From Endomicrobiales bacterium (GTDB taxonomy: Bacteria; Elusimicrobiota; Endomicrobiia; Endomicrobiales; CAWCFT01), in the NCBI GenBank assembly GCA_963794945.1, contig CAWCFT010000001.1, positions 352,001 to 416,000 of the forward strand: DNA of 64,000 bases. The letters run 5' to 3'. Positions 1-64,000 of the stretch are shown here, in pieces. Position 1 is the first letter of the stretch, and each line of letters begins with the position of its first letter. A model generated the notes under the pieces. The model made no database searches. It worked only from the letters and a program-made list of their open reading frames with translations, and was not told where the DNA came from. The position numbers were made by a program, and so were the translations under genes.

Positions 1-1
1 C

Positions 2-301
2 ACATCTACTGAACATGTTTTCACAGAAGACGAGATATTCATCATGCAGGCCATCGCCAATCAGTCAGCTGTTGCTATAGAGAATACAAGGCTTTTTGAT
101 GAATCTAAATCTGCCACTGACGCCCTTGAAACAAGAAAGATCGTGGAAAGGGCAAAAGGAATGCTTATGAAAGAGCGCGGGTACAGCGAAGAAGAAGCAT
201 TCCAGTTCCTTCAGAAACAGGCGATGAACATGCGCAGAACAATGAAAGAGATAGCCGAAGCCATATTGCTCTCTGAAGGTCTTAAGATCCCACGCCGTTG
301 A
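2..301 (+). CDS. GAF and ANTAR domain RNA-binding antiterminator (5'-partial)
   Basis: Frame is open from the window edge (TSTEHVFTEDEIFIMQAIANQSAVAIENTRLF, a GAF C-terminal helix). It continues into the ANTAR motif LETRKIVERAKGMLM...SEEEAFQFLQKQAMNMRRTMKEIAEAIL. Confidence 0.9.
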   Translation, partial: TSTEHVFTEDEIFIMQAIANQSAVAIENTRLFDESKSATDALETRKIVERAKGMLMKERGYSEEEAFQFLQKQAMNMRRTMKEIAEAILLSEGLKIPRR

Positions 302-453
302 TAATCCAGTTGTTTGGGTACGCGCGCGGGCGCTTAACATAATAATAATGAAGTCTGATCCTGATCCAGCCGCTTCCCGCCGCTGTCCATGCGGCTTAAA
401 TTGCTACCAAAAACCGCTATATTTTTAAGTATCTTGAAAACTAATTAAATATT

Positions 454-2093
454 ATGGATATAAGAATACAATCGTTCATAAAGCTAATCGGTTGGGCCGC
501 ACTAAGCGGGGTCCTCCTACTTTTATCCTACCCGGGTTTTAACCTTTTTTATTTCGCATGGGTGGCTTTTATACCGCTGATAGCCGCTATAGAAACAACA
601 AGCATAACCGGTTCTTTCATGCTAGGGTTTACTGCGGGGTTATCGGCGAATATAGGGATGCTTTATTGGATATATCCAATGATACTTTTTAATACGGGGT
701 CCCGTTTACAGGCGCTCATTTGTATTGTCGCTATAAGCAGTTATATGGCTATCTATTATGGTATTTGGGCTGCCGACAATTCGATTTGTTTCTGTATCTT
801 CAGCAAAATATAACAAAGGTTTTTCTGAAACCGGATCTTATGGAACTGCTAAACCAAAAACATACATATTAACCTTATTAATTAAGACATGGAGCAAAGT
901 TTACGCTTACGTGTCGCAATTTTCAATGCTCCGGTTCTCGGTTTTTGCTGCAACATTATGGGTATCGCTGGAATATCTGCGTGCGCACTTTCTTACAGGG
1001 TTCCCATGGCTGCTTCTTGGTATGTCGCAATGGAAGTTCACATCACTCATACAAATAAGCGAGTTTACTGGAGTTTATGGAGTGTCATTTCTAATAATTA
1101 TCATCAATGTTAGCCTTGCGCGCTTAATAAGAACAAAGAAAATAGCTTCTTTCATACTGCTTATAGCTGCGGTTGCTTGTGTAACGGCAGTCAGCTACAT
1201 AATAAGGCTTCGGAACGATGTATCTTCGCCGCCATATATGACTGTCGCTGTCCTGCAGGGCAATATAGACCAGTACAAGAAATGGGACAATGCTTATGAG
1301 TCAGAACATTATGCGTACCTACACCGACCTGGCGCGTGAAGCCTCCCAATATCATCCGGACCTGATAATATGGCCCGAAACCGCTGTGCCGGGATATCTG
1401 CCATCGAACATGTTCCTTTATGATTGGGTAAGGACTGTTTCAAGAATGACCAAAACATACAACCTGATAGGCTCACCATACAACAATGGCACGTCAAATT
1501 ATTTCAACTCAGTATTATTGTTCGGCCCAGAAGGGGAAATGCTCGGTGTTCACAGAAAAACGCACCTTGTGCCTTTCGGGGAGTTCGTCCCTTTCAGAAA
1601 GTTCCTTGAACCATTCTTCGGGGTACTTAACTCGCTGGGTGATTTTACAAGAGGGAACGATTACAACGTTTTTCCGGTAAAATCCATCATATGCGCGAGC
1701 TCCATATGCTCAGAGAATTTCTTTGGGGGAACTATCAGGCGTTTCGTGTTAAACGGCGCAGAGGTTATAGTTAACCAAACCAACGACGCGTGGTTCTTCA
1801 AAACTTCAGCGGCCGATCAGCACTTCATAATGAACGTTTTCCGCGCTATCGAGAACAGAAGGACAATTGTGGTATCAGGAAATACCGGTATTTCAGGTAT
1901 CGTGAGCCCAGCAGGTGTTATTAAATTCAGGACGAAACTTTTCGAAAGGACTTATTTCTTAAGCAAGATATCGCCTTCAAGGTATATAACGTTCTATACA
2001 AAATATGGCGACGTTTTTGCACAGGCGTGTATCGTTATCATGCTGATCATGCTTTTTGTTTCCAATAAAATGCAGTTCAAAAAACCGGATTAA
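454..2093 (+). CDS. lnt: apolipoprotein N-acyltransferase, split by two apparent indels (~775, ~1305)
   Basis: TM N-terminus and motifs GFPW, GVYGVSF, VLQGNI, IIWPETA, RKTHLVPFGE, ICSE, TNDAWF, RAIENRR are spread over three overlapping ORFs. Confidence 0.92.
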
Positions 2094-2106
2094 CCGGAGG
2101 GTTAAT

Positions 2107-3198
2107 ATGCTGGAAGAAATGAAAGAAAGACTTAAAATCCTTTGGAGGTCCCTTTGAAATAGAAAAAAAATCAAAGGATATAGTGGAACTGGAAAATAAG
2201 GTCTCCGAGCCTTCATTTTGGCAAGACAACACTCACGCAAAAAGCGTAATGACAAAGCTCAACGACCTTAAAAAGACTGTCAAGCTGTGGGAAAAGCTCA
2301 ATAAAGAAGTGGAAGAAACGGAATCGCTTGGAACGTTATTTAAAGAAGAGCGCGATGAAACATCTTTAAAAGAGATCGAGAGGACCGTGGCTGTGCTCGC
2401 AAAACAGATCGAAGAGCTGGAAACCAAGACAAAGCTTTCCGGAGAGTTCGACAGAAATAACGCAATAGTTTCAATACACGCCGGTGCTGGCGGAACGGAA
2501 TCTTGCGATTGGGCAGAAATGCTGTTGCGCCTGTATACACGCTGGGCTGAGAAAAAAGGGTTCGGCTACGAAGTTATAGACGTTCTAGCAGGCGAAGAAG
2601 CAGGGATAAAGAGCGTAACGATGATTATTAGCGGCGAATACGCATACGGCCTTCTGCAGTCCGAGATCGGTGTTCACAGGCTTGTCCGCATCTCGCCATT
2701 TGACGCCAATAAACGCAGGCACACATCGTTTTCATCGGTAGATGTTATTCCCGAAATTGATGATGATATAGATATTAAAATTGATGATAAAGACATACGC
2801 ATAGATACTTACAGAGCTTCAGGGCATGGCGCCAGTACCTGAATAAAACTGATTCCGCGGTCAGGATAACTCACATGGCGTCTGGAATAGTTGTTCAATC
2901 TCAGAACGAACGCTCCCAGCTTAAGAACAGGGTCACCGCAATGAAACTTATGAAGGCGAAACTCTATGAGCTTGAACAGGAGAAGAAGAGGCAGGTTGTT
3001 GAAAAACATTACGATGATAAAGGCGACATAGCCTGGGGCAACCAAATAAGATCGTACGTATTTATGCCCTACCAGCTCGTGAAAGATCATAGGACAGGCA
3101 AAGAAGTACCGCAGGTGGATAAGGTGATGGATGGAGAGATCGAGCCTTTCATTTCTGAATACCTAAACTGGAAAGCCCGGAATAAACTCACTAAATAA
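2107..3198 (+). CDS. prfB: peptide chain release factor 2, with programmed +1 frameshift and one apparent 1-nt deletion in the GGQ codons (~2830)
   Basis: SD GGAGG at 2096-2100 and ATG at 2107. [16 protein letters not shown] is followed by CTT TGA. Motifs [14 protein letters not shown] and RRHTSF are present. GGC GCC AGT would read GGC GGC CAG (GGQ) with one more G. WGNQIRSY lies near the end. Confidence 0.95.
2143..2158 (+). promoter_or_regulatory. prfB autoregulatory +1 frameshift site
   Basis: TGGAGG TCC CTT TGA A: internal SD, 3-nt spacer, CTT (2152-2154), TGA (2155-2157). The +1 frame GAA ATA GAA... is continuous with the 2183 ORF. Confidence 0.92.
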
Positions 3199-3224
3199 AG
3201 CGTTTTTATATCTTTCAACACTTA

Positions 3225-3266
3225 AATCCTAAGATACAGCGCGCGCTGTATTTTGGGATTTCTTTA
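3225..3266 (+). terminator. intrinsic terminator-like hairpin after prfB
   Basis: Long stem AAATCCTAAGATACAGCGCGCGCTGTATTTTGGGATTT followed by CTTT. Confidence 0.7.
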
Positions 3267-3294
3267 TCCGTATTCACTCCGACAATATTATCGA

Positions 3295-3323
3295 TTGACA
3301 AATCTTCGTAAAATCGCTATAAT
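3295..3323 (+). promoter_or_regulatory. sigma70 promoter (perfect consensus)
   Basis: TTGACA (3295-3300), 17-nt spacer, TATAAT (3318-3323). Confidence 0.85.
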
Positions 3324-3371
3324 TTCATTATATTTTGAATGTAAAGTTAGTGGTTTTACAGGGGTTAAATT

Positions 3372-3759
3372 ATGCCTAAGATCATGGTTGTAGATGATGA
3401 AAGGGACGTTGTTGAATTGATAACCTTCATTCTCTCTAAAGAGAACTACGAGGTTATACAAGCCTACAATGGTAGAGAGGCTATGGAAAAGATTGGCCTG
3501 CTGCCGTTCGATGAGCCTCCTGTCAAGCCTGACCTCGTTATACTCGATATAATGATGCCGGATATCGATGGGTACACGGTGCAAAGCAAAATGCTGGAAT
3601 CGGAGAACACGCGTTCGATACCGATAATAATACTCACGGCGAAGGGACAGATGAAGGACCTTTTCGGAATGGCTTCCAATGTCGCAGCTTATATAGAAAA
3701 ACCTTTTGACCCAAAAGATGTTAAGGGACAAGGTAAACGGGATAATAAACAAAAAATGA
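3372..3759 (+). CDS. stand-alone response regulator receiver (CheY-like); apparent 1-nt insertion near 3713
   Basis: Motifs KIMVVDDE, PDLVILDIMMP, IIILTA, YIEKPF. Removing one A from the run at ~3713 gives the C-terminus PKMLRDKVNGIINKK-stop (TGA 3757-3759), overlapping the lysS ATG. Confidence 0.85.
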
Positions 3760-5210
3760 GCGAGATAACCACGCCAATCGAAAGCATTATAGCTGTAAGG
3801 AAGGAAAAACTAGAGAAACTGAAAAGTTTCGGAATAAATCCTTACCCCACGATCTTTAAAGCAGACGCGCATATAAGGTTGGTTAAAGACAAGTTCGCGA
3901 ATGTCAATGTCGGCGAAGAATCAACCGAAACAGTTTCCGTTTGCGGAAGGCTCGTCTCGCGCAGGGAGATGGGAAAGGCATCGTTCGCCGATATAACCGA
4001 CTACACCGGCAAGTTTCAGATATACGTCAAATCTAACGTTGTCGGTGAAGACACTTACAAGATATTCAAGGACCTTATAGACCTGTCAGATTTTATAGGG
4101 GTAACAGGCAAGCCGTTCAAGACAAGAACCGGCGAACTAAGCGTAAAGGTTGAGAGCCTCACGCTCTTATCAAAAGCGCTGCGCCCGTTACCGGAAAAAT
4201 GGCACGGACTCAAGGATACGGAAACGAGGTACAGGCAGCGATACCTCGACCTCATAGCGAACCCGGAAGTAAAAGATGTTTTCGTTAAGCGCGCCAGGAT
4301 AATATCTACAATACGAAAAGAGCTCGATTCCAATGGTTTTGTTGAAGTCGAGACGCCTATGATGCAGTCGATAGCCGGAGGGGCAGCCGCAAAACCGTTC
4401 ATTACTCATCACAACACGCTCGGAATGGATCTATTTCTCAGGATAGCACCGGAGTTGTTCCTAAAACGGCTCGTTACAGGCGGGATAGATAGGGTCTTCG
4501 AGATCGGCAGGAATTTCAGGAACGAGGGTATTGATAGGAATCATAACCCGGAGTTCACTATGCTTGAGCTCTACCAGGCTTACGCCGATTATACAAACAT
4601 GATGGATCTCTGCGAGAAATTAATAGTTATGAGCGCGCAGGCACTGGGTACGGAAATACAGCAGCCTTTCAAGCGCGAGACAATGTTCGGCCTCATGGAA
4701 AAATATACCGGCAAAAACCTGCGCGAGGCGCTTAACAACGGCCAGCTTAGAGCCATAGCCAAAGAGATGCACATAGATATGGGAGACGACACTTCCGACA
4801 AGAAGATACTGGACCGTATATTTGACGAGAAAGTCATACCGGAACTGAAAGATCCGACATTCGTAACGGATTATCCTACGCTCTTCTCTCCGCTGGCAAA
4901 ATCGAAACCCGACCAGCCGGACATCGCGGAACGGTTCGAGCTGTACATTAACGGTATGGAGATAGCAAATGCCTATTCGGAGCTCAACGACCCTACGGAA
5001 CAGAAAAAAAGGTTCCTCGAACAGGTAGAGGCAAAGAAGCAGGGCGATGACGAAGCCCAGCCTTACGATGAAGATTTCATAACGGCTCTTGAGCACGGTA
5101 TGCCTCCATGCGGCGGGCTCGGCATTGGCATAGACAGGCTTGTCATGATACTTACAAAAGTTGATTCGATAAGGGAAGTTATCTTATTCCCTCTGTTAAG
5201 AACGGAATAA
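3756..5210 (+). CDS. lysS: lysine--tRNA ligase (class II)
   Basis: Motifs RPLPEKWHGL, RYRQRYLDL, GGAAAKPF, LRIAPELFLKRL, FRNEG, HNPEFTMLE, GLGIGIDRL. Confidence 0.97.
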   Translation: MSEITTPIESIIAVRKEKLEKLKSFGINPYPTIFKADAHIRLVKDKFANVNVGEESTETVSVCGRLVSRREMGKASFADITDYTGKFQIYVKSNVVGEDTYKIFKDLIDLSDFIGVTGKPFKTRTGELSVKVESLTLLSKALRPLPEKWHGLKDTETRYRQRYLDLIANPEVKDVFVKRARIISTIRKELDSNGFVEVETPMMQSIAGGAAAKPFITHHNTLGMDLFLRIAPELFLKRLVTGGIDRVFEIGRNFRNEGIDRNHNPEFTMLELYQAYADYTNMMDLCEKLIVMSAQALGTEIQQPFKRETMFGLMEKYTGKNLREALNNGQLRAIAKEMHIDMGDDTSDKKILDRIFDEKVIPELKDPTFVTDYPTLFSPLAKSKPDQPDIAERFELYINGMEIANAYSELNDPTEQKKRFLEQVEAKKQGDDEAQPYDEDFITALEHGMPPCGGLGIGIDRLVMILTKVDSIREVILFPLLRTE

Positions 5211-5216
5211 TCGCCT

Positions 5217-6425
5217 ATGCCGCTGGAACTATTTATCGCTTTAAGGTATTTGAAAGCCCGCAGAAGAGGAGTATTCACGCTTCTTACGAGCCTTATTGCC
5301 ATAGGAGGCATAACGCTGGGTGTGGCGGCACTGATAATAACCCTGGGAGTAATGAGCGGCTTTCAGGCTGATATAAAAGAAAAAATGCTTGGGGTTCAAC
5401 CGCATATTATTGTTCTAAAAAATAATTATGAGCCTTTTGGGGACTATCAGAGAATAATTGAGCGCATTGATGCCAATAAGCACGTTAAGACTTCAGCTCC
5501 TTTTATCTATGGACAAGCAATAATAAGGCATGGACAACAAGCGACGGGCGCGGCGGTTAAGGGGATCGACCCTGTCGCGGAAGATAGGCTCGTATCTTTG
5601 AAAAAGATAGTATTGACCAGAAAACCCTGGGTACCCTCGATAGGGCAAGGCGAGATATTGCTAGGCATGGAGCTCGCGCAAACAATCGGAGTTACCGCAG
5701 GCGAAGATGTTGTGCTTATGACACCCGGCCTTTATGCAATGGTGCCTCATATGCAGAAGTTTAGGGTCAACATGTTCTTTCATTCAGGCATGTACGAATA
5801 CGATGCTAACCTCGCTTATATCAATCTCGCTGACGCCAGGGGGCTATTCGGCATGGATGACAGCGTCACTGGCATAGGTGTATCTGTGGACAACTGGGAA
5901 AACTCGGACGCCATCAGCGCGGATATCCAGAAAAGTATCGGCACTGAGTTTTGGGCTAGGTCATGGCAGAAGATGAACCGCAACCTGTTTTCGGCTTTAA
6001 AGCTTGAGAAAATAATGATGTTTATTATACTCGCTCTGATAATAATCGTTGCTGCTTTTAACATAATCTCGAACCTTTTACTTCTTACAGTAGAGAAAAC
6101 AAAAGAGATAGGCATACTGTCAGCTTTGGGATTCGACAAGGGCAGAATAGCAAAGATATTTTTCTTTGAAGGCCTCATAATGGGGGTTACAGGTATAGCC
6201 TCCGGTTTAGTGGTTGGCTGTGGTCTGAGCCTGCTTTTAAAGAAATACCAGTTCATTTCGCTGCCGGCCGATGTTTATTATCTCGATAAACTGCCGGTCA
6301 AAATCCTAACGGGCGACGTAGTAAGCATTGTGTGCGCCACGCTGGCCATATCGCTCATCGCAGGCATTTATCCTGCTTACCAGGTTACTAAATTAGATCC
6401 TTTGGAAGCAATACGCTACGGATAG
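5217..6425 (+). CDS. lolE: lipoprotein-releasing ABC transporter permease (LolC/E)
   Basis: Motifs FIALRYL, GITLGVAALII, VMSGF, AAFNIIS, KEIGILSALG, DPLEAIRYG. Confidence 0.9.
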   Translation: MPLELFIALRYLKARRRGVFTLLTSLIAIGGITLGVAALIITLGVMSGFQADIKEKMLGVQPHIIVLKNNYEPFGDYQRIIERIDANKHVKTSAPFIYGQAIIRHGQQATGAAVKGIDPVAEDRLVSLKKIVLTRKPWVPSIGQGEILLGMELAQTIGVTAGEDVVLMTPGLYAMVPHMQKFRVNMFFHSGMYEYDANLAYINLADARGLFGMDDSVTGIGVSVDNWENSDAISADIQKSIGTEFWARSWQKMNRNLFSALKLEKIMMFIILALIIIVAAFNIISNLLLLTVEKTKEIGILSALGFDKGRIAKIFFFEGLIMGVTGIASGLVVGCGLSLLLKKYQFISLPADVYYLDKLPVKILTGDVVSIVCATLAISLIAGIYPAYQVTKLDPLEAIRYG

Positions 6426-6426
6426 T

Positions 6427-7086
6427 ATGAATATAACAGCCGAGAATTTGCAAAAAAGCTATTTTTTGGACCACGGCCTTGAAGTAAAAGCGCTAAGAAA
6501 GGTCAGCCTCGAAATTAAGTCAGGCGAGACAGCCGCGATCATGGGCCCGTCCGGAGCAGGTAAGAGTACTTTGCTTCATCTTATGGGCCTAATGGACAGG
6601 CCAACGGGCGGAAAGATATTGATAGACGGCATTGATTATTCGGTTTTAACTGACAAGGAGCATTCACTCGCCAAACGCGATAAGGTCGGATTCCTGTTTC
6701 AGATGCATTATCTACTGCCGGATTTTACGGTGCTTGAAAATGTGCTTCTACCCGTTTGGGACCAGAAAGCGAACATGCTGGACAAAGCATTATCACTTTT
6801 AGAAAAACTTGGGCTTTCCGGAAGATTGGAGCACATGCCGGGCGAACTTTCTGGAGGAGAACAGCAAAGGGCGGCGATGGCTAGGGCCTTGATAAAAGAC
6901 CCGTCTGTTCTCATGGCGGACGAACCTACGGGGAACCTTGACAGAGAAACCGGTGAGAAGGTTGAACAACTGCTATTTAGTGAATGCATGAGCAGAGGAA
7001 TAGCACTTTTGCTTGTAACGCATAATCCGGACCTCGCCTCGAAGGCCGGCAGGATAATAAGAATGCGTGATGGGCTTATAGAATAA
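6427..7086 (+). CDS. lolD: lipoprotein-releasing ABC transporter ATP-binding protein
   Basis: GPSGAGKSTLL, LSGGEQQR, ADEPTGNLD; adjacent to lolC/E. Confidence 0.9.
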   Translation: MNITAENLQKSYFLDHGLEVKALRKVSLEIKSGETAAIMGPSGAGKSTLLHLMGLMDRPTGGKILIDGIDYSVLTDKEHSLAKRDKVGFLFQMHYLLPDFTVLENVLLPVWDQKANMLDKALSLLEKLGLSGRLEHMPGELSGGEQQRAAMARALIKDPSVLMADEPTGNLDRETGEKVEQLLFSECMSRGIALLLVTHNPDLASKAGRIIRMRDGLIE

Positions 7087-7145
7087 ACAAATGCTTTAAC
7101 ATTATTTACACAACCTGAAATAGGCAAATTTAACTGGAGCGACAA

Positions 7146-8024
7146 ATGAAGATCTACCTAGATGGAAAGCTTGTTGAGAAAGAAGACGCTAAAGTCTCAG
7201 TTTTCGACCATGGTTTGCTGTACGGTGATGGCGTGTTCGAAGGCATACGCGCGTACAACGGCCGCGTGTTCAGGCTGAGAGAACATCTCGATAGGTTCTG
7301 TAATTCAGCTAAGGCCATTATGCTGGACATAATGATGACAAAAAAAGAGCTGGAAACCGCGATGCTCATTACTTTATCAGCGAACAAATTGAAAGACGCG
7401 TATATAAGGCTTGTTGTGACCAGAGGACATGGTGACCTTGGGCTTGATCCTAAAAACTGCCCGAAGCCGACCGTATTCATAATAGCGGATAAAATTAAAC
7501 TTTATCCTGAAGAATTCTATACTAACGGGCTAAAGCTTATAACAGCAGCTACGAGAAGGATGATACCGGACGCTTTAAACCCCTGCATAAAGTCGCTTAA
7601 TTATTTAAATAATATCATGGCGAAAATGGAAGCGACGCGCGCTGGAGTCCCTGAGGCTATACTGCTAAATTCAATGGGATATGTGGCCGAATGCTCGGGC
7701 GACAATATTTTCATAATAAAAGATAACGCTTTGATAACGCCTCCTTCAAGCGCGGGCGCGCTAGAGGGAATAACCCGCGGCGCGGTCATGGAACTTGCCA
7801 AGAATAAGCTCAAACTTCTGGTTAAAGAAGAACTACTTACTACTTACCACCTCTATACTGCTGAGGAGTGTTTTTTGACAGGCACCGCGGCTGAAGTAGT
7901 GCCTGTATCAAATATTGACGGGCGTGTTATAGGCGATGGTAAGCCAGGCAAGGTAACCAATAAATTAGTAAAGGAATTCAGGGAACTGACTAGGCTTACC
8001 GGGGTTCCAATTTACGAGAAGTAA
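7146..8024 (+). CDS. ilvE: branched-chain amino acid aminotransferase
   Basis: DHGLLYGDGVFEGIR, KSLNYLNN, LEGITR, ECFLTGTAAEV. Confidence 0.93.
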   Translation: MKIYLDGKLVEKEDAKVSVFDHGLLYGDGVFEGIRAYNGRVFRLREHLDRFCNSAKAIMLDIMMTKKELETAMLITLSANKLKDAYIRLVVTRGHGDLGLDPKNCPKPTVFIIADKIKLYPEEFYTNGLKLITAATRRMIPDALNPCIKSLNYLNNIMAKMEATRAGVPEAILLNSMGYVAECSGDNIFIIKDNALITPPSSAGALEGITRGAVMELAKNKLKLLVKEELLTTYHLYTAEECFLTGTAAEVVPVSNIDGRVIGDGKPGKVTNKLVKEFRELTRLTGVPIYEK

Positions 8025-8094
8025 AATACAGGTCGTTCGTGGAACTATTCTTAGCCCTTTATTGTCTAATATGTAATGTGAGATGATAAATAAT

Positions 8095-9252
8095 ATGAAG
8101 ATAAAAGGCGTCAATCTTGGCGGATGGCTGTTGATGGAGGGTTATATTCTTGGAGGAAGGAATATTGCCGAGTTTGCGTTCAAAAGATCGTTCAGAGAAC
8201 AGAACGGCAATTCTGCTCTTGTTGAATTCGAGAAGCTTTTCAGAAACAATTTCATTACGAAAACTGATTTTGCGAACATCAGGCTGATGGGAGCAAACGC
8301 CGTCAGAGTGCCGTTCAACCATAAACTTATTGAATCACAAGCGTACAAATATTCAGAGAAGGGTTTTAGGTATTTAGACAACGTGATGTCCTGGGCGAAA
8401 TACAATAAGCTCGGGGTCATTCTAGATCTGCACGCAGCATGCGGTTCACAGAATCATGATTGGCATAGCGATTCGACCGGGAAGGCGCTTTTGTGGTTAC
8501 AACCTGATTTTCGCAAAAGAACTTATGCTCTTTGGTCAGCAATAGCTGCCCGTTATAAAGATTGTCCCAGCCTTATAGGCTATGATGTGCTCAACGAGCC
8601 GGTTATTGATAAGTCAAAAGTCGGAATGATAAATGATCTCTATATTGGTATAATTAAAGCTATCCGCGCCCATGATAAAGAACACACTATATTTCTCGAA
8701 GGCAATATATGGGCACAGCAAATAGATTTTCTCTCAAAATTGATAAGCGAGAATGTCACGATTAGTATTCACACGTATTGCCCTTTGAATTTCACGTTCA
8801 ATTTCGTACCGTGCCTTAATTTTCCGGGTAAAATTGAAGGTGATCTCTGGAACCAGCAGAAATTGTTCAGATATCTAGAACCTTACAGGAAATTTGCTGA
8901 AAAATACGATGTGAGGCTTCTTGTAGGCGAATTCGGTATCAACTGGCGCGGCGGACATTTCGGTGAGCTAAAATGGCTCGATGGCATTCTCAAGTCTTTT
9001 GACAAGTTCGGATTTGATTATACATATTGGACCTATAAAGCTATAGCGAACTCGGCCTTTCCCGACGGTATATATCAATACCTTGGCAACAACGCTTATG
9101 TAAGGCGTGAGGGCCCGGTGTATGGATTCGAAAATTACGTGAATTTGTGGAAAAGAGAAAATACTAAAATAGTCGATTTCTGGAAAACAGATAATTTCGC
9201 ACCGAATAAAAAGCTGATATCAGTGCTAAAAAAACATTTTTCCAAAAATTAA
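8095..9252 (+). CDS. glycoside hydrolase family 5 (beta-glucanase-like), no signal peptide
   Basis: GVNLGGWLLMEG, ILDLHA, YDVLNEP (acid/base), HTY, VGEFG (nucleophile), WTYK. Confidence 0.88.
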   Translation: MKIKGVNLGGWLLMEGYILGGRNIAEFAFKRSFREQNGNSALVEFEKLFRNNFITKTDFANIRLMGANAVRVPFNHKLIESQAYKYSEKGFRYLDNVMSWAKYNKLGVILDLHAACGSQNHDWHSDSTGKALLWLQPDFRKRTYALWSAIAARYKDCPSLIGYDVLNEPVIDKSKVGMINDLYIGIIKAIRAHDKEHTIFLEGNIWAQQIDFLSKLISENVTISIHTYCPLNFTFNFVPCLNFPGKIEGDLWNQQKLFRYLEPYRKFAEKYDVRLLVGEFGINWRGGHFGELKWLDGILKSFDKFGFDYTYWTYKAIANSAFPDGIYQYLGNNAYVRREGPVYGFENYVNLWKRENTKIVDFWKTDNFAPNKKLISVLKKHFSKN

Positions 9253-9304
9253 AACTTGTGATAAGTCGCGCCGAAGCACGAGATGTGACTGAAGGAGAAA
9301 TACC

Positions 9305-11784
9305 ATGTCAAATAGATTTACTGAAAGGGTTCAGCGGGTAATAATCATCGCCCAGGAAGAAGCTAAGAGACTCAACCACGACTATGTGGGCACTGAACAT
9401 ATACTGCTCGGCCTCGTTGCGCTTGGAGAAGGAGTACGCCGCGAAGATACTGGCCAACATAGGCGTTGACCTTAGAAAAGTCAGGACGGAAGTAGAGAAG
9501 CTGGTCGGCACCGGTGACAATGTTATGCTGCTTGGCGAGATACCTTTCACCCCGCGCGCCAAAAAGGTCCTTGAACTCGCAGTAGAAGAGGCTCAAAACC
9601 TCGGCCATACATATGTAGGCACCGAACATCTTCTCCTAGGCCTTCTGAGAGAAGAAGAGGGCATCGCGGCAAGGGTACTTGAAAATCTTGGAGTTAAGCT
9701 TAGTGACGTAAGGGAAGAAGTTATTAATCTTCTCGGTGAAGGCGGCGACGGACAACCGGCGCACGGCACACAGAACAAAGTCAAAGACAAAAACTCCCAA
9801 CCTCGATGAATTCGGCCGCGACCTTACGGCCATGGCCAGAGAGAACAAACTTGATCCCGTCATAGGCAGAAATGACGAAATAGAGCGCCTAATACAAATC
9901 CTTTCTAGGCGCACGAAGAACAATCCAGTTCTGATCGGCGACCCCGGCGTGGGAAAGACCGCGATAGTAGAAGGCCTTGCGCAGAAAATAGCATCCGGAG
10001 AAGCGCCGGAGATCTTGCTCTCCAAACGAGTTCTCACTCTTGATCTTGCCGGTGTTGTCGCTGGCACAAAATACCGTGGCGAGTTCGAAGCAAGACTCAA
10101 GAACATAATGGAAGAGATCAGGCGGTCAAAGAATCAAGTAATAATATTCATTGATGAGCTTCATACCGTAATAGGCGCGGGAGCTGCCGAAGGCGCTATT
10201 GATGCATCGAACATGCTTAAACCTGCGCTATCCAGGGGAGAGCTTCAGTGTATAGGAGCAACAACTCTTGACGAGTACCGTAAGCACATAGAACACGACG
10301 CGGCGCTTGAGCGCAGATTTCAACCTATAGTTGTTGAACCGCCAAGCGTAGAAGAAACTATTTCTATAATCGAGGGTTTAAAAGAAAGATACGAGATCCA
10401 CCACAAAGTTATATATACAGCGGGAGCCGTAAGGGCCGCGGCAGAGATGTCGGACAGGTATATCACAGATAGATTCCTTCCTGACAAGGCAATTGACCTT
10501 ATCGATGAAGCAGGGGCCAAAGCCAAACTTCAATCAACACAAACGCCTGATTATCTTAAAGCGAAAGAGGAAGAAGTCGCAAAACTCACAGCTGACAAAG
10601 AAGCCTCCATAGCGAAACAAGAATATGAGAAGGCTGCTAGGATGCGCGACAAAGAAAGGGAGCTCCGAAAAGCTCTTGAAGAAGCCAAGAAAAAATGGCG
10701 CTCAAGCCGCGAAGAAACGAAACCGCAGATCACAGCCGACGATATCGCACATCTTATAGCAAAATGGACGAGGATACCTGTAACGAAACTTACAGAGAAA
10801 GAATCCGAAAAGCTCCTTCATATGGAAGATGAACTAAAAAAAAGGGTTTTGGGACAGGACGAGGCTATAAAAGCCATCTCTCATGCTATCAGGCGTTCAA
10901 GGACAGGCCTTAAAGACCCAAAGAAACCGATCGGAAGTTTTATTTTTCTGGGCCCGACAGGTGTCGGAAAAACTGAGCTGGCCAGAACACTGGCAGAATA
11001 CCTTTTTGGTGACGAAAGCTCACTTATACGCATAGATATGTCCGAATTCATGGAGAAATATTCTGTTTCCAGGTTAATCGGTGCACCTCCCGGCTATGTA
11101 GGATACGAAGAAGGCGGCCAGCTTACTGAACAGGTTCGCCGCAGGCCATATTCGGTCGTTTTATTAGACGAGATTGAAAAAGCCAGCCCTGAAGTGTTCA
11201 ATATACTTCTGCAAATACTAGACGACGGCATACTCAGTGACAACCTAGGACATAAGGTTAATTTCAAAAATACTATAATTATTCTGACCTCAAATGTTGG
11301 CGCCAGGATGATATCTAGAGGTAAATCCTTGGGCTTTCTGGTGCAGGATAACTCTAATTCGGACTATATGAATATAAAAGAGACTGTAATGGAAGAACTC
11401 AAGAAAGCTTTTAACCCTGAATTCCTCAACAGGATCGATGATATACTCGTTTTCCATCCGCTTGACAAACCAGAGATGAAGAAGATACTTGACCTCATAC
11501 TCGAACGTGGAAAGGGCAAGCATATACCCCAAGGTTTCAGCATAGAACTCACAGATAAGGCAAAAGAGTTCCTTCTGGAAAAGGGTTTCGACCCGAATTT
11601 CGGCGCAAGGCCGCTCCACAGGACCATACAGAAATATCTCGATGATATTGTCGCAGAAGAGATCCTAGCCAACCATATTGTCAAAAGCACCACCGGACAA
11701 CCTACGAAAATAATAGCAGACCTTGCTTCTGACGGCAAAAAACTGGAGCTTACGCTTAGAGAAAAACCTAAAGTCGTTTCATAA
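9305..11784 (+). CDS. clpC: ATP-dependent Clp protease ATP-binding subunit ClpC, two apparent indels (~9437, ~9780)
   Basis: SD AAGGAG and ATG at 9305. [12 protein letters not shown]...[12 protein letters not shown] begins a double Clp-N region. Also GDPGVGKT, a UVR coiled coil, [20 protein letters not shown] and GARPL. Confidence 0.95.
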
Positions 11785-14700
11785 TGTTTAAAAAACTGCT
11801 GTATCCGTCATTACTACTGATACCAGCGATAATCATCGGCGCGTATTTCTCGTGGCGTGTGCAATTCATAGAAGGACCAATCCGTGCAGCCCTCCACAAC
11901 CTGACCGGCAGAAATGTAACGTTCACAAGGGTTGTTTACCGTCCTTTCACACAGATATCCATCGAAAACCTCAATATTGACGGTATCATATCGGCGCCTA
12001 TCGTTACATTCTATATTAACCCTCTGAAGCTTGTTAAAACGCATAACATCCCGTATTCCATAAGGAAAGTGATACTATATACACCTGATATAAATTTATC
12101 GGGGGCTTCCAGCTCAGCACTGCCATTTAACACTTACACTGCATCAGGCACTAAATCTCTAAAAACACCTACCGACTTAGTCCTTATTTGGAATAACGGC
12201 AAAATATCTTTAAATGACGTATCTCTCTCGGCATGTTCAGGTCGTGCGATCATTAACGATGTCGTTAACGCACGCATAAATGGAAAAATGCTTGGCGGTA
12301 AAATTGACTGTGAAGTAATATCAGCTAACAGAAAAGGCGAACAGGTTGTAAATATCGTTGGCGGCTACAATGGATTAGGGCTAGATGTGGGCGTCAAGAT
12401 TTTCGGTAAGCTTAAGGATTCAGGTTCTATTGAAGCTTACTGTGAAATACCTAAAATCAGAGCGGGTAATTACTCTTTGAACGATTCAAGTGGAAATTTC
12501 ACGTTCGACAACAGAGCTGTGTCGGGTAGGCTATATACCAAGACCGGAGTTCTGATGTTCGACGGCTCAGATTTTAACCATTTTACTTCGTCCGGCAGTT
12601 TCAAGCTTAAAAATATTTCCGGCATCGGAAGCGGTATAGTCGATGTCCATACTTATAAAAACGATGACGAGTTCAGCGGCCATATTTATGTGTCATCCGT
12701 ATCAGCAGGATCGTTCATGCTTGATAGCGCAAATGTTTATTTGAAGAGCGACCCGAGCGGCGCTTGGAGCCTTAAAGGCAAGCTGATGCCGTCAAAATAC
12801 ACTATTGAAGGATTGCTAACTAAAGACTTAAATCTTACAGTAGCTATAAAGTCTATCAACAATGGCTCGGCAAACATCTCCGGCAGCCTGGCTCCTTTAT
12901 CCATTAAAGTTTCAGTCAATAACTGGGGCCTCTCTGGTACGCCTTTCATCGAATCATTTTATCCGGGCATTACCGGCAGACCTTTCAATTGATGGAGATA
13001 TCAAGCCATACTACCAAAAGTATTCAGTTTTTATCAGCGGCCTGAAATACATAACTATGCCGGCAGATTCGCTTACCGGAACTGTGATAAGGAAAAACGG
13101 CAAATGGTTCGTTAACGCTAAGTCGTTATCAAACAGCTGGGATTTTAAATCTAAGTACGCGGATAATAATGTATGGGACGCTGACATTTCATTCGATAAA
13201 TGCCCGCTAAATAATATATCGGGTTGGCTTAATGACGGACATGTCCTAAGCGGAACACTAACCGGAACGGCTAACTATTCATCAACAAAGGATGGCAACA
13301 TTAAGTTGTCCGCGACAGGCTTGGCTTACGACAATCAACCTATCGGTGATACAAAGTTGAGTATTTCTTTGACAAAGGAAGCAATCAAAGTTGACAGTAT
13401 TACCGTTTACTTAAAAGAAGGCAAGGCAATTATATGGGGGCAAGTAGGCCTTTCTAAAACCGTAAGCGATACAAACCTTAACTTTGACATTCACCAGCTG
13501 CCCGCTGGGAGCTTACTTATTGATGGTAAGCTGATTTTAACCGGCAAGACACGGAGTGACGGATTTACAGATTTCTCCGGCAACATTAAAAGCGATAATT
13601 TCAGTATAAACAAATGGTCTACAAAAGAAATATACGCTTCTATAAAGTTATATGGTGACACGCTTTCCATAAACGATTTTATATGCGCCCCATATTTCAA
13701 GGGCGATTTGAACCTTACCTTTCCACAAAAGACATTAAAAGGCAAATTTCTACTGCAAGATATTCCTCTTAAGAAAATTAATCCTCTTATGAGTGGAATT
13801 GCGAAAGGTGTTCTTAATATTAAAGGTAATATTCTTTTTCCTGAACTTGAACTGAAGTATTCGGCTTCGGGAACTGTCTTCAATGATGTCTCTTTTGACC
13901 ACGCCGGCGATCTTAAGTATTTCAATGGTTTACTTAATATAAATAATATAAGATTATCATGCGGTAAAAGTTTCGCAGATGTTAGTGGGGTGATTTTTCC
14001 GAAAATCAGTTTAAAAGCTGCTTTTTCAAATGTTACCGGAGATATCATAAAACAAATATCTAACATGAAGAGCGCGTTTGGCGGCACATTCTCAGGTGAA
14101 ATGGAAGTTAAAGGAAGTGTTTCAAGGCCGGAAATATCAATCGGTGCAGTCGGCAACAACGTTTCATACGGAGATATTCATCTAAGCGAACTAAAAGGGC
14201 ATGCCTTTTATAGTAATAACATAATCAAATTGAACGCACTTGACGCTAAATATTCAGACAGCGAATTAAAGTTATTGCCCGCCAGCTCTATAGATCTTAA
14301 AAAATCACAATTCGTTATCAAGACCGAGTGTCGGAACGTGCATGTTGGCCCATTCGATGTATTTGGCGGAATTAATGCCACGGGTAAATATGACATATCG
14401 TCAAAAGGGAAAATAGGAGTATTGGCTGACATTTTTGCCAAGAATGTATGGATAAATCAGTATAATCTTACAGATTTCAAAACCGAACTAAAATTAAAGG
14501 ATGGAGTTGTAGAATTCCAACCTAAAGATAAATCCGAACTTAAACTAATAGGGCGGGTTGATCTTAACCAAATGCCGCAAATTAGTGTTCATCATTTAAG
14601 AATTAACTACGAAAATATAAAAGAACTCGCAATCGAAGGCGAGATAGGAAATGATAAATGGGATTTCACGGTATCCGGGAAGAATATTGAAGTATCCGCC

Positions 14701-16479
14701 GCGAGCGAGCTGGCAGGACTTACTTTCCCATGTGACGGCAGCATGGATATTAATATTACGGGCAAAGGTTCCCTAGAAAAACCCCAGTTGGAAGCCAGCA
14801 TAGACCTTTATAAAGGCCAGATATCAAGCATTCCTTATGATAATATCTATTTTTTATTAAGCGCAAAGAAGGATGTTATCACAATACTTAAATCCAGGGT
14901 AACAAGTAAGGGAAAATACTCTATATTGGCAAGCGGCTATTTCGCCTTTCTGCGTCACACAAGAAGGTTATAAAAAGGTGAAGAATAATTCCATCGACCT
15001 CAATGTTACGGCAGAACAAGGATCATTGTCTATTCTTAATGGGCTTACCAGCGAGATAGAAGATGCAAAAGGAAGTTTCAAGGCTCAAGCCCACATAACG
15101 GGAACATTGGCAAAACCAATCGCAAATGGTTATTTCAGCACAAAAGACGGCGAAGTCAGGTCAAACCGCTATTTCAAAAAACTAAAATCACTTAATATAG
15201 ACCTTTTTTGGAGGAACAACCTGCTTGCCGTTAAAGAATTCTCTGGCAGGATAGGGGATGGCATCGTAAAAATCAAAGGTAAGGTATTTTTTAACGGTAT
15301 AACCCCTCAAAAATATGACCTTACCTTTTTTAGCGACGGAAAAAACGGTATACCAATATCTGTGCCTGAGTTGCCTATCCCGTCACCGCTTTTTAAATCC
15401 GAAGACTGGCAGTTCCTGTCGAATCTTTCGCAGGGAGAGCCGCGTTTTTCGGTTCATTTCAGCGGTCCGAGTGATAACCCGCTTCTGTCCGGGTGGGTAA
15501 TACTTGAGAAAACCCATTTTACATATCCGTCACTTGCCAAAGGCACTGGCAGGGAGTCGATCTTTGACGATCTTTGGCCGAAACTTAATTGGAATATAGA
15601 ACTGATCTCAGCTAAAAATACATGGTATGACAACGAACTTGTCAGCGCCAATATTACTGGGAGTATCAAATTTACAGGAAGAGGGCTGCGCCAAATGTTA
15701 ATGGGCACATAGAATGTGTAAATGGAAGCGCAATGTATTTCGGGACGGAATTCAAGATTACGCAAGCGATACTTGATATAAGTAAAGAAGGCGTATTTTT
15801 GCAAGGTGAGGCGGAAAGTGAGGTTTACAATAATTCCCCGGGCACCCCGGGAACTCCAGACAATAATGATACAATACAGATGTTCATAGACAAAGCGGAT
15901 ATAACAAAGATACAGCCTCGTTTCGTGTCCAAGAATGACCCAACCATAACCCCGACAAGGGCTATGGCTATCGCAACTGGAGTAGACCCGGAATCGACAT
16001 CGACAACAGATATGTCGCTGATGATGAGAAAATCTATAATTAGATTAATGGATTCCTCTCTTACTACGCCGTTAGCTAAGAATCTTCTAAGGAGAAGTGG
16101 GATGGTAGACACTTTCAAGGTGCAGTACGTGCCTCAGGAAGCTGTAATACCTGCTGACGCTTCGAACCCGACTATTCCTGAGCTGCTTTCCGGAACAAAA
16201 TATTCTCTTGAAAAGTATATCACGGACAGAATGCTATTCGGATACTCTATGACTTTGGACGAAATGCAGAATAAAATCTTGCCGCGTCACGCGCTGGAAC
16301 TTTCCTATAATATGTTAAAAAACATGCTCCTTAAAGGCACATACGAATTAGAATCAGAAAATCCTCTGCATCAGACGGAAAGACGCATAACCATCGAGAA
16401 ACAATGGAGGTTTGGGTCTATTAATAAAAAAGATGTGTCAAAACCCGCAGATGATCTAAAAAACTACAACCCCAAATAG
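11784..16479 (+). CDS. TamB/AsmA-like very large beta-rich inner-membrane-anchored protein, in four frameshifted pieces
   Basis: N-terminal TM helix and repeated beta-taco-like motifs (GVLNIKGNILFPEL, VKGSVSRPEI, ITGKGSLEKPQL, HITGTLAKP, FSGPSDNPLLSG). The C-terminus ...KYSLEKYITDRMLFGYS...EKQWRF resembles TamB, and the gene lies directly upstream of bamA. Confidence 0.75.
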
Positions 16480-16609
16480 ATAAATATATGCTTGAATAAT
16501 GAATAAATATATACAACAGAAAGTGTCACTATCTGCCTATTATTAATCATAATAATCCCATCCTGAACGACTTTTGCCCGGCATAATTCATTATTGAATA
16601 ACCATATAT

Positions 16610-16638
16610 TTGATTATTTTTCATTATTTTAATATAAT
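16610..16638 (+). promoter_or_regulatory. putative sigma70 promoter of bamA operon
   Basis: TTGATT, 17 nt, TATAAT; AT-rich context lowers certainty. Confidence 0.55.
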
Positions 16639-16745
16639 ACTGAAGTATTTTGCATATTTTACCTGATTTTCAAACTGCTTTTGATTTGCAATTATGTTTA
16701 AGATGTTGTTTAACCGGGCTATCCAAATACACGGGAGTATATTTC

Positions 16746-19037
16746 ATGAAGAAAGCAGTATTAATATTAGTTGTTGCGGGACTTTTTTTGTCAGCTGGCG
16801 AGGCGCAAGCAAAAAAAGCCTTAAACACTATAAAATATTCAAAAACCATAAGTGCCGTTGCGGTAGAAGGCTTGATCAATGTAAAAGAAAAACTTGTTAG
16901 AAATCAGCTAAAACTGCAAAAAGGGAAAGCATATCAGGATGATGCCGCAAAATCAGACATGCAATCAATACTGGAGCTTGGTTATTTCGATAATGTCGAA
17001 GTAGCTGTTGATACATCTACCTGGAAGGTAACATACAAAGTTAAGGAAAAACCCTATATCAAGAAAATTAGTTTCAAGGGTAATAAAGTCTTCTCCCTAG
17101 GAAAGCTAAAGGGTGAGATGACGCTAAAGGAAAAGGAATTCTACGATCTGGCAAAGTTTGAAGAATCCAAGACAAAGGTCATTACGTTATATAAAGACAA
17201 AGGATATGCGGACGTAAAGCTTGAAACCGTCCCAACTATAGATGATGTCACAAACTTAATGGTGCTTACTTTTATTATCACGGAAGGGAACCGCATTCTT
17301 ATTGGCGATATTAAAATCGAAGGCGCGACAGCTTACAAATCCAAAAAAATCCTAGGACTGATGAAAACAAAGCCGAAGAAGGTTTATAAAGAAGAGACCC
17401 TTCAAGAAGACAGAAGAGAAATAGAAAAATTTTACAAAAATAACGGTTATATTAAAGCGGAAACTTACACTCCTGTGATCACATACAATAAGGACCGTAC
17501 ACTAATGAGCATACTAATAACGATGAAGGAAGGCGCAAAGTATAAGATTGGCAAGATCGCTTTTCAGGGTAACACTGTGTTTTCAGTGAAGGATCTCGAA
17601 AAGGTTCTTTCTATAAAAACAGGGAAGTTGTTCAGTGACGAAAAGCTTCAAGATAGCCTTCAATCCATGCAAGAGATGTATTCGGACAAAGGATATTTGC
17701 ACGCGAGGATAAGGCCAGATTTTAACCCCGATGAACCAAATGGCATCATGAATATTACTTTTGATATAACGGAAAACGATATAGTTTATCTTGGCACCCT
17801 TTATGTCGACGGTTTGACCAATACCAAAGAATACGTGATCCGAAGGGAAGTATTACTTAAAGAGGGCGATGTATTTTCAGCGGCAAAGGTGCGTAGAAGC
17901 CTCGAAAAGATTAACAACCTGGGTTTTATAGAATCTGTCGACCCTCAGCTCCAGCCAACTGAAAAACGCGATGTAACAGATCTTGTGCTCAACGTTACCG
18001 AAGGAAAACCGGGAATGCTGACTGCCGGTGGTGGTTATTCCTCAGTTCAAGGCTTGGTAGGCACATTGCAGCTCCAGCATATTAATCTTTTTGGAAGGGG
18101 AGAAAGATTGAACCTGCAATATCAGTTCGGCTCTCTGCAGAATAGTTATCAGGTCACATGGACCGAACCATGGTTAATGCAGAAACCTACTGCCTTAAGT
18201 TTAAGTTTATTCAATACACAGACAATACTTGCATATGCAACCACGATCAGCGCATACCAGGAAAACAGAAAAGGTACATCCGTGACAGTAAGTCCCAGGC
18301 TTAGTGATTTTCTTAGCTTATCGTTCATGTACACATATGAAGATATCGCCATATCTAATATTGACGCCTCGGTCGCTTACAGTTCTTCATACCCTACGGG
18401 TATATCGCCGTCTAACGCTATAACCTCAAGTTTACAAACTTCGATAATTTGGGATACAAGAGATAATATTTTTGACGCCTCAAGGGGCGGCAAAAAATCA
18501 CTTTCATTGCAGTATGCCGGCGGCCCGCTTGGAGGGGACATTAACTTTATTAGGGCCGTTGCCGCGAGTTCGTGGTACTTCCCGACGTTTTGGAAATTCG
18601 TTCTGTCGGTGAACCTCCAGGCCGGTGCGATAGATAAGTTCAATACTGATCAGGATGTTCCAATTTATGAGAGGTTCTATGTCGGCGGCGCGGATACTGT
18701 AAGAGGTTATCAATACAGGACAGAGATAGGGCCTCTTCAGGGTGGAAAAGCTATGGGTGTGGCAAATATAGAGTATAAATTCCCTATTGTTTCCGAAAAG
18801 AACCACACAGTTCTTCAAGGAGCATGTTTTTATGACATTGGCGGTACCTGGTTAAGTGCGGACGATATCGACCTTTCGCTAGGTGAAGAAAGGACAAAAC
18901 TCAAGGCCGGTATCGGTTTTGGGATACGTTTTACAACACCCGTCTTTCCGCTAAGGCTTGATTGGGGGTACGGTCTTAATCATGCTCCTGGAGAAGCCCT
19001 AACTCAATTCTACTTTACTATAGGGAACATTTTTTAA
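16746..19037 (+). CDS. bamA: outer membrane protein assembly factor BamA
   Basis: SD GGGAG and ATG at 16746, signal peptide, POTRA repeats, VIRRE, GGADTVRGY, PLRLDWG, C-terminal FTIGNIF. Confidence 0.95.
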   Translation: MKKAVLILVVAGLFLSAGEAQAKKALNTIKYSKTISAVAVEGLINVKEKLVRNQLKLQKGKAYQDDAAKSDMQSILELGYFDNVEVAVDTSTWKVTYKVKEKPYIKKISFKGNKVFSLGKLKGEMTLKEKEFYDLAKFEESKTKVITLYKDKGYADVKLETVPTIDDVTNLMVLTFIITEGNRILIGDIKIEGATAYKSKKILGLMKTKPKKVYKEETLQEDRREIEKFYKNNGYIKAETYTPVITYNKDRTLMSILITMKEGAKYKIGKIAFQGNTVFSVKDLEKVLSIKTGKLFSDEKLQDSLQSMQEMYSDKGYLHARIRPDFNPDEPNGIMNITFDITENDIVYLGTLYVDGLTNTKEYVIRREVLLKEGDVFSAAKVRRSLEKINNLGFIESVDPQLQPTEKRDVTDLVLNVTEGKPGMLTAGGGYSSVQGLVGTLQLQHINLFGRGERLNLQYQFGSLQNSYQVTWTEPWLMQKPTALSLSLFNTQTILAYATTISAYQENRKGTSVTVSPRLSDFLSLSFMYTYEDIAISNIDASVAYSSSYPTGISPSNAITSSLQTSIIWDTRDNIFDASRGGKKSLSLQYAGGPLGGDINFIRAVAASSWYFPTFWKFVLSVNLQAGAIDKFNTDQDVPIYERFYVGGADTVRGYQYRTEIGPLQGGKAMGVANIEYKFPIVSEKNHTVLQGACFYDIGGTWLSADDIDLSLGEERTKLKAGIGFGIRFTTPVFPLRLDWGYGLNHAPGEALTQFYFTIGNIF

Positions 19038-19055
19038 CTTGCAGGAGAGTATTAA

Positions 19056-19829
19056 ATGAAAGTTTTTAAATTAACCTTTTCAGCCGCTTTGATTATTGCA
19101 GCATCTGCGCTGTTATTGAGCGAGCGTTTATTGGCTGTTACGATACCGCTGGATAATGCGGTAATCAATAGTTCCAGCCAGAACCAGGAGAATAACTCTA
19201 AAGGTTCATCATCGGGCGGAATAGCATACGTTGATATAGAGTTTATCTTCAACCAGCACCCGATGACCGCGCGTCTTAAAACCGAATTTGAAGCTGAAGT
19301 CGATAAACGCAAAAAAGAATTCATGCTCATCGAAAGCTCAATGACCAGCATACAGGATGTTATAGTTTCAAGCACAGCTGAGATAAGCAAACTTAAGGCA
19401 GAAATAGACCAAGTGAAGAAGGCCATCGAAGAAAAGAATCAGCCTCCAAAAACCATGGTTCTGCCGGGCACGACTAACGTTATTTTAGTTACACCGGCTG
19501 TCAGCTCAACAACCTTGAAGGCTGACCCGTCTATTATTGATGCTGACGAAAAAATAATTAAAGAAAGAGAGGCAACAATCGCCTCGTTGAAAGAAATATA
19601 TTCGAAAGACAAACATGAGATCGATGTAAAGACAAAAACAAATAAAAGCGATCTAGTTAAGCTTGAGGCCGACAATACTCAGGAAGTGCTTTCGGATATA
19701 TATAAGATCCTAGGCAAGATAGCTACGGAAGAAGGTATAACGATAGTTGTCGATAAGAACAATGTTCTTTACGGACAAGCTTCTCAAGATCTAACACAAA
19801 AGGTACTGGAACGAATGAGAGGCCATTAG
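19056..19829 (+). CDS. OmpH/Skp family periplasmic chaperone (extended)
   Basis: Signal peptide, IAYVDIEFIF, long coiled coil, C-terminal IVVDKNNVLYG..DLTQKVLERM; lies between bamA and lpxD. Confidence 0.8.
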   Translation: MKVFKLTFSAALIIAASALLLSERLLAVTIPLDNAVINSSSQNQENNSKGSSSGGIAYVDIEFIFNQHPMTARLKTEFEAEVDKRKKEFMLIESSMTSIQDVIVSSTAEISKLKAEIDQVKKAIEEKNQPPKTMVLPGTTNVILVTPAVSSTTLKADPSIIDADEKIIKEREATIASLKEIYSKDKHEIDVKTKTNKSDLVKLEADNTQEVLSDIYKILGKIATEEGITIVVDKNNVLYGQASQDLTQKVLERMRGH

Positions 19830-19849
19830 AGCCGGGTTTAGATACGACC

Positions 19850-20885
19850 ATGAAGATACAGTTAACTGAACTAACCAAACTAATTGAAGGCAGCCTTGAA
19901 GGAGACGGAGCGGTCGTTATAACCGGAGCCGCCGGACTTGAAGAAGCCGGGCCTGGAGATATAACGTTTCTGGGCAACCAAAAATATCTCCCGCTTGTTG
20001 CAAAGACAAAAGCTGCAGCTGTAATAGTCCCTGAAAATTACAAAGGCGATTCGAAGGCTGTTATAAGAGCAAAAAACCCGCAGCTTTTCTTTTGCCAAGG
20101 TGCTGGTGTTGATAGACAGGGATCGGCTGTCATCGCTTCAACCTGGTATAGATGCTAAGTCTTCTGTGTCAAAAAACGCTTCACTCGGAAGGTCCGTTCA
20201 CATCGGGCCTTTTGTTGTAATAGAGGAAGGAGCAGTTATCGGAGACAACACCGTAATTACTGCCAATTGCTACATAGGAAAGAATACCAAGATCGGTAGC
20301 GGTTCACTGTTATACGCGAACGTAAGTATACGCGAGAATATTACTATAGGCAGGAACGCCATAATCCATTCCGGAACAGTTATCGGGTCCGACGGCTTTG
20401 GTTTTGTCCCGCTAGGAACTATGAATTTCAAGATACCGCAGATCGGGGTCGTCATGATCGGCGACGATGTGGAGATCGGCGCGAACTGCGCTATTGATCG
20501 CGCGACCACTGGCGCCACGCGGATCGGCAACGGTACCAAGATCGACAACCTGGTACACATTGCTCACAACATACAGATAGGCGAGAACTGCTGCATCGCG
20601 GGTCAAACAGGTTTCGCTGGTTCCGCAAAGCTTGGCAACAACGTCATGATAGCCGGCCAGGCCGGTATTAACGGTCATATTACGGTAGGAAACGGCGTTG
20701 TTATTGGCGGGAAAGCTGTAGTTATAGGAGATGTACCTGACAATACAATGATATCAGGCTACCCAGCCAGGCCACACAGAGAGAATATGAAGATCCAGGC
20801 GCTTATAGGTAAACTGCCTGAGTTTTATGAAACCTTAAAGAACATAAAAAAGAAGCTGGAAGATAAATCTAATAACCAGGCATAG
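19850..20885 (+). CDS. lpxD: UDP-3-O-acylglucosamine N-acyltransferase, one apparent indel (~20090)
   Basis: ITFLGNQKY, hexapeptide repeats, [23 protein letters not shown]. Confidence 0.93.
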
Positions 20886-20937
20886 TGATTTAATTTTTTG
20901 CGGACTTAAAATACCAACCTTGGGAAACGAGAGGATA

Positions 20938-22311
20938 ATGAGCGAAAATCAGAGGACGATCGCACAGGCAGTTCATATCGAAGGCGTTGGGCTCCATACG
21001 GGAAACCTCAGCAAGATCACTTTCAAGCCGGCCCAAGAGAATACAGGCATCAGGTTCATACGGGTTGACCTTAAAGATAAACCCTGCATGACTGCCGGTT
21101 TTAACCATGTCATGGGCACGCCGGTCCGGGGGACCAGCATCGGAAACGAATCAGCCCCTGTCCACACTATAGAACACATAATGGCAACGTGCCTGGGCCT
21201 GGGCATTGATAATCTCGAAATAGATATAACCAACAATGAACCTCCCATACTGGACGGGAGCGCTAAAATTTTCGCTGAACTGCTTAACTCTGCCGGCATC
21301 AAGGAATTGAACGCCAAACGCACATACATGACACTTAAGGGGCCTGTGACCTACGAATCAGGTAAAACAAAGATCACGGCGGTCCCTGCTGACGACCTAA
21401 AGATAGAGTGCAGTATAGCATACGACCACCCGTACCTTCAAGACCAGAGCATGACTTTTGTCCTTTCCCGCGACGGTTTTCTTAATGAGATCGCGCCATC
21501 GAGGACTTTTTGTTTTGACTACGAGATCGAAGCGCTTAAAAACAACGGACTTGGCAAGGGTGGGGACTTCTCAAACGCTCTTGTAGTAGGCATTCACGGC
21601 ATAAGGAACCCTGACAACAAGCTGCGTTTCAGCGACGAGTTCGTGCGCCATAAACTTTTAGACTTTTTGGGAGACCTTTACCTGCTTCAAAAACCTCTCA
21701 AGGCTCATATAACCGCGGTAAGGTGTGGGCATAACCACAACATTAAATTTGTAAAAATGATAGCAGACTCGCTCGTGGAATACAGCTCAGAGAAATTTAG
21801 ACCGGAGGAAACCAAAATGCAAGAACAGCAGCCTATGGCCGGTAAGGTGTTCGACATCAACGCCATACAGAGAACAATACCTCACCGCTATCCATTCCTT
21901 ATGGTAGACAGGGTTGTTATCACGGAAGAAATGAAAAAAGCTGTCGGTTATAAGAACGTTAGCGGCAATGAGAACCATTTTCAGGGCCATTTTCCCGGAA
22001 ATCCTATTATGCCCGGAGTACTGATAGTCGAAGCCATGGCGCAGACGGCATGCGTTATGCTTCTTTCTCAACCTGCATTCAAGAATAAATACGCATACTT
22101 TTTAGCTATAGACGCCGTTAAGTTCAGAAAGCTGGTCATACCCGGTGATGTGCTCGAGCTCAGGATAGAAGCGCTGAGGCTTCGCGAGAGAGGCGGCAAA
22201 GTCAGAGGCGAAGCTTACGTCAATAATATCCTAGTCACAGAAGCCGAATTCATGTTTGCTATAGCAGACAAAGAGGTGTCCGATGATACATCAAACAGCG
22301 ATAGTAAGTAA
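20938..22311 (+). CDS. lpxC: bifunctional LpxC deacetylase / FabZ dehydratase fusion
   Basis: LpxC motifs [30 protein letters not shown] are in frame with FabZ motifs [28 protein letters not shown]. Confidence 0.92.
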
Positions 22312-23075
22312 AAAGGCTGAAATTGCCACTGAAGTTGAAATCGGCCCATACGCAATAATAAATGACGGCGCTAAAATAGCCAAAGGTTCCAAGATCGGAG
22401 CGTATACGATAGTCGAGGATGCCGAGATCGGAGAAAATTGCACGATATTTAGCCACTGTTCCATTGGCCTTGCGCCGCAAGATCTCAAATATAACAACGA
22501 ACCAACGAAACTTATAATGGGTTCTAACAATACCGTGCGTGAATTCGCCACGCTTAACAGAGGCACTGCCGCCTCTGGCAAGACGGTTATAGGCTCTAAT
22601 AACCTTTTCATGGCGTACGCACACGTTGCGCACGACTGCATAGTCGGCAACGGTATAGTGATAGCTAATTCAGTCGGACTAGCAGGGCACGCTGAGGTAG
22701 GGGACTACGCGGTAATAGGCGGCTGACGCAGCCGTGCACCAGTACAACCGCGTAGGTAAGATGGCCATGATAGGCGGAGGTTCTATGGTCACCCTTGATG
22801 TTATGCCTTTTGCCCAGGCACAGGGCGACAGGGCCAGGCTGGTTGGGCTTAACCTGGTCGGCCTTAAAAGAAGGAACATCCCGAAAGAATCCATAGAAGA
22901 GATAAGGCTCGCATATAGAACGCTATTTTTATCCGGCCTGCCGATGGAAGATGCCCTGGACCAGCTCGAAGCGTCATCGCCAGGACAGGAAGTCCGCGAG
23001 ATTATTGAGTTTATCCACTCGTCAAAGAGGGGCATAGCCCGCTCCGGCAGAAAAGATGAACAGGAAGAGATATAA
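22283..23075 (+). CDS. lpxA: acyl-ACP--UDP-N-acetylglucosamine acyltransferase, apparent indel(s) at ~22725
   Basis: [43 protein letters not shown]. Confidence 0.93.
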
Positions 23076-23078
23076 CTG

Positions 23079-23891
23079 ATGGCCAACAAGATCGGTTTGA
23101 TAGCCGGCAACGGACGCTTTCCTTTTCTTGTCGCTGACGAGATAAAGAAAAACGGCGAGGAAACCATAGTAATCGGCCTTAACGAAGAGACCGATCGTGA
23201 GATTGAGGCCCACGCTGGAAAAATATTCTGGTTGCCGCTCGGCCAGTTCCAGAAGATCATCGATATTTTCAGATCGGAGAACGTTACTACGGCCATCATG
23301 GCAGGGCAGGTAAAACACTCACAGCTTTTTGCGAACCTGAAACTTGACTGGCGCGCGATAAAACTGCTTGGCAGGATAGTAAATAAAAAGACCGACACGA
23401 TCCTCGGCGCTGTTTGCGACGAATTCCAGAAAGAAGGCATTAAGCTTCTGCCGTCTCACATGTACCTAAAACACCTTATGCCAAAACCCGGCCTATTATG
23501 CGGCACTAAACTGTCGGGTAAGGAAAAGGATGACGTAGAGTTCGGTTACAGGCTGGCAAAGCAGATAGCAGGCCTTGATATAGGGCAAACTATAGTCGTA
23601 AAAGATAAGGCCGTAGTAGCAGTAGAGTCTATTGAAGGCACTGACGAGTGCATAAAAAGAGCCTCCAAGTACGCGGGAGAAGGCGTTGTCGTAGTAAAGG
23701 TGTCAAAACCAAACCAGGATTTCCGCTTCGATATACCCGTGATAGGGACGAGAACGGTCAAGGTTCTTAGTGACAACAAAGTAAGAGTTATGGCGATAGA
23801 AGCGGAAAGCACGCTCATGATAGATAAAGAGAACCTGCTTCGTGAAGCAAACGAGCACAACGTAACGATACTCGCCATGAAGCAGTCCTGA
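23079..23891 (+). CDS. lpxI: UDP-2,3-diacylglucosamine pyrophosphatase LpxI
   Basis: IGLIAGNGRFP, LDIGQTIVV, VESIEGTD, KPNQDFRFDIPVIG. Confidence 0.9.
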   Translation: MANKIGLIAGNGRFPFLVADEIKKNGEETIVIGLNEETDREIEAHAGKIFWLPLGQFQKIIDIFRSENVTTAIMAGQVKHSQLFANLKLDWRAIKLLGRIVNKKTDTILGAVCDEFQKEGIKLLPSHMYLKHLMPKPGLLCGTKLSGKEKDDVEFGYRLAKQIAGLDIGQTIVVKDKAVVAVESIEGTDECIKRASKYAGEGVVVVKVSKPNQDFRFDIPVIGTRTVKVLSDNKVRVMAIEAESTLMIDKENLLREANEHNVTILAMKQS

Positions 23892-23941
23892 TATCATAAA
23901 CGCAGCATTAAAGACAGTTTTGTTATAAGGGAGCAATTTAA

Positions 23942-25042
23942 ATGATACCATTAGTCCATCCGATCTTCGGACAGAATGAAAAGAAAGTACTTGGCGAGAT
24001 CATCGATTCAATGATGCTCGCGAGCGGGAAATACGTAGAGAAATTCGAGAACATATCTGCCGGGCTTTTCGGCGCCAAACACGCTGTAGCCGTAGCCAAC
24101 GGCACCGCGGCGCTGCACGCTGCCCTGCTTGCGTGCGGAATTAAGCCCGGCGATAAGGTGCTTACCACACCCTTCAGCTTCATAGCCACGGCTAACGCGA
24201 TCTTGTATTGCGGCGCCAAACCTGTCTTTGCCGATATTGACCCTAAAACTTTCAATCTCTCTCCCGCAGAAACAGAAAAAGCCCTCAAACACGACAAGGG
24301 AATAAAAGCAGTTATAATCGTCCACCTTTACGGCCAGCCCTGCGACATGGAAGCTTTCATGAAGCTAAAAAAGAAATACAAGTTCATCCTGATCGAAGAC
24401 TGCGCGCAGGCCCACGGCGCAAGGTTCAAAAGCAAGGTTGTAGGAAGCTACGGCGACGCTTCCGCCTTCTCTTTCTACGCCACAAAGAACGTAACTACGG
24501 GCGAGGGCGGCCTGATACTTACGAGCAACCCGAAAATTGACGGGCTCGCGAGGCAGATTATCAATCACGGAAGGGACGGGCATTCCAACCACACAATCCT
24601 GGGATATAACTTCAGGCTGACCAACCTAGCCGCGGCTATAGGGATAGAGCAGCTCAAATCCCTGGACGATTGGAGCAGGACCCGCAGGGAGAACGCGGCT
24701 TATCTTTCATCACATTTGTCGGACATCAAATTCATCAAAACCCCGTACACACCTAAGGATACTACGCCAGTGTTCCACCAGTACACGATCAGGGTGCGTA
24801 AGGACCTTAGAGAGAACCTTATAGACCACCTGAAGGGCCGCGGGATAGGGTACGGTATCTATTACCCTTACACAATCTATCAGCAGCCGCTCTACCAGAA
24901 GATGGGGTTCAAGCAGGGGATATGCCCTGAAGCGGAAAAGGCTGCAAGCGAGGTTCTGTCGCTGCCGGTCCATCCGGCTTTAAAAAGGCCTGAGCTTGAT
25001 GCTGTCGTTAACGCAGTAAGGGAATTCTTTTCGAAAATATGA
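23942..25042 (+). CDS. DegT/DnrJ/EryC1/StrS sugar aminotransferase (GnnB-like)
   Basis: NGTAALH, VHLYGQ, IEDCAQAHGA, SFYATKN, GEGG, GYNFRL. Confidence 0.88.
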   Translation: MIPLVHPIFGQNEKKVLGEIIDSMMLASGKYVEKFENISAGLFGAKHAVAVANGTAALHAALLACGIKPGDKVLTTPFSFIATANAILYCGAKPVFADIDPKTFNLSPAETEKALKHDKGIKAVIIVHLYGQPCDMEAFMKLKKKYKFILIEDCAQAHGARFKSKVVGSYGDASAFSFYATKNVTTGEGGLILTSNPKIDGLARQIINHGRDGHSNHTILGYNFRLTNLAAAIGIEQLKSLDDWSRTRRENAAYLSSHLSDIKFIKTPYTPKDTTPVFHQYTIRVRKDLRENLIDHLKGRGIGYGIYYPYTIYQQPLYQKMGFKQGICPEAEKAASEVLSLPVHPALKRPELDAVVNAVREFFSKI

Positions 25043-25972
25043 GAAAGATAAGTACAGCTGTCATAGGCGTAGGCTCCCTGGGCCAGCACCACGCTAGAAT
25101 TCTGGCAACGCACGAGCGATCCTCGCTTAAAGCCGTTGTTGACTCAGAACTTAAAGCGCGTTGACAAAATAGCGTCTCTCTACAATACAAACCCGTTTGA
25201 AGACCACTCTAAGCTTCCGGGGCTTGTGGAAGCTGCAGTTATATCTGTGCCAACGCCTTTTCACCACGCGATCGCTAAAGACCTCCTTAACAGCGGCATT
25301 CACTGCCTCGTCGAAAAACCGTTCACTTCGACAGTCGAAGAAGCTCAGGAACTGATATCCATAGCCCGGGACAAAGATCTTGTCCTTCAGGTAGGCCATA
25401 TTGAGCGTTTTAACCCTGCTGTTGTAGCGGCAAGGCCTTTCATAAAAAACCCGAAATTCATTGAAGTAAACAGGCTTGGGCCGTATGACCCAAGGACCAG
25501 CCACATCGGCGTTGTGCTGGACCTTATGATCCATGACCTGGATATTCTGCTAGATCTCGTGCAGGACAAAGTGGTTGGGCTTGAATCTTTCGGTGCGAAG
25601 ATATTGTCCCAACACGAGGACATCGTAAAAGCGAGGCTTAAATTCTCTAAAGGCTGCGTAGCAGATGTTTCAGCCAGCAGGATATCGCTTGAAAGATACC
25701 GAAAAATAAGAATATTCCAGGATGACAGCTACATATCGGTAGACTACGCCGGCAAAAGCCTCAAGATATACAAAAAGAAAACAGAGACTGTAAAAAGCCT
25801 TACTGATATTGAGGTCATTAAACCAAAACTCAAGGACGCGGAACCTCTGTTCTTTGAGCTCAGCCATTTCCTTGCCTGTGTTGCGGAAGGGAAAAGGCCG
25901 CTTGTCACGGGTGAACACGGCAGGGACGCGCTGGAACTTGCTTTTGAAATATTGAAAAGCATGAAGCTGTAA
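25039..25972 (+). CDS. Gfo/Idh/MocA NAD-dependent oxidoreductase (GnnA-like), apparent indel at ~25150
   Basis: ATG at 25039, MRKISTAVIGVGSLGQHHAR, LVEKP, VGHIERFNPA, DLMIHDLD. Confidence 0.88.
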
Positions 25973-25980
25973 GCCTCATA

Positions 25981-26103
25981 TCAAATATCAAAAATTAAAT
26001 GTTAAAATTAAGGTGTCGCCTTTGGCGACATAATGAATTTGTTCGCCTATGCTTTAACGGCGAACTCCATAATTTTGATTTTTGATATTTGATTTTTGAA
26101 TTT
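25981..26103. repeat. heptamer-repeat-armed inverted repeat enclosing two GC hairpins
   Basis: Left arm TCAAATA TCAAAAA TTAAATG TTAAAATTA; right arm TAATTTTGA TTTTTGA TATTTGA TTTTTGA. Inner hairpins TGTCGCC-TTT-GGCGACA and GTTCGCC-N11-GGCGAAC. Confidence 0.8.
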
Positions 26104-26110
26104 CATTATT

Positions 26111-27189
26111 ATGAACATATTAATAAGCGCAGGCGACCCTTCAGGCGACATACACGCCGCAAATCTGGTAAAGGCTTTAAAGAAGGCTGACCGGAATGTG
26201 TCAATAACAGCGTTAGGCGGGCAGCAACTTAGCCATGTAAGTGATAAGTTCGTTTACAATTTGGTAAATCTCGGCGGTTTCGGTTTCTGGCAGCCGGTAA
26301 ACCTCTACTTTAAGCTTAAGAAAGTGTTGGTTGATATTGTAATAAGATTTTATTCCGAGCATAAACCTGACAAGGTCATAGTTGTAGATTATTACGGGTT
26401 TAATATACATGTGGCTAGAGAAGCTTTTAAACGGGGAATACCAGTATATTATTATATTAGCCCTCAGGTGTGGGCGTCAAGGCCTGGAAGGATCCGCAAA
26501 ATAGCAAAGTACGTTAAAAAGATGTTGGTCATACTTCCTTTTGAAGAAGAGTTATACAAGAAATCAGGTGTGGATACCGTATTCGTTGGGCATCCTTTGA
26601 TTGACGCTGTCATGGCGCCTCCGGAAATTGTAGAAACGGTAAACAACAAGATAACTATCGGCCTTTTCCCCGGCAGCAGGCCTAACGTATTCAAGCGCCA
26701 TATTGGCCTTTTAATGGAAACTGCTGAAAAAATTAAGGCTTCTATTGCCGCAGATTTTAAAATATTTTGCGTCCCGGAGCTTGCCAAAAACTGTTCAGGG
26801 CTGCCGTATCCCGTAGTAGTTGAGGACAGCTATTCCGAAAGGAAAGACATAACGCTTGCTATAACGACATCAGGCACTGTGAGCCTCGAGAACGCTTTAC
26901 TTGGCATACCGATGATAGTCTATTACAAGCTGTCAAAATTTAACTACTTTATAGCTAAAATGCTGGTTAAAATACCTTATATAACAATGGTAAACATACT
27001 GCTTAACAGGATGCTTGTCCCCGAGTTTATACAGGATGACGCAACTGGGGAAACGATATCGCAAAAAGCCTTGTCTTTGCTGAAAGACAGCGCTTCTCTT
27101 AAGTCATACAGAAATGAGCTTCTCGCTCTCCGGAAAGTACTTGGAGAAAATGGCGTCAGCGACCGCGCGCGGCTATAATTCTAAAATAA
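26111..27189 (+). CDS. lpxB: lipid-A-disaccharide synthase (apparent indel in the last codons)
   Basis: ISAGDPSGD, YYISPQVWASR, ILPFE, FVGHPL, LFPGSR, TSGTVSLE, VPEFIQ. Confidence 0.93.
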
Positions 27190-27194
27190 TTACT

Positions 27195-27263
27195 AATTGA
27201 AAATTAGAAGATTTAAGATTAACGCCTTTAATCTTCGAAATCTTAAATTTTAAATCTTGAATT
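27195..27263. repeat. second heptamer-repeat-armed inverted repeat
   Basis: ...AGAAGATTTAAGATTAA-CGCCT-TTAATCTTCGAAATCTTAAATTTTAAATCTTGAATT; units AAGATTT / AAATCTT. Confidence 0.65.
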
Positions 27264-27270
27264 AATCTTT

Positions 27271-28986
27271 ATGATCTACAAAAGACTGCTCAGTTACCTC
27301 AAACCCCATATGAAGCGCTTTTACGTTGCCATGGCCTGCATGGCGGTGTTCTCGGCTCTTACGGGCGCCACGATGTGGATAGTCAAGAATATTTTCGACA
27401 AGATATTCATAGCCCGCGACGTACACATGCTTTACATCATTACCTGCCTTATCCCTTTTTTCTTTATGATAAAAGGTCTCGCAGGATACGGGCAGAATTA
27501 CCTGCTTTCTTACATCGCCCAGCAGGTAGTGCTTAAGCTCCGCAACGAACTCTACGAAAAACTCATATCGCTTTCCCACGATTTTTACGCTAAAAACTCT
27601 ACGGCCCGCCTTATGGCGCGGGTCACCAACGACGTAAGCGCGCTTCAAAACGCGCTATTCCGGGTTCCGCCTAGCATTATACGGGACGGCCTCACCGTGA
27701 TAGTCATGGTGGTGATACTTTTTTACCTGCACTGGAAATTCGCCCTGATATCCCTGATAATATTCCCGATAGCGGCAGTACCGCTCGCGCAGTTCTCTAA
27801 CAAAATGAGGCAGGCATCTCGCGAGGGGCAGAAACAGATGGGCGAGATATATGCTTCTCTGCAGGAAACACTTTCCGGCATAAGCATCATCAAAGCTTAC
27901 ATGCAGGAAAAATCGGAGATCAAACGATTTGAGGCCGAGAACGATAAATTCTATTTTACCCAGCAGAAGTTCATACGTGTAGACGCGCGATCGAGCCCCA
28001 TAATGGAGTTCATCGGTTCTCTCGCGGTGGCTTTCGTTCTATGGTACGGCGGAAAGGACGTCATCAACGGGGTTTGGACGTCAGGCTCATTCGTGACCTT
28101 CCTTACGGCCGCGTTCTCGCTTTACCAGCCCCTTAAGAACTTCTCACAGACTAACTCGCTTATACAGCTCGCATATGCGGGTACCGAGAGGATATTCGAG
28201 ATACTGGACGAGAAGCCAACCATAACTGACCGCGAGTCTCCCAGAGAGCTCGCGAGCTTTAACTCCAGTATAGAGTTCCGTAACATATCGTTCCACTATC
28301 CTGAGAAAAAGAACATTCTTGCGAATATCAATCTGTCTATAAAGAAGGGTGAAATAATAGCAGTTGTCGGCCCTTCGGGCTCAGGAAAGACAACCCTTTC
28401 TAACTTACTGTTAAGGTTCTACGACCCGCAGGACGGCGGGGTATTCATTGACGGCACAGATATAAGGGAATATTCGCTTACCAGCATGCGTTCGCACATA
28501 GGCATAGTCCCGCAGGAAACAGTGCTCTTCAACGAGACTATCCGCTTCAATATCCTTTACGGCAGGAAAGACGCGTCCGAAGAAGAGCTGATAGCTGCCG
28601 CCAAAGCCGCGAACGCTTACCAGTTCATAAGCAGAATGCCGAAAGGGTTCGACACGATCATAGGCGAGCGCGGAGTCAGGATATCCGGCGGCGAACGCCA
28701 GCGGCTCGCTATCGCCCGCGCGATACTCAAGAACCCGCCCATACTTATGCTGGATGAGGCGACATCTTCTCTTGACGCGGAATCCGAGAAACTTGTTCAG
28801 GAAGCCATAGAGAACCTTATGGTCAACCGCACGGTGGTCATGATAGCCCACAGGCTCGCAACGGTCAAAAAGGCGGACAGGATAATAGTGCTGGACAAAG
28901 GTGTTATTGTGGAACAGGGAACGCATGAAAAGCTCTTGTCGGAAGAAGGCATATACAGCAGGCTGCATAATCTCCAACTCTTGTAA
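27271..28986 (+). CDS. msbA: lipid A export ABC transporter permease/ATP-binding protein
   Basis: 6-TM domain plus GPSGSGKT, ISGGERQRLAIARA, LDEATSSLD; follows lpxB. Confidence 0.88.
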   Translation: MIYKRLLSYLKPHMKRFYVAMACMAVFSALTGATMWIVKNIFDKIFIARDVHMLYIITCLIPFFFMIKGLAGYGQNYLLSYIAQQVVLKLRNELYEKLISLSHDFYAKNSTARLMARVTNDVSALQNALFRVPPSIIRDGLTVIVMVVILFYLHWKFALISLIIFPIAAVPLAQFSNKMRQASREGQKQMGEIYASLQETLSGISIIKAYMQEKSEIKRFEAENDKFYFTQQKFIRVDARSSPIMEFIGSLAVAFVLWYGGKDVINGVWTSGSFVTFLTAAFSLYQPLKNFSQTNSLIQLAYAGTERIFEILDEKPTITDRESPRELASFNSSIEFRNISFHYPEKKNILANINLSIKKGEIIAVVGPSGSGKTTLSNLLLRFYDPQDGGVFIDGTDIREYSLTSMRSHIGIVPQETVLFNETIRFNILYGRKDASEEELIAAAKAANAYQFISRMPKGFDTIIGERGVRISGGERQRLAIARAILKNPPILMLDEATSSLDAESEKLVQEAIENLMVNRTVVMIAHRLATVKKADRIIVLDKGVIVEQGTHEKLLSEEGIYSRLHNLQLL

Positions 28987-28998
28987 GGAAAGGCCTAA

Positions 28999-29988
28999 AT
29001 GAAATCAATATTTCTATCAGCGGCAATTTTAATTTTGCTTATGCTTAACGGCAGGCTGTACGCGGCCGACCCGGCGCCTACGCGCTACAACGCTTATGAC
29101 GGTTTTTCGCCTGGAGCGCGCGCTATCGGCATGGGCGGCGCGTTCTGCGCGTTAAGTGACGATGCTTCGGCAATTTATTACAATCCGGCAGGGCTGGCGG
29201 AAATATCCGGCAGTTCAGTTTTCGTTACCTATGAGCCCGCTAGACAGAGCGACCTTACACCTGACCAGATATTTTCTCAGGAGCCTTTAAATAACGGCGG
29301 TATCGAGCAGGTGGCATTTGTTACTTCAAAAGGCGCTGTTCAGTGGAGGCCTCTATCAAATTCAACGGTGCTGGTACAGAACGGAAATGACTGGGAGAGC
29401 GACCAGGTAAAGATAAACGCTTACACAGTATCCGCGGCTGACAAGGAAAACTCCGGAATTACCACCGGCATCAATTTAAGCTATTTAAGCGGCCTTATCG
29501 CGCAGTCAAAACTTACCGCCGGCGTCCCGTTCACGGGGCTCTCTAGCGGTTACGGTTTTTCTATGGACCTGGGGTTTCTTTATAGCGTTTCGAAACAGGT
29601 CAATATCGGGCTTAATTTAAGGAATCTCGCCGGATACATGTGGTGGGAGAACTTCGAAAAGGACCAATTGCCGTTCACTGCCGCTGCTGGGTTCGACTTT
29701 CATATACAGAACTCCACCCATTTTTCCATGGAATGGGAGAACAGGTATTACAGGCAGGTTTCCGAGCAGGACTTTACGCGTATAGGGCTTGAGCAAATGC
29801 TTGGCTCTATTGTGGCGCTTCGCGCCGGCATATCCGGCACGGATCTCAACGACAAACAAAACACTACTTTTTCAGCCGGGCTGGGTTTTACTACAAGCGG
29901 CATAGGCGTGTCGATTACGGCTGAAGATTACAAACTGAACCTTGAGGATGTCTACCGTTACATCATAAGCGCCAACTTCGCTATCTAA
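28999..29988 (+). CDS. PorV/PorQ/FadL-like outer membrane beta-barrel protein
   Basis: Signal peptide, GARAIGMGGAF...DDASAIYYNPAGL, amphipathic strands, ALRAG. Confidence 0.75.
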   Translation: MKSIFLSAAILILLMLNGRLYAADPAPTRYNAYDGFSPGARAIGMGGAFCALSDDASAIYYNPAGLAEISGSSVFVTYEPARQSDLTPDQIFSQEPLNNGGIEQVAFVTSKGAVQWRPLSNSTVLVQNGNDWESDQVKINAYTVSAADKENSGITTGINLSYLSGLIAQSKLTAGVPFTGLSSGYGFSMDLGFLYSVSKQVNIGLNLRNLAGYMWWENFEKDQLPFTAAAGFDFHIQNSTHFSMEWENRYYRQVSEQDFTRIGLEQMLGSIVALRAGISGTDLNDKQNTTFSAGLGFTTSGIGVSITAEDYKLNLEDVYRYIISANFAI

Positions 29989-30030
29989 TGACATAGTTCT
30001 CCAAATTGATATTGTTGAAAAAGTGTTTTA

Positions 30031-31539
30031 ATGTTGTCTTTGCGGGGATTTCCGATCTCGCGGGACGACGCGTATGAGCTAATGATAGAAATCTCTGAAC
30101 AGATAAAGGCATATCTTCCGGATGGGAATTTTGAGCTTCTTGAAAAAGCTTATGAGTTCTCAAAAAATGCCCACGCCGGCCAAAAGCGCGTTTCGGGCGA
30201 GGAATATTTCACGCACTGCGTCGCGGTCGCTTCGATCCTTACCGAACTCAAACTTGACATTGAGACCATCTCCGCGGCGCTCCTCCACGACGTCCTTGAA
30301 GACACTACCGTCAAAAGCAGCGAGCTACTTAACGCTTTCGGGCCAGAAATAACCGCCCTTGTCGAAGGAGTGACTAAGATCAGCTCCTACCATTTTGATA
30401 ACCAGGAAGTGGCTCAGGCTGAGAACTGGCGAAAGATGCTGCTTGCCGTGACCAGAGACATACGCGTAATACTGATAAAATTCGCTGACCGGCTTCACAA
30501 CCTGCGCACCATAAAATACCTGCCAAAAGAAAAACAGGAAAAGATCGCCAACGAATCCCTTTATCTCTACGCACCTTTCGCACAGAGGCTTGGGATATAC
30601 AGGTGGAAAAGCGAGTTTGAGGACCTTTCATTTGAGGTCTTAAATTCAACCGAACACGCCGTTCTGCTGGCAAAATGGACCGACCTCCAGAACAAGAGCA
30701 ACAAGACCGTAGACAACTGGAAGTCCAGCCTCCTCGACAAGCTGGCCCCGTATAATATACCGATGAGGATATCGGCCCGCCCGAAAAGCCTTTACGGCGT
30801 TTATAAAAAAATGGAAAGGCAGCACAAGGATTTTTCGGAGATACAGGACCTTCTGGGCTTGAGGCTCATCACGGACAACGTTGAAGATTGTTACGCTCTC
30901 CTGGGCCTCGTGCACACGCTTTTTAAACCGGTGCCGGATTCTTTTACCGATTACATCAGCCTTCCAAAGATAAATATGTACCAGTCGCTGCACACCTCCA
31001 TTTACGACGATAAAGGAAACATCGCGGAGATACAGATAAGGACCGAGGAGATGCACAAGCGTTCGGAGTACGGCATTGCTGCCCACTGGCGCTACAAGGA
31101 AGGTTCAAAAAAAGCGGGTTCCGAAGAGATAGAGGGCAAACTTGACTGGCTAAAAGAAGTGCTGGAGTGGCAGAGCGACGTAAAGGACCCGAAAGAGTTC
31201 CTTAACGCACTTAAAAGCGAGTGCAGGTTCGAGCAGGTCTTTGTTTTTACTCCGAAAGGAAAGGTTATAAAGCTGGCCGGCGGCGCGACACCGGTGGATT
31301 TCGCTTACGCCGTGCATTCCGACATCGGGAACCACATCTACGGCGCGAAGATCGGCGGAAAGCTTGTACCGCTTACTTATCAGCTAAAAAGCGGGCAAGT
31401 GTGCGATATACTAACAAGGAAGAGTTCCAAGCCGACTAAGGATTGGCTCGATTTCGCCATAACTGCGCGGGCGCGGTCAAAGATAAGGAAACACTTAAGG
31501 GCAGAAGATGAAAAAAAGGGACAGAAGTTAATTCCTTAA
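30031..31539 (+). CDS. RelA/SpoT homologue (HD hydrolase + synthetase + TGS), lacking the C-terminal regulatory domains; start codon uncertain
   Basis: AHAGQKR, LLHDVLEDT, ADRLHN, RPKS, YQSLHT, EIQIRT, GIAAHW, FTPKG, TPVDFAY, RSKIR. Confidence 0.9.
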   Translation: MLSLRGFPISRDDAYELMIEISEQIKAYLPDGNFELLEKAYEFSKNAHAGQKRVSGEEYFTHCVAVASILTELKLDIETISAALLHDVLEDTTVKSSELLNAFGPEITALVEGVTKISSYHFDNQEVAQAENWRKMLLAVTRDIRVILIKFADRLHNLRTIKYLPKEKQEKIANESLYLYAPFAQRLGIYRWKSEFEDLSFEVLNSTEHAVLLAKWTDLQNKSNKTVDNWKSSLLDKLAPYNIPMRISARPKSLYGVYKKMERQHKDFSEIQDLLGLRLITDNVEDCYALLGLVHTLFKPVPDSFTDYISLPKINMYQSLHTSIYDDKGNIAEIQIRTEEMHKRSEYGIAAHWRYKEGSKKAGSEEIEGKLDWLKEVLEWQSDVKDPKEFLNALKSECRFEQVFVFTPKGKVIKLAGGATPVDFAYAVHSDIGNHIYGAKIGGKLVPLTYQLKSGQVCDILTRKSSKPTKDWLDFAITARARSKIRKHLRAEDEKKGQKLIP

Positions 31540-31553
31540 CACCTGTCCCTTTT
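31514..31553. terminator. probable bidirectional terminator between convergent RSH gene and rpmB
   Basis: AAAAGGGACAG...CTGTCCCTTTT with an inner GTTAA/TTAAC stem. Confidence 0.7.
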
Positions 31554-31568
31554 CACTTTATAAAATAT

Positions 31569-31760
31569 TTAGGCGGGTTTTACTACTTTTCCCGAGCGGA
31601 TACAATCTGTGCAAACTAATTTCTTGCAGGTTTTTCCGTTAAGAACCATTTTCTGGAGTCTCAGGTTCGGCTTGAACGTACGGATAGTTTTCCTGTGAGA
31701 GTGGCTGATCGTCTTTCCTTTTACCGGTTTTTTGCCGCAAATTACGCACTTAAATGACAT
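31569..31760 (-). CDS. rpmB: 50S ribosomal protein L28 (four-Cys form)
   Basis: CVICGKKP..G..ISHSHRKT.R.FKPNL...VCTDCIRSGKV; GGAGG SD upstream on the minus strand. Confidence 0.95.
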   Translation of the reverse strand: MSFKCVICGKKPVKGKTISHSHRKTIRTFKPNLRLQKMVLNGKTCKKLVCTDCIRSGKVVKPA

Positions 31761-31796
31761 ATTAATGGCCTCCGAACTGTGTTGTATTGAAGTGAA

Positions 31797-31825
31797 AATA
31801 TACCATATTTCAGATAAAAAAGCAA
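31797..31825 (-). promoter_or_regulatory. putative sigma70 promoter of rpmB
   Basis: Minus strand: TTGCTT, 17 nt ending in TGG (extended -10), TATATT. Confidence 0.55.
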
Positions 31826-31855
31826 ATTGACAGCGTTGAAAGGCTCTTTCAACGC

Positions 31856-31944
31856 TGTCATCCCGATCCGCCGGAGGCGGAGAGGGATCTGATGTCCGAC
31901 GAAAGACAAGATTTCTCTCCCGCTTTGGCGGGATCGAAGTGACA
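31856..31944 (+). repeat. REP-like palindromic element, copy 1
   Basis: TGTCATCCCGATCCGCCGGAGGCGGAGAGGGATCT-spacer-AGATTTCTCTCCCGCTTTGGCGGGATCGAAGTGACA. It is preceded by a perfect 15-bp-stem hairpin at 31828-31860. Confidence 0.85.
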
Positions 31945-31987
31945 AAATGGCTGGTCGCTAAACAAAATATTTCAAAAACAGGACCTC

Positions 31988-34087
31988 ATGCTTCAAGACA
32001 GCTTACAGTTCTTAAAAGGCGTCGGCCCTCATAAGGCGAAACTGCTTTCGCGCATCGGGTTAAATTCCATCCGCGACCTGCTGTGCTATTTCCCTAGGGA
32101 ATATGACGACAGAAGGAATGTTACAAAGATCTCGCTTTTCACTCCTCAGGAAAGGATAACCGTTTCCGGCAGGGTTGCCGCCGCCGACGTGCTGAAGCTC
32201 AGCCGCAGCCTTTCAGCGTTCAAGGTGGCGATCGATGACGGCACCGGCGTCGCGTACGCCATGTTCTTCCGTAAATCGAACCCGTACCACAGCCACGATA
32301 TTATGTCGTCGCTCAAGAACAAATTCAAACCGGGCTCAACTGTAATTGTCAACGGCAAGGCCTCTCTGAATTTCGGCGAAAAACAAATTAATGTTGAAGA
32401 GTTCGAGACAGTTGATGAGAACGGTTCTGATGAAAATCTCGTGAACTTCAAACGCATAGTGCCCGTTTACCCGCTGACGCAGGGGATAACCAACAAATGG
32501 CTTAGGCCGCTTATGCGGGAAGCGCTGTTAAAGTATTCGTCCGGTTTTGGCGAGCTGCTCCCGCAGCCAAAAAGAACAGAGCTCTCGCTTACGCCTGTCG
32601 CCGAGGCCCTCAACAAGATACACTTCCCGGCGGAGCTTGGCGACGGCGAAAAAGCAAGAAAGCGGCTTGCCTTCGACGAGTTCTTACTGCTCGAGACCGC
32701 CCTCATGGCCGCAAGGAAGAGGAATTCTGAAAAGGCCAAGAACCGGCCGTACACGGTGAGACGCAGGCTTCTTACGCCGTTCCGCGAAAAACTTGATTTC
32801 GAGTTCACACAGGCGCAAAAGAAAACTATTAACGAAATATTCGGCGACATGGAAAGCCCGAAGCCGATGAACAGGCTTTTGATGGGCGATGTCGGTTCGG
32901 GTAAAACCGTTGTTGCGTTAAGCGCCATACTCTTGGGCATTGAGAATGGTTATCAGGCTGTCTTTCTTGCGCCTACAGAGATTCTTGCAGAGCAGCATTT
33001 TATAACAATAAGCCATTTCTTCGAAGGGCTGGGCGTCCGAACTGCTATTCTTACCGGAAGGCTTTCATCAAAAAAGAAACAGAAGAACAGTGTTCTTGAG
33101 GGCGCCGCGAGCGGTGAGGTCGACCTTCTTGTCGCCACGCACTCCGCCCTTGAAACAAACGTAAAATTCAAACACCTGGCTCTCGCGGTAATTGACGAAC
33201 AGCACCGCTTCGGCGTGCTTCAGCGCGGCAAGATACAGTCGAAATCCGAGAACCCGGACATACTTTTAATGACGGCGACGCCTATACCGAGAACGCTTTC
33301 TCTTACCGTTTACGGCGATATGGATATCTCAGTCATTGACGAACTGCCTCCGGGCCGCCAGCCGATAGTCACCCGGCACGTAAGCGAGCAGGAAGGCTAC
33401 GCGCTTGTGAAAGAAGAAATAAAAAAAGGCCGTCAGGCCTACATCGTTTACCCGCTGGTGGAAGAGTCCGACAAAGTAGAGCTTAAGGCTGCCGTTCAAG
33501 AAGCCGAAGGCCTGTCGGCCTCTGTTTTTAATGGATTTAAAGTCGGGTTGATACACGGGCAATTGCCGTCGGCTACGAAAGACGAGGTAATGAACGATTT
33601 CAGAGAGCGCAAGTTCGACATACTTATAGCGACGACGGTTATAGAAGTGGGTATCGACGTGCCCAACGCGAGCGTAATGGTTATCGAACATTCCGACAGG
33701 TTCGGCCTTGCCACCTTGCACCAGTTGCGGGGAAGGGTCGGCAGGGGGCAGAATAAGTCTTATTGTTTGCTGCTGGGGAACCCCAAAACTGATGAAGCAA
33801 AACGCAGGATAGAAACAATGCAGAAGTATTCCTCTGGCTTCAAGGTTGCCGAAGAGGACTTAGACCTCCGCGGCCCGGGAGAGTTTTTCGGCACGGCCCA
33901 GCACGGCCTGCTCGACCTTAAAGCCGGGAATATTTTAAAGGACTTCGACCTGATAGAAAGCGCCAAGGCCGTTGCCTCGGATATAATCAATGAAGACCCC
34001 GAGCTTAAAGACCCCGTTCATTCAAAGTTGAAAGCCGAGGTTATAAGGCAGTATTCGAACCGTCTGGAGTTGTTGAAAATAGGGTAG
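31988..34087 (+). CDS. recG: ATP-dependent DNA helicase RecG
   Basis: LKGVGP, RLAFDE, GDVGSGKT, APTEILAEQH, DEQHRFG, MTATPIPR, HQLRGRVGRG, DLDLRGPGE. Confidence 0.97.
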   Translation: MLQDSLQFLKGVGPHKAKLLSRIGLNSIRDLLCYFPREYDDRRNVTKISLFTPQERITVSGRVAAADVLKLSRSLSAFKVAIDDGTGVAYAMFFRKSNPYHSHDIMSSLKNKFKPGSTVIVNGKASLNFGEKQINVEEFETVDENGSDENLVNFKRIVPVYPLTQGITNKWLRPLMREALLKYSSGFGELLPQPKRTELSLTPVAEALNKIHFPAELGDGEKARKRLAFDEFLLLETALMAARKRNSEKAKNRPYTVRRRLLTPFREKLDFEFTQAQKKTINEIFGDMESPKPMNRLLMGDVGSGKTVVALSAILLGIENGYQAVFLAPTEILAEQHFITISHFFEGLGVRTAILTGRLSSKKKQKNSVLEGAASGEVDLLVATHSALETNVKFKHLALAVIDEQHRFGVLQRGKIQSKSENPDILLMTATPIPRTLSLTVYGDMDISVIDELPPGRQPIVTRHVSEQEGYALVKEEIKKGRQAYIVYPLVEESDKVELKAAVQEAEGLSASVFNGFKVGLIHGQLPSATKDEVMNDFRERKFDILIATTVIEVGIDVPNASVMVIEHSDRFGLATLHQLRGRVGRGQNKSYCLLLGNPKTDEAKRRIETMQKYSSGFKVAEEDLDLRGPGEFFGTAQHGLLDLKAGNILKDFDLIESAKAVASDIINEDPELKDPVHSKLKAEVIRQYSNRLELLKIG

Positions 34088-34160
34088 AACAAATGCAATG
34101 ACGGTAAGTAATAGGTTTATCACAGCTGTCTGGACAAATGTCGCCCTAAAACTATTATTT

Positions 34161-34251
34161 TGTCATTTCGATCCCGCCTTGGCGGGAGAGAAATCTTTAA
34201 GTCAATTCAAGGATAGATCTCTCATCCGCCTTCGGCGGATTCGAGATGACA
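34161..34251 (-). repeat. REP-like palindromic element, copy 2 (inverted relative to copies 1 and 3)
   Basis: TGTCATTTCGATCCCGCCTTGGCGGGAGAGAAATCT-spacer-AGATCTCTCATCCGCCTTCGGCGGATTCGAGATGACA. Confidence 0.85.
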
Positions 34252-34293
34252 GCAATAAAATGATTTGTATTCCAAACAAATGCGATGGTGTAG

Positions 34294-34833
34294 ATGAAAA
34301 TTAAATTACTTCTTATCGAAACACTTTTAATATCCTCAAGTTTATTTATATTTTCGCCACTACTGCCTGCGGAGGAGAAAATGCAAGAACTCTTAACCGT
34401 CGAACATGTTGACATTAACCGCTACATGGGCGCCTGGCACGAAATAGCGAGATTCACGCAGAGCTTTGAAAAAGGCCTCGTTAACGTCACGGCTACATAC
34501 ACACTGCTTCCTAACGGCAAAGTTGACGTTCTAAACTCCGGGCATAAAGGCACGGTAAACGGCAAACTAAAAACCGCTCACGGAAAAGCAAAAATCGCCG
34601 ACAAAAAGACTAATGCCAAACTCATGGTAACTTTTTTCTGGCCTTTCTACGGAGACTACTGGATAATTGACCTTGGCAAAAACTACGAATACGCCGTGGT
34701 AGGCGAACCGGGCAGAAAATATCTATGGATACTGTCCCGCACAAAGGAAATGGACAAAGAAGTCTACAACCAGATCATAGAAAAGTTAAAATCCGTTGGT
34801 TATGACACTTCAAGGCTTGATATGGTCCCTTAG
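34294..34833 (+). CDS. lipocalin (Blc-like), exported
   Basis: VDINRYMGAWHEIAR, VTATY, VTFFWPFYGDYWII, YAVVG, YLWILSR; signal-like N-terminus without a lipobox Cys. Confidence 0.88.
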   Translation: MKIKLLLIETLLISSSLFIFSPLLPAEEKMQELLTVEHVDINRYMGAWHEIARFTQSFEKGLVNVTATYTLLPNGKVDVLNSGHKGTVNGKLKTAHGKAKIADKKTNAKLMVTFFWPFYGDYWIIDLGKNYEYAVVGEPGRKYLWILSRTKEMDKEVYNQIIEKLKSVGYDTSRLDMVP

Positions 34834-34873
34834 TATATCTAGTTATCTTCTCATTCTGCCTGGCAAGTGAAAG

Positions 34874-34902
34874 TTGAAAAACCCGTAAAAAAGAAGTAGA
34901 AT
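34874..34902 (+). promoter_or_regulatory. putative sigma70 promoter
   Basis: TTGAAA, 17 nt, TAGAAT upstream of the P-loop gene pair. Confidence 0.55.
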
Positions 34903-34972
34903 TTCATTGTTGCAAAGTGATTAATCAGAAATAAGTATTACATGAACAGTAAATCTTTCAAAAGCCGCATCT

Positions 34973-35548
34973 ATGGATAAGAAAACAAATAACATATACA
35001 TAATAGCGGGCTCAAATGGCTCAGGGAAGACCACATTTGCAAAGAGATTTCTTCCAAAATATGCTAAATGTCCTAATTTTATTAATGCCGATCTTATCGC
35101 GCAGGGGTTGTCACCTTTTGAGCCTCAAACGGCGGCCCTGAAAGCTGGAAAAATTGTTTTACAGCAAATTGAAGAATTTTCTGCCCGTGGTTTGGATTTT
35201 GGTTTTGAAACAACTCTCTCTGGTAAATCATATGTAAAGTTGCTTGATGATTTGATTAAGAAGGGATATGAACTGCATTTGTACTATCTCTGGATACCTG
35301 ATACGCGATTGGCGATAGAGCGCATAAAGGGCCGGGTATTAGAAGGCGGGCGCAACATACCTGATATAGATGTTCGTCGGCGCTTTACGCGCAGTATATC
35401 CAATTTCTTCAGGTTATATGAACCTCTATTGAGCACATGGATGATGTTCGATAATTCGGGGCAGGAACCCGAATTAATCGCAAGAGGAAATAATGGACAA
35501 ATTGCGGTGGCAAACAAAGAACTATTTGAAGCTATAAAGGTGAGGTAA
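34973..35548 (+). CDS. zeta-toxin-like P-loop kinase/ATPase
   Basis: IIAGSNGSGKTT, FINADLIA, FETTLSG, RIKGRVLEGG, FDNS. Confidence 0.8.
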   Translation: MDKKTNNIYIIAGSNGSGKTTFAKRFLPKYAKCPNFINADLIAQGLSPFEPQTAALKAGKIVLQQIEEFSARGLDFGFETTLSGKSYVKLLDDLIKKGYELHLYYLWIPDTRLAIERIKGRVLEGGRNIPDIDVRRRFTRSISNFFRLYEPLLSTWMMFDNSGQEPELIARGNNGQIAVANKELFEAIKVR

Positions 35549-35554
35549 AATAAA

Positions 35555-35707
35555 ATGATAAAAAAAACTGTTTTACAAGGCAAAGCCGAAATTGCAATGA
35601 AAGAAGCGGTGAGGGAAGTAATCGAACAACACAAAAGAACCGGCCGTACGTTGGCTGTGTGGAAAAATGGCAAGGTCGTGCATTTGTCGCCGCGTTCTAT
35701 AAAATGA
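35555..35707 (+). CDS. 50-aa partner protein (putative antitoxin-like)
   Basis: SD GAGG, ATG at 35555, MIKKTVLQGKAEIAMKEAVREVIEQHKRTGRTLAVWKNGKVVHLSPRSIK-stop. Too short to appear in the ORF track. Confidence 0.7.
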   Translation: MIKKTVLQGKAEIAMKEAVREVIEQHKRTGRTLAVWKNGKVVHLSPRSIK

Positions 35708-35825
35708 TATTTGCTCCGTGCGAGATGCTTTTTTAATGAAGTATCCAATAGCCCGTCTTTGTCGGACTTGAGGGGAAATATTGTGGGGCCCAGAGAAAAT
35801 CATCAAAGGGAAATATATTTTAAAT

Positions 35826-35866
35826 TGACACGAAGTGTCATCCCCGAGCGCCTAAATCGGGGATCC
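35826..35866 (+). repeat. partial REP-like element
   Basis: TGACAC-GAA-GTGTCA hairpin running into TGTCATCCCCGAGCGCCTAAATCGGGGATC, the same arrangement as at 31828-31890. Confidence 0.6.
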
Positions 35867-35876
35867 AGCAGTATGT

Positions 35877-35912
35877 AAGCCACATTCGCGCGCCGCGCGG
35901 TGTGGTTTTTTT
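35877..35912 (+). terminator. intrinsic terminator upstream of the ParB-like gene
   Basis: AAGCCACATTCGCGC-GCC-GCGCGGTGTGG followed by T7. Confidence 0.75.
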
Positions 35913-35947
35913 ATTTTAGGTTACACTTAGGATGTATTACGGAATTG

Positions 35948-35972
35948 AGTTGTTTACAATTTGTAGACAACT
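35948..35972. promoter_or_regulatory. operator-like palindrome upstream of the ParB-like gene
   Basis: AGTTGTTTACAA-T-TTGTAGACAACT: 11 of 12 pairs, containing a TACAAT -10-like hexamer. Confidence 0.6.
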
Positions 35973-36005
35973 GAAACTACATTCTCAATAGGAGGGCAAT
36001 AAACC

Positions 36006-37655
36006 ATGGCAGATGAAGTACGGATGATCAAGTTAAGCCAAATTGTTGTGCCGGCGCATATGCGCAAGCATAGCCCTGAAAAGACGGCCGAACTGGCTAA
36101 GGATATTAAAGAGCACGGCCAGCTTCAGGATGTAGTTATCACACCTATGGGGGATGGAAATTTTGAGCTTTTGGCTGGCGCCAATCGTTATGAGGCCATG
36201 AAACTAAACGGCGCGGACGAACTCCGGTGCCTGGTCAAAGAGAACGTTTCACCGTACGAAAGGTCATGTATTACCCTGGCAGAGAATCTCAAGCGGGAGG
36301 ACGTCTCCCCTGTAGACCTGGGGTTTGAGCTAGACAGGGCCATGAAAACCGGCAACAAAACCCAGGAAGAGCTGGCAAAAGACCTGGGTGTGACGCAAGG
36401 CTATATAAGCCAATATGTGGTAACTACTGATCTTTCTGAGCCTGTCAGGGAAATTATTAAACGTTTAATAATTGGCATAGGCATCATAAATCAGATAGCC
36501 CGCCTGGCTGGTGACGAGGCCAAAATAGCCATGCTTGAAAGGTGCGAGAAAGAGGGCCTTTCAGTAAAACAGGTTGAAATTTTAGTCAATAAAGCGTTAG
36601 CAGCTTCGCCCAGCCCCGCCGGTCAGGCTGAGGCAGTCAATAAAACTGATGGCGGGACAGACCCAAAGCCCAAAAAGGCAGGCAAGGGCGGAAAGGGCCA
36701 CGCAGGGGATGTCCGCATAGTTAAGACAGGCAAAGTTATATGCCTGCAATACTTCTTCAATGAAGGCACTCCCCCGGATGCCATCGCCAAACCCGTAACA
36801 AACAGGTACCAGCAATGGTTTGATGAGCAAGCCCAGCCAAAACCTGATCTCAAGGCCCAAAAGGCGCAGCTTCGCAAAAGCGAAAAGGAAACCGCTGCTA
36901 AGATAGCCAATGTTCAGAAACTTTTAAAGTTAGCGCAGGACCATGACAAAGGATTGGAAAAGGCAGGCCGTGACAGGACTGCCAGCCTGAAAGAAGTAGA
37001 GGACTTAAAGGCCGAACTTCAAACGTTGAAGTCACAGATCCGCCATGGAGGGGCAAATAGTAAACCCAACAAGCCAACACCGCAAGCCCCTACCCAGGCT
37101 CAAATAATGGAACAAGCTAAGAAGCTCAAAGAAGGCGGCCTGGGCGCAACTGTAGCCCAACTTGAATCTCAAATTGCTCAAGCGAAAAAGAGCCTTGAAG
37201 CTCCCGGCATAACCGACGCGCAAAAGGCCGGGCTAAATATGGCCATTCAAAATCTTCAGTCACAGCTTGATGCGCTAAGGAAAGACAACAATACAAATCC
37301 CAATTTCCAGATCCCAAAACAAAACGATAATAAATCCTCGCCCCTTGCGGGTAAGACTTTGGACCTTGAGGGCCAGACCGAAGGGCCCGAAAAGGAAGAG
37401 GGTAAGGGTGAGGGGGATGTTCTGGCGAACGTTGAAGACCAGAAAAAGAAAATGCTTGACTTGATAAACAGCGGCCGGATGTCACCTGAGGATATGGCAA
37501 ACGTAAAATCGCAGTATGAGGCCGCCATACCCCAAACCCAGCAGGATCTTGCTAAGCCGGAAACTAATGAAGCCAAAGCCGCCTATCTGAAAGCATGGAT
37601 ACAGATGATGCAGGAAGTAATCGAAGCGATCAAAAAAAAGTTGAGTGGGCAGTGA
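36006..37655 (+). CDS. orphan ParB/Spo0J-like protein with HTH and long coiled-coil/repeat C-terminus
   Basis: SD AGGAGG. Box I ELAKDIKEHGQLQDVVI, Box II LLAGANRYEA, Box III LAENLKREDVSP. HTH KTQEELAKDLGVTQGYISQYV. Confidence 0.85.
   Translation: MADEVRMIKLSQIVVPAHMRKHSPEKTAELAKDIKEHGQLQDVVITPMGDGNFELLAGANRYEAMKLNGADELRCLVKENVSPYERSCITLAENLKREDVSPVDLGFELDRAMKTGNKTQEELAKDLGVTQGYISQYVVTTDLSEPVREIIKRLIIGIGIINQIARLAGDEAKIAMLERCEKEGLSVKQVEILVNKALAASPSPAGQAEAVNKTDGGTDPKPKKAGKGGKGHAGDVRIVKTGKVICLQYFFNEGTPPDAIAKPVTNRYQQWFDEQAQPKPDLKAQKAQLRKSEKETAAKIANVQKLLKLAQDHDKGLEKAGRDRTASLKEVEDLKAELQTLKSQIRHGGANSKPNKPTPQAPTQAQIMEQAKKLKEGGLGATVAQLESQIAQAKKSLEAPGITDAQKAGLNMAIQNLQSQLDALRKDNNTNPNFQIPKQNDNKSSPLAGKTLDLEGQTEGPEKEEGKGEGDVLANVEDQKKKMLDLINSGRMSPEDMANVKSQYEAAIPQTQQDLAKPETNEAKAAYLKAWIQMMQEVIEAIKKKLSGQ
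36452..36473. repeat. perfect 22-bp palindrome within the ParB-like CDS
   Basis: AATTATTAAACGTTTAATAATT is its own reverse complement. Confidence 0.95.
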
Positions 37656-37680
37656 GCATAGCAGATTTTTGACTAATGGT

Positions 37681-38661
37681 ATGAATGTTATGCAAAAAAA
37701 AGAATTAAATGATTATTTAAATAACCTTAAAAAAAAGCACAACCTAAAAGAATGTTTTGCTCTAAACGCTGATTGTTCAGAAAATATCATTCAAGCGCAT
37801 TCTATACAAAATAACCGTATTTTAAAAAGAATATCTAAAGATGGTTTAATATTATATTTTGGGAAAGGCGATATTGATCGAGAAAATATGCAACCAAAGC
37901 AATTTGGCCGCAAAACCACATCGACATTTACAGGGTTTTGTGGTTATCATGATCAGAGAATATTTAAGCCAATTGACGACTTCGACTATGAGCAAGGAAA
38001 CGAGGAACAAGAATATTTGTTTTCCTATAAAGCTCTCGCCAAGGAATATCATACGAAGGCTTGTGCATTGTTTGTTGCGAACGAAATACTTGAGAAAAAG
38101 GAACTACCCAATTTCGATTATGAAACATATTATTGGTATATGGTTGGCACAAATAGGTCTTATGATCAGTTGTCGAGAATGCGTATTGCCTTTAATAAGA
38201 ATCTAGAAAGAAAACGATTTTACAAAATATTCACAAAAAGAATAGTTTTTGATGAGGTTTATCCGTTAGCTGTTAGTTCAATGATTTCTTTATCAACTGA
38301 TTTTCAGGGCAATAAAATAAACGATTTAGCGAATATGAAAAAAGATATTTTGCCAATATTTGTGACTATATTCCCTCAGAAAAATAAAACACACATACTT
38401 ATTCAATGCTTAAAAAAGGAAATAAATATATTTAACAAATTATTTAAACAATTTGATCAACCCCTGAATGACTTAAAGCCGAAATTATCTATGTTATTGT
38501 TAACTTACTGTGAAAATATGGCTATCTCTCCATTCCATTGGGACAAACTTTCAAAAAACCAACAAAATTTATTTGTTAGTGGTTTTTTGGAAAGCACTTT
38601 AGATTATACTGAAATTCAAAATTACAAGAAATATGAACAATGTAATTTATTTAACACGTGA
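37681..38661 (+). CDS. AT-rich hypothetical protein with HNH-like Cys/His motifs; start codon uncertain
   Basis: CFALNADC...IIQAHSIQNN...TFTGFCGYHDQRIF; visibly more AT-rich than its flanks. Confidence 0.6.
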   Translation: MNVMQKKELNDYLNNLKKKHNLKECFALNADCSENIIQAHSIQNNRILKRISKDGLILYFGKGDIDRENMQPKQFGRKTTSTFTGFCGYHDQRIFKPIDDFDYEQGNEEQEYLFSYKALAKEYHTKACALFVANEILEKKELPNFDYETYYWYMVGTNRSYDQLSRMRIAFNKNLERKRFYKIFTKRIVFDEVYPLAVSSMISLSTDFQGNKINDLANMKKDILPIFVTIFPQKNKTHILIQCLKKEINIFNKLFKQFDQPLNDLKPKLSMLLLTYCENMAISPFHWDKLSKNQQNLFVSGFLESTLDYTEIQNYKKYEQCNLFNT

Positions 38662-38682
38662 ATTGTTCCAGATTTAACTAGT

Positions 38683-38737
38683 TGTATAAATGGGGACGGC
38701 TCCAATTAATGTATTAAATAGGGACGGTTCTAATTAA
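38683..38737 (+). repeat. two imperfect tandem direct repeats (27-28 bp)
   Basis: TGTATAAATGGGGACGGCTCCAATTAA / TGTATTAAATAGGGACGGTTCTAATTAA. Confidence 0.7.
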
Positions 38738-38851
38738 AATATGAACCATGCCAGCCCGCCTAGGCGGATCTTCGACTTGACTTGTTGCTCTTGATGAAAC
38801 AATCTATAGTTCTACGAGGATAAAAGAAGTGCGGGATGTACACGCGACAGA

Positions 38852-38880
38852 TTGAATATTTAGTAGAAATTATGTAATAT
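38852..38880 (+). promoter_or_regulatory. putative sigma70 promoter
   Basis: TTGAAT, 17 nt, TAATAT upstream of the flavodoxin gene. Confidence 0.5.
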
Positions 38881-38917
38881 TATTTATCAAGATCATAGTC
38901 GCAAAAGGAGAAAATCT

Positions 38918-39508
38918 ATGCGTACAATTAAACTGCTCATAACAACGGCACTCATGGTATTTACGGCCTGGCTTTTGGTGGTAAAGAGTTCTCGGGCCGC
39001 GGAAGCGCAACCGGCCGCGCCTTCGGGGCAAAAGAAAATTCTGGTGGTGTTTTACTCACGCACGGGCAATACCAAGAAAGTTGCGCAGGATATCGCCCAG
39101 AGCCTCGGCGCCGACGTGGAACAGCTTATCGACAAAAAAGACCGCAGCGGAGCGCTTGGGTACATGGGAGCCGGCAAGGACGCTTCAAAAGAAACGCTTG
39201 CTGACATCGAACCTATAAAGTACGACCCGGCGAAATACGACCTGATAGTTATGGGAACCCCGGTCTGGGCATGGAACATGACGCCCGCAATACGGACTTA
39301 CATAACAAACAACAAATCTTCATTTAAAGATGTGGCGTTTTTTACTACAGCGGGCGGGACAAAACCCGAAAAGATAGTGGCAAAGATGGAAACTCTGTCA
39401 GGGAAAAAAGCGAAAGCTTTCGCCGGTTTTTTTGCTGGGGAAATAAACTCAAAAGATACCGCCAAGTATGACCAGAAGTTGTCCGCCTTTATCTCCAGCC
39501 TGAAATAA
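38918..39508 (+). CDS. flavodoxin-like protein with signal peptide
   Basis: Sec-type N-terminus ending SRA/AEA, FMN loop FYSRTGNTKKVA, GTPVWAW, FFTTAGG. Confidence 0.85.
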   Translation: MRTIKLLITTALMVFTAWLLVVKSSRAAEAQPAAPSGQKKILVVFYSRTGNTKKVAQDIAQSLGADVEQLIDKKDRSGALGYMGAGKDASKETLADIEPIKYDPAKYDLIVMGTPVWAWNMTPAIRTYITNNKSSFKDVAFFTTAGGTKPEKIVAKMETLSGKKAKAFAGFFAGEINSKDTAKYDQKLSAFISSLK

Positions 39509-39834
39509 TGGGTATCGAACAACTTATAGCGGCTACCGGGATAGTGTCGTTTGTATTGTTCCTGCTGTCCGCGGTAAACGGCATACCAAAGCTCCGCCTC
39601 CTGCGGTACCACGCGGTAACTTCTTACTCTTGCCTCGTAATATTAATTCTTCATGCTGCCGCCGCCATTAAATGCGACATATACGAACCACTCGGCATGA
39701 TCGCCGCCTTAGCCATGCTATTAACTATTATCAGCGGGCGTTTTCGATGGAAACTGCGGCTGCATATTGGCCTTGCTCTGTTCACCCTGGCGCTTACGGT
39801 TGCGCATGTGGGTTTGGTCATGTATATGAAATAA
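39508..39834 (+). CDS. small 4-TM membrane protein with two H-x13-H pairs
   Basis: YHAVTSYSCLVILILH and LHIGLALFTLALTVAH; TAATG overlap with the flavodoxin gene. Confidence 0.65.
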   Translation: MGIEQLIAATGIVSFVLFLLSAVNGIPKLRLLRYHAVTSYSCLVILILHAAAAIKCDIYEPLGMIAALAMLLTIISGRFRWKLRLHIGLALFTLALTVAHVGLVMYMK

Positions 39835-39893
39835 AAGCGCGCTGGCCCTGCCAAAAACATAAACGAATAATAATCTTATTGCATACATAAGCC

Positions 39894-39974
39894 TGTCATC
39901 TCGAATCCGCCTTGGGCGGATGAGAGATCTTGATTTTGTTTGACTTAAGATTTCTCCCTTCGGTCGAAATGACA
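39894..39974 (+). repeat. REP-like palindromic element, copy 3
   Basis: TGTCATCTCGAATCCGCCTTGGGCGGATGAGAGATCT-spacer-AGATTTCTCCCTTCGGTCGAAATGACA. Confidence 0.85.
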
Positions 39975-40049
39975 CCTACTGACACCTACATGGTGAAATT
40001 TGCCAGGCCAACAGCGGGTATTATCTGAGAATCTTAAAACGACTTTTTG

Positions 40050-40078
40050 TTGACAAAATCAATGAAATATATTAACAT
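40050..40078 (+). promoter_or_regulatory. putative sigma70 promoter of coaD and the downstream pilus genes
   Basis: TTGACA, 17 nt, TAACAT, ending 7 nt before the coaD ATG. Confidence 0.65.
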
Positions 40079-40085
40079 TAGCCAT

Positions 40086-40589
40086 ATGAAACAGCTAGTT
40101 GCGGTTTATCCGGGGAGTTTTGATCCGCCGACTAATGGGCATCTTGATATTATTTTACGCGCGACGCACCTCTTCCCTAAAGTTATAGTAGCGGTTACCG
40201 ATAATTCCACGAAAGACCCTACATTCACCCTTAAAGAAAGAATAGAGATGTTAAGTTCTGCCACAAAAAATCTTCCATCGGTGCAGATCGACTCCTTTTC
40301 AACACTTCTTGTGAATTACCTCAATGAAAAAAACGCGTTTATAATCATACGCGGCCTGAGGGCCGTATCGGATTTTGAGTACGAGTTCCAGATGGCCCTT
40401 ATGAACCGCAGCCTAAGCCGCAAGATAGAGACCGTATTTTTAATGCCCGATGAGAAGTACACTTATCTGTCGTCCAGGCTTGTAAAAGAGGTTGCGAGGC
40501 TCGGCGGGGATGTTAACGGGCTTGTGCCGTCCCTCGCCGGCAAATACCTTAAGATCTACAGAAGGAACCAGCGCAGGAAACAGGGCTAA
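40086..40589 (+). CDS. coaD: pantetheine-phosphate adenylyltransferase
   Basis: VYPGSFDPPTNGHLDI, IIRGLRAVSDFEYE, LSSRLVKEVA. Confidence 0.96.
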   Translation: MKQLVAVYPGSFDPPTNGHLDIILRATHLFPKVIVAVTDNSTKDPTFTLKERIEMLSSATKNLPSVQIDSFSTLLVNYLNEKNAFIIIRGLRAVSDFEYEFQMALMNRSLSRKIETVFLMPDEKYTYLSSRLVKEVARLGGDVNGLVPSLAGKYLKIYRRNQRRKQG

Positions 40590-40594
40590 ACACT

Positions 40595-42274
40595 ATGAGA
40601 ACCAACCCCATCAAGAAAAGACTCGGAGACCTGCTTGTTGATGTAGGCATTATAAGCGCCGCCCAGCTTAAGCAGGCGCTGGACGCACAGAAGCGCACCG
40701 GAGGCAAGCTCGGCACCATACTCTCGCAGATGAACCTTATAAACGAAGAGGTCATGCTCGCATTTCTCGGTAAGCAGTGCGGCGTGTCTTATGTTTCGCT
40801 CGCGGAATACGGTGATATACCGGAAGATGTTATTAGGATAGTGCCTCAAAGCATAGTGCGCCACCAACACCTTATACCGATCTCAAAGGACGGCAAAGTT
40901 GTGACGATAGCGATGTCTGACCCGTTCAATGTGTTCGCGACGGACGACATCAAAATGATAACCGGTTACGATGTTCAGGTAGTAATTGCTTCCGAGTCGG
41001 AGATCAGGTCGGCCATAGAGAAATATTATTCAGCCGGCAGCGGCCTCGATACTTTAGCCTCAAGCCTTCCACCCAGCGTAAAGGACTCGTCTCCGGAAAA
41101 AGAGGCTGCGATAATCGAAAAGACCGTGATATCTCCTCTTATATCCGACGCGCTCAAGGCCGGAGCCTCAAAGATATTCTTTGAACCCGGAGAATCGTTC
41201 ATGAGCGTCCGTTACAGGGTTGACGGGTACTTAAAGGAACAATCGCGTTTTCCGATCGAAATGGCCGCCCGGCTTACAGACTACTTCAGTTCCAAGTCAA
41301 AAGGCGGGGAAGACAAACATTTTTTCCGTGAGTACGAGACCAAAATTGAGATCAACGATAAGAAGACGGGAGTATTGGTCAATATACTCGCGGCAAATTA
41401 TGGCGACAGCGTTTCCCTTAGCGTGATAAACGAGCTTGCCGAGCCCCGGGATATTTCCGAACTGGGGTTTGAGCCTGAAACCCTTTCGGTCTACAAGAAA
41501 AATATCGAGATACCGAACGGCCTTATTTTGATCACCGGCACCGCGGGGTCAGGCAAATCTCTTACGATGTATTCCACCATGAAGGCCCTTAATTACCCGG
41601 ACAGAAAGATCATATCGTTCGGCCGCAACCTTGAATACTCGGTAAACGGCGTTACGCAGATCTGCCAGCCAAGCGAGAGCCGCCTGGATAAATACAGTTT
41701 TTCAAAAATAATTGACAGGCACGAGCCCGACATCATATTCATTGAAGATATTTTGGAAGGCAATAACGCGGAGATCGTGATAGACGCCGCGATGACCGGC
41801 CATACGGTATTTTCCACTATGAACGCAAGCAGCGCCCTTGATGCGATAACTAAGCTGCTCCTTAACGGCATCTCTCCGTCTCTTCTGGCGTCATGCCTTG
41901 TTATGATATCCAACCAGAGGCTGATGAGGCTGATATGCGGGGACTGCAAAGAATCGTACGATCTGCCGGTCAGCATGCTTAAGCCGTTAGGCTATGAGCC
42001 GAACGACCCCAACGAGGCCGAAATCAAACTAAAGAAATCCTCAGGCTGCCAACAGTGCAACAACACCGGCTACAAGTCACGCACTGCCGTTTACGAGATA
42101 TTCGAGCCTGACGAAAAAATGAAAACACTTATAGCAAGCAAACATACTGAATCCAGTATGAAAGAACACTATCTGCAAAAAAAGTCAATGACAATAGCGG
42201 AAGGGGCATTGAGAAAAGTTGTTTCGGGCCTGTCGTCGGTAGAAGAATTCCTTAGGCTCACTAAGATAAGCTGA
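40595..42274 (+). CDS. PilB/GspE-family protein with N-terminal MshEN domain and degenerate ATPase motifs
   Basis: RLGDLLVDVGII...QLKQALDAQ, VRYRVDG, GTAGSGKS, CGDC/CQQC Zn site; other motifs altered. Confidence 0.85.
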   Translation: MRTNPIKKRLGDLLVDVGIISAAQLKQALDAQKRTGGKLGTILSQMNLINEEVMLAFLGKQCGVSYVSLAEYGDIPEDVIRIVPQSIVRHQHLIPISKDGKVVTIAMSDPFNVFATDDIKMITGYDVQVVIASESEIRSAIEKYYSAGSGLDTLASSLPPSVKDSSPEKEAAIIEKTVISPLISDALKAGASKIFFEPGESFMSVRYRVDGYLKEQSRFPIEMAARLTDYFSSKSKGGEDKHFFREYETKIEINDKKTGVLVNILAANYGDSVSLSVINELAEPRDISELGFEPETLSVYKKNIEIPNGLILITGTAGSGKSLTMYSTMKALNYPDRKIISFGRNLEYSVNGVTQICQPSESRLDKYSFSKIIDRHEPDIIFIEDILEGNNAEIVIDAAMTGHTVFSTMNASSALDAITKLLLNGISPSLLASCLVMISNQRLMRLICGDCKESYDLPVSMLKPLGYEPNDPNEAEIKLKKSSGCQQCNNTGYKSRTAVYEIFEPDEKMKTLIASKHTESSMKEHYLQKKSMTIAEGALRKVVSGLSSVEEFLRLTKIS

Positions 42275-42303
42275 AACCGCCTTAACAGAACTGGAGATTA
42301 TTT

Positions 42304-43372
42304 ATGCTTAACATGCAGGACCTTTTGATGATGCTGATGGAGAAAAAGGCGTCCGATCTTCATATAACCGCCGGCCTTCCGCCAATGCTGAGGATCGACG
42401 GCGAAGTGAAATCAACACAGTTCGAGAAACTTACACCGGACGCCTGCCAGAGGCTTATATATTCGCTGCTGACAGATTCGCAGAAAGAGAAGTTCGAGGC
42501 CACGAACGAGCTTGACCTTTCTTTCGGCATAAAAGGCGTAGGGCGCGTGAGAATGAACGTGTTCCGCCAGCGCGGGTCCGTAGGCGCCGCGCTCCGCTCG
42601 ATCCCCCAGAAGATGCTGACTTTTGAAGAACTCAACCTGCCTCAGGTCATTTATGAGATTATGAAAACGAACAAGGGGCTTGTGCTTGTGACCGGCCCCA
42701 CGGGCTCGGGTAAATCTACTACACTCGCGTCGATGATAAACTTTCTAAATGAAACGAGAACAAGCCATATAATTACCGTAGAAGACCCGATAGAGTATGT
42801 CCATCTTCACAAACAGTCAATCGTCAACCAGAGGGAAATAGGCTCGGATACCAACTCGTTCGTTAACGCCCTGAAATATGTCCTGAGGCAGGACCCTGAC
42901 ATTATACTTATAGGCGAAATGAGGGACCTTGAAACCATATCGGCCGCGCTGACTATCGCGGAAACGGGGCACCTTGTATTCGCGACGCTGCATACGACCG
43001 ATGCCGCCTCCGCTGTCAACAGGATGATAGACGTCTTTCCGCCGCACCAGCAGCCTCAGATAAGGTCGCAGGTCTCTATGGTGCTCCAGGCTATCTTCGC
43101 GCAGCAGCTCCTGCCGCACGCGTCAGGCTCGGGCAGAGTGCTCGCGAGCGAAGTGCTCACGATGACGCCTGCTATCAGGAACCTCATACGGGAAATGAAA
43201 ATCGAACAGATATACCTTGCCATGCAAACAGGCGGGAAATACGGAATGCAAACCATGAACCAGTCTTTATACGACCTCTACACGCGCCGGCAGATACCCT
43301 ATCAGAACAGCCCTGGACGCCAGCACTGACCAGGATGACCTAAAGAGACTATTACAAAAGGCATCGCTATAA
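42304..43372 (+). CDS. pilT: type IV pilus retraction ATPase (apparent indel at ~43305)
   Basis: ASDLH, GPTGSGKSTT, TVEDPIEY, DPDIILIGEMRD, AETGHLVFATLHT, AIRNLIRE, GMQT. Confidence 0.95.
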
Positions 43373-43416
43373 ATATCTTACTGAAAAATAGACGCACCCG
43401 CAGTTTTGGAGGATAA

Positions 43417-44643
43417 ATGCCGCAGTTCAGTTACAGGGCCCGTTCTTCATCAGGAGCCATAGTTGAATCCGTAATAGAGGCGCTTAACCAGCGCCTTGCG
43501 ATGGATAAACTTAAAAGCCAGAAATTTATCGTGATGGAGATAAAAGAAGTAAAAACGAACGCCCTCCTTGAAACTTTAAAAAAATTAAACCCCTTAAAAC
43601 CCAGTGTTACCGCCAAAGAGCTTGTGCTTTTCTCAAGACAGTTCTCCACCCTGGTCAACGCGGGCGTTCCTATAGTGCAGGGCCTCACCATACTCGTCAA
43701 CCAGGCTGAAACACCCGTTTTTAAAGATATCATCACGAAGATAAGGGAAGACATAGAACAGGGTATTTCGATAACTGATGCCATGAAAAAGCATCCCGAA
43801 GCTTTTACAGAGCTTTATGTTTCTATGATAAAAGCGGGCGAAGTCGGGGGTATACTCGATACTATACTTGAACGATTGTCCGGCTACCTTGAAGCCGCGG
43901 AAGAATTAAAAGGGAAAGTAAAAGGCGCGCTTGTTTATCCCGGAGTTATATCATGCGTAGCCGGCGGGGTAACATTATTCCTGCTCATTTTTGTAATACC
44001 GACTTTCAAGGGAATATTTGCCAGTTTTGGCGCAGAATTGCCTTTGCCTACAAGAGTGCTGATAAAAATTTCGGAGCTGCTTAGACAGTTTTGGTATTTA
44101 GTAATAGCGATACCAGTAGGCTCCCTCACGGCATTTAATCGCTTTAGAAAGACTGAAAAGGGCCTTTTATTGACGGACACTATCGCGCTGAAGATTCCCA
44201 TGGTAGGCCAGCTGCTGAAAAAAGTTGCCATCGCTAAGTTCGCAAGAACACTTGGAACGCTTATAAAATCCGGCGTGCCGATACTGCAGGCGCTTGACAC
44301 CGTGGCAAAGACAAGCGGCAATAAGGTCATAGAGATAGCAATCAATTCAGCCAAACAGTCTATCAGGGAAGGCGAAAGAATGGCCGAGCCGTTGAGAAAA
44401 ACAGCTGTTTTTCCGCCGATGGTCATACAAATGATATCCATCGGAGAAGAAACGGGGAACCTTGATACCATGCTTAATAAAATAGCTGATTTTTATGACC
44501 AGGAAGTCGATGTGATGGTTAAAGGGCTTACAAGCATGATGGAGCCGCTGATAATGGTTGGTATGGGGCTGGTAGTCGGCGCCATAGTCATCGCCATGTT
44601 CATGCCGATGTTTGAGCTTGGTTCCCTGGCGGACAAGGGCTGA
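43417..44643 (+). CDS. pilC: type IV pilus inner membrane platform protein
   Basis: FSRQFSTLVNAGVPI, AGEVGGILD, GEETGNLD, MEPL, FMPMF. Confidence 0.93.
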   Translation: MPQFSYRARSSSGAIVESVIEALNQRLAMDKLKSQKFIVMEIKEVKTNALLETLKKLNPLKPSVTAKELVLFSRQFSTLVNAGVPIVQGLTILVNQAETPVFKDIITKIREDIEQGISITDAMKKHPEAFTELYVSMIKAGEVGGILDTILERLSGYLEAAEELKGKVKGALVYPGVISCVAGGVTLFLLIFVIPTFKGIFASFGAELPLPTRVLIKISELLRQFWYLVIAIPVGSLTAFNRFRKTEKGLLLTDTIALKIPMVGQLLKKVAIAKFARTLGTLIKSGVPILQALDTVAKTSGNKVIEIAINSAKQSIREGERMAEPLRKTAVFPPMVIQMISIGEETGNLDTMLNKIADFYDQEVDVMVKGLTSMMEPLIMVGMGLVVGAIVIAMFMPMFELGSLADKG

Positions 44644-44668
44644 TGACCTTGAAAGACCGCGATTAATT

Positions 44669-45445
44669 ATGATCCTATACCTGACATTTTTTCTTGCGCT
44701 TGGCCTTGTTTTTGGAAGCTTTGCGAATGTTTGCATCTCAAGGATACCTAAAGGCGAATCCGTCGTATTTCCAAAGTCTCACTGCCCGAAGTGCAATAAG
44801 CTCATTAAATGGTACGACAACCTGCCTTTGTTAAGCTACGTGATCTTAAAAGCCAAATGCCGCGCATGCGGTGAACCGATATCGATACAATATCCGCTGG
44901 TCGAGTTAATCACGGGCTGTTCATTCTTAGCTCTCGCACTTAATATTAAAGACCCCGCGCTGCTGGCGTTCTACCTTCTGCTAACGTTAGTGCTTATTAT
45001 TATTTCCGGCATAGACTTTCACGTTCAGATAATCCCGGATAGTTTGTCGCTGCCTCTGATCGCGGCAGGCCTTCTTGTCAGCCCTTTCAACAATTCTCTG
45101 GGCAGCGGAGTAGTGCACAGGATATTAAACTCTTTTCTTGGTGTGCTGGCTGGCGGAGGATCTCTCTTTTTGCTTGGATTCTTCGGAGAGAAAATCATGA
45201 AGAAGGAGGCGATGGGAGGGGGAGATGTGAAGCTTTTGGCCGGGATAGGCGCAGTGATAGGCTGGTCAAAGATATTTTCAGTGCTGTTCGTGGCCTCGCT
45301 TGTAGGCAGCGTGTTTGGGATATTGCTAATCATGGCAAAAAAGATTGAGAGGACTGGCTACATACCGTTTGGGCCGTTCATTGCTGTTTCGGCATATATT
45401 AATCTTTTCCTGCCGGATCTCGCTAGGTTAATTTTTGCCAGATGA
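44669..45445 (+). CDS. pilD: prepilin peptidase
   Basis: GSFANVCI, SHCPKC, CRAC, ID...QIIPD, MGGGDVKL, IPFGPF. Confidence 0.93.
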   Translation: MILYLTFFLALGLVFGSFANVCISRIPKGESVVFPKSHCPKCNKLIKWYDNLPLLSYVILKAKCRACGEPISIQYPLVELITGCSFLALALNIKDPALLAFYLLLTLVLIIISGIDFHVQIIPDSLSLPLIAAGLLVSPFNNSLGSGVVHRILNSFLGVLAGGGSLFLLGFFGEKIMKKEAMGGGDVKLLAGIGAVIGWSKIFSVLFVASLVGSVFGILLIMAKKIERTGYIPFGPFIAVSAYINLFLPDLARLIFAR

Positions 45446-45506
45446 CCATTCCGGAGCAACAAAATCGTTAATAATTCAATGGGTGCCTTCCAATTCATAT
45501 TATACC

Positions 45507-45535
45507 TTGACAAATCAAACATAATCTGTTATAAA
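45507..45535 (+). promoter_or_regulatory. putative sigma70 promoter of pilMNOPQ
   Basis: TTGACA, 17 nt ending in TGT, TATAAA. Confidence 0.7.
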
Positions 45536-45611
45536 TTCTTATATTCCCGATTTAATGGCCTTGATGATTTTTTGCATGATTATTGAGCTGTTTTCGGAAA
45601 TCATAAACTAA

Positions 45612-46751
45612 ATGGCTATAAAACTTCCAGAAATTAAACTACCGGGTCTCTCGTTATTAAAAAGCCGTGATTCTATAGCTATAGATATCGGCACTTCCTC
45701 GATAAAGATCGCCTGCCTTAAATCAGCTGGAAATAAGTTCACTTTGCTTAAATGGGCCGTTCTGCCCTTAAACGAGAGCGGCGCCGAGCTGTCTCCGCTG
45801 GATAAAAAGAATATTGCGGTTACCAGGCTGGCCGAATATCTAGCGAAAGAAAACATCACCACAAAAAATATCATAAGCTCAATTTCCGGAAATCAGGTTA
45901 TTGTTAGGTACGTGCGTTTCCCCAAGCTGACTCGTGAAGAACTGGCAAAAACTATACAGTTCGAAGCTGAACCGTACATACCTTTCGATATTCGCGAAGT
46001 TGATCTGAGTTTTCATATTCTCGGCGATGTTATCGAAGATGGCCAGAAAAAGATGGAGACCATCCTTGTGGCTTGCAAGAAAGATGCCGTCCAGACGAAA
46101 CTTGAACTGTTCAATGACCTTAGCCTCAGGCCGGTAGTCATTGACCTCGATGTTTTCGCCATTCAGAACGCTTATGAGTACAACAACGCCAACAGCGAAA
46201 CGCCGGCGCAGGAAACAGTGCTTTTAGTAAATATAGGCGCCAATGTCACAAATATGGCCATAATGGAAAATGGGATATCACGCGTTGTACGAGATGTTTT
46301 CATTTCCGGCAATTCTTTCACAAAGGCTATCCAAAGGAGCCTCTCCTGTGATTTCAAAACTGCGGAAGACTTGAAATCCCGCTATAGCCTGCTGGTCACC
46401 GCGGAAGAAAAAGAAAAAACTCTTTCGGACAACCAGAAAGAGGCCCTTCAGGTATCATCTTCTATCACGCCGGTTGCTAAAGATTTCCTAGCTGAGATCC
46501 AGAGATCTATAGACTTCTATATTTCGCAGAACCCCGAACGCGTAATTAATAAACTGCTCATATGCGGCGGATCGAGCCAGTTGAAAAACCTCGATAGTTT
46601 TCTCAACCACGAATTAAAGATACCCGTAGAGATATTCAACCCCTTAAAATATATCATGGACAGCGCTGTTGTGCCGGAAAACATAGCCCCGCAATTGACA
46701 GTTGCTGCAGGGCTTGCGATGCGCAGAGAAAACGATATCCCGAAAAAATAA
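45612..46751 (+). CDS. pilM: type IV pilus assembly protein PilM
   Basis: IAIDIGTSSIK, EAEPYIPF, VNIGA, EIQRSIDFY, CGGSS, AAGLAMR. Confidence 0.92.
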   Translation: MAIKLPEIKLPGLSLLKSRDSIAIDIGTSSIKIACLKSAGNKFTLLKWAVLPLNESGAELSPLDKKNIAVTRLAEYLAKENITTKNIISSISGNQVIVRYVRFPKLTREELAKTIQFEAEPYIPFDIREVDLSFHILGDVIEDGQKKMETILVACKKDAVQTKLELFNDLSLRPVVIDLDVFAIQNAYEYNNANSETPAQETVLLVNIGANVTNMAIMENGISRVVRDVFISGNSFTKAIQRSLSCDFKTAEDLKSRYSLLVTAEEKEKTLSDNQKEALQVSSSITPVAKDFLAEIQRSIDFYISQNPERVINKLLICGGSSQLKNLDSFLNHELKIPVEIFNPLKYIMDSAVVPENIAPQLTVAAGLAMRRENDIPKK

Positions 46752-46756
46752 TCCAT

Positions 46757-47314
46757 ATGATCAAGATTAATCTGCTTGCGCCGGAAATGATTAAAAAAGA
46801 AGAACGCAACGAGTTGATAATACTCGGCTACGCGGCTCTTATTGTAGCGGTTATAATCGGCGCTTTTGATTACACTCTTAAATTCCGCTCTTATAAAAAA
46901 CTTGAGTACAGGGTGTCACAGTCAGAAAGGGAACTTGTTAAATACGAAAGTATTCTAAAACAGGTTGAGGCATTGCAGTCAACGACCAACGTGCTGGCGA
47001 CAAAGAAATCGGTAATAAGCACACTGATGCAAAGCAGGCTTACTTACCTGTACTTTATGGAAGATATACTTGAACTGCTCCCGTACAATCTATGGTTCAG
47101 GAACATTACAACACAGCTTACGGCCGACGGAAGGATATCCGTGAACATGGACGCTGAGGCTCTGGATAATTACTCGATAGCGGATTTCGTTTCTTCCCTG
47201 TCATCGAACCCGTCATTCGCGAACGTAGATCTTGGTGCTCTGACAACGTCGGGAGCAAAGACGCCGACATCGTTGTTTCATCTAAAATTCGACTACAAGA
47301 AGAAAAGTTTATGA
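46757..47314 (+). CDS. pilN: type IV pilus assembly protein PilN
   Basis: MIKINLL motif, TM helix, coiled coil, operon position. Confidence 0.85.
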   Translation: MIKINLLAPEMIKKEERNELIILGYAALIVAVIIGAFDYTLKFRSYKKLEYRVSQSERELVKYESILKQVEALQSTTNVLATKKSVISTLMQSRLTYLYFMEDILELLPYNLWFRNITTQLTADGRISVNMDAEALDNYSIADFVSSLSSNPSFANVDLGALTTSGAKTPTSLFHLKFDYKKKSL

Positions 47315-47856
47315 CAAAGAAGATCCAGCAAAACCTCATCGTTCTCGCCATACTGATCAGCGGGTTTTCTTTTGTCTATTTCAAATACCTTGTTGCCCCG
47401 CTAAACGACAAATACAACGATAACCTAAAAAAGCTTATCCAGGTAGAGTCGAAACTCGCCGACACCAAACGAAAGGCGCTGGAGCTTCCTAAACTGCAAG
47501 CCGACATGAAAAACCTTGAGCAGGAGGTTGCTGACCTTGAGAAACTCCTGCCGAAAGACAAAGAGATTCCTGCTCTGCTGCGCACAGTGACTAAAGTCGC
47601 GCAGAAGTACCAGCTTAAAATCACGAATATAACTCCGGGAACAATAGTGTCTCAAGCGAATTATAACGAGATACCTTTCCAGATGACAATACAAGGCACA
47701 TATCATGCCGTAGCTTATTTCTTATGCGATATAGGGCAGGAATCGAGGATACTCAGTGTTAAGAATGTAAACTTTACGGCTCTCACGCCGTCAAAAGACA
47801 ACCCTAACACAGTAAATGTTACTTGTGTTTTCCTTGCATACACGTTCAAAGGATAG
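47311..47856 (+). CDS. pilO: type IV pilus assembly protein PilO
   Basis: TM helix, coiled coil, LLPKDKEIPALL, GTYH, RIL. Confidence 0.88.
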   Translation: MTKKIQQNLIVLAILISGFSFVYFKYLVAPLNDKYNDNLKKLIQVESKLADTKRKALELPKLQADMKNLEQEVADLEKLLPKDKEIPALLRTVTKVAQKYQLKITNITPGTIVSQANYNEIPFQMTIQGTYHAVAYFLCDIGQESRILSVKNVNFTALTPSKDNPNTVNVTCVFLAYTFKG

Positions 47857-47863
47857 TTAAAGA

Positions 47864-48337
47864 ATGAACTTTAAATACCATTACTTAGCCATAATTTTCA
47901 CAGCTTTGATAGCCTGTTCCTGCGGGTATGAAGAGCTGCCCACTCAAAACGTCACAAAAACGCCGGCCTCGCTGCCTTCACAGGGTGACAAGTCGGTTTA
48001 CAAGAAAAAAGAACCGGAGCACTACAATTACAAAGGTGATAAGTTCAGGGATCCATTTGTAGCGATGACCGGGGAAACTTCATCAGGCTCAGCTTTATCT
48101 GAAGAGGTTGCAATACCTAACCTGGGAAGCCTTAAACTAAAGGGAATTTATGACGACGGGAAAATTAAAATGGCGCTTATTTCCGGCGGGGGCATAAATT
48201 ACATTTTAAAAGGGTCCCGCCTTTACGACAACAGGCAAAGGCTGGTTAGAGCTATTTCAGGTGTTATTAGGAAAGACAGCGTGCTTATGATTGCACCCGA
48301 CAAAACGACTAAAGAATTATTATTGAAATCAAAATAA
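47864..48337 (+). CDS. PilP-like lipoprotein
   Basis: Lipobox-like LIAC/CSC, RDPF motif, LKLKGI; lies between pilO and pilQ. Confidence 0.75.
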   Translation: MNFKYHYLAIIFTALIACSCGYEELPTQNVTKTPASLPSQGDKSVYKKKEPEHYNYKGDKFRDPFVAMTGETSSGSALSEEVAIPNLGSLKLKGIYDDGKIKMALISGGGINYILKGSRLYDNRQRLVRAISGVIRKDSVLMIAPDKTTKELLLKSK

Positions 48338-48381
48338 TTGATCATGAAAATATTTTCTCTGGCCACAGGAGGCTTGAAATA

Positions 48382-50382
48382 ATGAATAAAATCCTTAAAA
48401 TCATCGGGTTTGCAATGTTGATGTCAGTTTGTTTTTGTTTACTATGGGCTCAGGAACGGTTCCGTACCCTTGATAAAATTAGCATTGACGGGAATACTAT
48501 TACCATTGCTCTTTCCGGTAAGGCGAAATGCCACGCCTTTAAGATATCAAACCCCGCGAGAGTTGTTATTGAGTTCACTAACACCGAATTTAATGCCAAA
48601 GACCGTGAAATAACCGGTTCCGGGGACATAAAGCGTATACGCGGCGGACAGTATCAAAATGACCCTATCAAGGTTGCCCGTGTTGTTGTTGATCTTGTAA
48701 AAATGTCGGAATATGAACTCAAAACCAGCGGCAAATTAGTAAAACTTGTATTGAATTCTCAAACACCGGAAGACAACACAGCAAAGTCAGCCGAAGAAGG
48801 GGTTAATGTTTCATCACAAACCGCGGCTGCTGCAGCTGTACCAGCCGAACCCGAAACCAAACAAGCTGCGCCTGCTGCCATGCAGGTGCCAGTAAAACCT
48901 CAACCAGCGGCTCCACAGGCAAAATCGGCACAGGATGAAACTCCAATAGTTATTGCTCAACCCGTAACACCTGAAGAATCAAAAAAAGTAGATATTTTGC
49001 CTGTACCTGTGGCGCCCGCTCCGCAAGTTAAAGCGGCCGTTAAACCGGCGCCAGCAGCAAATACTCAACTTACCGTAAGCGCAAATGACACTAACACACA
49101 GCAGAACAAAACTACGCCGCCTCAGAATGATCAAACTGTTGGCAATAAACAAATATATTTGTCAAAAAAACCAATAACTATTGATTTCGAGGACGCTGAT
49201 ATCCGAGATGTATTCCGTATGTTATCCATGAAAAGTGGCATAAACATAATTTATGGGGCAGATGTCACGGGAACTATCACGCTCAGGCTTGAGAACGTGC
49301 CTTTTGACAAGGCATTTGAAACTATTCTTGAATTAAAGAACCTGGTCAGCCAGGAACAGGGGCCGAATATCGTCCGCATCGCGACACCACAGCAGATATC
49401 AGAAGAAAGAGCGCAAGCCGTGGCTTTCACGAAAATATTTCCGCTGAATTACGCTAAAGCCGACGATGTTAAACTAAATCTTGACTCGGTGAGGAATGCG
49501 GAAGGCCGCAAAGGCAGCATTTCGGTTGACGAGCGCACTAACAGCATGATAATTACCGACACACCTCAGGGCCTCATCTCGATCGCAAAACTAATAAAGG
49601 AACTTGATCAAAAACCCATGCAGGTCATCATAGAAGCTAAAATCGTAGAAGTAGACCTGAACAAAGACCTCGATCTCGGCATTCAATGGCAGTACGCGAA
49701 TACAATCACGAACCAGCCGAACAACCAGGTTACAATAGGACAAACACAGACTGACGCCAACGGAAATATCACACCGGTTTCAGTTTCAGGAGGAGGAACC
49801 GGCGTAGCTTTCCCTGCAATTGCATCGGGCTCAGGAGAGATCGGCTCCATAGCGTTCGGCATTGTATCCAACCAGATGAGGATCACAGGCGCCTTGACCG
49901 CTCTCGCTCAGAAAGGCCTTTCAAAATTATTATCCAACCCCAAAGTCACAACAGTTAATAACAAAGAAGCAAAAATACTGGTGGGACAGAGAATTCCATA
50001 CACAACCACTACTGTATCAACAGCTGGTTCAACACAATCAACTAACTTCTTGGACGTAGGCGTCAAGCTCACAGTCACACCTACTATCAACATCGACAAA
50101 AAGATCACACTCGTGGTTCACCCTGAAGTTAGCCTGTTCGTCAGGAACGACCCAGCCGGCCCGGTAATCGGCACGAGAGAAGCCAGCACCACCGTTATAG
50201 TAAACGATGGAGAAACAGTAGTTATCGGCGGGCTGATTACAGACCAGGACATCAAGTCAGGCGAACAGGTTCCGCTTTTAGGTGACCTGCCTATAATCGG
50301 AAGCCTCTTCAAGCACACTTCGGACTCCAAAGCAAGGACCGAGCTGCTTGTATTCCTTACTCCGCAGTTGTTGAACAATTAA
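48382..50382 (+). CDS. pilQ: type IV pilus secretin
   Basis: Signal peptide, AMIN domain (NPARVVIEF, ARVVVDL), Pro/Ala linker, QVIIEAKIVE, LGIQW, VPLLGDLPIIGSLF, ELLVFLTP. Confidence 0.92.
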   Translation: MNKILKIIGFAMLMSVCFCLLWAQERFRTLDKISIDGNTITIALSGKAKCHAFKISNPARVVIEFTNTEFNAKDREITGSGDIKRIRGGQYQNDPIKVARVVVDLVKMSEYELKTSGKLVKLVLNSQTPEDNTAKSAEEGVNVSSQTAAAAAVPAEPETKQAAPAAMQVPVKPQPAAPQAKSAQDETPIVIAQPVTPEESKKVDILPVPVAPAPQVKAAVKPAPAANTQLTVSANDTNTQQNKTTPPQNDQTVGNKQIYLSKKPITIDFEDADIRDVFRMLSMKSGINIIYGADVTGTITLRLENVPFDKAFETILELKNLVSQEQGPNIVRIATPQQISEERAQAVAFTKIFPLNYAKADDVKLNLDSVRNAEGRKGSISVDERTNSMIITDTPQGLISIAKLIKELDQKPMQVIIEAKIVEVDLNKDLDLGIQWQYANTITNQPNNQVTIGQTQTDANGNITPVSVSGGGTGVAFPAIASGSGEIGSIAFGIVSNQMRITGALTALAQKGLSKLLSNPKVTTVNNKEAKILVGQRIPYTTTTVSTAGSTQSTNFLDVGVKLTVTPTINIDKKITLVVHPEVSLFVRNDPAGPVIGTREASTTVIVNDGETVVIGGLITDQDIKSGEQVPLLGDLPIIGSLFKHTSDSKARTELLVFLTPQLLNN

Positions 50383-50448
50383 GTTTAAAAGAATGTCTAA
50401 GGCCAAAAAGCCGTTATGTGAACAGAACCGGCTATAAATATATTTATG

Positions 50449-50476
50449 AAGAGCCCGTTACTTTAGGGTTTTTTTT
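50449..50476 (+). terminator. putative terminator after pilQ
   Basis: AAGAGCCC-N9-GGG followed by T8. Confidence 0.5.
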
Positions 50477-50491
50477 ATTTCACGAGATCCA

Positions 50492-52081
50492 ATGAACAGA
50501 TTTTCAAGGCTTGAGCAGGCATTCGGCTACTTAACAGCAGCGGCGCTGTTTATTACGCCTCTAATGCGTTTCTCCTGGGACATCGGCCCGGAAACAATAA
50601 TATACCTGACATCGCTGTTGCTAATACTTTTGATCACAAAAAGCGGTCGTCTATTGTTGACCTCACCAATATACTTGCCATGTATCCTATTAATGGCGTC
50701 AGCCCTAATATCCTTTGCCTTTAATCAAAATGCATCTGTAGTGCGGAATAATATATTTTTACTTGCAAGCTCGATGATTATGGCTTGCGCAGCCATGGCG
50801 ACACCGGAACACGACAGAAAAACAATCCTCTCAGCGCCTGTGCTTGCTGGATTTTTACTTTCTGTGATGCTCCTTTCGCAAACCGTGTTCAGGTTATTCG
50901 GATTGTCAACAAGCAGCACCGACTTTTTAGAGACGATCGTAAACTACAATGTGCTCGCCGGTTATCTTTTGCTGACCTTGCCTTTGTCATTTATCTACTG
51001 GGAGAAAAATGATTTCTCAGCACCGATAATTTCTGTTATTTTGTACGTATCAATATTGGCAACTGGATCAAGGGCAGCAGCAGTCATAGCAACCGGCATT
51101 CTATCGATATATGCATTCTTTCACTTTAAAGATCATAAAGAGCGTTTTTTCTTACTTCTACCAACTTGCATGGCGGCCGTTCTTATCATGATTTTAGGCG
51201 GATCCGGACTTTACCATTCATTATCCGACAGGTTGTTATGGTGGCATTCTGCGCTCCTGATGTTCCTTGATAAACCGTTAACCGGTGTCGGCCTTGGCAA
51301 TTTTGGAGACCTTTATCTTTCATACCGCGCGGCACCTGGTTTAAACAGTGCCTACACACACAACATTATTCTGCAGTTGGCAGCTGAAACCGGGTTAGTC
51401 GGGTTGCTATCGTTTATCTTATTGATCTATAACTTCTTTAGATATGCCGGCAACTCAACTCCCGTAGCTAAAAAAGGCTATAGCCTCGAAATTACATTGT
51501 CTATTGCTGGGTTTCTGGTATTTAACATGTTCGATTACTCATTTTTTGTGCCTTCAATTATGTGCCTGTTCTTTTATATTCTTGGCCTGGGTTTTGAGAG
51601 TTCAGGCAGAGCACTTAGAGGAGGATTCATCAATAAGTACGTATTTTATGGAACCTTTGCTGTCGTGGGACTGTTCCTGGTACGCCCGTTCATATCCAGC
51701 GTTTTTTATAGCCGTAGTGTGTACTGCTTCAACGTTAAAGATTATGAAAGAGCAATAAACTATGCCGAAAGATCGCTTTCATACGACAGCAAAAACCGTC
51801 AGGCATACCTGAAACTTGCTGAAATATATTTTACAAAGTACGCCCTAAACGGCACAACTTCAGAACTTGATAATTCTATAAAAATGCAGCAACACGCTAT
51901 AAACCTTTTTCAAAGGTCAGCGAGGTGTTACTCGGATATCTCATGGCTATACATGGAGTTTGGGAAATACGCCGAAGCCTTAGAAGCGATGAAAACTGCA
52001 GTGTCATACGACAGATTCAATCCCCGCTACCGTGAGACTTTTTTGAATATGGAGAGAAAACTCCAAAATGCAACAAAATAA
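50492..52081 (+). CDS. O-antigen ligase / O-oligosaccharyltransferase-like (Wzy_C) protein with C-terminal TPRs
   Basis: Multi-TM; NYNVLAGYL, TGSRA, DRLLWW, PLTGVGLGNF, THNIILQLAAETGLVG; TPR-like tail. Confidence 0.82.
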   Translation: MNRFSRLEQAFGYLTAAALFITPLMRFSWDIGPETIIYLTSLLLILLITKSGRLLLTSPIYLPCILLMASALISFAFNQNASVVRNNIFLLASSMIMACAAMATPEHDRKTILSAPVLAGFLLSVMLLSQTVFRLFGLSTSSTDFLETIVNYNVLAGYLLLTLPLSFIYWEKNDFSAPIISVILYVSILATGSRAAAVIATGILSIYAFFHFKDHKERFFLLLPTCMAAVLIMILGGSGLYHSLSDRLLWWHSALLMFLDKPLTGVGLGNFGDLYLSYRAAPGLNSAYTHNIILQLAAETGLVGLLSFILLIYNFFRYAGNSTPVAKKGYSLEITLSIAGFLVFNMFDYSFFVPSIMCLFFYILGLGFESSGRALRGGFINKYVFYGTFAVVGLFLVRPFISSVFYSRSVYCFNVKDYERAINYAERSLSYDSKNRQAYLKLAEIYFTKYALNGTTSELDNSIKMQQHAINLFQRSARCYSDISWLYMEFGKYAEALEAMKTAVSYDRFNPRYRETFLNMERKLQNATK

Positions 52082-54152
52082 TATTGAGCGTATTTCCAAA
52101 AATAATTTATTTCCACATTTTATAATATTGATCTCTGCGGTAGTGTTCTGGTTTAAACTAGTATTTTCCGGCAAAACACTGTTTTTTGACCTCACGACCA
52201 GGTCTTATTATCCAATAGCCTCATTATTCTCTTATTCATGGAAAAACCTCGAAGTGCCTCTCTGGAATCCATACGTTTACTGCGGTATGCCGTTCCTTGC
52301 TAACCCGCAAACAGCCGTTCTCTACCCGTTCAGCTACATCTTTTTAATTTTCAGTTATCCAACCGCATTAAATATTTTCATCATTATCCATACCGCAATA
52401 GCCGGAATGTTCATGTATAAACTCTCCAGAGAATTCGGCATGAGCGATTACGGATCCATAATTTCGGCCTTTATCTTCATGTTTAATGGTTTTTTCGTTC
52501 TTCACGCAGGAATGACCAGCCAAATTGCCGCCTACGTTTGGCTCCCGGGAGTGTTATACTACTTCAAAAAGTATACAACGGAACAATTGCCACTGTACGC
52601 AGTATTTACGGCTATAACATTGACACTCCAGTTCTTTGCGGGCTATCCGGGCTTTGTATATTACACGATCCTTTTTCTTCTTGTTTACCATCTGGTATTT
52701 CTCGAACAGCATTACACATATTTTGAGTCACTCAAAAAGCTTGCTTTAGCATTCGTGAGCGTAGGGGTAATAACTCTTCTATTTTCATCCGCGCAACTTT
52801 TGCCGTCCATAGAACTCGCCGCTAATTCATCCAGAGGCAGCGGACTAGATAGGGCACTCAGCTCAGTCTACTCCATTAGCACGCTCGATTATTGTAGATT
52901 TTTGCTCGTGCCCTTGTGGGATTATTTTCAACCGTTCTATAAAGGTGACGTTCATATAATCGGTTACTATTTCGGGCTCGTCTCGATCGGAGTGTGCCTG
53001 TTTAATTACAAAAATATACGCAAGAAAGAACATTTCTTTTTGATATCGGCATTAGTACTGCTGACTGGATTGGCTATTGGCAGCGGCACACCGCTTTACA
53101 ATATATTCCTATTGATAGTCCCCGGCTGGAAATATTTCAGGTTTCCGGCTCAGGTGATGTATCTTTTTGCGTTCTGTTTCGCGTTATTGACAGGATATAT
53201 GCTGGATATGTTACGTTCAAACTATGTACGGATTATTTTGGTAATTTTAGTATTCACTGAACTATTCCTTTTTAACCTGCGAGCGAATAGGCTAATCGAC
53301 AAGTCATATTACGAGACGACAACACCGAGCGTAGGATTCCTACAAAAAGACAATAGTTTGTTCAGAATAATGCTAACGCCAAAAACGGTCGCGGAACCAC
53401 CCTATTATGACGCCGATTATTACAAGCGCTGGCTAAACTTTAAGGATATGCTATACCCTAATACGGCGTCCGCTTACCGGCTCAGCTATGCAGACGGCTA
53501 CGAGACGATGATGCAGAGTTCGGCGCTCGTACTTTTTAGCAATATAAAAGATCCATCTTCAAAAATACTTGATATAATGAACTTGAAATATATGTTCTCT
53601 AAACGCGAGTTGGGCGAACACAATATGAAGTTGGTAAAAGACGGCTACGTTAAGATATATGAAAATATTCATTGTTTGCCTAGATTTTACATGGCCAACA
53701 AAGCCGAGTTGCTTCGCAGAGATAAAATTATTGACGCTATGCTTGATAAAGGTTTTGATCCTACTAAGACAGTGTTTATTGAAGATACTATGCCGTTTAA
53801 TGTTCAAAACAGCTTTCAATTACAGTTCGCTGGTCAAGACAAAGTTTCTATCGAACAATATACCATGAATAAGTACAAGTTAAATACTTACTCTAAAGAT
53901 GCCAAGTGGCTGTTCTGCGGCGAGGCATATTATCCAGGATGGAAAGCCGAAGTAGACGGTTTGCCTGTAAAAATATACAGAACTGACTACTATTTCAGGG
54001 CTATATTTCTTCCGCCCGGAGCGCATAAGGTATTATTTTACTACGCGCCTATGTCTTTCATACTTGGCCTGTTGATATCAAGCTTATCAGCTATTGCATT
54101 TTTAATATTACTGTTTAAGAACAACCTGTTTATTAAATGGCAGACAATATGA
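52068..54152 (+). CDS. YfhO-like GT-C membrane glycosyltransferase 1
   Basis: PLWNPYVYCGMPFLANPQ..VLYP, FRFP, YYPGWKAEVDG, LPPGAHKV. Confidence 0.8.
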   Translation: MQQNNIERISKNNLFPHFIILISAVVFWFKLVFSGKTLFFDLTTRSYYPIASLFSYSWKNLEVPLWNPYVYCGMPFLANPQTAVLYPFSYIFLIFSYPTALNIFIIIHTAIAGMFMYKLSREFGMSDYGSIISAFIFMFNGFFVLHAGMTSQIAAYVWLPGVLYYFKKYTTEQLPLYAVFTAITLTLQFFAGYPGFVYYTILFLLVYHLVFLEQHYTYFESLKKLALAFVSVGVITLLFSSAQLLPSIELAANSSRGSGLDRALSSVYSISTLDYCRFLLVPLWDYFQPFYKGDVHIIGYYFGLVSIGVCLFNYKNIRKKEHFFLISALVLLTGLAIGSGTPLYNIFLLIVPGWKYFRFPAQVMYLFAFCFALLTGYMLDMLRSNYVRIILVILVFTELFLFNLRANRLIDKSYYETTTPSVGFLQKDNSLFRIMLTPKTVAEPPYYDADYYKRWLNFKDMLYPNTASAYRLSYADGYETMMQSSALVLFSNIKDPSSKILDIMNLKYMFSKRELGEHNMKLVKDGYVKIYENIHCLPRFYMANKAELLRRDKIIDAMLDKGFDPTKTVFIEDTMPFNVQNSFQLQFAGQDKVSIEQYTMNKYKLNTYSKDAKWLFCGEAYYPGWKAEVDGLPVKIYRTDYYFRAIFLPPGAHKVLFYYAPMSFILGLLISSLSAIAFLILLFKNNLFIKWQTI

Positions 54153-56074
54153 ATTACAGAAAAGAGTATTTCGCCTTGTTGACGCTTTCCATCTTAACCG
54201 TAATATTCTTTTTCCCGGTAATATTTCTTGGCAAAACATTTTATTTAAGAGATCTTACTTATATCTTCCATCCATGGAAAAGCTTGTGCGCCCAAGCCGT
54301 GCAAAGAGGGGAAATCCCGTTATGGGACCAGTATGCATTCTGCGGCATGCCTCTCCTTGCGAACTGGCAATCAGCCGTGTTTTATCCGTTCAGCCTGATT
54401 TTTTATATATTCGATTTCAGTACCGCCCTAAAATTTTACCATTTCTCTCAAGTTATTCTTGCAGGATATTTTGCCTACCTTTTTGGCCGTAAAGAGCTTG
54501 GCAGCAACAATTCGGCTCTTGTCATGATGGTCATCTTTTCATTCAGCGGTTTCTTTATAACTAAACTTGAATTCCTCAGTTATGCTGGCGTTATAGCCTG
54601 GACGTTTGCTCCGATGCTTTTGCGGAAAAACCCTCTGCTTCTGTCTGTGGCATTATGTTTTTCGTTCCTCGCGGGCCACCAGGTCTTTATTTTTCAGGTC
54701 TTTATACTTTTAATGTTCGTATTGTATGACCTCTCGAACACAGAGAACGATGTAACACTAATCAAGAATTACGGCCTAAAACTGGCATTAGCTGCTGTTA
54801 TAGCGATGTGCCTGTCGGCGTGCCAGCTCCTGCCGACAATAGAGCTTATATCAGGCTCTTTCAGAAGCAGGGAAGGCATTGACTATGCAATAGCTATGCT
54901 GCATTCAATCAGTTTTAGCGGGCTCCCAGGATTCATAAGCCCTTTGATACATAATATAAAGTCTGATCTCGTAGCTGGCGAGTTCATGCAGTGGGACACA
55001 ACATTTTATATTGGTTTTGTCGGTATCTGCATAGCAGCGGCCGGGTTGTTAGGTAAAAGATCTGGTAAACTGCGCATTTTGTCCGCGGTTCTTATAGTCA
55101 CCGGAATAGTACTTGCAATGGGGGATAAAACACCAGTATACCCGTGGCTCTACAAGCATTTTTTTATCTTCCACACAATGAGGTATCCTGTTCAATACGC
55201 ATATATATCCGTTGTGGGTTTAACAACACTTGCCGGCATCGGTATAAAGCACTTTAAGTACGGCTTGCTGATAATCGCGCTTTCGGCCGTTGAGCTTCTG
55301 GCCGTTTCAACCGGTTTTCAGCCGCTGGCGGATAACAATTATTTTTATCAGAAGTCTGCCATTATTGATGTTTTACAGAATGACCCTCAAAACACCAGGT
55401 TCATTCTAAGCCCGGGCACAGAAAAGGATAGGTTCATTCACGCTACATCTATCGAAAACGGTTGGCAGAAGGCAAGGGGCAGCCTTTATAATCTAACTTG
55501 CCTTCCTTACCATCTTTCTAACGCCTACGGTTTTGGAGAACCGCTGACCTCATACTCGATAGAGACAACAATAAACGCTATCTATTCTATCACAGGAGCC
55601 CGAAAAGCGGCCCCGGCCTTTAAGGAATTAGGTATCGGCTACCTGATCTGCAGGGATAAGCTTATAGACTCGACGGGTTATACATTGACAACTGATAAAC
55701 CGCTTTATATTTACAAAATAGATTCGAACCCCGGGCCTTACGAGTTTATGCCAATTGCCACAGGCCAAGATACTTTTAAATACTCTGGAGACTTCAATCG
55801 CCGCCATTTCGAGTTCTCAAATACTTCGGATCACAAATTTATCTGGAAAGAATGCATCTACCCTGGGTGGAAATTATTTATTAATTCCAAGCCAACGCCG
55901 TACCGAACATATAAAGGCATGTTCCCTGAGTTTGATGTAAGCGCAGGTCTTAATGACGCTTATTACTTTTACGAACCGCTGTCGTTCCGCCTTGGCCTCT
56001 CGCTTACGCTAATAACGATAATCGTTGGAGTCATTTTTTTATCAAGAAAATTACGGGGCAAAACCGATGAGTAG
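54137..56074 (+). CDS. YfhO-like GT-C membrane glycosyltransferase 2
   Basis: PLWDQYAFCGMPLLANWQ..VFYP, MRYP, YPGWK. Confidence 0.8.
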   Translation: MADNMNYRKEYFALLTLSILTVIFFFPVIFLGKTFYLRDLTYIFHPWKSLCAQAVQRGEIPLWDQYAFCGMPLLANWQSAVFYPFSLIFYIFDFSTALKFYHFSQVILAGYFAYLFGRKELGSNNSALVMMVIFSFSGFFITKLEFLSYAGVIAWTFAPMLLRKNPLLLSVALCFSFLAGHQVFIFQVFILLMFVLYDLSNTENDVTLIKNYGLKLALAAVIAMCLSACQLLPTIELISGSFRSREGIDYAIAMLHSISFSGLPGFISPLIHNIKSDLVAGEFMQWDTTFYIGFVGICIAAAGLLGKRSGKLRILSAVLIVTGIVLAMGDKTPVYPWLYKHFFIFHTMRYPVQYAYISVVGLTTLAGIGIKHFKYGLLIIALSAVELLAVSTGFQPLADNNYFYQKSAIIDVLQNDPQNTRFILSPGTEKDRFIHATSIENGWQKARGSLYNLTCLPYHLSNAYGFGEPLTSYSIETTINAIYSITGARKAAPAFKELGIGYLICRDKLIDSTGYTLTTDKPLYIYKIDSNPGPYEFMPIATGQDTFKYSGDFNRRHFEFSNTSDHKFIWKECIYPGWKLFINSKPTPYRTYKGMFPEFDVSAGLNDAYYFYEPLSFRLGLSLTLITIIVGVIFLSRKLRGKTDE

Positions 56075-58080
56075 GCCGTGGCTAGCTGTTCTCATTATTG
56101 TTTTTCTTACGGCAATAGTATTTGAACCTGTGATATTTCACTTTTCAGCTATGGCCGGCAATTACGGCGACGTTTACCAGCACTACTATCCCATGAAACA
56201 CCTTGTGGCCGAGCAGGTTATTTCCGGCAAGATACCGTTCTGGAACCCATACATTTTTACCGGAGAGCCGCTTCTTGCAAACCCCCAGAGCTCTGTATTT
56301 TACCCCTTAAGCGTATTTTTTTATGTGCTGCCTTTGTCGCAGGCATTCAATATTTTCGAGATGCTGCATATAGTAGCCGGGGGGGTATTCTTCTTTCTGC
56401 TCCTTAAACACTACAAACGGTCCCACACCGCGGCCCTCTCTGGCGCTGTAACTTACTGTTTTTCAAGTTTTTTATTGTACAAAATACCGGCTGGCCACCC
56501 GGCAGCTCTTTCGGGATATATATGGCTTCCGATCCTTATTCTTTTTTCTGAGAACCTTTCAAACAATCAAGAACCGGTGGCTATGATTTTCCTAGCTCTA
56601 ACATTAGTGTTCCAGTTTCTTTCGGGCCACGCGTTTCCATTGTTTATTGGGATTGTATTCTTAGTTGTCTATGTGCTATTCAAGCGTTTTGCGGGTTATA
56701 AATACTTTGCAACTGCAGCCGTGCTTGCGCTGCTGCTTTCGTCAATACAACTTCTTCCTAGTTATGAACTATCTAAAGCTGCGGAAAACGGCAACCTGGC
56801 CGGTCTTGTCGGAAATTACTCTATTTCTCTAAAGAACTTGATCAATTTTGTCCTGCCTGATTATTATGGCAATATAATAGACAAGACCTTCGTCTATCCT
56901 CTTAACCCATCATATTTCTTTGAAAGACACTGCATGTATATCGGCTTGATCCCCTTGTTATTGGCAATAGCGGGATTTTTTCTTTCACTTAAGAGGGGTA
57001 AATATTTTTATCCAGCGCTTTTCGTTATAGGCATAGCTCTTGCGATCGGTTTCCAAAATCCTGTTTATAAAATACTGTACGATCATCTGCCTGGGCTAGA
57101 TCTGCTACGTGTACCGGCCAGGTTCATATATTTATCAATAACCTCGCTGATAATACTTTTTGCGTTCGCATGGGATAGATACATCGGCAAGTTTGGCGCG
57201 CTGGTTAAAGCTATTTTAATACTTCTCATATTTACGGATCTTTTTGTTTGGGGAAACAGGTTCATCTATCCCGGCAACCCTGCCGTCTACCGAAGTAACA
57301 ACTCCATATCGGAAATACTAGACCCAGTTTACCGCATCATAACCGAACCTGACATGATAATGCCGAACAGGTCGATGCTATACCACCATTTCAATCTTAA
57401 CGGCTACGAAGCTATATTTCTAAAGAGTTTCACGCGCTATCTGGGTATGCAGGAAACCGGCGCGCTTAACTCTACCGGATTAAATAAGTCAGAACCTTAA
57501 CTCGCCTCTTTCAAAAGCATTTTCAGTTAGATATCTTGTTACACCTGAGCAGAAACCTGGTTTAACGTCGCTTTTAACGAACGGTAATATAAAGATATAC
57601 GAAATACCGGATTCGTTACCCAGACTATTTTTCGCAAAGCACGTAGATTTACTCGACAGTCATGATTTAAAAGGCCAGTACGAACATCTTAAGAATACTC
57701 TAGTCCCGCCCGACAAAAACTTATTCGTAGAGTGTACTGACGGCGGCACAGAAAAAGATTTCGTTGTCCCTAAAGGCATCGTATCATACAACTGCAGTGC
57801 AAATATGGTTACTGCAGAGTTTAATTTGTCAAAACCGGCAGCGGTTGTGTTCACAAACGCCTACTATAATGACTGGCGGGCAGCGGCAGGCATTTGCACT
57901 TACCCCCTAATGCGCGCGAACAGGGCGTTCCGTGCTGTATTTCTGCCGGCCGGAGATTACACCGGAGACAACAGGCTTTATCTCTATTATTTGCCCTCAA
58001 CATTTATTTTGGGTCTTATGATTACCGGATTTACTATACTTTTGCTGGCTGGTTACTATTTGCGCGGGGAGCTATTATGA
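56067..58080 (+). CDS. YfhO-like GT-C membrane glycosyltransferase 3, apparent indel(s) at ~57480-57520
   Basis: PFWNPYIFTGEPLLANPQ..VFYP and LRVPARF. The C-terminal part (LPRLF, YYNDW, ANRAFRAVFLPAG) is in another frame. Confidence 0.78.
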
Positions 58081-58805
58081 TATACGTACTGCTACCGGCT
58101 TATAATGAAGAAAATGATATCGCTGCGCTCTTAAAAGAATTCACGGAAACAAAGCTGGCCTATCCATTAAGGCTCATCATAGTAGACGATGGTTCGACAG
58201 ATGGTACGGCCAACTCCATTCTGGCTTATGACACTAAGCTTCCATTAAAGCTAATTTCACACAAGATCAATATGGGGCTGGGCAAAGCGCTTTCAACAGG
58301 ATTTACATACATAGCCAGTGTAATTGAAGACGACGATATATTGGTTACGATGGATGCGAACAACTCCCATAAACCTAAGCTTATCAACGAACTTACCGCG
58401 AAAACTTATTCGGGCTACGACGTTGTTATAGCTTCACGCTTTGTTAAAGGTGCAGGCGAACGCGGTGTTCCTTTGATCCGCAGGATCTTGAGCTTTTTAG
58501 CCAGCAGGCTAATTAAAGTAATTTTCCCTATATCAAATGCAAGTGATTATACAAGCGGCTTCCGCGCGTTTTCAGCATCAGCCGTTAAAAGGATGGTAGG
58601 CCGCTATGGTTTAGGTGTTGTTAATGAACCTGGTTTTTCTGCTACTCTCGAACTGCTTTTAAAAGCCAAAAAAATAGGGATCAAACTGGCTGAAGTTCCG
58701 CTTATCCTTAGGTATGATGAAAAAACAGGCAAAAGCAAGATGAAGATCATGAGCACGGTCTGCCAGTACTCCAAACTGCTTTTTAAATCTATTTTTTCAG
58801 TCTGA
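58077..58805 (+). CDS. GT2 polyprenol-phosphate glycosyltransferase (DPM1-like)
   Basis: VLLPAYNEE, VDDGSTD, NMGLG, TMDAN, IASRF, DYTSGFR. Confidence 0.88.
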   Translation: MIYVLLPAYNEENDIAALLKEFTETKLAYPLRLIIVDDGSTDGTANSILAYDTKLPLKLISHKINMGLGKALSTGFTYIASVIEDDDILVTMDANNSHKPKLINELTAKTYSGYDVVIASRFVKGAGERGVPLIRRILSFLASRLIKVIFPISNASDYTSGFRAFSASAVKRMVGRYGLGVVNEPGFSATLELLLKAKKIGIKLAEVPLILRYDEKTGKSKMKIMSTVCQYSKLLFKSIFSV

Positions 58806-58818
58806 ACACTTTATATTT

Positions 58819-58847
58819 TTGACAACGTCTACATATCTTTGTAATAT
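58819..58847 (+). promoter_or_regulatory. putative sigma70 promoter
   Basis: TTGACA, 17 nt, TAATAT. Confidence 0.65.
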
Positions 58848-58870
58848 TATTGGTCTTTACGGAGGCTACA

Positions 58871-59845
58871 ATTAATAAAAAATTCTTTGCAGGGCTTGCC
58901 ATCGGCGGCGCGTTCTTATACTTTACCCTCAGGCAGATAGACCTTGCCAACTGCTGGCATTATATACGTCAGGCAAGCATTCCCTGGATATGCCTCGCGG
59001 TTTTCGTATATTTTTTGGCGTTTGTCGCGAGAGGATTTAGGTGGGAGCTGTTGGTCGAACCGTTAAAAAGTGGCGTCCCGGTTAAACGTTTATTCTCACT
59101 TTTGGTCATTGGGTTCTTCATGAACAACGTCCTTCCGCTCAGGTTGGGGGAAGTTGTAAGGGCTAACATAGCGGGACAGAAACTATCCACGACAAGGACA
59201 GGCATTCTTGCAACGATACTCGTTGAAAGGTTGTTTGATGGTATTAGCTACATTACCCTTTTTCTGATAACCATAATGCTTCTGCCGTTCCCGGGCTGGG
59301 CCAAGACTTCTTTCTCGATAGGCTCGGTTGTATTCGTTGGGCTACTCGTGATGCTATATTTCCTTCTAAAACACCGTGAGATAGCCGTAAGGTTTATGGA
59401 CAAGATGCCTGTTCCGGCCAGGTTCAAAGTCGTGGCCCAGAACATGTTCAATAGTTTCATTGACGGCCTTCAGATATTCGCCAAAGGGTCATCGCTTGTA
59501 AAAGTATTCTTTCTCTCAGTTCTGGTGTGGTCTATAGAAGGCAGCGTGTTCTTCCTTATGGGACAGTCTTTCGGTATGCATCTAACTATATTCCAGTGCT
59601 TCTTCGTAATGATCATAATAGGGATGGGCGCTATCCTGCCGACCGCCCCGGGCTTCGTTGGCACAGTGGAATTCCTTGGAGTCACCTCGCTTGCTTTTAT
59701 GGGCTTCAACAAAAATGAGGCTTTCGGCTATATCATAACCCTCCACCTGTTGCAATTGGCAACGGTTTCTTTGCTCGGGATACACAGCCTGGTCACCGAA
59801 AATATAAGTTTTTCAGAGCTTATCAGAATTGAAAAACAGCCTTGA
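58871..59845 (+). CDS. lysylphosphatidylglycerol-synthase-TM / flippase-like membrane protein; start may be ATT at 58871
   Basis: RGFRW, GFFMNNVLPLRLGEVVR, VERLFD, PTAPGFVGTVE; SD GGAGG at 58861-58865. Confidence 0.82.
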   Translation: MNKKFFAGLAIGGAFLYFTLRQIDLANCWHYIRQASIPWICLAVFVYFLAFVARGFRWELLVEPLKSGVPVKRLFSLLVIGFFMNNVLPLRLGEVVRANIAGQKLSTTRTGILATILVERLFDGISYITLFLITIMLLPFPGWAKTSFSIGSVVFVGLLVMLYFLLKHREIAVRFMDKMPVPARFKVVAQNMFNSFIDGLQIFAKGSSLVKVFFLSVLVWSIEGSVFFLMGQSFGMHLTIFQCFFVMIIIGMGAILPTAPGFVGTVEFLGVTSLAFMGFNKNEAFGYIITLHLLQLATVSLLGIHSLVTENISFSELIRIEKQP

Positions 59846-59857
59846 TTATGATATAAT
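59829..59857 (+). promoter_or_regulatory. putative extended -10 promoter
   Basis: TTGAAA, 17 nt ending in TGA, TATAAT, ending 7 nt before the ATG at 59865. Confidence 0.6.
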
Positions 59858-59864
59858 TTTCAAT

Positions 59865-61027
59865 ATGGATAAACCAATTGGGATAGGTATGCTCACTGCG
59901 CGGTTCTATCCCTGCCAGGGCGGCGCAGAGATACAGTGCAGGCTCCTTTCGTCACGTCTTATAACATCCGGTCAGAAAGCAACGATACTCACCCAGAAAC
60001 TACCCAAAACTCACGCTTTTGAGTTGATTGACAACATCCCGGTTTACAGGATGGGCCTTCCGATATCGAACAGGTTAGGCTCATTTTTTTATTTTCTTGC
60101 GTCCATAAAGATGATCATAAAGAAATTCAATGACTTCGACATCCTTCACGCGCACATCGCTTCCACACCTGCAATAATAGCTTCGCTTTTCACTATGTCT
60201 TTCAACAAACCGTCAATAGTGAAATTCGCCGGCAGCCGTAATACAGGGGATATAGCGGTTTCGTTGAGAACTATCCATGGCAGAATGAAGCTCAATTTCA
60301 TAAGGGATAACGCCAGCGCATTCGTTTGCCCAAGTAGCGAGGTTGCAACCGAGCTTGAAAAATTCGGTTTTCAGAAAGAGAAGATATATACAATTCCTAA
60401 CGGTGTCGATACCGATACTTACACCCCGGCAAACTCCTCTGAGAAAAATAACTTAAAAAAGCGTATCGGGTTCCCGCTTGGGTCAAAGACAGTTGTTTAT
60501 TCGGGAAGGCTTGAAAAAGGGAAGGGCCTTGAAACCCTGATAGACGCATGGAGATATATAGAGGAAGTGGGTGTCACGCCGGCACCGCATCTTGCGTTAT
60601 TCGGAGAGGGAAGTTCTGATGAAAGCTTTGAAAGATCAGGCCTCGGGCTTGAAAAATGTGCGGTTCTATGGGTGGAGTGACAATCCGGCTGATTATCTTA
60701 GAGCGTTCTGACATATTTGTCCTGCCTTCTGCCGGTGAGGGGATGCCAAATTCACTTATAGAAGCCATGTCGTGCGGGCTAGCATGTGTTTCAACTAATA
60801 TCGGTGGTGTAAGAGAGCTCATAGTACACGACACAAATGGACTGCTATTTAAGCCAGGCAATACCGCAGCACTTGTTGAATGCCTCAAATCGCTTCTTTC
60901 CGGAGAGACTCTCGCTACAAGACTTTGCTCTTCAGCCAGGGAAACTATCCTTAAGAGCTATACGATCGGCCAAGTAACCGTGCGCTACATGGAACTTTAC
61001 CGTAAAGTTATGGTTAAACCGTCATGA
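59865..61027 (+). CDS. GT4 glycosyltransferase, apparent indels at ~60610-60690
   Basis: GGAEIQ, IPNGVD, YSGRLEKGKG, DIFVLPS..EGMPNSLIEAMSCG. Confidence 0.87.
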
Positions 61028-62784
61028 AAAAGAATCAGTTTGTACTTTCAGCAATATTATTTATTTCTCTTGTCGCTGGTTATACCGGAATAAAGTGGGG
61101 CGTACCATCAAATATTAGAGCTGATATGGTTCTTCCGAAAGAGCTGAGGACCGAAGAATTTTATAAAACAATGGCGGACACGAGAAGCGACATATATAAA
61201 GCCACCGGGGGAAATCCGCTTGGCCGTCTTCAGGAAGACCCGGGCCAGACACCGATCCTCAAGACCATGAACGTCCCTTCGACAGGCAACGTAGTGCTTG
61301 AACAGAACGACCGCGTCTTTGCGAACCTGATAAGGCCGTACCTGTTGAGGACTAACCATCCCGACGAACAAATGGCAGTCAATATGCTTTCACTAATGAA
61401 ACCCTCCAAACTCGATTTTAACCCTAGGCTTTTCCAGTACGGTGGCGTTTATATATATCCGATGGGCGCGTATCTTGAAGCCCTTAAAATACTAAACATC
61501 ATCCATGTCAGCGGCAATATCGACTACTATATGAAGAACCCTAGTGAGATGGGGAATATATTTTATTACGGAAGACTCGTCAACATAGTCTTCCTGCTTA
61601 TTACCGTGATCTTTGTTTATCTTACTTCAAATGAGCTCTATGGCGGCGCTACAGCTCTACTGTCCGCTCTCCTAGTATCAGTGGCGCCCGCGTTGATATT
61701 CCAAACACACATAATGAAACCATATATATTGTCTAACATGTTCACAAGCATGTGCCTGTATTTTTCCGCAAAAATGTTTAAACACCCAGACAATACAAAG
61801 AACGCGGCGCTTTCCGGGATAACCATGGGCCTCGTTTCCGGAAGCATGCTGGTATATTCTACCATGATAACGATCCCCTTGCTCGCGTGCGTATTCTCGA
61901 AAAAGAACATAATAAAGAACATGATTTTGATACTTCTGTTATCGGCCGCTGTGTTCGCCGTAACAAATCCCTACGCTTTCATTGACAGTACAGCCTTTCT
62001 TCGCGAGATGACCGCTTCGAAAGGTGTTTACGTTGCCGGAATGAACTCCGGCTGGTTGCGTTTCTTCTCGGGACAGCTACCGTATTACTATAACCATATA
62101 TTTATTGTTGCCGCTTTTTTGTCAACCGCATTTGTAATGCGAACCCGAAAAAAAGAAGACTTATTTCTGGTCTTCACCGCGTTGCTGCACCTTCTATTGA
62201 TGTCATACTTGCTTAGGAACCAAAAACCTTCCATGCATTTCACAAGATTTCTTCTGCCGTCCATAACCTTATTCTCCATACTTGTGGCATCAGTTTTCCA
62301 CAGGCTCAGAGGTGTGTCATCTCTCAAATATTCGTTTACAACCGCTTTCGTAATATTGACTTCGTCCATGTGCCTTCAGAGCGCGGTTGTCGTGCGCAAT
62401 TTTTACGTAGATTCCACGCCGAACTCGACAAGGCTATCAGCCGGCAGGTGGATAACCGAGAACGTACCTCAAAATACATTGATAGGTATCATTGGCTTGC
62501 CGGAACCAAGCACGCTCCCGCCGATATCGTATTCGAGGTACAAGCTGATGCTTATCCGCGACCTCAAGGTTCCGGCAAATACTCTGCCAAACTACCTGAT
62601 CATAAACACCGAGCTTGCAGGTGAATACGAGCACGACGCGAAAGTTAATTTTAAATTGTTGAAAGAGTTCAAGCCAGCGGAGTCGTTCGCCGGATTGTCT
62701 TTCGAACTGCTATCGAGTCATGTAAACACGAAGATATCCATCTACGGCAAGAACAGGGAAGGATCTTTCCTGAGACAGCCTTGA
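61024..62784 (+). CDS. ArnT/PMT-like (GT39/GT83-type) GT-C membrane glycosyltransferase
   Basis: HPDE motif, FNPRLFQYG, multi-TM, TNPYAFID, RFLLP, periplasmic C-terminal domain. Confidence 0.72.
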   Translation: MKKNQFVLSAILFISLVAGYTGIKWGVPSNIRADMVLPKELRTEEFYKTMADTRSDIYKATGGNPLGRLQEDPGQTPILKTMNVPSTGNVVLEQNDRVFANLIRPYLLRTNHPDEQMAVNMLSLMKPSKLDFNPRLFQYGGVYIYPMGAYLEALKILNIIHVSGNIDYYMKNPSEMGNIFYYGRLVNIVFLLITVIFVYLTSNELYGGATALLSALLVSVAPALIFQTHIMKPYILSNMFTSMCLYFSAKMFKHPDNTKNAALSGITMGLVSGSMLVYSTMITIPLLACVFSKKNIIKNMILILLLSAAVFAVTNPYAFIDSTAFLREMTASKGVYVAGMNSGWLRFFSGQLPYYYNHIFIVAAFLSTAFVMRTRKKEDLFLVFTALLHLLLMSYLLRNQKPSMHFTRFLLPSITLFSILVASVFHRLRGVSSLKYSFTTAFVILTSSMCLQSAVVVRNFYVDSTPNSTRLSAGRWITENVPQNTLIGIIGLPEPSTLPPISYSRYKLMLIRDLKVPANTLPNYLIINTELAGEYEHDAKVNFKLLKEFKPAESFAGLSFELLSSHVNTKISIYGKNREGSFLRQP

Positions 62785-62809
62785 TTAGGCTTTAAATTAA
62801 TACTATACT
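62781..62809 (+). promoter_or_regulatory. putative sigma70 promoter
   Basis: TTGATT, 17 nt, TATACT. Confidence 0.5.
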
Positions 62810-62830
62810 CAACAAGGTACAAACAACATC

Positions 62831-64000
62831 ATGAACGTTCTATTAGTAAAGGTTCCGTCAATAAGCGATCACATACAACCCTCTTCCGGGCTCGGCTATC
62901 TTGCCACCGCGGTTAGCCCCGCGCACAACGTAGCGATACTTGATATGCCCAAAATGGGTTTGTCGGTTAGCGACTTTAGCGATGTCTTGACGAAACAAAG
63001 CTGGGATGTCATCGGCTTCCAACTCTACACTATAGAACTTGAGAACGTTAAGGCGCTATGCGCAATAACTAGAGCGGCGTCTTCCTTCTGTGGCGATACT
63101 TCTTGGAGGACCTCATGCCTCGGTCAACCCGAAAGACACGGCCGAATACTTCAAGGAATTCTCGGCCTATGTCTTTATAGGGGAATCAGAGAAGACTCTC
63201 CCGGTATTCCTTGGTAGGTTGGCTGACAAGAATACGTCTTTTTTTGATATACCAGGCCTTGCTTATTTCGATAAAGATAACCTTATTCTAAACAAGCCGG
63301 CCGCCTTTGTTGAAGACTTAGATTCACTCGGTATGCCCGCATGGGACCTTATTAAACCTAACGAGTATCCGCCTGCCCAGCACGGCGCCTTCTTTGTTAA
63401 TTACCCTATCGCGCCTATCATGACCACCAGGGGCTGCCCGTATATGTGCTCTTTCTGCTCGGCCCCTGTCTTAAGCGGGCACAAGGTCAGGAAGCGCAGC
63501 CCTGAAAGTATCGTGAACGAAATAACACTTCTCTACAGGGATTTCCACATAAGAGAGATACACATCATAGATGACAATTTTTCCTGCGATGTAAAACATG
63601 CTAAAGATACGCTAAAAAAGATATTAGAAACAGGACTAAAAATCAGTATCGCGTTCCCTAACGGACTGAGGATAGAGACGATAGACGAAGAGCTGCTTGA
63701 TCTTATGAAAAAATGCGGGGTTTACCTCATATCTTTGGGTATTGAATCCGGAAGTGACAGGGTGTTGAAACTCATTAACAAAAGCCTTTCTATCGGTAAA
63801 ATTAAATCACAGATCGCCATGATTGCTAAGTCAGGCATAGACATAGCCGGCTTTTTTGTCATGGGCTTTCCCGGGGAGACTAAAGAGGAAATTGAAAAGA
63901 CTATAAGGTTTTCTCTTGAGTTGCCCCTAATCCGCGCTAATTATTTCACGTTCCTTCCTCTTCCCGGGACCACTATGTACCGCGAGATGCAGGAATCAGG
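62831..64000 (+). CDS. B12-binding radical SAM protein (3'-partial; apparent indels at ~63085 and ~63210)
   Basis: N-terminal PSSGLGYLA...GGPH...GESE, TRGCPYMCSFC (CxxxCxxC, ~63425-63458), IDDNF, GIESG, GFPGET. Confidence 0.88.

Follow-up and report, generated by a model that had tools for sequence, protein, structure and literature searches.

In Bacillus subtilis, the site parS-359 lies inside the parB (spo0J) gene itself (PMC4442127; strain lists in PMC8357415). The window (the whole 64,000-nucleotide stretch of DNA analysed here) contains a similar case, a ParB-family gene that holds a palindromic site likely to serve its own product. The two cases differ in that parS-359 is one of several copies of a fixed parS serving ParABS, whereas a site of the window type stands at a fixed codon in the DNA-binding domain, varies from almost every gene to the next and lacks an adjacent parA.

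The specificities of ParB and Noc have been described at the level of single residues. R173 of ParB reads guanine 1 of parS, and Q158 of Noc reads adenine 1 of NBS; R186 of Noc reads guanine −6, and G201 of ParB makes no base contact (Jalal et al. 2020, PMC7383237). The window gene and its site share with ParB–parS and Noc–NBS the fold, a 16-bp core and the same residue–base rules at positions 173 and 201, and the pair is a hybrid, in which Q goes with the NBS-type outer base and G with the parS-type inner base. PMC7383237 describes two specificities, whereas 32 distinct sites are found in the present set.

Orphan ParBs are widespread and mostly uncharacterised (10.1101/2025.10.10.680097, presumably Kaljevic et al.), and the window gene resembles them in having a ParB-CTPase fold outside a parAB operon. 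In the main text of that study, the terms “palindrom”, “inverted repeat” and “intragenic” are mentioned 0 times and no sites are assigned. In ICEclc, the BisD–bisS system is a ParB-like clamp acting in gene regulation, with bisS sites inside the genes inrR and ssb (PMC12409273). No paper on co-varying intragenic sites at a fixed register, or on mixed arrays of such sites, was found in the literature outside subscription journals and supplements.

The window gene would work like ParB–parS and belongs to the ParB protein family, but lies outside ParABS and Noc. A parA gene is adjacent to 0 of 39 palindrome-bearing genes, including this one; residue Q131 takes the place of R173, and the site is unlike the chromosomal parS. 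With the Noc model TIGR04285 the protein scores 92.6 bits against a cut-off of 315, and its residues Q-Y-D-G stand where Noc has Q-K-K-R. The score with the PRTRC ParB model (TIGR03734) is 57.1 bits against 278.6.

General Features of the Gene and Its Product

The gene occupies positions 36006–37655 on the forward strand, is preceded by a GGAGG ribosome-binding motif (35991–35995) and encodes a protein of 549 aa (P0001). By its N-terminal and HTH domain sequences, P0001 is assigned to the ParB/RepB/Spo0J family (TIGR00180, 72.7 bits, cut-off 58.45). The N-terminal domain of CTPase fold (36006–36296; PF02195, 38 bits, cut-off 26.3) retains intact GxxR (G58–R61, 36177–36188) and ENxxR (E93–R97, 36282–36296) motifs, named as in PMC12409273, and E93 and N94 are invariant across 54 relatives. 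Some ParB-fold proteins bind ATP or GTP (10.1101/2025.10.10.680097). The ParB-type HTH DNA-binding domain follows at 36297–36605 (PF17762, 43.5 bits, above the cut-off). The model of residues 1–200 has a pLDDT of 96, with Noc and Spo0J as the top fold matches. KorB, which together with OB is a ParB-like clamp used for gene regulation, is also among the fold matches of the P0001 model. The sites of BisD and KorB differ from the window site in that they stand within further genes of the mobile element concerned and the clamps have partner regulators; at the window gene neither a partner nor a mobile element is evident.

Alignment to the solved Noc and Spo0J chains provides the equivalences of two residues. 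Q131 (codon 36396–36398) is aligned with Noc Q158 and ParB R173, and G159 (codon 36480–36482) with ParB G201 and Noc R186. Positions 1 and −6 of parS and NBS become ±7 and ±2 when numbered from the palindrome centre, so Q131 is the predicted reader of ±7 and G159 the predicted partner of ±2.

After a disordered linker, a predicted beta-beta-alpha module (residues 235–276, 36708–36833; pLDDT about 60–83) occupies the place of the ParB dimerisation domain; no C-terminal-domain structure was found among the listed PDB matches. The structure model completes the protein with a tail of three predicted helical hairpins (36849–37643), the full-length model having a pLDDT of 82 and a pTM of 0.44. The last ~75 codons (37424–37655) are 80–85% identical in DNA to three paralogues, and parts of this C-terminal module also occur in non-ParB ORFs on contigs C15, C6 and C11. 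An ESM Atlas search with the tail gave a best value of 0.80 and no lead. A promoter scan returned 7 candidates against 8.0 expected, which is the chance level.

The Intragenic Palindrome

The sequence AATTATTAAACGTTTAATAATT at 36452–36473 is a loop-less, perfect palindrome of 22 bp (arm 11), the longest in the window. Its 16-bp core (36455–36470) is the likely self-loading site. The preliminary description had reported such a palindrome inside the HTH domain, coding IIKRLII about 10 residues after the recognition helix, and the analysis agrees: the palindrome spans the last base of E149 and codons I150–I156, 8–14 residues past the predicted helix (residues 131–142). It codes for the end of a helix and a turn. 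The earlier proposal that target and domain share nucleotides holds as to overlap and co-variation, but the base-reading residues are not encoded by the site, which sits between their codons, after Q131 and before G159. The invariant R153 (18 of 18 rows) is forced by the central CG of the palindrome.

Among 60 shuffles of the window sequence under an order-3 Markov model, none reached an arm of 11. Taken alone, the palindrome is less rare than the 0.015 occurrences per 64 kb initially estimated, as the 2.9-Mb genome (19 contigs, 85.87% complete) contains 15 perfect palindromes with an arm of at least 11. Because of these 15, length alone is modest evidence, and it is the position that speaks against chance: among 27 perfect palindromes with an arm of at least 10 genome-wide, eight lie in ParB-like genes, which make up 0.8% of the genome DNA, and five in mixed arrays. 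Given the peptide and the genome codon usage, the probability of 10/10 pairs at the window site is 0.002. The search for further copies, suggested earlier, found none within 3 mismatches in the genome at its 85.87% completeness. NBS occurs in many dispersed copies, and the window site, unlike NBS, is single-copy.

Conservation of the Symmetry in Related Genes

Symmetry was scored with codon R153 as the anchor in 104 of 107 ParB-like genes, a set drawn from the window's genome, its relatives and three metagenome loci, including a few nearly duplicate rows. At the exact centre the symmetry is bimodal, with at least 8/10 pairs in 39 of the 104 genes, at most 6 in 65 and exactly 7 in none. When families were set by protein motif (E < 1e-6), at least 8/10 pairs were found at the homologous codon in 38 of 41 non-canonical relatives, the other three lacking the palindrome, versus 1 of 56 canonical-motif ParBs; this single case (L121) is a palindrome-bearing gene filed as canonical by the motif rule. 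The palindrome-bearing genes contain 32 distinct 20-mer sites. The anticipated persistence of symmetry with compensatory changes is therefore borne out, since the non-canonical genes keep their pairs in 32 different sequences. With synonymous codons drawn by genome usage, the probability of the observed symmetry ranges from 0.0003 to 0.067 across the sites.

The 32 sites contain 20 mismatches, seven at the centre, 11 at the edges and only two (of 224 cells) at positions 2–8. This accumulation at centre and edges, sparing positions 2–8, outlines the 16-bp core. None of the 20 mismatches is G-T (G-U in RNA), which bears on the possibility that the palindrome forms an mRNA hairpin controlling translation or decay. 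The stretch does fold at −13.6 kcal/mol (z −1.92), and a different element, an RNA structure at the 5′ end of Caulobacter parB, sets the level of that protein (PMC13371061). Nevertheless, 8 of 200 shuffles fold equally well, positions ±2, which would lie in the loop, are paired in 32 of 32 sites, identical sites are present in non-coding arrays, and a hairpin would not follow residue 131. We regard this explanation as very unlikely.

The layout is widespread, since 70 of 146 protein representatives (146 of 151 were scored) permit at least nine pairs in the same register. At the protein level, the set P0074, P0077, P0095, P0123, P0132, P0135 and P0090 includes canonical ParBs with VSRGT at the exact register and, again at this register, IISREII in a Noc-like protein. 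The DNA coding for these peptides could be parS and NBS, respectively, which would give the same layout in canonical genes.

Covariation of the Site with DNA-Reading Residues

Within the DNA set, all 10 distinct sites of genes with Q at the R173 position have T at +7, and all 9 of genes with R have C, in both arms; H, P, K, D, G and E are also used at this position. At the 201 position, which was assigned by hand offsets in rows with indels, G goes with T at +2 (5/5) and R with G (1/1). Serine at this position occurs with all four bases, so the +2 rule is not general.

A tree was built from the DNA set and the protein representatives with the helix and site columns left out. The counts in this larger set are Q with T in 30 of 36 rows and R with C in 28 of 35, with no case of R with T and three of Q with C; 13 of the 71 rows with Q or R depart from the +7 rule. 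Seven independent pairs were available to the tree-based test, of which 6.6 changed in the same direction and 0.0 in the opposite one (median p 0.016). The residue–base association at +7 survives this test. The site thus co-varies, as had been proposed, with the HTH residues that read parS and NBS in solved structures (Q with T, R with C, G201 with T).

Two relatives illustrate the rule. L031, which is 49% identical and has the same helix, carries a site identical in 22 of 22 bases, while its 66-bp flanks match at 42 and 39 positions. L002 has the same helix and R instead of G159, and its site differs from that of the window solely at ±2.

The window 20-mer has 8 matches in 185,579 genomes. 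Three are intergenic, beside parA or parB, on two betaproteobacterial contigs: in the Comamonas contig the 20-mer flanks a parA–parB pair, and in the Acidovorax contig it lies near parB. The ParBs of both contigs have Q at the position equivalent to Q131. Three others of the eight (L144, L145, L147) have no ParB-like ORF nearby, and L148 and L149, which share an assembly, do not enter the tally as additional independent cases. The site also occurs inside a ParB-like gene of an Elusimicrobiales assembly. The 16-mer was found in 4 of 401 genomes of the phylum, and its two matches beyond the window's genome (G000) and G004 fall in housekeeping ORFs that are AT-rich and have no ParB-like gene in their vicinity. 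The 18-mer has 14 matches in viral contigs, none with a ParB-like ORF within 1.5 kb.

These data bear on two other explanations. Template switching, which homogenises the arms of inverted repeats (PMC7202029, PMC8604942), might perfect a chance quasi-palindrome and leave symmetry without function, and it is a possible one-step source of paired changes. It gives no account of one fixed codon position across 32 sequences, of the lack of a palindrome in 55 of the 56 canonical-motif ParBs or of covariation with a codon 66 bp upstream, and is extremely unlikely. Alternatively, the reader of the site might not be the gene's own product but a foreign protein, either the chromosomal ParB or a different paralogue. 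Paralogue sites are alike and the arrays mix them, as a foreign reader would allow, but the site bases follow residues of the same gene, and the canonical parS-like sites near dnaA differ in sequence, which makes such a reader very improbable. Hairpin, neutral template switching and foreign reader all fit the covariation poorly. Cognate binding, of the protein to the site of its own gene, is by itself highly probable.

Orphan ParB Genes Across the Genome

The window's genome contains 17 orphan ParB-like genes. The preliminary description proposed a single-gene system; the gene does stand alone, with no parA, but it is not a one-off, given the 17 orphan genes and the mixed arrays described below. 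In the window's subfamily, each of the eight genes has a palindrome at the homologous codon, and the eight sites differ from one another. One canonical parA–parB pair was found (C3), and a pair of parS-like sites, unlike the window site in sequence, lies 13 kb from dnaA on another contig (C18). The cumulative GC-skew minimum of contig C1 is near 310,600, with dnaA and the parS-like pair on a different contig.

A ParA gene lies within 1.5 kb of 0 of the 39 palindrome-bearing genes, for 33 of which 900 bp or more of upstream sequence was available, versus 50 of 58 others. Neighbouring genes are unrelated from paralogue to paralogue, and the paralogue tails are mosaics, partly common to non-ParB ORFs. 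On the tree, paralogues of eight genomes are intermixed, with 19 genome changes over 34 rows. No common flanking sequence that would mark a mobile unit was detected around the paralogues, and two protein queries found no relatives in viral contigs. The paralogues L056 (C8) and L067 (C17) are frameshifted, the break in the former being directly before its palindrome.

In a second subfamily the palindrome lies 30–50 codons past the helix, with at least 9/10 pairs in 9 of 17 genes versus 0 of 115 control windows, the 30–50-codon range having been picked after a first inspection of these genes. The second-subfamily genes of the window's genome (L058–L064) have a VRRY helix and the palindrome 35–47 codons on, in the linker.

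The main rival to a feedback model is that the gene descends from partition genes of a plasmid or prophage and acts as a one-gene centromere or selfish cassette, in which binding to its own site marks or tethers its own DNA and does not regulate the gene. The solo insertions among unrelated genes, the interleaving on the tree, the mosaic tails, the two frameshifted paralogues and the identical 20-mer by parAB in the betaproteobacterial contigs would agree with this. The missing parA, the lack of common flanks, the lack of close relatives in viral contigs with the queries used and the location of the chromosomal parAB and parS-like pair elsewhere speak against it. On balance, tethering or selfish marking is unlikely, and self-loading with feedback is the reading followed below.

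Mixed Arrays and Second Copies of Sites

Sites of the same format also occur in non-coding DNA. The region C12:26240–26720 (L066:2240–2720) holds at least eight different near-perfect palindromes within 500 bp, against at most four in 5000 random placements; one of them is the exact core of the site of the C1:22819 paralogue. A mixed cluster of second-subfamily sites at C4:421430–421570 (L069:2430–2570) includes the exact core of the C19 paralogue, and a further cluster at C10:15400–15470 consists of two sites. The window's own site has no array copy in its genome.

In G004, whose expansion is the largest among the relatives, there are four intergenic mixed clusters (L141:1430–1980, L169:820–940, L175:1390–1665 and L177:1500–1570), one containing the exact 22-mer of the window and another the L002 site. 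Their neighbours, judged by motifs, are presumably efflux, uvrC-like, glycosyltransferase-like and nitrogenase-like genes. A site-spacer-site unit is present three times in the C12 array and twice in G004, and the exact array spacer occurs in only these two of 401 genomes; in viral contigs the spacer has two matches, neither in an array. With the two search patterns used, no arrays were found in G003, G336, G284 and G353. In G284 and G366, which belong to one genus, a second exact copy of one paralogue's 16-bp site lies in an unrelated ORF (L181:1501–1516, L183:1501–1516); the site of another G284 paralogue has no second copy.

The majority of the array sites have no counterpart among the paralogues found in their own genome. 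The arrays raise a new, testable question, namely why a chromosome gathers sites for many clamps. A tentative answer, which we hold to be rather unlikely, is a lock-and-key arrangement on the genome scale: solo genes would each write a private address into their own DNA-binding domain, and host chromosomes would assemble intergenic “key-ring” arrays of many addresses, some of them for non-resident proteins. Such arrays would be common docking hubs or decoys, by which ParB-type clamps, resident or incoming, are captured, titrated or sensed.

Proposed Mode of Action

The sequence evidence suggests that the palindrome is likely the loading site of the protein encoded by its own gene, which would make the gene a self-contained reader and address. 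A P0001 dimer would bind the core at 36455–36470, and CTP would close it into a sliding clamp, as in ParB biology (PMC12409273). The clamp might then spread over the gene and its promoter, some 450 bp upstream, and would probably lower the transcription of its own gene. Surplus protein could load onto further copies of the site at other loci, and the variable helical tail would act there. The complete scheme, with self-loading, negative feedback and loading in trans at second copies, is somewhat favoured; it is a less certain proposition than cognate binding alone.

Since the reader codons and the site lie within 87 bp, reader and address are co-inherited; a private specificity can therefore evolve in each gene, which would explain eight sites in eight paralogues. 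Feedback is the weak step. Of the genes near the spreading chromosomal ParB of B. subtilis, V. cholerae and S. pneumoniae, few are affected, and in P. aeruginosa some genes are repressed (PMC7022226), so damping would not be automatic. It also counts against the scheme that a loop regulating only itself would bring the host no benefit.

If binding holds, the gene of an uncharacterised orphan ParB would itself reveal the target of the protein, and the 32 natural protein–site pairs would allow an immediate test of how the specificity of HTH domains branches out from the two states known so far. The pairs would also be candidates for orthogonal ParB/parS systems for labelling several loci simultaneously, and the central CG with its Arg153 would be a case of a protein segment shaped by a second job of the DNA.

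Neighbouring Genes

The end of the ParB-like gene is overlapped by an AT-rich ORF (37645–38661) of an unnamed widespread family with Cys/His motifs, whose nearest named cluster is SEC-C (in 18% of members). This ORF had been called HNH-like and named as a neighbour over which the protein might spread. The HNH-like identification is not confirmed, as no passing match was found in Pfam, NCBIfam, PHROGs or PADLOC; since, in addition, the neighbours differ at every paralogue, a functional link to the downstream gene is unsupported. Upstream of the ParB-like gene, at 34973–35704, lies a Zeta-toxin-like AAA ORF followed by a 50-aa ORF, possibly a bacterial toxin–antitoxin-type pair. Dispersed genome-wide repeats occur in the window at 34150–34255, 35850–35911 and 37334–37416, the last of these inside the disordered linker of the ParB-like gene.
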